From Geosiphon pyriformis uo1 (Eukaryota > Fungi > Glomeromycota), in NCBI GenBank assembly GCA_016748015.1, contig JAAOMT010000128.1, forward strand, positions 2,115,538-2,179,537: 64,000 bases of DNA, read 5' to 3'. This document shows positions 1 through 64,000 of this stretch, piece after piece. Every line of letters starts with the position of its first letter. Position 1 is the stretch's first letter. The notes beneath the pieces were generated by a model, which worked only from the letters and a program-made list of their open reading frames with translations, had not been told where the DNA came from and searched no databases. The position numbers and the translations under genes were made by a program.

Positions 1-40
<40 letters not shown>

Positions 41-481
41 ATTATCAACATTGTTATTATCATCGCCCATATCTACCACCACAACATTTGGATGCATCGC
101 TTCAAATTGTATCACCGTACTAGTACGATGGTGACCCATTGAAGGTCTACCATTTGTCTTGCTACCAATCGATGATCTACTAGCAATGCTTTCTAATTGC
201 CAGCTATGATTTGGTAGATTATCGTTCACTTTTGTCAATCTGCTAGTGGAGTTTTTACTACTATTTGTGGTATCACTATAAAGTCGGTAATTTCTTTGTT
301 TTCTCTTTCGGTATGCAATTATTCCAATGATAGCGCTTATCATTAGGATAAAGAAACAGATTGGGATAATTATTACGAGAGTATCTTTTATTTGGTTATC
401 CGTAGAATTTGGGGCACTTATTAAAGATTCCGAGCCAGGGGATTCATTTAAAGATATTATCGTTGAACTTGATGGTGAGAC

Positions 482-518
<37 letters not shown>

Positions 519-808
519 AATGATGGCGGATGCGTCGGAATAAAAGCTTCAGAGTTGATGATGGTCGGAGTATCCATAGTAGTGGTCGTTGGATTAAGAG
601 TCGTCACTGATGACGTGACTATCGTTTTATAAGTATTTGTAAATCGAAACTGAGTTCCATCAACTTGAGCATAATTTTCTCTAATAGTGTGATTATCTAT
701 AATTGAAGTAGTGCTCGGTACGGATGTTGATAAAGTTTCTGATGATAATTCAGCATTCGATACCAAAGTACTAAAAGATTCTCCAGTTGATTCATTGTCG
801 TCAGTCAT
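1..808 (-). CDS. Ser/Thr-rich single-pass membrane protein (Mid2/Wsc-like architecture), 3' end runs off window
   Basis: Hand translation from ATG 808: MTDDNESTGESFSTLVS..., S/T-rich region with poly-Ser, hydrophobic LVIIIPICFFILMISAIIGIIAY, basic RKRKQR, cytoplasmic tail into poly-Asn. No stop found before position 1, which explains its absence from the ORF track. Confidence 0.8.
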
Positions 809-2362
809 GATTCAATTTTCTCAAATTTCTTTTTCTTCGATTTTCACCTTGAAACTATGAAAATTTTCCAGTCTCTTTCTTTGAAATATTTTTAAAATGC
901 TGTCTGTATTTTGATGTACTTTTGGTTTTCGTCTCTTGCTTCTTTGTGCATACGTAATAGAAATTATAAAAAACAGTGTAGGAGATGGTTGAACGTGCAT
1001 GGACTAAAAATACTTTTTTTTTCTTTTTTCTTTTTGATTTCTATCAAGACTGAACGAGAGATCGATATTTTTTCTTTAGAAATTCAAAATTATCTTGATT
1101 CTTCTTTTAGAGGGACATTTACATGAAAAAATAGTGGGGGTTGAAAAATAAGAAAGGAGAAGAATGACAATAATTTTATTAAAAAAAAATGGGGGAACGT
1201 AAATCAAAAGATGTCAAGAGATTAAGATTTAGATAAAAATACAAATCGATAAAAAAACATTAATAAAGAAAGAAAGAAAGAAAAGTAAAAACTTTTTTGA
1301 ATTTTATACTTTTAAAAATTAGCAAAATAGTTCAAGAAAATCTTGATTATGAAAGAAAGAAAGAAAGAAAAGGAAGGAAGGATGAAGTTTATAGGGTGAG
1401 GGAGGAGATGAAGAGGAATAAAGGAGAAAAAGAAGGAAGAGGAAATGAAAGGAGAAAAGGAAGGGCGAAGATTTAGATGATTAAATTAAAGAAATAAAAC
1501 AGAAAAAAATAACTAGCTAGGGTTTATATGTAAGTAAAAATTTATGCCGTGATACACTCGTTCGCAGACTATTTTAATCGGAATATGTTTCGAGAAACAG
1601 GTAACCCGAAATTGCTTACACAATAAGGAATTCCTAATGAGTTAATATCACTGCTACCAAGAGGAAGGGAGTCGTTAATAAATCTTTTAATTATAGTAAC
1701 GACCAAAGGTGGCGCCACTTTTCCTAAAAATGATAAAGTTTCAAAATCTCAGCGATATACTATATATATATATATACTATATATATATTTCATGATCTTG
1801 GTTTTGAGATTACATAAAAAAAATTCTCCAGTCTCGTGGTAAACGATAATTTTCATTTTTGAAATTTTTTTAAGCAAACTCTTAAAAGAAAATTGATCAT
1901 TTTTCTCCTTTTTAAAAATCAAAGCAAATAGTTGTAATTTCTTTTTGACTCAGCATGCCAAATTTGAAAAAAAAAATAACAGGCTAGAAGAATAATGTCA
2001 GAAATCGACATTTGTTTGTTTATTAGTAGATGAGAATCAAGTTTTCTTTTTCTTTTTCTTTTTTTTTCTTTTTTTTTTTCATGTGGTGACACGTTTTATG
2101 ATTTAATTTTCCTAAAGAATCATTAACTCACGTTATTGGTTACTGCTGCGTGACACAGAACTAAATGAAAATTTTTAATTGACCTGTTTAAAAATTTTTA
2201 TTTAGCATTTTACTTGGCGAAATACTTTTAAGATAAAGTTATTAAAGATGGGTTTATTTTTTGAGTGATTAATTAATTTTATTTTTCTATAAAGAAAAGT
2301 AATCAAATTTCATTAATATGTTAAAAAGTTCTTTTTTTGAGTTAATTAAAAGCTTTTCATAT

Positions 2363-2406
2363 TACCAACCTACCAACCTACCTACCTACCTACCTACCTA
2401 CCTACC
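2363..2406. repeat. (CCTA)n microsatellite
   Basis: Direct reading. Confidence 0.9.
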
Positions 2407-2710
2407 AATAACTGAGTTCTTCACCATCTCAATACGAATCATAAAAAATCTAAAATTTGGTTTTTTGATTCAATCTTTTTTACAAAATACATAATACAGA
2501 TCCCAGACATTTTATTGTCTGATTCTATAAAAGCATATCTTTAGATCTTTTAATAATAATAATAATAATAATAATGTGAATTTCTTTTTAGAGTAAATAA
2601 AAATGTAAATATTAAATAATTTCTTTTTTATGTGTAAACTGAAATTTGAAAACTTTAAAAATATTCTTGGTAATAAAGAATTTTTAAATATATATATATA
2701 TATAAAATTT

Positions 2711-2843
2711 AATTTCCTATTGAAATCAATAAATAATAGGACTGAATACTTTTATTTTTCCTATATGGAGAATCAATAACTAAATATGATTGAATACTTT
2801 TATTTTCCTAAATAGGAATCAATAACTAAATATGATTGAATAT
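2711..2843. repeat. ~48-bp tandem duplication, 2-3 copies
   Basis: tgaatactttt(t)attttccta..at.g.gaatcaataactaaatatgat occurs twice, preceded by a degenerate partial copy. Confidence 0.8.
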
Positions 2844-3760
2844 TAACACACTTTTAGAAATGAAATTTTTTTTTTATTTGAAACATGTACGAAAGAACCT
2901 AAAACTCGTTATTTCTCTTTTCTCATCCTCATTTCCGTCTAAAAATGAGCCCGAGAAGTATTTAATAATTGATTAAATCTCGAATTTTAAAGTTAAAAAA
3001 AAAGAAAAAAAAGAAAGAATCCGTAAAGATCTACTCATTAACAACAATATCGTTATTGGTTTTAATCAAGATATTATGTGCATATCCAAATTTCAAATAA
3101 GTGATCGATCTTCAACACCCTGGGTTTCGGGTCACTTAACATATGTGTTAACAAATTATTTGAACCACTAAAATCCCAAAACCTATTGAACACTGGATCA
3201 TTATCAACCTCAAAAAAGGAAATTTTTATCCGATTATTATTTTATATGCATCAATATTAGCAAATTGAAAATTTTTTTTGGCTAAATGAGAGAAATGTTT
3301 GGTTTTTAATTTTTAAACCTTTCCCAAATAAACTTTAACTAATTTAAACTTTTTTTTAATCATTACCACTATCTAAATTATCAATTATATCATGTTCGTG
3401 ATGAAATCAATAATAAAAGATAGGATGATACAAACTACAGAAAAATCAATTAATGGTTACAATATTTTTAGATACACAGGAATAGAATTCTTCTTCAAGA
3501 TTTATTGGATTTTTTTTCTTTTTTTGGAGTAACACACATCTTACATTAAGATTTGTCGATAAAATTTTCAATTTTCATGTAATAGTATTTCCCTAAATCT
3601 GATAAAATAAATTTATTTCATGATTTGAAAAATTTGATAAACTCTATTTTTTTCAAATCATATGAGATATTTTGATTAATGAAATAGGTCATCAGTTCAA
3701 TTTTTTACGTTACTGGGTTCGTGCGTTTACTACTTTTTTGACTATAAATATTTTTTTTTG

Positions 3761-3887
<127 letters not shown>

Positions 3888-4309
3888 ATTATTTTCAGTT
3901 AAGAAATAAACTTTTTAAAATATTTTAAATCTTAATCGTAAAGTAAATATTTGTAATAACAAGAATATAACTAAAAAAAAAGATTTATCATTTGAACCAT
4001 AATTTCATATAAATTTTTTTTTTTTATTTTCAAAATAAGAAAGAGATTTACATTTTTATTTTATTTTATTTTTATTAAATAAACTTTATTTTTTTTCAAA
4101 TAGACATTTCTTGTAAAATAAAAACCTTTTAAAATCAAGTTTTTTGTAACATGTTATAAGAATTATTGAAGATTGAGAAACTGAATAAACTTTTTTTTAC
4201 AAAAGCAAAAATGATGAAAATTTATTACTAAAAAAACGCCATTTTTTTTTTACTATGATTACTTTATTAAGACATTTTTCCCGGATCAACAAATAAAACC
4301 TCTGGGTAT

Positions 4310-4355
<46 letters not shown>

Positions 4356-5178
4356 TAGTAGTATAATAGCCACAAATTAATTTGTTGATCAGAGATTAAG
4401 GCTGGGAAACAAGAAATTACGAAAAATTGTACCATTCAATTTGACCATTATTAACGAAATAATTTTCCGTTAAAAATTTATCTCTCTATATAATGCTAAT
4501 TTAGTAATAATAAAAATTTTTGTGAAATGTTTAATATTGACACAAAGGGGTATTTTTTGAATTGAAAATTTATTAAGTTTACTGGTTTCCGAGTCAATCG
4601 TGACTTTGTTAAATCGTACGAATCAGGAGACCATTGTGTTTCGTGCATTTAATGTAACGATATTCCAATCATTGATCAATGATCATTGAAAAAAAAAATC
4701 TTCATTTACCAAACATATTTAATCAATATTGTAATAGTAGTGATTGATAGTAGTGATTGATAATAGCAGTGTTGATAAAAGTAATAAAGTAAAAAAGTAA
4801 TAAAGTAAAAAAGTAAAAAGTAATAGGTAATATATACGAACACAGGTAAGCTGCAGTCGGTCGATTTAATTTCCATCCTGAAAGGTATCACATGTGGTCA
4901 TTCCGGAGAAGCTGAAAAGAACAATTAACCATTATCTGTTCCCCATTTTGAGTCGAATGGTTGAGAAACAGCTTTAGTGAATCACGTTTTTTTTGGTGAC
5001 GATTTACTTTATTGTTTATTTTTGTGATACTTTAAGATTTGGCGGGAAACCAAATTTTTTAAAAATGGTATAATTTTTTTTTGAGAAAAAAATTATGGAT
5101 GTAGTTTTTAGTTTTTAGAATAGTTATTAGATAAAAATAAAATAAAATAATTTTTTTTTTCCAAATATTTTTAAGGAG

Positions 5179-5205
5179 AACTAACTAACTAACTAACTAA
5201 TTAAT

Positions 5206-5248
<43 letters not shown>

Positions 5249-5285
5249 TTAACTAACTAATCAACTAACTAATCAATTAACTAAT
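5179..5285. repeat. (AACT)n microsatellite
   Basis: Direct reading. Confidence 0.9.
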
Positions 5286-5445
5286 TAATATTCTAACGAA
5301 ATCGAGACATTCAATCTGTTTTGAATCTCTTGTTTGATAAAATAAACGATGAAAGAATCATAAACTTTAAATGAACTGGTTAATTAAGGTTGTTGTTGTT
5401 TTTTTTTTCATTTAGTAAAAAGGTAAAATATGATCCATCTTTTTA

Positions 5446-5520
<75 letters not shown>

Positions 5521-5828
5521 GATTCATATTTCATTAAAAAAGTTCTCTGAAAATCATCATGTACAATAGGAATCAAACAACATGAATTACAATTATTGTT
5601 CATAGAGGACATTAATATCAAATGAGTTCAAACCGTAAATAAAATTAAAAGAATCTAGAACTTGAATTCCACATTTTTTTTCTATTCTTTCTTAAATGAG
5701 ATATATATAATAATAATAATCTAGAAGATCTAGAAGATCTAGAGCGATAAAGCAGGGTCCAGAACCACCGAGGATCCTGGCATCATCTGAACCAAAACTA
5801 GATAACAAATTGTAAATCGATTCTTTTA

Positions 5829-5948
5829 AGTGAGTGAATGAATGAGTGAGTGAGTGAGTGAGTGAGTGAGTGAGTGAGTGAGTGAGTGAGTGAGTGAGTG
5901 AGTGAGTGAGTGAGTAAGTAAGTGAGTGAGTAAGTGAGTGAGTAAGTG
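5829..5948. repeat. (GAGT)n microsatellite
   Basis: Direct reading. Confidence 0.9.
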
Positions 5949-6463
5949 AATGGGTTTATTATAAACTGTAAAAGGAAATAGAATACTCTGTTTTTTCTAA
6001 ACGAAAATGGAATTCTTTAAAACTTTCATCATCTATTTCCAGGTTTTAATTATTTCAATTTCCTATTGGATGATTCAAAATGTCTATTACCCATGAAATT
6101 AAAGTTAATTAATTCCCCTTACAAATATGTTAATTGAAAAAAGACAAAGTTTTATCCCTATTATGAAAATTTTCAAAGTTTTAGTTTAAATTTGAAAAGA
6201 TCTTTTAAATTAGTGAAAAGTCTAATTTATTATTTCCTCATATAAGTGAACGAGTCAGTTTTTTGTAAACTTTTTGTTGTCACATATAAAAATTAAAAAT
6301 ATTGACAAACTAAGAATTTCATAAAATTCACAAAAATTTGAGTCAAACAACCTGTTTAAAACAAGTTATGATGAGTAGAAAAAGGAAAGCTTTGAAAGAA
6401 ATTTGACAGGAAAGAGACAAGTATTGATATCTTTTATGAATTTTAATTTGATGTTATTTTTAG

Positions 6464-6511
<48 letters not shown>

Positions 6512-7024
6512 GTTTATTTAATTTGTAGAGGCATTTTACAAATTAAAATTATCATCAAGTTTTTAATCAAAAATTAACGACTAAAATTCCATAGGAGTCA
6601 AACGATCATGAAGAGTAATTTCAAATTTTTCTCCTTTATTTCTTTTTATCCTCGATTTTTCCGATACAAACAATTGTACAGGTCCATTTTTTTTATTTTT
6701 TATTTTTTATTTTCAAAAACAGTCATAATCAAAGATAGAATCAGACTAAATTTGGTCATGATCAACAAGAACGACAATTATCTTTTTTTGTAAAGACCTT
6801 TTTTAAAAAATTACAATGAACCAAAATGACATATATATAACTTTTAAAATTTCAGGGAATATATATATATATATATATTACCTGAACTTACTTTTTGCGT
6901 AAAGTTCCTCAAAGAAATACTCAAAAAAAAAAATTGTGTATAACGTTCATGTTTGTATGACAGAACATACCGTGTTTATTTAACAAAATTATCGTGTAAA
7001 TTTTTTTTTTCAAGAGTATATTTG

Positions 7025-7071
<47 letters not shown>

Positions 7072-8111
7072 TATGAAAAGATTTGTAAAACGATCATGGT
7101 TTTAAAGTTAAAATGATTCTGTTTTCAGAAAAAGAATATATAATTTTTAAATATTACATGGGACAATAAAATACCAAATTAGTAATTTTAAATTAAACAT
7201 TATTCATATTTCAATAAAAAATTCGAGTAACATTTATTGAAAAATGTTTATTTCACAAAATCACTAAAAAAGAAAATTTTCATTTCTCAACTTTAAACTT
7301 TAATCTAAGCCACCATTATCCCATTATTTGTTTAATTTTAAATGATTTTAAATGATTAACAATAAAAATTCTGGTTCATAAAAATTTTAGAAGCAATTCA
7401 AAGAAATTTAATATATATAGCCTTGAAAATGTTATTTTTAGTCACGATTATATTCATTTGATTTTTAAAAGGATTGAAATTACTATATCCAATTTTCATA
7501 AATATTATTAAAAAAAACTTTTTTCTCAAAATTTTAAAAAAAAATTTATTTGTTTTAAATCAAAATGACAAAATATAATGCTCAGATGACAAGAATATGA
7601 ATCATAATCGTTTCATGAATAGGAACAATAGATTGAATCAAATTTTTTTCCCTTTTTCCTTACGATAATCCTGAAATATAAGGATTGTCTTTGGTTGGTT
7701 GATATGAAAAAACTTGTTAAGGAGAATGTTCAGGTTCAGGTTCTCAGTGATACAGGGAAAGATCGAGTCTATAATAATTATAAAAAAAAAATTCAACTGA
7801 ATACTTGATGGTAATAGGTCATGATTGGGAATCTTTGCTAATGAAAATCTTGTAATCACTTTTTTATTTTTTGGTGAATTTCTAGTTTTCCTTTTATGGT
7901 ATCATATCTTTCCGCTCAGGTGATGCTCATGTTTAACAATTAAACAAAAATATATTTCCATTTCATATATAGAAATGAATCATTTTAGTAGAGTCTGGCA
8001 CTTGACCACGGGTCATTGTATGTTTTTGTTGCACCAAAATGAATTATGGTTTAATTGATAATTAATCCTGTTTTGGTGGGAAATGAAAATAGTTTTTTGA
8101 AAAACTTGATC

Positions 8112-8149
<38 letters not shown>

Positions 8150-9021
8150 AGAAACAAGGCTACCTTAATTTGATCTGCCTTCTTTTTTTTTATCGTGATG
8201 AAAAAGAAACACTTTCTAATGTATGATACATGTATAACCTTTGAGATAGGGAGTTGGAAAAAATCATTTTTTTTCTTCTCCTTCCCTCCCTTCCCTCCCT
8301 TCCTTCCAATTTATATTTTTTTATGTTTTAAGGGGAAATAAAAATTTTATCTAATCATTTCACACATATTTTTTTGTGGTAAATAAGTTTTTTTTATCCA
8401 ACAAATTTTTTTTAAAGGTTAAACGAAATCCACGCGAAAAAAAATTCTATAAATCAATATAACAGATAATTGATTAACCAAACAAAAAAAAAAAAAAAAT
8501 CAAAGATTTGCTCATTTTCTTACTTTTAGATCTTTTTAAATGTATTCCAAATAGAGATTATGATTAATAAAGTATTATTTTTAAAATTCCATGTTTAGAA
8601 AGATGAGAAATTCTTTTTTTTATATACTAAAAAAAGTGAATTACAAAAGCTTTTCAGCCATCATCACTAATTAAAGAAATCCAGATTTTTTAGGTTTAGT
8701 TTGATCTTGAATTAAAAAAGATATTGTTTGATTTATAGCGTTGCGGATACTTTCTAAATTATTCGCTTTGATTGTTCAAGCTCTCACGTTTCCCTACTAA
8801 AAAGATTAAACATGGATCATAAATCCCCCTCCCCTCTATACTATGACCATTTTTATCAATGAATTCACAGTTTGAATTTAGGTATCACGTAATATCATGA
8901 CATTAATTGGATATGAGAAAACAAAACAAAAAAGAGAAAAAGAATTTACATTTTGCGTGGAAATTAAAAATAAATAATGAAAAGTGTAGTAGTGGTCTGA
9001 CTTTAGATTTTTCTATCTTTA

Positions 9022-9065
<44 letters not shown>

Positions 9066-9397
9066 ATTGACTACTTGAATAATTCAAAAGTTTTTAAACG
9101 ATAGAAAAAAAAAACAAATTAGACTTGCCTCAAAATCAAAAACTAGATTATTATTTTTTCTAATACTACATTTTCTAAATATTCCCTCCGCGAAAATAAG
9201 TACATTATTTACAATTGAAAAAGAAAGTGAGACTTTCAACAAAATTTGAAAATGAATAAAAAAATTGTACAAAGAAATTTAATTGATTCTGAATGCGTTT
9301 GAATGGTTTTACAAGAAAATTTTTGCTTTTCAAATCAAAAAATTTGAGATTGTTCATATTTAGAAAAAGTTTCAATATATATATATTTTTCATTAAT

Positions 9398-10535
9398 TTA
9401 TGATCGCCAAAAGCGAATAATATTCGAAAGACTGCCAGTTCGTTCGTCCTCCTCATTGTCATCTTCTTGTATCGTAATTACATTTACGACATGATCTGTA
9501 CCATATCCATCACTATCTCTCACCAGAATATTCCGTCCTTTATCACCTAAATTCATCGTAACTCGACGTGTCATTGGTTCAATTTGCAAAGTGGATATTC
9601 GATATCGTTGATTATGTGGTCCTCTAACCGCTGTTGAATCAAGCGATGCAGCAGCTAGAGGAGTTGTGGGAGGTGATGGTGATGGCGGTGGTGGTGGTGG
9701 TGGTGGTAGTGGTGATGTTGGTGATGGTGGTGATGGTGGCGATGGTGGTGAGAATGCTACTGATGATGATGATAACGGTAATGGTGGTAAATTATGTACT
9801 GGCTCTGACATTCCTGTATCGGCAATTGAGACCATTCCCATTTCTGTGCCCGAGATTGTCGAAGACAAAAGTCCTCGGGATTTCTTTCGTTGATTTCGAA
9901 AGAATAGAAATGCTAGTGCAATCAAAATGACGAGTACTAGTGAAAATGTGATTGGTATTATTTTGTTGACTTCAGATTTTGATCGGATTCCTTCTTGGTT
10001 TTCTGAAATTGGCTCGTTTGTAGAGGCATTCATTATTGAAACTGAAGTGGAACGATCGACTAATGTCTGAGTTACTATTCCAAAAGATTGGAGAAATTTT
10101 TTGAAGGTTAGCGTTTTTGAAATATTTCTTTGAATCTGTAGATTGTTAAAAATTTTAATATTTACCTGGAATACCAACTAAAGTTGAAGATGTAGGAATA
10201 ATTAAGAACGTTGAATCAGTCGGTGGGGTTATAGTTGGTAATATCGTTTCTGATGTTTGTGTTAATGAACTCATCGTTGAAATTATATTTACAGATGTAG
10301 GAATGGTAATTGAAGAAGAAGAAGAAGAACTTGTTTTGATTAACGAAGAATCAAAAGCTGTAGTTGTTGTTATAGTCAAATAAGGTTGATTTTTTTGAGT
10401 AAATAAAGTTGCGTTTGCTATATTAGTAGTTGTTGTTGTTTTTGTTGTTGTTGTTATAGTTTTATTCAATAAAGACGAAGTAGCTTTTGTATGAGTTAAA
10501 GTCTTTTGTGTGAGAATACTGTTGGAAGCATTCAT
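9398..10535 (-). CDS. Ser/Thr-rich single-pass membrane protein with Pro-rich cytoplasmic tail; 2 exons (10535-10166, 10074-9398)
   Basis: ORFs 10155..10598 and 9398..10177 join in frame through a GTAAAT...TAG intron (10165-10075). TM segment IIPITFSLVLVILIALAFLFF is followed by RNQRKKSR and a PPSP-repeat tail. Confidence 0.8.
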
Positions 10536-10834
10536 TCTTTTGGTACAAGTAATTGAATGCTCTTTTACAAGCTTCAATATGAGAAATAAAAAGAACACAT
10601 ATAATTAGAATAGTTTTTTGTTTGTTTTTGAAAATTTCCCGAGAGGTTTTTTAAAATTTGTTTGTCAAAAAGATTTTAAAGAAAAAAAATTTAAAAAGTC
10701 GCAAGTCACCAACAATGGAGGGACAGGACCGGCCAGAAATTGTGAAAATACTGAGAATTTATATTAGAAATGACAAAAAAACTCGTGGTTTTTTTTTTTT
10801 TTTAATTTATATTTATTGTAAAAAGTTTTTGTTT

Positions 10835-10854
10835 NNNNNNNNNNNNNNNNNNNN
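10835..10854. other. assembly gap (N run)
   Basis: 20 N. Confidence 1.
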
Positions 10855-11934
10855 TTAAAAAAAAAAAAAAAAAGCACCATTTTTTAATTGTTTTTTGAAC
10901 ACGATCAGCAATGCATTGAAAAATGATATGTGAATAATAGCAATCATTATTACAATTGAGACAAACCAAAAGAATCTGTAGGCATAAAAAAAAAAAAGTT
11001 TGGACACTACAATTTGTTCCAAACGTACAGTCTACAGAAAAAAGAATCAAAAGGATAATATTAGTTCATATTGTAGCCAAAAAAACAAATGAAAAAAACC
11101 TATTTACCATTTAAAGTAAAAATCATCATGTCAATGCTGCTGTGAATAAACTCCTTTTTTTATTTATTTATTTATTTATTTATTTTTTTGTTTATTTATT
11201 TTAACATATAAATTTTTAGAATAGATTTTTAGAATAAATTTTTAGAGTTAAACTTTTGAGTGTTGTGTGACTTTTTATAAGATCGTTGAACCATCGGTTT
11301 TGGGAGGATTATCTACTTACTAAGAATAAGGCGAAAAACCCCATATATATTATATATTTATATTTATATTTATATTTATATATAAGCAGATTTTAGTGGA
11401 ATCTGAAATAATCGGTAAGCCTTTTTGTAAAAAAATCCAAAAAAAAAATCACAAACTCTTTTGTACTCGGCTCGTAGCTTAAAATGTAACTAAGAGAAAT
11501 GTTTAGGTAAATGAGTAGGAAAAAATTTGTTTCATACACATGGATGGTACTAAAAGCCGAATTCAATAATCCATTATAATTGACTTTCTTTACCCAGGAT
11601 TACCCACCTATTTTCCATTTTAATTACCTACTATGATTTATACAAATTGTTCTTTTTTGTACACAAAAAAAAAATCTAAAAAAATGCATCAATTACTGAA
11701 TTAATACGTCATCGTAGTCGACTACGTTATTGATTTTTGATTATTGATTACTTTTTCCTGATGTTTGATTAAATATCACACAAGATATCCTAGTCCCCTT
11801 AATTACTCGGCATTTTTCTACACATGATGATAGCTTTTCGGTCATTGTAGGTTATTAGAATTTTATTTTATTATATTCTTTAGAAGAATTCTTATTCAAG
11901 TTTTAAATTACATCTATTGAAAAATTTCTTTATT

Positions 11935-12091
11935 GTAGTAGTATTAGTAGTATTAGTATTAGTATTAGTAGTAGTAATAGTAGGAGGAGAAACAGTAATA
12001 GTAATAATACTAGTAATAATAATAGTAATAGTAGTAATAGTAGTAATAGTAGTAATAGTAGTAGTAGTAGTAGTAGTAGTAGTCGTCGTCG
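11935..12091. repeat. compound (GTA/ATA/GTC)n microsatellite
   Basis: Direct reading; explains the spurious poly-Val and poly-Thr ORFs. Confidence 0.9.
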
Positions 12092-12549
12092 TAGTCGTTT
12101 TCGTTATTGTTGCCGTTGCAGAAAATACAAACATTTAAAAAAAGCTGTCAATAAGTAAATGAAAATGCCATAATTTTTTCTTTCAAACTTGATTGGTTAG
12201 TCGAAGAATCTAGAAAAATAAAAACTGTATCATCAGACTGTCACACTAAACCTTTCCTCTCATTCTGCACCAATTTTATCCTTTCCAGGTGCAATTAATT
12301 TAAATATTTCTTGCGTAGTGCCTAATATGTTGATAAGCTTGGGGGAGGGGAGGGGGCTCATCAAATTTAATAATAGAACATTAATTGAAATTTACCGAAT
12401 TTTATAAAATATTAGAGGTTATATATAAGGAATAAAGTACTTTAATATTTAATAAAACTAAAAAAAATGTAGAAAATAATGGTTAAATACTATTTAATGC
12501 AATTATTTTATATTTTATAAAACTAAGTAAACCTTTAATATTAGTAGTA

Positions 12550-12614
<65 letters not shown>

Positions 12615-13790
12615 AATCAACTTTAAACCTTTGTGGAATTTCTTGTTACTAAATTTAATAATAATCTCTTCTTCAATAATAAATTAATTAAAAGGGTTCA
12701 CAATATTTAAACATTGTTATAAATAAATAGCTTAAGGGAGGAGGAGGAGGGGGTAAACCAATTACAAAATAACGGAATTTTGTTAATTATATTTTCTCAC
12801 GATTTTTTCTTCAATAGTATAATAGGAATCTTCTAATTTTCTATAAAAAAATATCTAAGCCCCGTTTTTTTTTTTAAAAAAAAACCTTGGGAATAAAAAG
12901 TATCGCTCAACATAAATTAGTCTACATTTTAATATACTGTGGCGCTCTTTCAAATCAAAAAAAGTTTTTAAAATAGATATATTTTGAACAAGGGTGTATA
13001 ATGTGACTCTTTTCCTCTGTTACACACTTGCACTTCAGTTAGATATTTAGGCATTAAGGTATCATATATGCATCTAATGTTTAGTGTTTGTCATTAGTTA
13101 TTTCCATTTTCAGTTTTTTTTATCATTTATTGGTTGCCTAAAAAAAAAAGTTGATCATGGTAAATGAAATGGCCAACTAAAATAATAAATGGTTTTTTTT
13201 ACTGTCGTGACGTAACAATGAATTTCCAAAGACACTGCGTGACATAAACAATAATTTAAAAAAAATTAATTCGTGTGGTTTCAAGGATACACTAAAACTT
13301 TTTTTCTTTTTTTTATATGAAATTATAAAAAATATTTTTAACATATTAATTTTCTTTCCATTCCTTCCAAACATTTATTACCATGTGACATTAATTAATA
13401 TTAAAAATTAATTTTTTCAAAGAAATAAATACAATATTATTTATTCCAAATCTTTTTACTTTGAAATATGTGATTTACAAATTTTAGTAAAAATATTTAA
13501 TAATTATTATTTGAATTTTTTCCTTTTAACTTAAATATTTACTTTCTTAACTAATATTCACTTTAGGAGTCGAGATTTTCTTTTAGATGCTAAAAATGTT
13601 CAATAATTGAATATTTGCTGAGTACTATTCTTTAAAAATATAATAAGTTTTATTAATTCAAGTTAAATCTAAATATTTCAAGTGTTTTTTATATTAAAAA
13701 AAAAACTCTTTTATTTGTTGGTTTCCTTTATTTATACACAAAAGAATTTTGATATAATGCAAAAACTGTGAAAATGAACTTTTTTAAAAT

Positions 13791-13803
13791 TTATTATTAT
13801 TAC

Positions 13804-13874
<71 letters not shown>

Positions 13875-13928
13875 TTGTTGTTATTGTTATTGTGATTATG
13901 ATTGTGATTATTATTTTTATTTTTATTA
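13791..13928. repeat. compound (TAT)n(TGT)n microsatellite
   Basis: Direct reading. Confidence 0.9.
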
Positions 13929-14211
13929 TGAAATGTATTCTTCAAGACTTGTTTTCAAAAAAAAATTTTAATTCAGACTTATTATTATAGTAAATAGTCA
14001 AGAAGAAAACAATGATTTTTAACAAAGTAGCGTCATTTTTACATAAAAAATCTAGATTTGTGTTAATAATAAATCATATTAGTACCTGAAAATCCCGTAA
14101 AGTTTTCTTTTTGAGTTCAATTCATTCTTTATTTTTATTTTTCTTCTTCACTATTTTTGGGATTTATTAATATTTTCAATAAGAAAATTTTGCTTTGTTC
14201 AATTTTTTACC

Positions 14212-14245
<34 letters not shown>

Positions 14246-15729
14246 GCAAAAAGTGAACAGTCTCAATGAAAGCCTTAAAACGTACAAGATTTTTTTCAGG
14301 GTTGTAAGAAAATGAAGATTATGCGTAATGTTCATTTTTTTTTCTCGATTGTCTCTAATAAGGAGACAAAAAGAATGTTTTATTCTCATTTTCCTTTAAC
14401 CGAATGTTTCAGAAAATTTTTCATCAAAGCAAAAATGACTCATTTTAACCCATTTTAGAGGTAAAACTAGGTAATTGAATTACTCATCATCATCATTTAA
14501 CGTCAAAACCTATTTTTAACGATGAAACCCCCGAGCGATGATCAGAGGCGTGTGTGGCGTATTGTCACATAGAGACTTTGTTACATTATAGGTAATGGGA
14601 TGATCATGAAAAAAGGGAACTTAATGTTTGCAATCCACAATGCGTTTGTGCTTGGATGCACAATGTTGTACTAAGCACACACAAATTTGTCATTATAGAG
14701 AGAGGCAAACGGGAATCTTGCAATTAGGATAATGCTTTATGGGCGTAAAAAACCTTGTTCATTTTATCCTTTATATATTGAAAACATTTTTATTTTTTTT
14801 TATCTTTCTAAGCATCGATAGAAATATTTCGAGGTATCATAGAAAAAATACCTAAAGAAAGACTTTAACTAATATGAATCACTTAATAATGAATTTAATT
14901 ATTATTATTAGTCAAATTTTACTTTTGGAAACAAATTAAAGACTTAAAACTCTCGTTTATTTTCTATAGCTCAAGATTAAAAAATGGTGTCTTGATTCTT
15001 TCTCAATTGTCAGTAACCAGATCTTTTGAATCGTAAAACGTTAAATTAATGCTAGCTAATTTAAAAATCAGGGGATTTTGCACTATTTTTATCATGATCA
15101 AAATCATGACGATTTATGTCTGCATTTTTTGCTTTAATACTGCATTATAAAATTATATTATACTCAAGTGGCACGAATTTAAAGTTTCTTGAATTGAAAT
15201 AATTGACAAGGGTTAAATTCATTCAAAGAAAGATGATATTGATGATTGAGACCCGAGGCAAAAAAGATTATTAACAAAATAATGACATTTAACTTTAAAT
15301 ATTAATTATAAGTTACTTAAGATAATCGCTCAATAAAGATGGTTCTCAACTTTACAGGTATTCAAAATAGTTACTAGACTAATCCATAAAAGCTTCTTTC
15401 CAGAATTTTTAAGTAAGCTTATAATACCTTATTAGGCAAAATTGATTTAAGAATCCTTTTTCTGCGTTTAAAAGGATGAAAAATTTTTAATTCTTTTTTC
15501 TTGTAAGTTAAACTTTAAATTGACTAATGCTATGTCAGCTTCTTTTTTAAATTTTAAAGTTCTTGATGATCTTCCGATTAGAATTTCCAAAAGGCATAAA
15601 AGAATTGATGACTTAATAAAAGGAAAAAAAATGATTCGATGTTAATAATTACACCTTTTTTTTTTTCTTTTTTTATGCTAAACATTTGGTCGTATGTTCC
15701 CAAATAATGAAGTTGTGGAAAGATTAAAA

Positions 15730-15888
15730 NNNNNNNNNNNNNNNNNNNNNNNNNNNNNNNNNNNNNNNNNNNNNNNNNNNNNNNNNNNNNNNNNNNNNNN
15801 NNNNNNNNNNNNNNNNNNNNNNNNNNNNNNNNNNNNNNNNNNNNNNNNNNNNNNNNNNNNNNNNNNNNNNNNNNNNNNNNNNNNNNNN
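15730..15888. other. assembly gap (N run)
   Basis: 159 N. Confidence 1.
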
Positions 15889-17894
15889 AAAAAAAAAAAA
15901 AAAAAAAAAAAAAGGTTTAAAAATTCAAGATATAAAACAATTCAAAGTAATAATAAATTCAATTAAAAAAAGAAATTGATTTAATAAAAAGTTTCATTCT
16001 CTGTTTGGAAAACAGGTAAAAAAAAAACATTAGGAAATCTTTATAAACTTATTTAAAAATTGAAAATGTAAAAAGAATTTTTAATTTTTTGGAATTAATA
16101 CTGTTTTTTCGATTTCTCTACAAATATTAAAATAACATTTTATTCTTAACATATATCCGAAATCACATGTTGAAAGTATTTCATAGAAAATCCCCTGAAT
16201 TATAAAGATTTATTTTAAATTTTCATTAAAGCTGAAGTGAGACACCTAGTTTAAATATTTATCTTTATTACATCTAAAATTAATCTATCGCCAAAATCCC
16301 TCGGTATGACTAATCCTAACTGCAAATTTCGGTTTTCCTTTTGAACTAATATTACAAAAAATAAAATTTGTGTCACCCAATTTACTGCCATCGCGTTTCT
16401 AATACTCTTCTTTTTTGTACAAGTGGCTGAAAGATATTTTCCGAGCTTCCGTCCAAATTGTCACTTGACCTTACTCTAATGTGTGCAATCTTGCGTTAAG
16501 CCTTTTTCGGATTTAGGCTATCCCATTTTTGCCAAGGAGTTTCATCGTATAATCAAACATATCGGTTACGTTTTGAGATACATTTTCAGATTTTCATTAG
16601 ATGATGGTAAATTAAAATTATTTTCTACTTATTCTAATAATCTGGATCAAAAAATCAGTTAAAGGGGATTGCTTTGTTTTCGTATCTGAGCCTACAAAAG
16701 AAGAAGAAGAAGAAAACGTGAAATTACTTGCAGAACAACACCTTGAAAGAAAAGAAAAACTGATTCCGATTACATCATTGGGAAAAGAAACTCCCTTGAG
16801 ACCCAATTAAGTTTTAATTCCTTTCATGGCAAACATAAAAAATAAAAAAAGTAAAGCTGTCAAATTTTCCTTAATGAAAAAAAGGTGAAAATTTTTTTTA
16901 ATTGCCCAAGAAAAGAGAACAGAAAAAAAATTAAAGTTCAAATGAAAGAAGTCACAATGCAAAATGGCAAAGTTCAATTGTATGATGGTGTCATTTATTG
17001 AAAGACATTTTCTTACTTTTACGAAATTTATTATTGAAAATTCAAAAGAACCACATTGTTACGTAAAAATAGTCATTTAATATATTTTGTGACGGACGAG
17101 GGTTATTTTTTTAATTGTTGTTCTCTGTTTCAGCTTAACAATATGGCCTTTAATGCATTTCCACAAGTTTAAAGCTTTTTTTGAAGTTTTTTTTTTCTAC
17201 ATATATTTTAACTCGGAGAAATTTTTGATTTAATAAATTAATTTGAGTATTTACATGTTTTAATCTATTATCAACTACTTGTAAGAGTTTTTCATAAAGA
17301 GTTCTCAGTCTACAATGATAAAAATATATTAGCATTCACTCTAAATGAAAAAATATTTCGACTTTATTATGTATTCAAAGAACTCTTTAACATAAACAAA
17401 GATTTAAGTCTCCTTGCTTAACAAACAAAAAAACCCCCCTATTCAAAAAGAATTGCTTAACAATGAACAATGTAAACAAGGGTTTTGTTTCTCGTAAAAG
17501 GTTAGAAATTTTAATTATGACGTTTATTTTTTAATTGAATGGATAGATGGTACAATTTTTAATTGAAATCGATAAATTTTATCAATTTTAACAATGTGAA
17601 AAATTTGAAAGAAAAAACCTTATTCCAAATACATCTTATACAATCATTTCAAAAATTAGAGATTGTTTCCTACTAAGATCAACTTTCATGAAAAATAATT
17701 TCTAAAGATTTAAAGTTACAATAAAAAAAGACAACATATATAACAATTTTTTATAATTTAATAATAATAATAATAATTACTTTGATTAATATCGGTGCAG
17801 AAAGTAAAACTTTGAACCTTTTTCCAACAATCAAAAATTATAAAAATTTTCCAACATTGTTCCCTAGTCTTTTTGATAGCTCGAAAAAATATCA

Positions 17895-17950
<56 letters not shown>

Positions 17951-18199
17951 TATTCTATTATTCCTTTCTCTTTGAAGAAAACGTTCAAAGTAATCATTTC
18001 ATCACATCCTAAACCTGACAATTCTTTATTAATGAAGTAATATGAAATCATATGGTTGAAAAATATCTCAAAAATAAGGTTCCCCATAGATTCAAACATT
18101 TTAAAACTAGTATTAACTGAAAAATCTACAAATTTAATAACTCTAATACATTTGACTCGATAAGGTTTTCAATAAAATATTACAAAAATTCTTTGTAAA

Positions 18200-19600
18200 T
18201 TAAATTTAACATATTATTTTTTTTATGTTTAATTATGAATTCTTTAACAAATTTTTTAATTTTGTTTTTAATTAAATTAATTTCAATATATATATTAATT
18301 TTATCTTTTGTATTGATCAAAAAATAATAATACAATCTCCATGATATAATTTTACTAAATATAATTTTTTCTTTACTAAATTTTTTTGGATAACATGTAA
18401 TTATACTAAAAAAATTAAAATATTACTTTTTTAAATATTAAAACTATTATTTTCTTATAAAATACATTTTTTTTAAAAAAAAGATAATCTCTTTATTATA
18501 AAAATTTTTTTTATAATACTATTTTATATTTTAGTACTTTTTTTTTGCAAAGATTTTAATAAATTCTTTAAAATAAATATAAATTTATAAATTTTATTTT
18601 AAACTAATTAAATTTTATTTAATAATTTTATTTTTAAATATTTTAAGTTAATATATATTTTAAGTAACGTAAATCATTTGCAATAATTAATGAAATATTG
18701 TGTTAATAATAAATTTTAAAAGTTCCAATTAAAATATAAAATTTATTTTATTAAAAATTAAAAATACATATTATTAATTTATAATTTAAATATTTAATAT
18801 TAAATTAAATTAAGTATGTAATAATAAAGAAAAATTTTTATTTTATAAAGTTTTTATAAGTTCAAAATTGATCAAAGCTTAATAAATTAATAATTGAACT
18901 TATTAAGTAATAAAAAATAATTAAAATAATTAAAAACTGGTTAAAACAATAATAATTATACAATAATTATACAAATCAAATTTAAAAAGCTGTTTTTTGT
19001 AATATTCATTTTTTTTTACCTATAAATTAGTTTGTATTTATATTTACTTTACATAATAAATTATTATTAATTTTAATATTATTAATATTTTAACAATAAT
19101 AAAAATTATGAAATTATAAATTTAAGTAAAATATATTACTAATTTTAAAAACTATATAACCAAAAAAATATTAATTAATTTAGTTTAAAAATGTTTTTTA
19201 AAACATTATTTTATTTGTATATAAAATTAATTTTAATTTTAAATTAAATTTTAAACTGGTATTATTTTTTTAATATATTAATTATTACATTAAAAAAGAT
19301 GATAAATAACAAAACAAATAAATTAAAAAAAAGTAAGATTTGCAGTATTTACATAACAAAATAAAAGTTTACAAAAAATTTTTGTAAAAAAATTAAATAT
19401 ACACATTCAATTATTTTGCAACAATGAAAATTGATTATTTAAACTAAATTAAAATTCTTCAATAACAATTTTAAATATAATAAGAAAAAATAAATTGACA
19501 AGCTCAATTTTAATAACAGTATTTAAAAATATTTGAAATGTAAACTTTACACAAAACAGCATATTGTCTTTAATAACTAATTTGAAACCAGCAAAACCAA
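18200..19600. mobile_element. extremely AT-rich degenerate sequence, probably a hypermutated transposon relic (family not decodable)
   Basis: Same near-absence of C/G as the decodable LINE at 24-31 kb; sharp boundary with the TERT relic; no motif recovered. Confidence 0.4.
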
Positions 19601-19636
19601 GCAATAACTAAAACACAGTTAACAATTAATGATAGG

Positions 19637-22363
19637 TCAGCAACTGACCACATCCAGCTGCAACTGCGAATAGAAGTCCTTTAAAGTATTAACGAAATTT
19701 CGACGCTTTAAAGGCTTAGCTATGTGCACACGCCTTTTGGCGAGTGGACATAGCCACTTGGCATGATTTTTGTGGACCCAGGTTATCGACGACTCTTCAC
19801 ATGTGATCACATTATAGATGCCTTTAATAGAATTTATAATGATCCCCATTACCAAGTCGTCAGAAAATTTGAGCCCACGAGAACTCAACTCCTCCACATA
19901 TTCGTCAAATTTCATTGCCCCTAGCAAGAAATTTTGATAGAAATTGTCTCGGGCTGTTCAACCTCGTATTTAGGAAATTTTCTGAGCAATTATTTTTCAT
20001 GAATCTAAAAAAATCAATACTTTTGGTCAATTAAAGAGAAATATTTTGAAAGTCAAAGGGAAAAACTTACTGCTTTAGTTTTTTTTTTGGAACTCTACTA
20101 GGAAAAATATTCGACATGATCGTCATTTGATCTCGAAGTGGAGTCGAAAGAGTTCGAGAGTAATCACACTTGACCTCCAAATCTTTGGTATGAATTAGGA
20201 GGCCGCACCACGGAAATTCGGTTGGCGATAATTTGACCTCTTCATGATCAAAGTTTACCAATGTTTTTTCAGTGTTTATGAAGCATCCATACTCAGGATG
20301 ATCTACATCAATTCAAATCAAATCTCAAATGTTGGCATTCTGCCTCAAGTTATGATGGAGATATAAAATGACAAACCTTCATTCATGACCCTCAAGAAAC
20401 GTATCGCATGGGCTTTATCCGTGGTGATATAAAGGAAATCATCCAACCATCGAAGCAGAACCTATATCGAAGGGAAAGTAAATCTCGTAATTATTTAGGA
20501 GAAAAATGAATAAAGGATTAAAAATATTAACCCCATCTTTATCAAGAAAATCTAATCTTGTTTTTTCGAGGTCCTCAAAGAAAAAACTGTTTAATGTAAA
20601 ATGGAGGTCTTAAATTAACAACGGCGGAATGGAAATAAGAAAAGCAATCTATCAACAAGCACAAACCTGCATAATAAAGATGATATTATCGAGTCTTGGA
20701 TCTTTTTAACTTTATTGTAAACTTCAATCTGGTTTACAGGATCTTTATATAATTGAAACTGTTTTGGAAAAATCACCGAGAGAATATCTTGAGCATTACA
20801 TTCGTATCGCTTAGCTTGGGCTAACACATCTGAATTATTATCATATTAGCGTTGCGTTAATTGATTCACATGTAACGCTGAAACGGTAAAACTAACCAAA
20901 CAGTCTTTTTATCACCAGCAGGAATACAAATGGGCCCACGATAAAAAATATACCCCTTTTGAGCATTTCCGCAGTATCAGTTCTTTTACTGTAGAGATAG
21001 AGGAATGTTGAATTTTATCCAAATCAATAAACAACAGTATTTCGTGAAAATTACCTCGAAAGAGTTTCCAATCGAAAAAGTTTATTGAAAGGCTCTCGAG
21101 GCATCAGGTTCATTCTGAAGTTGAAGATAAACCAATAATGGTTTTGTTGGATAATTTCTTTGACTTAATGTTATCGTTGTCGCTTGAGGTAAATGAATTA
21201 GCATTACTCTCCTTTCCTGATTCTCGTTATCTACTATAATTGGTGAAGTTGTTGTTATAGCGGAAGTTTTGGAACACCTTCAGTGGATTAATTGTTTTTT
21301 CACTTCAGAAAGAAATAGCTATTATTATGATCGATCATTTAAATTCAAAAAAATACTGATTACAGCTTTTCGATTAAAATTAAAATTACCTTAGGGATGT
21401 TTCTAATCAGAATTTTTTTTTCTAGCAGGTTCTTGAGAGGATGAACCATCTTGACTCACTTCCCATGACTTCTTTTGAGAACTTTTTATAACTAGATTGT
21501 CACAGGGGAGACCTGTATTAAATGTGATAATCAATGCAAGATTTACCAGTAGCTTGATAATAGCAATCATTATGCAAGTGAATGAAGGTGGATTTTCATC
21601 TTAGCAGATGTGCCATTTCATATCCTCCAATCCTAATATCAACAATAATTTAGTAGTTCTGTCATTAATATGGTTCCAAAAGATACTCATGAAATAAGGA
21701 AGACCCAAGATTTAATATGTTGACTAACCGATTGAAAAGAATCTGCCAACAGGATGAGTTACGTATTTCGCCCAGAATACTATTAGGGTAATTATTGATA
21801 TATCGGAAATTTTACTTCCCTAATAGTTTATATAGAGAAGAACAAAATAATATATATGATTGTTTTATATGTAAGTACTTTCAAATGACAAATTTTTTTT
21901 TAAGAAGACCATACTTTCCAATAACCTTGCATGAGAACATTAGTTTTATCATAATCGCTGAATGTTTCGGGCTTATGTTTTTCAACGAGCCATTTGATCA
22001 CAGTGATCAAGACCTATTTAAAATACAGTTGATGAAAATATATAGGGTTAAAACGCAAAAGAATAAAGTTAAATCTTATACCTTTTGCAACGTCATCACA
22101 TATTTCGGTTCAATTGATTGGATTAATGAATCAAAAACCCATAATCTGTATCAGGCTGAACAAATGTATTATTAATAAAAGTTTTATATTCTTCCGGATC
22201 GTCATACTGTAAAAATGCTTTCGGCCTATAGCTTCTTTTATTGAAGAGATAATCTTTCATCGACATAATTTTGGGATAGATAAGTTTCAATACTATATTG
22301 TGAGTTATCGGTGATGAGGGTATTTTTTGAGGTCGGACAAACTTTCTTAATTGACGAAGACAT
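19637..22363 (-). pseudogene. TERT: telomerase reverse transcriptase pseudogene, intron-containing, with large internal deletion
   Basis: Spliced hand translation gives TEN/GQ motifs (VIKWLVEK...NVLMQGY 21941-21921; YPNSILGEIRNSSCWQILFNR-IGGYEMAHLLR*KSTFIHLHNDCYYQATGLP), TRBD start (IFYRGP...LPFQHVL...IFPKQFQL), motif B' (QDSIISSLLCSFFFEDLE), motif C (LLRWLDDFLYIT), D (HPEYGCFINTEKTLVNF), E (FPWCGLLI) and CTE (FYQNFLLGAMKF, HAKWL). Lesions: TGA 21598-21596, frameshifts near 22240, 21797, 21415, 20953 and 19950, and loss of the CP/QFP/T/1/2/A motifs. Confidence 0.93.
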
Positions 22364-22423
22364 CAATTCGATGCTATTTATAGAATAGGACAAAGGAGGA
22401 AAGGCTATGGGGAACCGAATCTT

Positions 22424-23130
22424 CTAACATCGGAAAGTTAATGATCCCAATTTGATGTCAACAAATTGATAAAAAGGGTTCATGAGCTCAGGGAGATATT
22501 GTGATCCCGGAATATCCCCGTGAGTATGTGTAAAGTCGATTATTCGAAAGATAGGATCCCAACGTTGGGGATTAATAGGCATGTATGATAAGGAAAATCG
22601 CTTCAAAGTGATAAAGCTCCCTTCTTTCAATCCATTATAGGGAGAATTACTGGAAGATGAGCAGAAAATACAATGGTAAAAATGTTGAGTTTATTAAAAA
22701 TGTGAAAGTTGAACCCGTAAAGGTTTTTTTTTCAACTTTAAGTGAGTTTAATTGTTTCTAAAATTTTGAACTTCGAAAAATAAACTATATTTACCTGTCT
22801 AAAAACACCTGTGGGAATACACAGGGAAGGTAATAGCGCGAATCGTGAAGAAACGCGTTAATGGTAACTACCTTTAACCTTGAGTTCGATAACTCTTCTC
22901 TGGTGGTTACCTTTTATTTTTGGAAACCCAGTTTAATTTAATTTTCAGTTGCAAAGGACTTCAAAACAAAAGCTAGCCAAATGCATTACTTTGGAAATTT
23001 GAGCTTGGAATTCAGAGTTGAATTCTGAAATATTCCCGCGAGTTTCAAGTAAATTCTTAATCCACAATTTGTTAAGCAGTGAATAAGAAGCGGCCCAGGC
23101 AGGCCAATTGTCTTTCTTACGAGGAAACAT
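22424..23130 (-). CDS. EST3: Est3/TPP1-family OB-fold telomerase-associated protein, 160 aa; exons 23130-22990, 22910-22795, 22649-22424
   Basis: GT-AG introns join three exons into an uninterrupted 483-nt ORF. Colinear motifs resemble yeast Est3 as I recall it: LWIKNLLE (PWIKALIE), AQISKV (AKITKF), AFLHDSRYYLPCVFPQ (ASIRDSSHQILVEFSQ), GSFITLKRFSLSY, DPIFRI, GSQYLP. Adjacent to TERT. Needs HMM confirmation. Confidence 0.72.
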
Positions 23131-24249
23131 TTTTCAAAGGTAATTTTTTTTAGACGTGTAGAAGGCCACTTTGTAAAACCCACGCAAATTTTCGATCACT
23201 CAGTTAGGGACTTAGTTCTATTGAGCCGAAAATAAAATCTATTATTTACGACACCAGAGGAAAGAACATTCATCCAAAGAACTTTTAATAACTAATACTA
23301 GTTTTCTAGGCACTACCAAAACCAATAGTGTTTCCAGAAGACAGAAAGGATAAAGCACTTCAGTTTTTATCCAATCTTTGAGATCAGATAATCTGATGAA
23401 TTAATTGGTGTACTGATCTATAAAAAGAAAACTGTTATTTATTGTCAATAAAAACACCAGAAATTAGATAAAATTAATGTTTTATTTTTTACAAAAGAAA
23501 AAATTATTATTTTTAAAAATTTAGCAAAAACAAATTAAAAATAATTAAAATTTATTTATTTATTAATTAATTATATATTGACATAATAATTTAATAACTA
23601 ATTACACAATAATTAACTTAATTAAAAAATTTACAACAGATAATTATAATAAAATATTAATTTACAATAATTTAAAATATTATAAAATAGTTAAAAATAC
23701 AAAAATAGTTAAAAATAATTAAAAATATGTATATATATATAAATAGTTTTAATTAAAAAATTAAGTTAACAATAATTAAAATAATATATAATAATAATTT
23801 TTATTTTTTAAAATAAATATTTACAATGTAATTTTTTACATACTTTTAATTATTTTAATAAATTAATTAAAATTAAAATAACAATTTTATTTACATAAAA
23901 AACTATTATTAAATTTAATTATTAATTAAATTTAAAACAAATTATTACTTTAAAATTAATTATTATAAAATATTAATTAAATTTTTATATGTTTAATATT
24001 ATGTGTTTTTTTATAAATTAATATTAATATTAATTTAATATTTATAGCTAAATTTATATATTAAAACTTTATTTATTAATATAAATATATATATAAAACT
24101 TTTTTTTCTTATATTCCAAAATTTTAAAAAAATACAACAATTTTGAAAAAAGTTTTTTCTGTTTTTAATTATTTATTCCTATTCAATTGAATATTACAAA
24201 AATTTTTTTGTTTAAATATAAAACTACTAATTATAATAGTAGTTTAAGT

Positions 24250-27200
24250 ATAAAGAAATTCAAAAAAAATTTGGTATTAATTTTGTAACTTTAGATTTAT
24301 TTGCTAAAAAAAATGTAAAAAAGATGTTTTAAAAAAATCTATAATCAAAATTAGTATAAACAAGTTTTAAGATACATTTGGGTTTGTTAAAATATTTGGA
24401 TTAAATACTAAAAGCACTATTAATACAGAAAATATAGACATAAATAAAAAGTTTTTTATAGAAAAAACCAGTTTTTAACTTAAAAATAATAATAAATTAG
24501 AATACAAAAATATAGATATAACTTTAAAAAAACCAAAAAAAACTATTATGAAACATGTTTTTAGAAGATAAATTAACTTTAATATTAATAGTAATAATAA
24601 AAATAATATTTTAAATAAAATTTTTTTTTTCTCTTTTTTTTTTAAAACTTTTGGTAAATATTTTGGTCTATAAGTTTTTTGCTTTGAATATAAACTCTTT
24701 AACAATATTTGAAAAGTCATTTTAGGAAAAATTAAAAACTATTAAGAATTTTTTTTCTGATATAAATAGTAATAAGTTTAATAAATAATAAGAATATTAT
24801 AATAAACACTAATCTTAAATACTCGATAAATAATTAAACAAATTGGACAGTAATAATCAAAAAATTTTTTGTAAAAACATTATTAAAAACTGTATAAACT
24901 GTATTTGTTAATTTTAATACTATTAAGTTAATCAAAATATAATTAATAAAGTTATAGCAAAAAATAATCATAAAATTAAATAATTAAAATTAAGCTGATC
25001 TATTAACTTTTAAATAATTTATTTTTATTGGAAAAGATATAATCTGTATAATAAAAATTAATATTAATAAATAATTATAAAATATTAAAGATAAATTTAA
25101 GACTTTATTTTATATATTGTTTATAAAAATAAATACTTATGATTTTTAGAATTTTATTAGTTCAATTAATAAAAAAAACTTGTATAATTAATTATAATTT
25201 TATTAATTATATTTATCTTAAGTATATTATTATATGTTTTAATTTAAAAAAGAGTTTAATTAAAACAATAACTGTAATTTTTATTATAAAAATGTTATTA
25301 TTATTAAAGATTTTTCTATTTTTTTCTTAATATTATTAATGCTGTTTTGTTGTTAATTTTGCTGTTTAATAGAAGTTAGTAAAATTTTAATAGAAGTTAG
25401 TAAAATTTTAATAAGCTAATTTTTTTTTAAAGTATTTTTTTATACTTTAAATTATATATATTGTTAAATTTATAATGAAATAATCAATTCTATGTCAATT
25501 ATTTATATAAATACTTTGCAATAAAAGTTGATTTTTTTACTAGAAAATTTTGTTTGTAAGCTTTTCAAAAATATATGTAGTTATTTTGCTATAAAAGTTA
25601 ACTTTTTTACAAGAAATTTCGATTATAGACTACTTAATAATATAAAAAAAATAAAAAAAATAAAAAAAAATTAACTAAAAAAGATATAAAAAGTATGTTA
25701 AGAAAATTATTTTAAATTTAAGCTTAAAAGTTACTAATAATAATAAAAATTAATAATTAATTAATTTCAACTGTTAGTATAAAATGATTAATTTTAAACA
25801 AAAATAATTAATAATTTTTATGTTTTTTAAAGTGAATTTTATCAAAAAGAAAAGTTTTTTTTATATAATTTATTATAATATTATTTTATAATTTAATATT
25901 TTTTTTTAATTTTTATCAAACTACAAGTTATTTTTACAAACTATAAATTATTTTAGTAAATTGTTAAACATTTTATTAAATTACTAAATATTTTAGCAAA
26001 TTTGTTTTATTGTTATATAGTTTAGTATATTGTATAATCTAATTATTACAATTGATTATATTTGTATTTTGTACAAATTAAATTATTAATTAAATAATAA
26101 TTAATTAATTAAAATAAATAATATATATGCTAATTAATTATAAAAATTATAAAAATAATTTTATGGTAAATAATATCTTAAATTTTAGTTAATAATATTG
26201 TGCTTTATTAGTTCAGTCTATTTTTAATTGTCTGTTAAGATTGTAATAAACATGATTATAACTCTTTTAGTTGTAATTTAATTAATTTAAAAAAAAAGAA
26301 TTCTTTTTTTAATTATAGACCAATATAAATTTGCTTAAATTTATGCTAAAAAGTTTGCTTTTGTCATTTAGCCAATAGCTTTTAAAAACAAATTTTGAAC
26401 ATTTATTATTGATAAATCTTTTTTTTAAGTATTTTTTAGTATTTTTTTTAGTTTGATTTTTTGAATAAAGTTAAGTTTTTTTCAATGGCTGTAAATAAAA
26501 TAAAATTAAATACAGTTTTGTTAGCCTTAAAAAACAATTAATAAATTGGTTAAAAAATTAAATACACATATATCAACAGTTTTTTAGTTTAATTTTATAT
26601 GTTAATTGTTAATAATCTTTTTATTACAAAATTAAATGAATAATATAGTAATAAAAAAAAGTTTAAATATATATATTAATAATAAAACTGTAATAAAACT
26701 AAATTTTTTAGCATTATTAAATATAACAAAGTTAGAAGTTCAGTTAAATAATTTGTTTAGTTTAGTTATAAATTTGCTAATAAGATTTAATAATTTGGCT
26801 TTAGTTTTAAATATATTTCTTTTTTTATTATTCTAATAATGAATTTTATTTGAAAAATTATTACATATAATATTAAGAATATAAATATTTTTGTTAAGCA
26901 AGATAATAATATTAAGTAATATAAAAAATTAAAAAATAAAATTTTAATTATTACTAAAACTAAGCTTTGTTTTAATATCAAACAATAGATTGCAAATAAA
27001 TTTGTAAATATAAAAGTGTTTACTTTTGGTTTGAATTTAAGATACATGAATATTAATATTTTGATAATTATAAATAAATATTTAGCTAAGTATGTTCAAA
27101 AATTTTAAAAATTTTGATAAGTTTATAATAATTTATTTATTGTTTAAAAACAAACATTTAATTTTTAAATTAAAATTATATATATATATATTTTTAAAAA

Positions 27201-30200
27201 TGCAGTTAAATTAAGCTTTTATTATCAGTTTTTTTATAATTAGTACATTCAATAAAAGCATTTTTTTATTTTAAAGATAATTTTAATAAAATAATATTAA
27301 ATACAATATTAGTTTTAAAAAGTACATTAATTTTGGTTTAGTTAATTCTTTGATTAATAGTTATTTGTTAAAAGTTTTATATAGAATAACTTTAAAAAAA
27401 TTAAAAAAACAATTGATTACATTTTTATGTTACCAAATTTGGTTAATATAGTAACTAACAGAATAGTTTTAAATATAAGAAATTTTTTTAATATTGATTA
27501 TTTTATTGTTTCTGTTTTTATTAATTTAGACAATATTTTAGATAAGTATTTAAATTTTTTCACAAGTAAATTAATAAAAATATAACTTTAAAAAGACTAA
27601 TATAACTAAATAGACTTAATTTAAAAATATTACATTGGTAAATATTATAATATTTAGTAAAAATATTAGTTATTCAAAAAAAATTCTGATTTGAATATTA
27701 TATAAAATTTTATTTAGAGAATTGTTTGTTTTTTAACCAATAAAATTTTTTTCAAGTTTTAAAGCAAAAATTTTAATGGTTTTTTTATCAAAATTTTATT
27801 ATATTTTTATAAATTAAAGATTTTGGTTTCTAAAATTATTTAAATTTTATGTTTGAACTTTAATTATAAGTTAAATAATCTAATTATTTGTTAGCTATTA
27901 TTTAATAAACTATATATATATTATGTTTAAAATTTTTTGGTATTAAATACTAATCTTAACATCATTAAATTTAAGTTAGTTAAAATTAGAAAAGTTTATT
28001 ATATATTTAGGCTAGATAAATTTTGGTAAATTAAATTAATGGTATTATTAATAAAAAAATAGAGAATTTTAAAATCAATAAAGATTATATTATCAGAAAA
28101 ATTTTTAAATATTTTTTTAGAAAAATAGTTTTAAATCATTTAGTAAATAGTAAAAATCTAATGTTAAAGTCTAAAAAAAATTAAATTTAAAGTAAATTTA
28201 ATTATAAAAAAATAGACAAAGAAATATAAAGTATTGAAAAATATTTTAGATGTTTAATATTAACAATATTTGTCTTTAATCTATGTAATTAATCACATTT
28301 TTTTTGGGATTATAAATAAAATTGGCTTTAATAAAATAATGAGTATTATAATAGAGCTGCTAAATAAGAAAATTTTTGGTTTGTTTAAAATTTTAAATAA
28401 ATTTTGGAAACATTATAATTCTTTTATTTTGGATTTGTTACTGGATTTTTTTAATGTTTGTTTAATAAGTAAATTAATTTTTTAATTTTAAAAAAAAATT
28501 TTAATGTCAATAATTTTTAAACTATATAAATAAAAAAAGATTTTAATTAACATTGCTTTAATTAAAATTGTTTAAAAAATTTTTTTTAAAATCTTGTCTA
28601 ACAAAATTTTTTTTGTTTATAATAAGTTTAATGTTTTTTGTAAAAACAATTTTTCAGTATTAAAAGATATTATTATACAATTTTTTATCTTTGTATTGGT
28701 TTGGTAATAAAAAATATTTTAAAAAAAAATTGTAAATTTTAATTGGTTTTACAAAATATGTACAAACATATAATTTAATAAATTAAAAATACTTAAAAAG
28801 CAATTTGGTTGTGTTAAAATATGTGACAAATTTGTTAAGTTTTTTGATAGTATTTATAAAGATAGAATTAATCAAGTTATAACTGATTTTGGCTTAATAA
28901 ATAATTATTATATACATAATAGATTAGATCAAAATGAGATGTTTTTTTTTTCTAACATATTTTTTATAACCATTTTTTATATAAAATCAAAAAATAAAAG
29001 AGTGTATATAAGTATAGAATTGATTTTAAGTTTATAATTAAAACAAAATATATTAAAAATTAAACAGATATAATATTTTTTTTTGTTGCTAATATATTTG
29101 TTAATAATACAATTTAAATAAACAATAGTTAATTTGTAATTTAATATATTTTGAATATTGTAAGTAAGTTTTTTTGGATTAATAATATTTTAATTATAAA
29201 ATGACATTTTTTTTTGTTAATTAGTAGTTTGTTAATTTTAATTGCTAAAAAAAGAAAATCTTACAGATATTTAAGTATTTTTCTATTAATATAGAGTTTA
29301 TTAAAGTTTAACTTAGTAAAAATTTATTTAAATATTAAATTTTTTGTTGATAAAGTATTAAAAAAAATTATTTTTAATAAATAGTTTCTGTATTTAGTTT
29401 TAGTAATACTTTACTCAATATTAATTTTAAAATTCAATTTTGTTTTATTTTTAATAATATGTATAATAAATAAAATATTTTAATTCATAAGAGCTTAAAA
29501 TCAAAATTTAATTTGTCTATAAACTTTTCAAATAATGTAATATATTATTTTTTTTTATATAATTTAAAAACTTTTAAACAAGTATAAACTAAATACAAGT
29601 TAGTTTTGGTGCTAAGTTTTTTTAATGCTTATAGTATTTTAGACTGGTTATTTAATCATAAATCTCTTAACTTATAAGTTTTAAATTAGTTTTTTTATTA
29701 TTTTTTGTGTTTTCTAATTTGTATTAAAATTAGTATAATAAACAACTTTTTGATTAATATAGTTTATATATTTTGTAATTATAATTTATTAATAATTAAT
29801 TTTCTATACTTAGTATTTTGATTTTAAAATAAAACTTTTATGTTTGTAGTATTGTGTAACTTAGTTTTTTTCGAAATATTCTGCTTACTTAAACAGTTTA
29901 AAATTGTTTTTGTTGAACAATTGCATAATAAAAAAACAATATTTTTGACTAAAAAATATTTAGATACTAAAAAAAATAAAATTTTTAAGACTCTGTTTCT
30001 AATTAATTTATATTAATTGTTTGGTTTTTAAATAATATAACTTCTTATTCTTGTAATTTGTTTTTAATTATTAGTTTTCAGTCTTTAAATGTTTTTAATT
30101 TATGTAATTTTGGTTTGGTTTGTAAATGTTTAATTAATATTGATATAGTTTGTTTTTCTATCTATACTAATAGTTTTTTAAGCAATCTAAATATTATTAA

Positions 30201-31550
30201 TATAAAAACTAATATTACAGTTTTTTTGAAGATTTAAGTTTGGGCTTAAGTATTAAAATATTTGAATTAAAGTTTTTTATAATAGCTAAGCTACAAATTA
30301 TTATACTGGTTTTAGAATGTGTTTTTTTTTTGTGTAATTAAAATATTTTTTAACAGTTAGATTGCTTTAAATACATATTGCTTAGAATTAGTTTTAATTT
30401 TATTGAATTTTTATAATTATTATAGGATTAAATAATAACATATTATAAACATTATCAAAAAAAAATTTAAGTATTAACTAATATAAAATTAAAAGTTATT
30501 TTAAAGTTTTAAATAATAAGAGAATTAATATTTTAGCTAATATTGTTTTATTTTTAAATATAGTGCTTTTAATTTATATGCAAAACTAATTTATTAAGAC
30601 TGATAATAAAATTGTTTATAAAAATACAAGATATTTTATTTGTAAAGTTTTTTAGATAATTTATTATATCTATTAAGAAATTAAATTTGATATTAAAGTT
30701 TTAAATAATAATTTGTTTAAGAACATAGATTAAATCTAATTATTATTGGTTTAATATTCTAATTTTCTCATAAAAACTAAGTTTATAAGCAAATTATGAT
30801 TAAAACACACTTTTATTTTATAAAAACTTTGTATTATAAACTGTTAATAACTGTCTATAAATATTTATATAATAAGTATTATTATAGTATTTGTGTCTGT
30901 ATTATAAAAAAATTGAATTTTAGATCATATTTTTTTTGTAATATAAATATTAGAGTTTACAACAAAGCATTATCTAGTCTATACAGATTATTAGCTTATA
31001 TATTTTAATTACTTTTTTTATGTTTTTTTAATATTGCTATGTATTTTGTTTTGTGTAAAATATTTGTTTTTAAAAAATAATTTTATAAGTCTTTTTTAAT
31101 TTTTAAAAATAGTAAAATTGTTAATTATAAAATTATAGATTTTATATGTAGTTTTAATTTAGTTTATAAGAATAATATTTGGTTTGTTTGTTCTAAGTAT
31201 TGAGTTTTCATAAAAAAAAGTAGTCTAATTTTATGTAATAGAACTATATTGATAATTATTATTAATCTATTATTTGTATTATCTAATGATATCATTAAAC
31301 TATTTGAAATTTCTAAGGCTTTTGAAATTAGTTTTAGTATACACAAATTGTATTTATTCTTTTTAGATATTAGAAATATAATTTCTGTGTATATAAACAT
31401 ATAGTGTTGTTTTAATTGGCCTGAATGGCTGGTTATATATAGTAAAATACATAATTTATATTCAGTTTAAATTATTTAGTTTGATGTATTATATTAGATA
31501 GTATTTGGATTTTACTTATTAAATATAATAATGCTTGTTTGTTTAAAAAA
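24250..31550 (+). mobile_element. near-full-length non-LTR retrotransposon (LINE): ORF1 ~24250-26836; ORF2 (APE endonuclease, RT, RNase H, Cys-rich end) from ~26839; hypermutated, dead
   Basis: Motifs are recoverable mainly by reversing transitions: APE *KIITYNIKNIN (WKIATCNVRGIN) and ITKTKL (ITETKL); RT IALIKIV*KIFFKILSNKI (IALIETARKILSKILSDRI), LVLQNMYK (QDMRKAYD), RLDQNE (GLDQGE), FVNNTI* at 29097 (FVDDTIW); RNase H IYTNSFL (VYTDGSL), AKLQII (AELQAI), FNS*IAL (SDSQAAL), KIKSYF (KVKGHS). Ends approximate. Confidence 0.9.
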
Positions 31551-33372
31551 TTAATATAATAAAAAAATTTTAATTTTAATTTGTTAATAGTTATAATTAA
31601 AAGTTATTAATTTAAGATATTAATAAATAAATAAATGTAAATTGTATTAATTTTTAGATTGGGTAATAATGTATATATATTAATTTTTTTGTTGTTTTTG
31701 TTGTTTTTTTTTGCTTATTTTTATTTGATTAAACTTATCTTACAATTATATTTAAAAATAAATAATTTTTTAATAGAAAGATTACAAATTACAAATTAAT
31801 TAATTAGTAATAATAATAATAATTAAAATTTTTATAAAACAATATTATATTTTAAAATTATTTATTAAATTAATATTTAATTAAAAACTAATTAAAACAA
31901 AATAGTAAAAGTAGAATTTTTTAAAGTTTGAATCAATTATTAAATAAAATTTTTTTAAACCAACATTTTTAGTTTTTTAATAGGTATCATATGTTTTGTT
32001 TGACAATATTTCATATATATTTAATGATCAATATTTTAATTATTATTTATGATAAATAATAAAAATTTGCAATAATCAAATTAATAATTTGGTAATAACT
32101 AAATTGAAAATTTGCCCATGAAAAATAGAGTAAATATTATAAAGTAATTTTAAAAAAATATTAAAAATATGTTAAATAAAAATCTTGCTGTCAAATATTT
32201 AATTTAATTTTAATCAAATAATTCAAAGAAATCGCGGAATTTCTAATACTGTATATTATGTTTTGGGATTATCCTTTGTTTGTGATACTTTGATCAATTT
32301 TAAGAATGAATTTATCTATCAAAAAAACATAACCCTCTATCTGAAAAACAAGAAATTTGGAATTCGTTGAAACTAATCAGCACTGTTAAAGCTTTTTGGA
32401 TTACTACAAAAGTTTGTGACTTAAAAATTTAATTGTAATAGTATTTTAATTCTTGGAACGTGGCATTCTGATTTTTTTTTGTCAATAATTCTGAAAGAAT
32501 ATATACACATATATACAACAAAAATATCATTTGTTGGCTGGTGATTCGATTTTAAGCAAAAAATTTCTAAATTCAATGCTTCAAAAGTTATCTTTGTAAT
32601 CTTACTAGTTGTAACTTAGCAAACAATATTAAGAAATTTGATAAATTTTTCGCTTATTTTAGAAGGTTTTCTTGGTGTAAATTTAATTTTGATTTCTTTT
32701 CCAGGAAATTCCGATTTCGCAAAACTCAATTCCCTGAAAATCTCAATTATCCAACTATCACAAGTTTTACAGACAAAGATATGTCAATCTTTATGACATT
32801 ATTGGAATTCTTATTTAATCATGTATCACATATTCTGGTTTCAATCGGAAATTTCTAGAGTTTTTAAGAGTGTTAAACAAAGTTGTGGACTATTAAGTGT
32901 CATACAGTTAATTGTTAAATTAAAAAATATCCTTTAGTTTTTTTTATCATATCGTAATACCTCGCTTCTCTGTAGATATTAGGTTGAAACACAACGGTCA
33001 AAAATTATGGAAAAACTTTTCGCATGTATTTTTTTAAAATAAGGACTCCGTTTATACTACCTCTTCGAAAGAGATTTCACACTCGCGAATTGGTAACACA
33101 ATGGTTGAACATTCATATCAAAAACTAGGGCTAAGAAAATATTTATACAAAGCTCAAAAATAATGTTTTTGCATTAAACATTTAATTTTTCTTTTCTTTT
33201 TTCCAAAAGAAACAGAATTTCTTGTAAAATAAAATTTATTTTTATCAATTTTTGAGTAAATAACTTGGTTTTCTTGTTTCAATCAACTCTGCCGAGCTCT
33301 GAATAAAATTCAAAATAATATTCAATAACTTTTAGAAAAAAAAAAACTATTTTCAAAAAACGAATCAGGGAT

Positions 33373-33867
33373 ATGATTATTAAAATGAAAGACATTCTAG
33401 CAAAACGACAAAAAATCCAAATAATTAATGATAAATCAACACCTGGAATACAGTCAGGGATAAATGTATCATCAAAGATTGTCAATACAAATGAGTTTGC
33501 TAGCTTTACAATTGTTTCAAAAACAACTCAGCAGGCAACACAGTCGGGAAGGGCAAGTTTATCTCAATCAGTAAAAATTGAAACCAATTCCACCCATCAA
33601 TCAAACACACAAAAACCAACGGCTACTACACGGCCAGAATCTAATACTTCTAATACTTCTAGCCAAACATCAAATGAAGTTTCCACGACGAAAGATCAAT
33701 TTATTGTCACTACTGAAGCATCAACTACAGATTTACCTGACACAAATATGAACTTTTCAAATGAGAACAAAAGTAATCAAATATTTAAAAATCAAAATAA
33801 TAATAATCAGAACAACAACAACAACAACAACAACGATACTAACAAAAAAAACAACAACAACAACAAC

Positions 33868-33924
<57 letters not shown>

Positions 33925-34623
33925 CCTGACTACTCAAATTCGACAACTTCATCCAATTTAACAAAAATTCTACTTCCAATTATGTTATTTTTTGTAATAA
34001 TCTTAATCGGGTACTCATTTATATTATATCGTAGACGAAGTCAACGACCAAAAAAGAAAATAGGTGGTCAAACCTCATCTTTAGAAATTGAAATAATGAC
34101 CCCAGCCACGGTAAAGTTAGAAACAGGAACAATGATTGATGGAAGGCGAGTTAAATCGTTAGTCACCCCGTTAGTAAAAAGTCGAAGTATGTCCCATGTT
34201 CGTGGTCAAGCTCGAAAGTTCTCAAAAGGATGGAGAAGTCGGAGTTTGTCGAGAATTTATCATCCTACGAGATCAGATGATTTAAAAATTTTAATGAATT
34301 CTACCTCAACGGCTTCTGGGCAGAGTGAAAAAGACTCGTACTCGGAGGGATTTGAATCACGAGAATTGTCTATAAGTGATAAGAATCAATCTGTGATAGT
34401 TGATGATAATTCCACTCCGGACCTAAATAATGGTGTTCAGTTGAAGGAACAAGTTATTAATTCAACTTTTGATCAGGAGGGCAGCTCTATAAATGTTGAT
34501 GAGGAAAATCATATTTCGATAAAGCACAAAGAACGTACAGTTAGGTTTTCAGAAGTTGAGTTTGAACTAAATCAAAAACATGGAACAATTGGTCGATTCT
34601 TGAATGTTCGTCGCTTTGTGTAA
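33373..34623 (+). CDS. Ser/Thr-rich, poly-Asn single-pass membrane protein, 416 aa, intronless
   Basis: Long ORF; TM ILLPIMLFFVIILIGYSFILY followed by RRRSQRPKKK; no signal peptide. Confidence 0.85.
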
Positions 34624-36838
34624 AATATTAATCATTTGGGGTCAGAATGAAACGAATAATTAACAAAAAAAAAAACATAAAAAACGCGAAAATTTTCAGA
34701 GTTTAACTTTACTATTGCGTAGACCGCAATATATTCTGTAAATTAATTTCAAATAAAAAATGTTAATTCCCACCCAAAAGAAGTTAGAAATTAAAGTGAT
34801 ATCGTCAATTTTTAAAATCGCAACGATCCCGTGTTTCACTTGTGAGATCCTCGGAAATTTTGTGACATTTGATTAGATAATTTGAAATTCCGATTTGAAA
34901 TTCCGGTTGGTTGCTCAGAATTTATCAATGCTAAACAAGCATTATCTATAAGATTACAACCAAAAAATGAAACAATCTTTTGTTCCAGAAATATTGTGCA
35001 TATGAGCAAAAAGTGAATGTTTATCTGTAAAAAGGAACTCAAATATTTGAAAAACTATTCATCGCAAACTTCAATAAGGAATTCCAATTTTTCTGGGAAC
35101 TGGTTTCGACTGAAGTATCAAAGTTATATTGGGCACATTGATGTTTTATGTAAAGTTAAATTACTCTCCAACAGCCAAAAAAAATAAATTAAATATAATC
35201 ATATCTCAATCCTCTCACAAAGTTTCCCACTAATTTCATATCAACTTTTTTAAAAAACAATAAATAGCTGGACATCCTTTTTAAAAAATATTATCTGATC
35301 AAGATTTTAAAAGGTTTTACCTTTAAGATTCAATGAGAATTCTTGTTATCTTTAGACAACTATTCAAAAGATTGGAACTTTTTTTTCGATACAAAAAATT
35401 GAATTAATACTGTAAATTATATAATACTTCTTAATTCAAAAAGTGGCTTTGGACAATTTTCCAAGTTGTCAAAAGTTCAAAATAAGTCTTCGACGTAGCA
35501 AAACCAGGTGTTAGAAATAAATTTTATATAAAAATAGGCCTTGTCTTTTACGTTTAAAAAGAAAAAAATATTTGGCATTTTGAAAATAATTAAACTTTTA
35601 CAAATTTGTTAATTTTGCAAACAATCAGCAAATATAATAGGTATTTGTATCAAGTAAGCCTAGATACATTTGAACGCAAAAAATCAAGATTCCCGAGAAA
35701 GAAATTACTCACAAAACCCCCAATAGGCATAACTCGAAACAATTATTAATTTCCCATTTCCCTCAAAAATCACGCCATCCCGTTGCGGATATACGAATTT
35801 CTTCAACTATTATCAATCTTGGTTTCATCCAAACTAATCTTGATGTCCAAGCATTACCGTAAAACCAGAGTATTGATGATCAAGCTCGACCAGAATAAGA
35901 AGAAAAACTAAATAACGATGCAAAAAAAAGACATTGAATTCTATTATAAATATGCCAATTAAATAGATTGATTTTGGAAAAGCTATCTTAAAATCGTCTC
36001 GACTCTCATAGGTTGTCCGATGAACGGGTATTTATAAATAACGAGCGATGTCTCTTCCTTTGAAAAAATTTTAAAGCATTCAAGAGCCAGTTGCAAATTC
36101 AGATTAGAGTAACCTAATCAATCAGTACTTTGTCTTTATGAGACATACTCATTTAACTGCCCAAAAATTTTTAATTAAATCGGAGTAATGAAATTTGAAC
36201 TGAAGATTTAATTATTAATCTCGAATCTTCTTCGATTGTGCTGGCTTGATTTTGCAATTTCTAAAATATTTGTTATATAACTATTTTGGTAGCCATTTGA
36301 ATTAGGATAAGAGAAAACCATTTACTATTAATTTTACAACTTTTTGCAAAGAACCACGATCTATCTTATTTGAGAAAAACGCCCAAGAAAGCACTGTTGA
36401 AATCTTTAATTAAAAATTTAATAAAACATTCATGATGCTTGGGTTGAAAATAAAACATATATTCTCATTTGAGTTTTTATTGATTTAATTTCGAAAATGA
36501 AAATAAAAAAATAGTTCCTGAAAGATTTTGACCATTGACATTTTCTGGAGAATAATAGGAACTAAGAAAACTTAGTAAAGTATATTTGAAAAATGTTCCT
36601 CTTTCTTAACCCATTTATGGCATTAACATAGGATTTCATTTATTCCTGAAAAGGATTCTTTATGCTGGCTCACTTAGCCCTGTGATGTTACCTCGCATTT
36701 GGTGCTCCCAATTTTTCCAAAGGCTATATAAATAAACTATGCTTTTTCCTATTTTTCCCAAACAGTAGATTGGTAGAAGTGATATACATAATATTTAGGA
36801 CTCTGAAGAAAACCTTTCATACATTTTTAGTTCTGTAT

Positions 36839-39456
36839 ATGGCGGAGCCTTGGGGTGGTCTACATAATGGAATTTTGCTTATTAAGAATATAAGTTGGTG
36901 AGATGAATTTTCGGTCATGACTCTAAATGTAATTGATTAATTGTTTCTATAAAGGGATGATGTTTACTTTAGCCTACTTTTTTGAATTTCTAGCTCGATT
37001 CGCCCACTTGAAAAAATCCCAAGGTTTTTTCCACTATTGGGCAAAAGTAAAGAAGGGTCTTTGGTATTGGAATTTCACTACGGCAAAAGTGAAAAGGAGA
37101 CCACAGCAGCAAAAATGTAAATATGTGTGACTTCAAATTTTTATTAAAGGGAAATTTAAGAAGTCAATTTGCTTTTGAAACGAAAACATCACAAAAATTT
37201 GAATAATCAAATAATAAATCACTGGTGGTTTATCCTGTGGTTGAGATTTATTCAAAAATACAAAATGTGGAAAAAGCTAAAATGTATCGTTTTTATATAA
37301 ATTTTTATCTTTCTTAAAATTAGAAAAGAATATAAAGGAGATAACAGCCAAGCAACTTGGCGACAACATTTGACATTCAACTTAACTTCGGTTGACGAAC
37401 CAGAATTAAGAGTTCGCGCCTTCAACAAAAATGGAACGGGAGCCGATGCGTTAGTCGGCGATACAAAAATCCAGCTGGCAGAGTTCCGAGATGAATCAAA
37501 TCAAGTGATCACGGAATTAATCAAACACGGTAATAAGGCGGGTCAAATCCAATTTGATATGTCTTATCTTTCTGTAAGAATACATTTCAAATTTTGGCGA
37601 GTATTGCGGCTAGTAATCAATTTTTACTTATCTAGATTACATGAATATTTTTAATTTCCGTTAGAGCCCACCTATTTGCGTCGATGAACAATCAATTAAC
37701 AAACTTCTCTCAGAACAAAAGCTAATACTTCTGTTGAATAACATTACATGGTTATTAAATTTTTTCTTAAAAGTATTACGATGAAAATGGTATTTGATTT
37801 TTACGCGTACGATTTTACGATTTTATTTTTATAAACAGTAAAGGGGTACCAAAAGCAAATGCCGACGTCAGATTTACGCTTAATAAGCTTCAAGTGCACT
37901 CAACAGGAACCTATTGGACAGCCTCGCCTCACCAATGTCCATACCCCATCTCGATGGAAGTCTTTGCAGCCGTAAAAAAGGGTTATAGTTTACCCTTGGT
38001 TATTCATTGTCAATATGGCCCTACAGAATTTTCAAAGACCCAGCTTGATATTGGGTCAGAATGGTTCTGGGAAAAATTAATAAAAGGGGGAGAAGTTGAT
38101 AGTAGGTTTGATTTTTATAATATAATCCGAATATACGTTATTTGTTCACCAGTAACGTAGTAAACATAAAAATCATGGTAAAATTAATATAGCAGGTGAA
38201 CTAAACTTCTTGGAGAGAGCATTTGATGCTGGATCAATCCGATTTAAGGTTTCTTTACATGAATTGGTAAATTTCGTCGAGGTGATGAGTAAACAAAATG
38301 GGTTTAAGACGGCATCTATTAGCAACACGAGGCCTTTATCAAGTCAATCCTCTAACAGCTCCATTATGACTGGATTTACGGGTATATATCTTCGATGCAA
38401 AAGTATATATCTTGCATTATACGTTTTTGAATTATTCTGAACTTTATTTTTGCACAGTTCCGGAACAGAAAATTGCATGTTCGAAATACATGCTCATCCA
38501 TAGGATCGATTCTCAACCTGACTCGTCAAGCAACCTAACCACCAATGGCAAAATATACAAAGGTCAACATATAACCACTGGGAATCCGGTTATCATAAAG
38601 ATCTTTTCACGTGAAATGGACTAGTATTTATTCCAATCTCTGCTTTATCTTTCCAGTTGCTGCAAATTTCTTTTATCTTAGTGGACGATTGTTAATCATT
38701 CCCTTGCTTTCAATCCAGTGACAACGAAATTTTCTATCTAAGATTACTCTCGAAGAGTAACTATATAGTCAGATGGGAAGATAAAGAAGTGAACCAATCA
38801 CTCGGGGGCTATGTTTTAGTAACAAGCTTCCATGGAAATACTTTGGCCACGGAAGCTGGCCAAATACAAGATCCTTTAACCAGAAAGGAAATCCTTTTAA
38901 ATATTGCAAAAGCAGTACAATTCTGCCATTCACAGGGTGTTGTGGTAAATTTTATCACTTTTTGTACTCTGGCAAGAAATGGAAATTTTCTTTGAGTATT
39001 TCCCTAATACTTTTATTTATTTGCTAATAGTTAAATGCGCTTCAGCCCGAAAACATAATTTGTGAAACAAATGCAATTCGTCTAGACAACTTTCACTCAG
39101 CTCGAGGAGTCGACGATTACCTTAAAACTGTGCCTGAAGATAGTAGTAACCAAATGACTTCTATGTGTACGTGCGGGTTCTCGGCCCCCGAGATTGTATT
39201 AGGAAATGAATACCGGGCAAAATATGAGGCTGACATTTTCTCCTTGGGGTGCGTGTTTTATTTTACATTAACGCGCATGAAAATCTATGACAGTTTTGAA
39301 GATTTGCGGGCTTGCAGGTCTTTTAATAGTGATATAAACACAAATATCAATGAGGAAAGGGCTCAGAGCCTCTTGATGAGAATGTTATCTTGGAATTCAG
39401 CAGACCGGCCAAAAATTAATGAAGTTGTTGAATCAGAATTCTTCGTTGATAGCTGA
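36839..39456 (+). CDS. multi-exon C2-domain plus protein-kinase-fold protein (predicted pseudokinase); 5' exon structure uncertain
   Basis: C2-like exon 37324-37573 (ATWRQHLTF..ELRVRAFNK..DALVGDTKIQL..GQIQFDMSY) and a second C2-like segment at 37665-38101. Kinase subdomains: VIIK, NEIFYL, NIAKAVQFCHSQGVV|LNALQPEN, DNFHSAR, TCGFSAPE, DIFSLGC, DRPKINEV. TATATAAA at 36725. Confidence 0.75.
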
Positions 39457-40517
39457 ATAAAGATTTTGGTTTAGTTAATATTAAAATCTTGTATCTATTT
39501 GTATAGTAATATTTTTAAGTTAATAAAAATACTGTGAATCGAAAAGCTTTATATAAGGTCCTTATGGCAAAGGAAAAATTGCGAGCTCAAAAATTATGTT
39601 AAAACCTAAAGCATAATACCAAAGAACGGATGGGTTCCAAATTTTGGGTAATAACTCAGCAGTAAGACCTACTTTCCAATTTTGCTACTCCCGTATTAAC
39701 ATTTTATCGCATGGTTTTAATTTCTAAAATATTCTTTTTTGGACATGTAACCCCTTTTTTTTTTTGTACCTCAGCGTTCATAATTTCTAATTCTCAGGGT
39801 CATTGAATTTCGAAAATTTTCCTTCCAAGTCCAACAATGTTCACACCGTAATTCATTTCCAACGTAAACCACTAGCCATTGGTCTGTTCCCAGATTCCCA
39901 TTTTTGCCTGAAAATAGAATCTCAAACGTGCCTTGCAAATATTACTATTTCATGACCATATCTCGTGATTGTACGGATTTCGAAAAAGGAAAAAAGTTTA
40001 ATTTTTCTATATTTAAGTTGTGAAACGGCCGCTCAAGTTTTCGCTTGAATAATCTAATTCATTCCGAGAACACAGCTTTTGTTGACAAAGATGGAAATCA
40101 AAGAATTTCGGACATGGTTTATCAATTTTTACTGATAGGAAAAGGAATATAATGTAGTGGGTTACTTTTTTCTTTGATTTTCTTTGCCAACAATTTCACC
40201 TTATTGCAAGCTACTGCTGTTTTTGCTAGATTGCGTTGCATCGACTTTAGAAGTATAGTATCCTTAAAGTGGATATATACTTTTGTAAACTAATAATTAT
40301 TCCCTCAAAGGGAATGTGAAAGTAGATCAACTGAAGATTTTCAGGCTTGCTTTGAAAGCTTTACCTGCTGGCTGTACCCATTAAGAACTCTTGTAGTTGA
40401 CAACTTATTATTTTATTCTATAATCGGAAAGAATAAACCAAAAATTAATATAATTTATTAAAACAGAGGATTCATACTGTAAATATTCCTTGGCTCAGAA
40501 AGACAATTTTGCTAAGA

Positions 40518-42470
40518 ATGGATGTTAGAAATATAGGACCATTAAATCAAGTCTTAAACCCAGAGAAAAATAATATTCTTAAAAAGAGTAATCCTAACAC
40601 CGCATTAGATGAGACTTCGAACCTAGCAGAAACATGGAGAATAATAGTATATTGCACTCTTGCTTTAATTTCATTTTCTTACCTCACATCAACAATGATT
40701 CTTTTTTACACACGACGAAAACTAATTTCTGACATAAAATATCGACCGCTTCGACTCAACATTTTAAATATAATTGCAACGATTATTTTATGCGTAATGT
40801 TTTGTCTTCGTACCGCATTTTGGCCAGATCAGTATCCATGTTTTTTAATTCACTGGCCTGCCTATATTGGATTTTTTCTTTGGTGTACAACTTTGGTGTG
40901 CCGAATTTTATCTTTTGCTTGGGTGGCAAGATTCAATTTGGCGAAATTGAGAATGAGCAAAGTTTATTACGATAATAATTATAGTAGTACTTCTTTGGCA
41001 TTGCCTAATACTCCAAAATCCCCTCGATCTCAACAGAATAGTATGGAAAAAGGCCTTCGAAATCAAAGGGGAACTGGAGCAGCAGCGTTGTTAAATCAAT
41101 TTCGAAGACTAGAGCGTTGTGCGACTGATAAATGGCTTTCAAGAATGATTTTGTATCCTATAATGGGTTTGGCTTTTGCGCTAGCTCTGATATTGCAGTT
41201 TGTGGCTCCATCTCTTTCTATTAATCCTTTGAAAAAGACTTGTCCTTTGGGATATGAGTAAGTCTTTATTCTTTTGTCAATTTAATTAAAACAATTGATG
41301 AAATTATTAAGAATTTTAATAAATTTTTGATTCTGTAACCCTTTTTTAGGTCGTTGCCTTTGTTGGTCTTTCTCGGCATTTTTCTTACCGTAATCTGCCC
41401 AATATTAGTATTTCTTCTTTATGACATTAATGATGCATATGGTGTTAAAAACGAATTAATGGTAACCTTAATAAGCGGAGGACTTTCCTACATTGGATTT
41501 TTTATCATTGAGAAAGTCATTCCTGAAATCGGAAAATATTTTGGAAGCTACATGTTTGCCTGGGTTTCCTTCACGATTTGTCATACGCTTTCGATTACAT
41601 TCCCAGTATTGAACTCATTTGCAGGAAATAAAAAGGCTCATGTAAATTCCAAAATATCAAGAGTGAGTAGTTTCGGAAGCGCATCAGACAGCAATTCTAA
41701 AAAGTATGCTAATTTCATGGATGTTTTGGGAAATTCTGAGCAGTTTTCCAGATATAAAGGTGAGCCCTGACAATTTTATATACTTTAGATTTTTTTGGGG
41801 GAGTCTTTCCTTAAATTTCCGAAGATTCACATCAATTTCTCTCACCCCTCAATTTTTAGAATTCTCTGCCGCTTGTTTTTGTACTGAACTCATTTTATTC
41901 CTTGAAGAGTATCAGTTTTTAAAAATACGTGTGGCTCAATGTTGTGATCCTCAACTGAGCCAAAAAAAAGAAGTTGAAGTCCAAGAACCTGATCCGCTAT
42001 ATATTCAAGACATGAAGAATCATCTCCTATTTTCTGATATGGCACATATTTTTCGATCAGCTCCTATATCCCCATCTCTAATTTCAACTCCATGTACCAT
42101 TTCAATAGGTTAGTTTGATATTAAAAACTATTTTCCCTAGAAACACTAATAAAACTTTTATTTACTTCTATAATATTCAAAATTTCAAGCTGAAACAATT
42201 TCAGCAGCACGATGGATTCCTTTTCCAACACATGAACTTCAAAGTGACTACCTAATGTTTTACGGCATGTTTTTTGATCAAACCTCCGATCTAGCAATTA
42301 ACCTTCGAGGCAGCACTTTATCGACCGTTAAAGCAATGATTGATAAAGATATGTTTGAAATTACAATGTTTGAGACGGCACGGCAAGAAGTATTGGCTTT
42401 GCTATATCAAAATACCTTTGATAGATTTTTAAAGATTTATGGCGTTTCATTTGGTGAGAGAAAAGTGTGA
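40518..42470 (+). CDS. 7-transmembrane RGS-domain protein (GprK/AtRGS1-type); exons 40518-41257, 41350-41759, 41860-42108, 42190-42470
   Basis: Seven hydrophobic helices with PCFL..W and DAYGVKNEL motifs, then a split RGS box (FMDVL..EFSAACFCTELILFLEEY ... LAINL..MFETARQEVLALLYQNTFDRFL). All introns GT-AG and in frame. Confidence 0.9.
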
Positions 42471-44030
42471 GTTCAAAACAAGGGGGTGTAAGTTAATTTC
42501 TTGTTCACTGGAAACTCAGCTACTCTTTTTAAATAATATTCGAACAAAATGACCTCTCCTTACCTCTTTTCACTTTTGTAATATATAACCATATTTACAG
42601 CCCTATAATTGTGAAATTTTTGTAAAGCTTAAATGTATTTTATTAAAAGAATAACAATTTTAAATATGAATTTCGTATTTCCTCATTTCTTGAAAGTCAA
42701 TAAATAAATCTACAATATGGTTGAAACTTGAGATTTTATGAAGGTCAGATAAGACCCACTAACCGAGTTAAATCCCCCCACAGCTACCTCAATTGTACTA
42801 CCACTCTCTGAAAAATTTCGTACTATTATTCATTGTGAGAGTTCAAGTAAAAGAAACTGCGGTGATATTATGCAGGCATTTGATTTCACGGTTTCACCGT
42901 TTGAAAAATGAAAGTGATAGAGATACAAATAATTTTATAAATAGAATAAGAAAACAAATAAATTACCTCTCATCCCATTTGCAACACACAAGACTCATCA
43001 TATTCTTGACTTAACAAAAATCTGTTAGGTGCTTATTGACTGGAAAAGCTACTTTCTTGTAACTTAAAAAGTCAAGAAATATTATTGTAAAAATTAAATT
43101 AAATATTTTGTAAAGAAAAAACCAGCACTAAAATTAATAGTGATTTAATTAAATTGTAATTTTGTTAAATTAAAATAGTTTAATAATATTTTATTTTTTA
43201 AAAAATTATTTAAAATAACAAAAAAGATTTTTTATAATTATCAAAAAGATAAAATTTAAAAAATGGTTGAAAAATATGAAATGATTGATTTCAGATTTGA
43301 ACAACCAATTTTAATTTCATTTATTATTATTATTGTGAATGACCATTTTGTAAATAATTAAAACTATTTAGTTATCAATTAATAATAATTATGTGCAAAA
43401 TTAAATATATACCTAATTATTTAACCTAAACATAAAAAAGCTGATAAATCAACAAATGATTTAACAATATTTAAAAAAATAACTAATTAAACAGTTTGTA
43501 AGAATGATCAAAAATTTAATTTTGAACTAATTTTGTAATGGATAAAGTTTTAAGCTATAGATTTTTTAATGCTATTTTTAGGATAAAGTATTTTTGATAT
43601 ATTGATAAAAAACAAAAAGTTTTTATAATTTCTTTATAGTTATTAGTTCAAAGTATTATTTTCTACCCAAATTTATCCCTTTACCAAAGCATATAAGGAA
43701 TTGGATCTTTTTTCTGTAAATGAATTCTTAAAACAAATGAATATAGAATCTAGATACTTGGTTCAACATATATCAGAGCTGAAACCGACAGAATTGTACT
43801 TCATTGTCAGAAACAATATTGAGAAAAACCCGAGTTTTGCGTAGAAAGCTCAATAGCAAAACCAACAGAAAAACTGTGAAAGGTTTTTCAAGCATTGCAT
43901 GATTGGTCAGTAAAGACGGATTTAGTAGAGAATTTATGGTTTGTGTATATTTTAAAAAAACCGGAAATTAATTTGGAGTACCGTGATCAATTTTAACATC
44001 GATTGCTTCAAAATCTTTTACTCTGAACGA

Positions 44031-44540
44031 TTAATCACTTTCATCATCATCATCATCATCATCATCATTACTCTCTTCGTTGTCACACTCCTCAAAATAC
44101 CCAAAACCAGTTCCCTTTATCACCAGTTCCCTCGCCTTTCTTCTCTCTTCTTCGGCAATCTCAAAAGAAAGTTGTGCTTCTAGTTTTCTTCTTTCATGTT
44201 GCCACTGCCTAATCTCATGTCTTCTTTCTCGTTGTTTTGAATGTTCTCTCAATTCTTCACGACGTTGTAAATGACGGTGCAACCAAGTAGTTATCAAGAC
44301 ACTGTGCAAAAGATTTTCTTGCTCGCTTAAAATTTTTATCTTGTTATAAGATAGTCCATAAATTTCAAGGAAATTAATTTTTTGTTTTTGTGAAGGTTGA
44401 GATTGTTTTTGAATTTTTAAAAGTTGTTGGTATTGATGAGTTTGAATATGAGCTATTTGTATTTGCGAGTTGTTGGTTGTCGTAGCAGACGAAGAGCATG
44501 GAGCAGATGTAATTTTTTTTGTTGTCGTAAGTTTTGGCAT
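44031..44540 (-). CDS. 169-aa protein with Gln-rich start, SERTA-like motif, coiled coil and acidic tail
   Basis: Single ORF with ATG and higher GC than flanks; IYGLSYNKIK....NLLHSVLITTWL resembles the SERTA consensus (inference). Confidence 0.65.
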   Translation of the reverse strand: MPKLTTTKKITSAPCSSSATTTNNSQIQIAHIQTHQYQQLLKIQKQSQPSQKQKINFLEIYGLSYNKIKILSEQENLLHSVLITTWLHRHLQRREELREHSKQRERRHEIRQWQHERRKLEAQLSFEIAEEERRKARELVIKGTGFGYFEECDNEESNDDDDDDDDESD

Positions 44541-45641
44541 TTTAAGATATCGGGATATAAAGAAGTGAATATAAAAGAAGAAAGAACAAGCTATAGCCTT
44601 TTATCCATTTTGTTTTATATTTTACGTGGTCTTCCTTAAATACTATAGCCCCCATTGTTCTAATTTCATTTGGTTAAAATTTAAGGATTGACATGCAAGT
44701 TAGATCCCTTGATTCTCCTCTTGTTTTTTAACGTGTGCAGAAAATAAATTTTTATTTATTCTGGGATTTTGGTTTCGGATTTGTTAGAAATACTTCTGGA
44801 CCTTCATCATTTGTCTATTTATTTATTTATTTGTTTAAGTTAAAGGTACTATAATATGATCTTCTTTTTAATAGACAGATGTTTCAAGAAATTTTATGGT
44901 ACAGATCCTACCGCTACAAACACTCTCACATCTTTGTATTATATTAACATTTATTATGATACAATGAATTATTACTAATCACTGCAATAACATCCAAGCT
45001 TTTAAAGTTTTAATATTTTTAAATTTGCTTAACTTGAAATGTCGACTTAAAATCTTCTTTAAATAGTTGGTTGAATGTTTATTTTGAGACTGAGTATGAA
45101 GGAAAAATGAATTAATAATAATAATAATAATAATATATTTCAGCTTTAATACTGTAAAAGTTTATTTATGAAGAAATTAAAATAATATTTCAGAGTCAAA
45201 AAGTAATATTTGAATATCTATTAATTCAACAAATCTTTTAATAGATAATTTTGGAAGGTAAGAAATTGGCTCAAAGTTTTTTTCGTGATCAAAAAATTAT
45301 TATTTTGAAAATAATAAATGATATCAAGAGTCAATTAAAACGTGGCTTTAAAGCATAACCCCCTGAAAAATCTCATTTTTCAAATCTTTATTAATTGACA
45401 AATCAAATTTTTAGTGAAATAAAACGATATAACATATAAGAATCGATTTACTAAAATTCTAGCTAAATTTTAAAAAGCGATAATCCTTGTTTACTACAGA
45501 TCCAATAAGCGAGCCCAATAAATTTAATAAACATTCGTTTATCGAAGAATGTTTGTAAAAATATTCTAAAAGTGTTTCTCGTATGAATTTCTTTTAAAAT
45601 AAGTTTATGAACATTTAAAAATATCAAAATGTAGATAGAGT

Positions 45642-46929
45642 TCATTGAAGATCTTTCATCCGCGAGAGCCAATATGGCTTCGACACACGATAATAGGTCA
45701 CTTCTTCAATTGGTACTCTTAATGAAAGCTTGGGAATTTTATCCAAAATAAATTAGTTCAAATAAGTGACTACAAATAAATACCCAAAAACAGCCGCGGA
45801 ATCAACCAACTGATAGATAATTTGTTTTCAATTTCCATCTAACGAACCATCATCAATTTGACTAACGTTGTCCATACTTGGGATTCTTTCCAGGCAAATA
45901 TCCCGGTGAGCAAGTTTCCCACTGATTCACAAACACAGGAACTGCGAAAAATTTGATATCTCATCATGATTGAATTTGGTTTTCATTTTTACCGCTAAAT
46001 TGCAGAAACGGAACCCAAGAACCCAAATGCAAGAGCCGCAGGCATTCCAACATAATCAGAACCAGGAGGGATAGCAACAAGGCCTGCAACCGCACCCGAA
46101 CAGAACCCTATGACAGACAACTTTTTTTTCTAAACGATGATCTAATGCCATCCATGTAAGACTACCGACTGAAGCTGCAATATTTGTAACCATTCAAGCC
46201 AACACAGCCCAAAGATTTCTGGCTAGGACAGACTCACCATTAAATCCAAACCATAAAAATGTGGTAACAAGAACAACATTGGCAACATTTTGCGGGTTGA
46301 AATCTTTTGTGCCATGGCCTTCTCAATTTCCAAGGATAATGCAATAAGCTAGAGCCGCAACTCCAGAAAAAATATGTACTGGAGCAACCTGCAAAATTGA
46401 GGCGTACTTTTGCCGACCAACCAACTCCAACATGTGATCACATTGTAGACTAATGTTTACTAGATAAAAATAAAAATCATTATTGGGATAATTTGTCCTC
46501 GTTCTGCTGCTGAAATAATTGCTAAAGCTGGTGTAATCGCAACAAACATTCCTTGATAAAATGTAAAGGTGAGATCTGGTATTTTATCGCTAGCGACGGA
46601 AGAATGTTGTGCCAAATTACGAAAGAATACGTGATTAAAATTGCCAATGAATTTTGTCACCTGTTTTGCTAAATGTCAGACTATATCCCCAAAGCCATCA
46701 CTTTCAAAGAAAATTAATAAATTAATTGGTGAAAAATTTTAGTAAACTTTATGTGTATATAAATTTTTACCTGAAATGAAACCACAGCAATCGATAAAAT
46801 GCATAATATGATCAAGGACAAGGCATTTTTTGACGTGCCATACCGCTATAAAAATATCCAACTCCAGGAATAATAATGCCGTAGAAATGAGTAGAAAAGT
46901 AACATTCCTGAAGGATAAATATTAGCCAT
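45642..46929 (-). pseudogene. AMT: ammonium transporter (AMT/MEP) pseudogene
   Basis: Fragments IPGVGYFYSGMAR, KNALSLI..IAVVSFQ| (same intron position as the intact copy), YQGMFVAITPALAI..AAERG, PVHIFSGVAALAY, LWFGFNG, TNIAASVGSLTWM, GFCSGAVAGLVAIPPG; many frameshifts and deletions. Confidence 0.92.
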
Positions 46930-47468
46930 TTCATGAGAAAGAAATCTTTCTTGGAATTTTCAGTGAAAACATTTTAACCCATATTATACATATGGTATTA
47001 CGTAAAAATTACATCTCTAATCAAATGCCGTACGTGAAAAATACTCGCTCCGAGTATGTGAGAATGCTAAATTCCATTTATTAAAAACTCGTTTTAATCA
47101 AAATCTAACTACTGTTAGTTTAACTTATTGTTTTAGATATTGAAAATTTTTAAATTCCCGACTGATTATCTTGATTTTATTAGATCACATGAAGAAGTAT
47201 TGTACGGAAGATTATTTCACCTTTTCAATATATGGATGAACTATTCACCCAATTTCCTTTGGATAACATTAGAACTTTTAACTTGGGAGGCGGGAGAAAT
47301 TAAAAAAACAATCGCAATTTTCAAGTGCTAAATTTAGAAATTATGCCTATTTAGTGATCAATCATAATATAAATTACAAAAATGATCCCACAATTTTCTA
47401 ATTGAGAGATCTGCCAATAAAATTAATATAAATTAGATGTGTTGCCCCTCCCCCCAAAGTTTTTCTTC

Positions 47469-47634
47469 ATACTTACCTGCCTGGGTTCGGCCACGATCAA
47501 TAAGGTGGTTGGACAAGTGATGGTTGCTGGCATTGCACAGCGCTGGCGGCCGTTGCTTCGAACGACCTACGGGTTGTCTCGACAGGATAATTTTTGTGTG
47601 TTGGGGTCTTCCGTGGTTCGCCGCGGTGACTCCT
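47469..47634 (+). ncRNA. U1: U1 spliceosomal snRNA
   Basis: 5' ATACTTACCTG; SL1 loop GATCAATAAG (U1-70K site); SL2 loop ATTGCAC (U1A site); helix CCTG/CAGG; Sm site ATAATTTTTG 47587-47596; terminal hairpin with TTCG loop; ~166 nt. Confidence 0.96.
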
Positions 47635-49779
47635 TGCAAATCTCAATTCACAGTGGGGTGTGGGAAAAGGTTAGATAAGAAACTATAATATTTCTATGGA
47701 AATGTGCGAATAGCAAAAGATTGATCTTAAATATAAAACAATACATGGTTCTTTCGTTTTGCTATTTCATATGTTCGTCAAAAGTTTCATATCAATTAAA
47801 ACAATGTAAACCTAGCATCAAAAACAAACAAGTATTCTCCTCCATGCTTATTCAGAATATATGTTTTTTTCCAGTTATAATTAAGATGACATTTGGCCAT
47901 TGAAAAGTTCAGCATTTGGCACAGTAATTGGTAGATTTTTTGAATTTTAAATTTCTACCAATTGTGCGATACTCTCAGTTATTCATAGTTAGTGGATAGG
48001 TCTCTCTATATCTAGTTTGCAAATACCAGAATTTTTACATATTGGCCTACTTTTCTCGATACATGTGCCATAATCTTTTTGCGACCACCATTACTGCCTT
48101 TGTGGATAATTGTCCTTGTTTTTTCACAGTTTAGATAGATAGATTAGTGGGTTTACTTAATTTCGAACGTTCACCATCATCCAGAAATATAATAGCTATT
48201 GCTTGTTGCGTTTCTTGACACACGGTATATAAATTTGAAGGCTAATTAAAACAACATTACTTTCAATCGTTCATTATGGGCGATACTTATCAATTCAAAT
48301 TTAAAGAAAGCATGACGCTAGTATTGTTGTAAAGCCTTAATTCTTAAAAATCGCTGTAAATCATAACAATAAAATACAACATACATTGATAGAAATTTGG
48401 CCCTCAGTTTTTGGAAAAATATTTAGTAAGGAACTATATTTGAGTTCGTATCATTATTCGTATAATATATTCAAACATGATTTGTCCAACTCAGCAAGTC
48501 AAGGAATTAAAAATCGTAACCTATAATATATTAAGATCTGCCTTTCGAACTATTAATAATTGCTTCGTATACCATTTGGCGATTAGATTAAATTTCGCAC
48601 AATCAACCAAATTGCTTAATCTGTACCCCACTTCCTTTTCGAACGTGAAAATGAGAAACACAAATTTCAATTTATTTGATTTGAAATATATTCGTTGAGG
48701 ATAATATAATGTGGTTTTCTTAAACAAATTATTAAGACTTAACGTTTTTTTATTATTGATTTTACCTTCTGGAAATTTACAAATAATCGAAGGTATATAA
48801 TGGGATAAAATGTTTTTGGAAAGCAATTAGGTCAACCTATTTAATTGATATTTTTCAAAATGCTTAAATTGGATCAATAATCAACATAAAACAATCAAAA
48901 CTATTTGTTTTAAAAATATATATTAAATCTTAAAATGGTAAATAGAATCTAAATAACAAGTTTTAAATTAAAATTGCCTAACGCATTAGTTTTTATATTT
49001 GTAAACAGGAGACGAAAATAGGTAATGATCATAGAAACGAATTGCCTGACCATTTTATAATAACTAAAAAAAAAACACTAACCTAAATAGTGGTATTGAT
49101 TGATGCATAAATTATATATTCGCTAGCATTTAAAAACTTTTTGAACCAATACCTGAACAATCCCAGATCATCATGCTTCACATTAAAGATTCTAAGTGAG
49201 CATCCGGGGTTCCCAACCTTTGAATTATAGGATATTATCATTGCTATAGGTACCCAACCATAAAAATTTCTTATCAACATTCTTTTACGTATCGTTTCCT
49301 GAAATGTACATTTTTACCAAATTAGTCTGATCCGAGTTTGTTTCATATACTTCCACGCGATAGATATATTAACCCGGCTCTTAATCTTCAAACATAATTT
49401 TTTAAAAGGTAAAATTATTATTTTATTACTGATAAATCTTAAATGAGTATCTCAATTTTCCGGATAAGTAAATTACACATTTGTGGTAAGTTTGACAGCA
49501 GAATATTATCGAAAAAAGAGAAATATCAAGTTTATAAAAAGGATTTTTCAATTCTTTTACGTTGGCGACACTTTCGACTTTAATAAACTTCTTTACCTCC
49601 CTTGATTCAATCAAAGTCTACGCCTTTTTTCCTTTTTAAATTATAATTCAGCTTGGTCTGTTTCGTTACGGCAGTAGTTTCTTTTGCTGGATTAGTCAAC
49701 ACAGATCATACTACGTAAAAACAATCTTGAATAACATTAATTTTCAAAAAAAAGCCAAAAAGTTAATAAAACAAATCTT

Positions 49780-49812
49780 AAGGGTATATATAGAGCTTTG
49801 CTGATAGGATAA
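49780..49812 (+). promoter_or_regulatory. TATA-like box and tandem GATA motifs upstream of AMT
   Basis: TATATATA near 49784 and GATAG/GATAA at 49803-49812. GATA-factor nitrogen control of fungal AMT genes is established, but such motifs are frequent by chance in AT-rich DNA. Confidence 0.3.
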
Positions 49813-49871
49813 AAAGGAAACCATTATAAACAAAAGTCACTCTAGGTTTTTTTAATCTCCTTTTGGAGAAA

Positions 49872-51400
49872 ATGACAACAAATCCTCCCCCAAACTATTT
49901 GCCGGGAGACATTGGCTATGTATTATTTTCAACAGCCTTAGTTTGGATTATGATACCTGGGATTGGGTTTTTTTATAGTGGCATGGCCCGAAGTAAGAAT
50001 GCATTATCTTTGATAATGTTATCTATGTTATCAATTGCGTTGGTTTCCTTTCAGGTATGATATCATTTCTTGGACAAAAATAAAATTTATAACCATCTTC
50101 ATAATTAATCATTTTCGGTTTTGACCTCTATTAACAGTGGTGGGCTATTGGATTCAGCCTGACTTTTAGCAAGACGGCCAATAAATATTCTGGAAACTTT
50201 AGAAATGTATTCTTTATTAATGTCAAAAATGAACCATCTATTACAAGTCATAAAATTCCAGATCTTGTATTTGCTATCTATCAATCAATGTTTGCTGCAA
50301 TTACCCCAGCATTAGTAATTGGCGCAGCAGCAGAACGTGCTCGTATTTTGCCAACAATTATTTTTATTCTTGTTTGGACAACACTTGTCTATGATACAAT
50401 TGCTTGTTGGACTTGGAATCCAAATGGTTGGGCAAATAAAATGGGGACACTTGACTTTGCAGGTGGTACCCCGGTACATATTGCCTCCGGATCTGCTGCC
50501 TTGGCTTATTCCATGATTCTTGGAAAACGACATGGATATCGCACAGACGAATTTAAGCCTCATAATGTCGCTCATGTTGTATTGGGTTGTGCATTATTGT
50601 GGTTTGGTTGGTTTGGCTTTAATGGTGGCTCAGCACTTGGAGCGAATAGTCGTGCCGCTATGGCATTTACTGTAACCAATTTAGCTGCATCAGTTGGTGG
50701 TCTTACTTGGATGTTCTTGGATTATCGACTTGAACGAAAATTTTCGGCATTAAGTTTTTGTTCAGGTGCTATTGCTGGTCTAGTAACAATCACTCCAGGA
50801 GCCGGTTTTGTCAGCGCACAATATTCGGTAGTTTTTGGGTTATTGGGGGGATTCTTATGCAATTTTGCCGCTAAGTTGAAAGATATTTTAGAATTTGACG
50901 ATGCCTTGGACGTGTTTGCAGTTCATGCTGTTGGTGGTATTGTTGGAAACTTATTGACTGGGGTATTTGCTCAAAGATCAATGGCGACGATTGATGGTGA
51001 TTTGAGCAACGATATTCGGGGTGGCTGGTTAGAAGGGAACTGGCAACAAATTGGTTATCAAGCAGCTAACTCATTTGCTGGCTTCACCTACTCATTCTGT
51101 GCTACCTACATCATTCTTATAATTATCAATCGGATCCCTGGTTTGAAGTTGCGCGTCAACAAGGAGGCAGAATATGTTGGTCTTGACGAATCCCAATGTG
51201 GGGAAGTCGCTCATCAAATGATCGAAAATTTAGTTTTTGTTGACCCAAAAAGGAATTCAGACAGTGATACTCAAGACGAACCGAAAATTTTTATGCGAGA
51301 AGAAATCCTCACACAAGTTCATCAAATTCATCCTTCTCAAAATGGTGATGCTAATAGTAATGATAGTGTGAAAATTTTTTCTGAACAATCCTTTTATTAA
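49872..51400 (+). CDS. AMT: ammonium transporter, AMT/MEP family, 481 aa; exons 49872-50054, 50138-51400
   Basis: Intact spliced ORF with PGIGFFYSG, MFAAITPAL, DFAGGTPVHIASG, WFGWFGFNGGS, DDALDVFAVHAVGG (both pore His present). Confidence 0.97.
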
Positions 51401-52621
51401 ACAGGTAAAATTTGAAAGTTTTATAATGAATGGTATAGTTTCAAATGATGGTAGTTGCCATTCCCCTAATTGTACAATAGCATATGTGCCGGGATCATAG
51501 AAAAAAATGACATAATGGGGTTTTCGTCTTATTTTTTTGATCCCTGGTACTTTTAGACCCATTTGTATTATACAAGTAACATGATATTCCATCCTAATTC
51601 GTTTATTCCCATCTCTTAATTATTTTCGTCGCAAATAAATTTAGAACTTTTGATTGACTTACTTTTTAAGTTCAACATTAAGTTTTGGAAGAGATAATCA
51701 CAAGCTTCCGAGTAATTTTCAAAAAAAACTGAACAGCTTCAAATTGCAGCCAAAGGGGATTAAACTTTCCTTCTAGCATCTCAAATTAAAGGCTGGTTTA
51801 CTTGAGAACTAATGTCTTAATTTTATTAAAGAGCGATGATCCAATTGATGCTCGATGGTTTTTTTTGGGGGAATATTGCTAAAAAGTATGGCATTTCCAG
51901 TTGTCTTGAGCCTTTTTGTTCCATATTATTTTTGAATTTGACTTATATTGGCAGTAAGCTTCAAAAAAATTAAAGCCAGTAGATTTTGAAAGATGAAATT
52001 TTTTTCAGGCCAATAGACTTTTGACCAAACAGAAAATTTTTCAAAAGGGCTTTCATCCAAGAATTTATATCTAATGAAAATCTTAATTCGAAAAGCGATT
52101 TCATCTTAAATATTTCAATTGAAGATTTTAAAAGGATTAAATAACAAATCTTGGTCATTCAATTTAACAATTCACAAATATAAAATAAATATGAATTTTT
52201 CCTGTCAAAAAAATATTCATAATAATAGATGATGTGAACCCAAGACCCTCGGTATTTTCCTCTTCCTAAGATCTTTTTAATATCTTTTATCAATGTGACC
52301 TTTAATTAAAAGGCAATATAATGGTTTATCCGAAATGAATGTGACATTTCGAAGCCTTCATTTTTTAAATTATAATTATTGCTAATTAGTTTGATATTTT
52401 CAGTTTTATAAATTTTCTCATATATCCGATTTCATTCAGGTAAAAAAGTAACTTTATGCTTATTACTTGCAAGGCACAATTACTACTTTAGATTTCTTAA
52501 GCATTACTATAAAAAATTTAAAGTGATTAAAAAATACTATATTGCTATTTCACACCGAAAGAAGAGATAACCAAAATGATAAACAAAAGCCAAGAATGCC
52601 TTAAAAGGAGACAAGAAACAT

Positions 52622-53734
52622 TTAGAGATTATTCCGGTCAATTTCGACGTATTCTCTGTTAATATCACGAGCTTGGTCGAAAGGGTTGGTCGCTACACTC
52701 GCTTTTGATGTCAAATTATGCAATTTAAAAGCGTTAATGATAATTTTAAACTTCAATTTTTTGTGACACAATTTACTAGAATATTACCGATGGTTTCGAT
52801 CAGTGGCTTTAGAATTTAAATAAAAGTGCAGGAGGCAATTTTATTTAGAGCCAAATAAATAAAGAATTTCAAGACTTAAAATCTTAATATTTACGTTATT
52901 AGGAAAACCAGGATGGGGGCTTTTGATTATAAAAGGTTTGCAATAGATTTGAAAAATCGAAAACTGTCTGTCACTTGCAAAAACAAAATCTCTTACCGGG
53001 TGGGCACTAAAGCCCTGTCCTTTTCCCATTGCCTTGCGAGTTTATTCATTTGCTCGACGCTGAGTGTTTCCTTCAATTTGGGAAGGATATTTACTTCTTC
53101 TTGACAGGCGTGCTTATTGAATTTCTGAGAAAATTTTGGAATCATGAATTAATAAAAATTGATATTTAGCTGTTCTAACTTACCCTGATGGTATTGTCCA
53201 ACTTCTCGCCATAATTGGGATCAGTAACTTTCATATTGTCTAACTGGAAAATTTCGTTCTGGATAGCAAAATGTTCTTCACGTGCCTCACCGACGATCAT
53301 TTTGCGATCAGGTATATACTTATCAACACTGCAATAAAGAACTATTTCTTCAGTTACTGAATGAACGGTCACTAAAAAAACGGAAATGGAAACATCTTAA
53401 CCTAGCTTCTAATGAAAGAAAAACAAAGTATGTATAAATATCCTTTTCAACACTCACATTCGCGAATAATAGTATTGGCGATTTTTTGACGTTGTACTGT
53501 GTTGTCTTCATCTCGAAACATGGCATAAAGTGTCTTGATAACCAAGTGGTCTTCAGTAACATTTTGAATGAGGCTTTTGGCCATACCTACTGTAATAAGC
53601 GGGAAAACACCGCGGTCAACTACCGCTTGATATGGACAGATTGTGCTTGACAAAGGGATGTTGTTGCAACTGAAGGAATGAGTTGCTAAACAGCTTTTTA
53701 TGAAGAGTAAAATAGAAGAGAGGTCTTGAAACAT
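52622..53734 (-). CDS. hemerythrin/HHE cation-binding domain protein; exons 53734(or 53584)-53458, 53371-53184, 53124-52997, 52919-52895, 52806-52788, 52701-52622
   Basis: Spliced product has EDH...RELTVHSVTEEIVLY...EEH...KHACQEEVNILPKL...VPTRPHP...FDQARD, the typical HHE ligand pattern; all introns GT-AG and in frame. Confidence 0.9.
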
Positions 53735-53981
53735 TTATGGAAAAATTTTCCTTTTTATATTAGGTTAGGAGCTTCATTTTAATCTATAAAAATAATGATA
53801 GAAGCTTTCTGTGAAATCTTGGGGGATTTAGTTCCCCGATACTTGGTTATGTGATGCATATGATCAATTCAAAAAATTTGGCAATTTCATTTGTCAGCTC
53901 AATTTAGTAATTTGAAATGAAATTAAATTAAACAAAAACACTTTCTAGAATTGACCCAAAGTTACTTTTTTACATATTATA

Positions 53982-54522
53982 TGGGGCGTGTTGCAACAAA
54001 ACCAGAAAAAGTGAACATCAAGCAATTGTGGCTTTGGTGAATGAAAAGGCATATCTTTATCTTTTCGCTAGCTTCCTCCTCAGCACTCAGAATACCATCA
54101 CTGTTATCCCGGCTGTCATTAAGATAGCTGGAATTAGTCATAAAGAAGATATTCGTCTTGAATTACTTTTACCACTGAGCTAGGCATAACGTTGAGGCTG
54201 TCAAATGCATCCATCCCCGGTGCCCAGCAAGGAGGATCAATCACACCACAAGAAGAAGAGATGCAAACGTGGAAGTCAAAATTGCTCTTTCCGGGGCCTC
54301 CATCATCCTCTCGTCTGACCAACAACCACTTCCTCCTTTTCACCGCAATGCCAATCCCACAAGGTACAACCTTGCAAAGGAACTCCTTTCAGTCGTGACA
54401 CCAGAATTGGTTCCCTGCGATTCCATTCGAGATAAATGAATATTGTAAGGAAGGAGATTTAATTTTCCTGACTGTTTTATTCCACATGTTCAATTTGTCT
54501 GGTTTTGTTGCAGCACGCCTCA
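53982..54522 (+). mobile_element. 541-bp non-autonomous TIR element (Tc1/mariner-like, TA target site) carrying a Fanzor1 3' fragment
   Basis: 37-bp terminal inverted repeats 53982-54018 and 54486-54522 (33/37 match, TG[G/A]GGCGTG[T/C]TGCAACAAAACCAGA...), flanked by TA on both sides. Confidence 0.85.
54179..54439 (+). pseudogene. C-terminal fragment of a Fanzor1 (TnpB-derived) nuclease: Zn-finger half plus RuvC-III
   Basis: Frame +2 reads VEAVKCIHPRCPARRINHTTRRRDANVEVKIALSGASIILSSDQQPLPPFHR...*, like the AVEC.NP.C...RD.NAA.NIALSGAS...LPPF ends I recall for Mucoromycota Fanzor1-type proteins. A degenerate EYH.C.P.C lies upstream near 54090. Confidence 0.7.
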
Positions 54523-56599
54523 TATAGTCTAAGGAGCAAACTTAGCCTAACTCCAATTCCTTTTAATGTGCTGTTTATTTCCACCATAAACCAGAAATTA
54601 CGCAGGTTTAAGCCCGACTAAGCGTTGAATATTATTAGGTTAAAAATATATTAACTCAAATTGAAAATTATCGGCGAACCACATTTGACTCTATTAGCCA
54701 CCACTTTAGTAATTTTGATAAGAGTCGAGGTGCCAGAGCGTCTTATGTTCAATCTCTTGTGAAAGAAGTATCAGTTAGAATTATAGATCATTTAAAACAT
54801 CCTCTCGTCAAAGAAAACTGATGTGTGAACTTGAAATGACAGATCAAATTGATCAAGATAAAGATCTTTGGGTTATAATTTTTGAATTCTTACCTCGTTT
54901 CATTATGAATTGTTAAAAGAAATATAACTTTGGAATATTAAACATTTTTCTGACTAATTCTTGCATTCAGATATTGGCTTCAGTTTTATTAGAAAAAAAC
55001 TGACTAACTTTGTGTTTTGAAACGCTTCATTGAAATTTTAAGAGACAAGATTTCTATAATTATATAGATTAACATAGATTTCTCACATGTATTAATTTAA
55101 TTACTAAATATTCTTTAAAGGGTTAAGAAAATCAGTTCAGTACTATCCGAGAATATTTTATAACCAAATAATTAACTACAATATGCTCGAAAAATTAGGT
55201 CATCATTAATGCCATTTTTTTGACTTCTTATATTGGGTTTGTTTAAGTTACAATTTGAATCACTCTAAACAAATATTAGGCTATTTCTTTTTAAAATAAG
55301 TAAAAATATTTACTTTTGAATTTAGAAATTTCTATGGAATAGATTATAAATTGGTGTTTTTGTTTAATTTAAATTTGGAGTTTTTAAAATTCCAAAATAT
55401 TGAACGTTTTAATTATCAGTTTTTCATTTCGAATATAGATCAACTCAGATTTAGTATTTATTTAATAAACATAATGTGACATATATATATATTTTTAAAA
55501 TTATTTACGTTATTATATATAAATATTTTGATAATTAATTTAACTATGACAGTTTTTATTGTTATTTAATAAAGAAAACTGAATTAAAGGAATTAGAATT
55601 ACATTCTACTAGAAAACATAAAATTTTTTAATGTTTGTTTATAATAAAAAAATTGGTTAAACTTAATCTTAAATAACCAAGCCAAAAACTGCTAGTTATA
55701 ACCCTAAAATTTTAATTATAAAATATTTTATATTTGTATAATAAATTCCATTCACTTCAAAAAAAAAATTCATAATCCAATTATTATTAATATAACAAAA
55801 TAAACAACAGTTTTTAAAAATCAACAGAATCTTTAGTTTCAAAATAATATTTCTATTGCAAAAATCAAATCAAATTGGAGTTAATTTTGTTGTTTAAAAA
55901 AATACATTTACAAATAAAAAAATTTAACAAAAGAAAAGGTTATTTAAGAATTCGGAAATAATGGAGTCATTCACAAAAAATCTTTGATTGAATATAAAAA
56001 CATAGTTTAAGGTCGTATAGGTTAAAGTTTCTTTAATTGACAACACACTATCTGAAATCATTTTTCTCAAGTGGAAAATTCTCACAGTCGTGATGATTGG
56101 CTTTTTCGTGATGAATTTTATCTCATGCAGATCACAAAAGAGTTACGCCGGTGAAAATTTTCTCCGTATAATTATTTATAACCTCGTGTACATTTTTTGA
56201 AAAATTTTTCAACTCACTTGATTTTAACTTTTCTACACCCACTTGTTCAGGTAACTATTTTCATATGATTGATTAATGAGTTACGAAATTGGGAAGCAAA
56301 GGACATCATCAAAAATATCACTAGAATATTATAAAGTATTCTCACATATAATAAGTTGAAAAGGGCAACTAAGTCGTTTAAATATATTTTATTTTAAAAT
56401 TTTAATACTCTATTTCTTCGTTTCATATTTACTTTATCTAAAGTGCAGATACGATATAATGTTGCTTCATCAACAACTTCCTTTTGGCTTGATTGATATT
56501 GAAAGAAAAATCATTTCCTCGCCACAACATTACCCACTTTAATCAATGGGTTTAAACGTATGTGGCAAGCTGAAATTTTTATGCTTAAGGCTTGATGCC

Positions 56600-57290
56600 T
56601 TTTTGTCTTAATTCGGATTCCAAACCATCAGTCTTTATGACTTTCATTCAAAAAAATATTTAGTTGCCGCTGGTCTTCACCAGATGTGAGCTGATGATGG
56701 GGGGTTAGTTTTTCACAAGGCGACCCTGATTTTCACAGATGTTTTATCAAGTCATAGTTAACTCTTGGCCTTGGTATTTCTTATCTTAAGTCGTCAATGA
56801 AGGTTTATTCCTTATTTTGTTGACGTTGGGAAGTCAACGTCCCATCCAACACACTAAACCTTATTGCCATCACACTAGGCCAATGTGACTTGCATTCAAA
56901 AAACATTTAGTTGTGGGTGCTCCTACAATTATAGTTGATTCATATGTATCCTATAATTTTTTATAGTACCTTAAATGACAAACCATTAATTGTAATTTCT
57001 CTTTTGTATTTCAAAAATGATAAGTTTTGGTTTAGCTCCCGTGAAGTTTTTATACGTTTTTGAGGCATTTATTGAGGAGATATTTTATATAGTACTAACT
57101 CCCTCGCCCACGATCAAAGCATACTCGTAATTTGTGTTCAAAAAATGTTTAGTTGTGGTTTGGCTATTTGTAGCGGGCTTAAGTTCAATTTGTTCCTTTT
57201 TTTCTCTTATAAATCCCTGGCCAACCATTAAATTCAAAAAAAGCTATCATGATTGTTTTTATTCAAAAAATGGCTGACTACGTTTGGTTG
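56600..57290 (-). repeat. degenerate ~120-bp tandem repeat, probably a decayed repeat-protein coding region
   Basis: Core ttcaaaaaa..tttagttg at ~56647, 56895 and 57137, with weaker copies near 57010 and 57262. The minus strand reads T(K/Y)xF(L)N.....LMV roughly every 40 aa, with stops. Confidence 0.5.
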
Positions 57291-57885
57291 GGACTTGTTT
57301 TTTCTTTCAAGAAACTTGAGTGATAGGTTTTATAGTGCCTTCCTTGAATACCGTCGGAAGGGGAGTAGTAATTCATTGATTCGCGTAACTTATGGTGTCT
57401 GGAAATTCTGATTATCAATCTTTGTAAAATCTGGATAACGTACACTTCAAGCCTACATTAAAATGAAAAGAAATCGTCACTGAAATTATCTTTTGAGTTC
57501 ATATTACCTGATAATAATGTGCAAGGGTGGAAACCTGGACAATTTTTTGCCTGGAAATCAATATTCAAAAATTAAAAATTGATATTTGGCATTTCAAGCT
57601 TGTGAAACAAGACCACCAAAACTAAAAATTTTTATTGAAGGCTTGAAGCGCTAGAAAAGTTATTTCAATTCCTTTAATTCAATTATAAGAGTTCAAACAG
57701 CTTTGGAATTTCTAAACGGAACTCGGATCCATGCAAAAGAAAAACTTTGGAAAGAACCATTTAAAGCTAACCAAATATTTTTAAATATACAAAATTTTGA
57801 ATATATCAAATCAATTAAATATAATATACATAGAAAATAAGCAGCGAAATTACGAGAATATTCTATTTCTTTTGAAGCTAGTAAC

Positions 57886-60800
57886 TTAATCTTCACCCCA
57901 TGTGAACTCGTCATTTATTAATATATAATTATCTTCTCCTGTGATAGCATCATCTTTATAACAATCTACATGTAATTCCGAGGTTTTTACACGTAATTGT
58001 TCAAGTTTTCCCATCAATCCACTCATAACTTCACGATCCACACCTTCATCAGAATTTGCTTCTTCCCGAATCTCTTGCTCAAGATCACCAAGTAATTCAC
58101 CCAGAACATGAGTTGGAAACATTTGACCATATGTAGCGCCAAAAAAGTGTGATAGCTTCGTGATGCCTTTAACACGATTTTGTTTAGTCACAGGTGATGG
58201 TGGAGGGCGAAGTATGAAGGGCATGTTGCTAGTTAACGGGGTAGCAGGTGCTGAGGATATCAGACGAGGAAATCCGATTATTTCTTTATTTAAATTGAAA
58301 TCATCTGAAGATATGGGTATTCTGTTTATACTAGAATCATCATCACATGCCGTCATATAGTCAATAAGTTCATAAACAACCTTTCTATCATTTTCCATTA
58401 GGTAGTTAAGAGTTTCCAGACTCTGCCGATGAAAATCTAATCTGGATGTTTGTGATTGTAAAATTGGTGATCCTGAGGCCGCTAATCTGCTGCTAGCCGT
58501 TGACAGAAATAAATTTTGTGGAGGGATTTCCCCAAACATTTTCTCCAATTTAACCGCTCTTTTTAAATGACGCTTTTTGTCTTGAGCTGATAGTTTACCA
58601 GCTTTGCCCAAATTATCACTTATATTAGGTTCATCAATACGATTTGGGGTTTTGTGAATGTATAGCGAATCTGGGCGTCGACTTTTCTGAAGCTTGTTTT
58701 TGATGATTGTGGATGATGATGAAACATTTTCCCAATTATTATCACCTAAAATTATATTCACCGGGACTTTTTCTCCGAGAAATTGATAAAGCTTCTGTAT
58801 TTTCTTGCGTCGATATTCTTTCGTGTCTTTATTGATAATAGCCAAAGGAAGTCCTTTCACTGCTTCAGAAATATGTTTATCCCAACTCTCAGAATTCCGT
58901 AATGAATTATTATATTGGTGATTGGATAACCGGATTGAAGGTGATGTCATTGGTGAGAGGCTTTCCCTTACAATTGGGCTACTTGGAGTTATGACCATTG
59001 AATCAGATGCTCTTCGATTCAATTTATTTCGAATATTACTACTAAGTTGATCAGTTATATCAAGCCTATTGTAACCAAATTGATCTTTATTTGGGGAATT
59101 TTGTATAGTAGGAAGAGTCAGAGTTTTCCGCACTATTTTTTCATCAAAAGTTTCACCAAGCATCACTCTTAATTTTTTGTTTTTTTTTAATAGTATTCGT
59201 CGATCTTTTGCACTCAAATCATTGGCTGTCCTGATGTCTCCCGAATCATTCCTAGAATTAACGGAAAAATCGGAAAATGGCGAGGAAATAGAGGAGTTCT
59301 TTGTCTCTATATTTCTGTTTGTCATTGGATCTTTTTTGGCCAAAGTAAATGATTCTTTGGAATCATTTAAAGTAGATTTATTTTTGATTATGTGTTGTGA
59401 GTGAAGTTGTGAATCTCTCAAACCCCTACCAAAGATTGCTTCTAGCTTTTCCACCTTTTTCTTTCGTTGCCAGACATCTTTAGTAGCTTTCTTATTTGCA
59501 GACAATACAGATGATGTCACACTAGTTGAATCATCAATTTCATCCAATAATGTCTTTTGAGCCCCAATCTTGAATTGATCCGACATTTGTCCTATACTCG
59601 CTCCAAAAACCCATCGCAATTTTCGTTCCTTCTTAATTCTTCGCATTCTTTGTGCAGTGGTCATTCGGTTTTCTGAGTTAAAATACCCCTCGATAGCAGT
59701 TGGAGCGAGGATATGGGCATATCGATTTTCTTCCGCTTTCTTTCCTGTTTGGTCCAACTGAATGCTATGAGGAAAGTATTGGGATAAGGTGGAATGTAAT
59801 GTCTGTTCTTTGTAAAGATGGGAAATTGGCATTGGTGGAGCATCATTATCAAGTGCCATGGTGACTGCAAGCATTAGGGGCATGTTTGGTCGAAAATAAT
59901 GATCCAATGATAAGGTCATTTCATGTAGTTGATATCTCTCTGGATCTAGAGAATTGGTTTAAGTTTTAAAGATATTTAGCTTAAAACAAGAGTAAAAAGT
60001 TTATTTACATCTATTTTTAAGGACAATTTTACTCACCTTCATTTTTGATTCTAAGGCATTCTTTCCATTCTTTACTTTCCTCAAAACGCATAAAAGTGTG
60101 TCCTTTCATCAATTGGTAAACAGCTTCTTGAGCCTCATCAAACATATCCCTTTCGACAATACAATCATCATCTAAAGGCCAAGGAATTTCGCGTCGTATC
60201 TCATCACTGAGATTAACTTGTAGCGGACCATTAGGGCTGATATATGTCAAATAAATGTACTTAGCATGAATAAGAGCAGTCTGTTGCTCATCAAAATAAT
60301 TGTCTTCACCATCACAAGAAATTCCGGCAGCAAAAAGTTCCACATCAAGCCAAAATAAGGGATTTTCAGCTGAATACTCATTAATAGTGAACCGCTGAAA
60401 AAAGTTTAACGAAAGTGTGTTTGATAGCAAAGATTGAAATCTAGATTCAGAGGCTTGTATTATAGTTTGAATGTGTTGCAAGGTTGGATGTGGTGGTAAT
60501 GACAAGTCGGAAGGTATTGCCAGCGAAATAAAGGATTTTGAGAGTGAGGGTACAGATAAATCAATTGGGAAGTGAGTGGATTTTACATTTGCAAGACTTT
60601 GATGCCGATTTGGAATGATTGGCATACTAAAACGACGCTGCTCCTTGAGAGCCTGCGTTGATAAATATATAGGTGATGAAGGAATTTCTGAAAAACTGTC
60701 TTCCAATCCAGGACCACAAGGTGAAACTACATTTAACTTTTTCGAATTTTCATACTCATCAATATCTTGAAGCATATTATAGCCTAAAATATATCAATCA

Positions 60801-61671
60801 AAATTTCCAAATAAATGTTTAAAAAGTATTCAAAAAAGAGCCACGAAGTTAAAATGCTTCAATACAGACCTTCATAAATATTTAGTACATGAACCACATC
60901 ACTATGTTCCAAAACATCCCCAACAATATCACGAAATCGCAAAGCCACCATCCCAACATCGTAAAGCAGCCCCACTTCCAGTGGTTCATAGGAACCGACT
61001 TGCTCAATCCCACCAAATTTGAATGCATATTCAGCTTCAATCTGCCGGGCCAACCTTTCCACACTGAACGTTTTCTCCACCGTGACCGGGAAAGAAATTG
61101 AAGGTGATATGTTCGCATTTATTTGAATAAAGGATGAAATACGCTCTATTGTTCGTGAAAATCGTTTTTTATGTATATGAGAGAAATTTTGTACAGATCG
61201 AATAGAATGAGAAGGAGATGGTGGCGGTGGTTGAGAACGTCCATGAGGTTTTTCTATACTGGGATTTGAAGAATTCACATCCGAAGACTTGGTGGTCATA
61301 TTTGAATACCTGGCAGCAACTGGAAGATGGTTTTGCTCGACAGTCTGTTGCTTGTTTTTATATTCTTCCCCTTTATAATGATATTGTTGATTAGATGGAG
61401 AGGAAATTTTAGTGATTGTTTCGGTTATGTAAATTGCTGTATTTTCATTTTTCAACGATTTAGCGGGATTTTCACTTGGTGTTTTTGAATCAGTGTACCT
61501 CGATTTATTCGAGCTTGCCGGGCCACTTTCAAGATTGGTTTGAAATAGATCAGGAGATTCCGAAATATGGGTGGATGGTCGCTTATATCTTAAGCTGGTT
61601 GTACGTACAGGAAGGGGGGTATTACCGCTCGCTGAATTTTTTTTATTGGTTGTTTTAAATTCAGATTCCAT
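57886..61671 (-). CDS. large RGS-domain protein with possible ubiquitin-like domain and six KLxx(F/M)(F/L)G repeats; exons 61671-60870, 60783-60037, 59945-57886
   Basis: Three long ORFs join in frame via GT-AG introns; RGS box FFQRFTINEYSAENPLFWLDVELF..AKYIYLTYISPNGPLQVNL..MFDEAQEAVYQLMKGHTFMRF. Confidence 0.9.
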
Positions 61672-62242
61672 TAAAATTGTGATTATTTTCCAAAGATTGA
61701 GTGATACAAGTGGCAAGTCGAAAAGAAAAGGAATGATGATTAAATGAATTTTCTGATGTGTAGGTTTATTTTTTGAAATTCTAGCTACTAAACATATATA
61801 TAGATTGTTGTTAAAGTTTTCAATAAAAGAGAAGATGAAGACATATAGGAAAACTTGAAACAGATATTTCAGTTTAGAGCAAATTAAAGTAATTAAAAAC
61901 TATATTAAGAAAACAAACGAGAGGGAGCAGGGGAATACCATAGTAAACACGCTTGGACAAAGTGTTTACGAAAATCTTGGTTGAAAGAGACTGCATGCAT
62001 AGATGTGACATTATTCGCTGATTTGTAGAATAATAAGATTTCACAAGCATTTGCGAACCACTAGATTTCTGTAGGCTGAATTAAAATTGTCTTTGTTTAA
62101 CACAATATGCCAATATGCTAAAAGCAATTGTGATTCTCGTTTGTGTCAAAGCTAATGAATCAATGTTAAGAATTAAGAACTATTGGAAGCATCAGAAAAA
62201 AAACTTTTACAATCAAACGCTTCCCTAAATAAGAATTACAAA

Positions 62243-62769
62243 ATGAGTAACAGGCGACGCATGTTACAAACATTTCATTTCCATAGACCCGAGTCTGTTT
62301 CATCTTTGGTTGGCTCCTTCGGGAAAATATCTGAATTAATATTTCATACAATAAAAAGAAATAGAACAAGGTGATTTAGTTGTGGCATAACTGCACCACC
62401 ACAATTATTTGTAGCAAAACCAGATATAGGGAACTTGTGATGTCACGCGTGGTGGCGACTACCAATTTCTTCGCCAAAACTACGCATCCTGGTTTCATTG
62501 CTTTTTTACCCTGCGTATTCAATCCCGAAACCCAGAGTATGAAGCGCGCTTTTACTATGAAGTTTTTCAAGAACGTGGCCTTTGGAAAATGGACATCGAT
62601 CAAAATTGTGGAAAACTATCGCAAACAAATCACCAATCAAAGGAGGGTAAATTTTTAGTTATCATTTAGCTAGATCTCGCTTGTTTGTCAATGTGGTTAG
62701 GTGGCAGTGCATTCGGATCGTAGAAGAAAGAAGAATGATGAGGCGACTCTGTCACAAAAAAATATATAA
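62243..62769 (+). CDS. possible small 3-exon hypothetical gene (62243-62370, 62430-62646, 62701-62769), 137 aa
   Basis: GC-elevated island with GT-AG junctions that keep frame; no recognisable motif. Confidence 0.3.
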
Positions 62770-63239
62770 ATATTATTTATAAACAAAAAGGAGCTTATAA
62801 CGAGGGAGCTGGGGATGGCGTTCGCAAGCGCGCACCTTCAGACTCTACTGAAACACAGCGTTTTATTTTTAAATTTTTTATTTAGCATTGTCATTAAAAT
62901 ATAACAAATATATTAATATATAAATTTGAATTGGATAAAACTTTTTTAAAGATACTATTGTCAAACATTCATTTTTATTATAAATCAAATATTTAATTAT
63001 TAAAATGTTTTTCTCTTTTAATAATAGAAAATGTACATTCAATAAAGCATTCAAAAAAAATTAACAATTAAAAAATATATTTTTATACTTCTTATTTTAA
63101 TGTATTTTTAATTCACAATATTTTTAACATATAACTTAGCATAAATATAATAAGCATTTAAATTTATAATATTAAAAATTGTAATTAAAAGAAAAAATAA
63201 ATCCATTTTTATTTCTATGAATTATATTATGCCAAAATG

Positions 63240-64000
63240 GTGTTTATAACACATCAATAATAGGCAATATTAAGCATTGCTATGTCACGCGTATTATTTC
63301 TTGCATGGTCACTGTAGGACCAAGGCTCATCAAGAAATGCCCAGCGGAAGTCCTCTGATTATTTGGATGTTAAGATTCGTTCTGGTTAATAACACGGACC
63401 TCTAATTTATCCACCTTGCTGATCAGACGTTGTCGAAAGCGATAATCCCCACAAAGCGTTTTCCTGAAGTTTTTGTGTAATCTTTCTCGGCTTGCGATTG
63501 ACCATGTCCGACACGTCAAAAGGAGGAATGACAATAGGCCTGAATTCGCGGGTAAAGAATCCAACTGATTCCCAGTGAATTTCACTTTGCAGATGTATGA
63601 CTTTTCGCCGGGATCAATGGAGACTGCATGAACAAAGCCATCTGCTCGGGTTTCACGGAGCTGTTTTTGCGTCTTGTATACCTAGGCAACTTCTCTCGTT
63701 AATTTTGCGATAGTAGGTGAGCTTGCGATCCGGCATTCTCTTGTGAAGAATGGGCCACCTATCATTATGCCTCTTTTTTTTCGAAATGAAAGCATGCTTA
63801 TCATTATCCAGAATGGTGGTAGGCTTATAAAGATGTGGAGTAATTATCGACAGATTATGGAGATGAGTGACATAGAAACGGTTCCATGTGGATTTCAAAA
63901 AATTCTGTGCATAAATTATCATTATCTTTTCGAGCTCAAAATGATAGTGTGCTGATAATCCTTGTCGATTCGTATTATGCCTAATTACTTCTTCCCTAAC
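63240..64000 (-). pseudogene. decayed Fanzor2 / IS607-type TnpB with probable right end and omegaRNA region; continues beyond window
   Basis: Frame-broken translation: A*VYKTQKQLRETRADGFVHAVSIDPG (RuvC-I, 63618-63607), EIHWESVGFFTREF..IVIPPFDVSDMVNRKPRKITQK, YRFRQRLISKVDKLEVRVINQNES-TSK. Downstream hairpins GCAATG..TATTGC (63280-63264) and GTGTT.ATA.AACAC (63252-63240). Confidence 0.85.

Follow-up and report, generated by a model that had tools for sequence, protein, structure and literature searches.

The window (the whole stretch of 64,000 nucleotides that was analysed, from contig C718 of Geosiphon pyriformis) contains on its minus strand a 160-codon gene for an OB-domain protein, which consists of three exons and is ended by TAG 22426-22424. 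Both introns have GT-AG borders and compatible phases, and the spliced product is identical to P0001, annotated at NCBI as hypothetical protein G9A89_020105 of Geosiphon pyriformis (160 aa). The splice of intron 1 is supported by cDNA contigs of a paralogue, and that of intron 2 was seen in a cDNA contig bearing window-type letters. After the TAG the frame stays open for 20 codons (KIRFPIAFPPLSYSINSIEL) up to ATG 22363-22361, where it continues with MSSSIKK. The earlier note had described an OB-fold gene abutting TERT, and the exons and frames of the window confirm the TAG, the 20 open codons, the in-frame ATG 22363 and the common strand. Taken alone, the open stretch is a weak pattern, with a chance of ~6% for 20 same-frame open codons in DNA of 27% GC (simple arithmetic); a paralogous locus on contig C572 accounts for it. 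The features of the window are as follows.

19451-23194, minus strand: duplicated OB and TERT segment; blastn against C572 (L014:689-6796) gives 87-93% identity in three blocks
23130-22990, minus strand: OB exon 1, 47 codons from ATG 23130, residues 1-47 of P0001
22910-22795, minus strand: OB exon 2, 116 nt, the only TPP1-like stretch found here by Pfam
22649-22427, minus strand: OB exon 3 in its present state, 1 nt and 74 codons
22426-22424, minus strand: TAG stop, the result of 2 bp lost between 22440 and 22439 by comparison with C572 (pairwise alignment)
22364-22423, minus strand: the '60-nt spacer'; the frame is restored here by loss of 1 bp between 22408 and 22407
22361-22363, minus strand: ATG, an internal Met (ELMSSSIEK) within the putative fusion frame of C572
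19637-22363, minus strand: TERT remnant with TEN exons, part of the linker, motif C-E exons and CTE exons
20691-20698, minus strand: breakpoint of a 2.1-kb internal deletion; L014:2089-4165 with TRBD, T motif and RT motifs 1, 2, A and B' is absent

The locus on C572 is ~90% identical overall to that of the window and has no stop at the junction. A single exon of 583 nt comprises OB exon 3, a Pro/Ser-rich linker of ~50 residues and the beginning of TEN; the frame is open over 209 codons that lead from OB exon 3 into TEN. The complete TEN domain is distributed over five exons. With the RNA-supported introns imposed, ~1,278 codons can be chained in phase between the ATG at L014:6696 and a stop at ~951. 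This chain contains 24 introns, 11 of which, all canonical GT-AG, are supported by cDNA contigs (run X1), while 13 are predicted only. Unconstrained exon chaining picks wrong introns where length is gained and is weak evidence alone; the forced-intron version was used.

In an exon-by-exon translation of C572, RT motifs 1, 2, A, B', C, D and E are all legible and in order. The TRBD (PF12009) reaches 31 bits in the best single exon and 63 bits with in-frame neighbours summed, and TERT_C (PF21399) reaches 47.6 bits (cut-off 27). Furthermore, the T-motif exon matches residues 474-516 of Tetrahymena TERT and the motif C-E exon matches human TERT 890-973 (E=2.5e-10). Judged by these matches, C572 carries a real TERT. 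With its OB/linker/TEN exon as query, no protein model containing that part was found in the libraries searched.

Much less is left of TERT in the window. The 2.1 kb missing relative to C572 comprise the TRBD and RT motifs 1-B', and the corresponding portion of C572 contains the TRBD and T-motif matches. Consequently, the Pfam profile finds no TRBD anywhere in the window. Of the RT motifs only C-E are retained, in an exon 90% identical to its C572 counterpart. TERT_C falls below its cut-off of 27 with 17.6 bits, and the exon-by-exon Pfam scan of the window gave weak matches only. The first coding stretch carries an 11-bp deletion (22295/22294) and a 1-bp deletion (22138/22137), the TEN-coding part a TGA (21598-21596), and there are gaps in the CTE. 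Because of these frameshifts, the TGA and the deletion, the TERT frame of the window is not uninterrupted. Its identity as TERT is genuine, but the gene is a remnant.

Comparison of the two paralogues explains the present arrangement. A 2-bp deletion at the OB end of the window copy created TAG 22426-22424, and a 1-bp deletion 32 nt further downstream brought the old TERT ATG back into frame; more indels, a stop and the 2.1-kb deletion destroyed the TERT part. By alignment with C572, the '60-nt spacer' is what remains of the coding linker of a fusion gene. Since it results from deletions in a decayed duplicate, the apparent neighbourhood of two genes reflects a broken fusion and not an operon. 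A TGG/CAG>TAG change or UAG readthrough, as proposed in the earlier note, is replaced by the 2-bp deletion as the origin of the TAG, and the common frame goes back to the 1-bp deletion. The fusion proposed there is supported, but for the paralogue, where one open frame leads from OB exon 3 into TERT. Given that frame, neither a bicistronic mRNA nor a TERT promoter inside EST3 is needed, although an internal start is possible. The adjacency is also not a peculiarity of the relic, as the intact TERT carries the OB part too.

Further copies in the genome agree with this picture. A third, older copy (C779) shares the C572 state at the 1-bp site, and its frame upstream of the ATG is open for 35 codons, across an in-frame insertion of 33 nt. 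Every relic that reaches the 5' end retains OB exons: exon 1 with upstream DNA in C608, exons 2-3 in C779. Both flanks of the duplicates are dispersed AT-rich repeats. No element boundaries were found that would show the duplicates to have arisen by transposon capture.

As the alignments show, the telomerase gene of Geosiphon pyriformis is present in the window as a pseudogenised segmental duplicate. We consider it likely that the intact form of this gene, on C572, encodes a single OB-linker-TERT polypeptide of ~1,278 residues. This protein would consist of an N-terminal OB fold of ~157 residues, the ~50-residue Pro/Ser-rich linker and a complete TERT (TEN, TRBD, RT and CTE), and would be made from one mRNA. 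The annotated 160-aa 'hypothetical protein' of the window is the head of a broken TERT copy.

The nature of the OB domain is less clear. PF10341 (TPP1) matches P0001 with 15.3 bits (E=0.018; residues 24-81 on profile positions 24-75) and exon 2 of C572 with 15.5 bits (E=0.015); window exon 2 gives E=0.12. The alignments have the same register in both paralogues and this is the only Pfam family that registers, but all scores are below the cut-off of 26.5. As a lead, LWIKNLLE near the N-terminus and the strand DSRYYLPCVF are similar to the motifs PWI(K/R)xLI and D(S/G)xH of Est3 and TPP1. The label 'Est3/TPP1-like' is unproven; the data are suggestive of a domain of the TPP1/TEBP-beta/Est3 kind. 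A single-sequence AlphaFold2 model of P0001 was unusable (pLDDT 41), and phmmer found no match at E<=10 among PDB sequences for P0001 or the C572 exon 3 product.

Alternatively, the fusion may be real and its N-terminal domain an RPA70N-like or other protein-binding OB fold, which could for example recruit RPA or repair factors. We regard this as possible, though rather less probable than not. All named neighbours of the OB part in the Atlas (language-model) comparison are OB-fold families, with Rep-A_N at the top (0.94; 202/256 features, 12/30 matches), and the Pfam TPP1 match is below its cut-off. However, seven TEBP_beta/TPP1 clusters follow at 0.91-0.92, Rep-A_N/RPA70N (PF04057) does not match P0001 even at E<=10, and TPP1 surfaces independently in both paralogues. 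Six-frame genome scans with PF10341 and PF04057 returned nothing; they are silent on a separate TPP1 or RPA70N gene, because even this locus went undetected. Representative, word-index and metagenome protein searches revealed no OB homologue in other organisms. For the 195-residue OB/linker/TEN exon, the exhaustive representative search returned, besides two low-complexity matches, nothing but the protein of the window itself. Word-index searches with this exon, P0001 and the motif C-E exon gave P0001 only or nothing, with a length filter that excludes full-length TERTs.

Combining both aspects, the only intact telomerase gene of Geosiphon pyriformis would be a natural fusion of an Est3/TPP1-type OB domain to the N-terminus of TERT, with the TEN partner tethered in cis, and a frameshift in the window duplicate would have released a free, transcribed OB protein of Est3 size. 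We put this combination forward tentatively, with nearly as much to be said for it as against it. It is a further step to assume that the released 160-residue protein is retained and used, as an Est3-like subunit arisen by fission, and we consider this unlikely. The OB reading frame is intact with good splice sites, annotated by NCBI, and transcribed and spliced according to the contig with window-type letters. It bears no disabling lesion in 480 nt, compared with ~8-10 in ~1,700 nt of the TERT part (P ~0.08, Poisson estimate), and its stop lies directly past the last predicted strand. However, dN/dS of the OB exons between window and C572 is 0.36 (10 synonymous and 14 non-synonymous changes), a value that cannot be clearly told apart from the 0.58 of the dead TERT part. 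Moreover, the entire relic including its dead parts seems to be transcribed, as are other relics.

Transcription across the OB-TERT junction was seen. One cDNA contig is gap-free on L014:5729-6110 and, with C572-type sequence, comprises OB exon 3, the linker, the ATG and the beginning of TEN, whereas the window-type deletions at the junction occur in none of the cDNA contigs. Since its ends bear window-type letters, this contig was probably assembled as a chimera of two paralogues, both transcribed. The RNA covers C572 unevenly, and depth is zero at L014:3264-4051 and 4643-5036. No single molecule spanning OB exon 1 to the TERT exons was seen among these assembled contigs, which by their nature cannot prove one transcript. 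Another contig skips 73 nt inside exon 3 (GT 5851 to AG 5779, L014). It was rejected as a productive splice, since the conserved first helix of TEN is lost and the frame meets a stop; the letters of this contig fit a C779-type copy.

These data also bear on whether C572 could comprise two genes as well, with the OB mRNA ending and the TERT mRNA starting within the 583-nt exon 3, TERT translated from the internal ATG, and the missing stop tolerated or recent. The Met in ELMSSSIEK lies at the usual place of a TERT start, ~25 residues before the first TEN helix. Given this position, ATG 22363 of the window is probably the ancestral TERT start, and such an internal ATG could yield a TERT lacking the OB part. 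Additionally, one cDNA has its 5' end at L014:5878, marked by a loose end that resembles adapter. This end, however, is located downstream of the ATG, and similar ends at 1821 and 3165 make them look like truncated cDNAs. An OB mRNA that lacks a stop codon would amount to a non-stop message. C572 has an open frame and C779, too, an open linker, the contig is unbroken over the junction, and the 5'-complete relics were all copied along with OB exons. Two separate genes on C572 are thus improbable. That the window locus itself still produces OB-TERT or TERT by UAG readthrough or from a bicistronic mRNA, as the common strand and frame might suggest, is refuted by the frameshifts, the TGA and the 2.1-kb loss of the TRBD and half of the RT, and can practically be dismissed.

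If the single OB-linker-TERT polypeptide is real, it would provide independent genetic evidence for the partnership of OB fold and TEN domain, a new TERT architecture and a ready construct for use in structural studies. The apparent lack of a separate TPP1 or Est3 gene in this lineage would then be easier to understand, and the fusion bears on the questions of whether the OB partners have one origin and what early-diverging fungi use. Together with the released OB protein, it would connect TPP1/Est3 with TERT in the manner of a 'Rosetta stone' and would illustrate a route by which an Est3-like subunit arises or is lost. A full-text literature search found no natural fusion of TPP1 or Est3 with TERT, and we found no prior description of a single open frame, as read here from the genome, that leads from an OB domain into TERT.

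Recruitment and activation of telomerase depend on contact between TERT's TEN domain and an OB fold, which animals have in TPP1, ciliates in p50 and budding yeast in Est3. In Geosiphon the OB domain would presumably act in cis on TEN as the OB fold of Est3 or TPP1 does in trans, and so keep telomerase at the 3' end or activate it there. In the laboratory, Cdc13-Est2 constructs and tethers of TERT to telomere proteins join telomerase covalently to an OB partner and bypass a recruitment step. The covalent link is common to these tethers and to C572, which would be a natural gene. Est3 of budding yeast is likewise a small OB domain with no further domains (~180 residues versus 160 here), and by accident the window relic encodes a free-standing protein of just this size. 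In contrast, Est3 is a separate polypeptide from an unlinked gene, whereas the Geosiphon domain is predicted to be the covalent N-terminus of TERT, and kinship between the two is unproven. The likeness to the TPP1 OB fold with its TEL patch, to Tpz1, TEBP-beta and Tetrahymena p50 consists in the PF10341 match, which is below the cut-off, and in the TEBP_beta/TPP1 neighbours in the Atlas. TPP1 additionally has POT1- and TIN2-binding regions, none of which is present in the Geosiphon OB part, and is located at the telomere rather than borne by the enzyme. Its OB fold binds TERT's TEN domain and thereby recruits and activates telomerase (PMC7338525, PMC8653790). A natural parallel to a strengthened contact is Est3 of Candida parapsilosis and Lodderomyces, in which N- and C-terminal extensions reinforce the bond to TEN (PMC7338525), there on a separate protein and not by fusion.

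The TERT gene of the window is a remnant, since a six-frame profile scan covering the 128-Mb, 792-contig assembly, in which the window is C718:2115538-2179537, gave no TRBD match inside the window, TERT_C reaches only 17.6 bits there and the readable pieces are confined to TEN, motif C-E and CTE. The adjoining OB gene was confirmed as the earlier note had described it: its reading frame ends in TAG and is followed in the same frame by 20 open codons, ATG 22363 (MSSSIKK...) and TERT-like exons down to 19637. Both introns of the OB gene are GT-AG with fitting phases, and it encodes the same protein as NCBI record P0001 ("hypothetical protein G9A89_020105 [Geosiphon pyriformis]", 160 aa).

OB gene in the window
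23130-22990, minus strand, exon 1
22910-22795, minus strand, exon 2
22649-22427, minus strand, exon 3
22426-22424, minus strand, stop codon TAG

The scan placed a TRBD on another contig, C572. Upstream of it, on the same strand, lie OB exons with 89-91% protein identity to those of the window. Window 19451-23194 aligns with positions 689-6796 of L014 (C572:752500-761500) in three blocks of 87-93% identity. The segment L014:2089-4165, which comprises TRBD, T motif and RT motifs 1, 2, A and B', is missing from the window (breakpoint 20691-20698). In L014 OB exon 3 reads on into the TEN domain through a stop-free frame of 209 codons. The window CTE has several gaps, and further lesions were located, the deletions by base-by-base alignment with C572.

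Lesions in the window
between 22440 and 22439, 2-bp deletion, shifting the frame into TAG 22426-22424
between 22408 and 22407, 1-bp deletion, restoring the frame
between 22295 and 22294, 11-bp deletion
between 22138 and 22137, 1-bp deletion
21598-21596, TGA inside a TEN exon

The common frame and 60-nt spacer, for which an operon or fusion had been proposed, thus exist in the window because the 1-bp deletion at 22408/22407 restored the frame. At this site a more diverged copy (86%) on contig C779 has the C572 state. In its linker the 35 codons preceding the internal ATG are open, through an in-frame 33-nt insertion just before that ATG (L021:6151-6183), which is compatible with a linker that was coding when the insertion arose. 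Judged by these alignments, the open junction is the older state and the window lesions are derived, as both features of the C779 copy indicate. The earlier note had asked whether an intact TERT has the same neighbour; within the Geosiphon genome, the TERT of C572 carries the OB gene upstream, with no stop at the junction.

At least three TERT relics exist besides the window copy, and weak TRBD-like matches were also found on C343 and C639.

Further TERT relics
C608:675500-685400 (L020), 71-80% identity, with stops; TERT body still joined to OB exon 1, with promoter-proximal DNA
C779:204000-213900 (L021), OB exons 2-3, pieces tandemly triplicated, and the TEN half
C392:183500-193400 (L022), RT and CTE half, partly inverted

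Since no relic extending to the 5' end lacks OB exons, the OB-TERT linkage is older than even the oldest copy. Both flanks of the window relic, 18300-19450 and 23195-24250, have about 90-100 counterparts across the genome, on either strand and with 64-82% identity, which marks them as decayed dispersed repeats. Beside the relic lies an extremely AT-rich block (24001-32000, GC 12-14%). Two runs of N in the window, 10835-10854 (20 bases) and 15730-15888 (159 bases), are either assembly gaps or withheld stretches.

Between window and C572, dN/dS is 0.36 for the OB exons (10 synonymous, 14 non-synonymous changes) and 0.58 for the TERT exons. These values fit constraint on the C572 lineage; they are no demonstration that the window OB gene is retained.

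Part of the C572 locus is held in one public sequencing run (X1, 2019). Although classed automatically as DNA, X1 is cDNA, because 11 joints in its contigs have the form of canonical GT-AG introns and sit where exon borders are expected.

Exons of C572 fixed by X1 joints (L014 coordinates)
6696-6556, E1
6476-6361, E2
6216-5634, E3 (583 nt), OB end, linker, internal ATG and TEN start
5568-5470, E4
5376-5285, E5
from 5188, E6

E1-E6 are all in phase, as checked on exon ends or single-exon peptides, and six more X1-supported introns lie in the RT and CTE half. When a simple chaining script is made to use all 11 X1 introns, it yields a path of about 1,278 codons, in phase throughout, between ATG 6696 and a stop near 951 (L014), with 13 additional consensus introns (61-92 nt); unconstrained, the script is permissive, and weight is placed on the RNA-fixed stretches. 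Along this path TEN, CP/QFP, T, 1, 2, A, B', C, D, E and CTE follow exon by exon. Searches were run with one C572 exon at a time or with P0001. The TERT identity of C572 is independent of exon chaining: TRBD scores 31 bits in the best exon and 63 bits summed across exons, TERT_C scores 47.6 bits, and the exons match Tetrahymena and human TERT in the PDB.

The junction (L014:5729-6110) is covered gap-free by one X1 contig, and no window-type deletions occur there among the X1 contigs. Near its ends this contig has window-type letters; it probably arose in assembly, where 31-mers common to two transcribed paralogues let the path switch from one to the other. A C572-specific contig without differences joins E1 to E2 and reaches upstream of the ATG by 170 nt or more. 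Coverage is patchy, and X1 contigs cannot prove a single molecule. The relics are transcribed as well, since splicing is also seen in window-type contigs and in C779-type contigs, which have a diagnostic 10-bp deletion. In one cDNA contig a GT..AG interval of 73 nt is skipped in the TEN-coding part of exon 3 (L014:5779-5851, window ~22226-22294). This would shift the frame and lead to a stop after about 33 codons, and probably reflects C779-type transcripts that are spliced unproductively. In X1 contigs, three internal positions (L014 1821, 3165 and 5878) are followed by one and the same short adapter-like tail (CCCGGCCG...); such tails probably mark truncated cDNAs that end in a template switch rather than transcription starts.

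For the N-terminal domain, the proposed Pfam check gave PF10341 (TPP1) as the sole family, below its cut-off; P0001 (E=0.018) and C572 exon 2 taken by itself (E=0.015) align with the profile in the same register. Protein-language-model neighbours are OB-fold families only, namely Rep-A_N (0.94), seven TEBP_beta/TPP1 clusters (0.91-0.92), then POT1, BRCA2 OB1 and CDC24 OB, with scores weakened by a low recognition value. A single-sequence AlphaFold model of P0001 failed (pLDDT 41), and a PDB sequence search with P0001 returned no matches. LWIKNLLE and DSRYYLPCVF may resemble stretches of Est3 and TPP1, namely their Trp motif near the N-terminus and their first strands. An OB fold is likely, and the chances that it is of the TPP1/Est3 kind are somewhat better than even.

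The earlier note knew of no description of such an arrangement, and our full-text literature search likewise found no natural TPP1/Est3-TERT fusion; it found nothing on Glomeromycotina telomerase. Both Est3 and the TPP1 OB fold bind the TEN domain (PMC7338525, PMC8653790). An OB fold tethered in cis by a flexible linker of about 50 residues could occupy this site permanently, and recruitment or activation would then be independent of a separate subunit.
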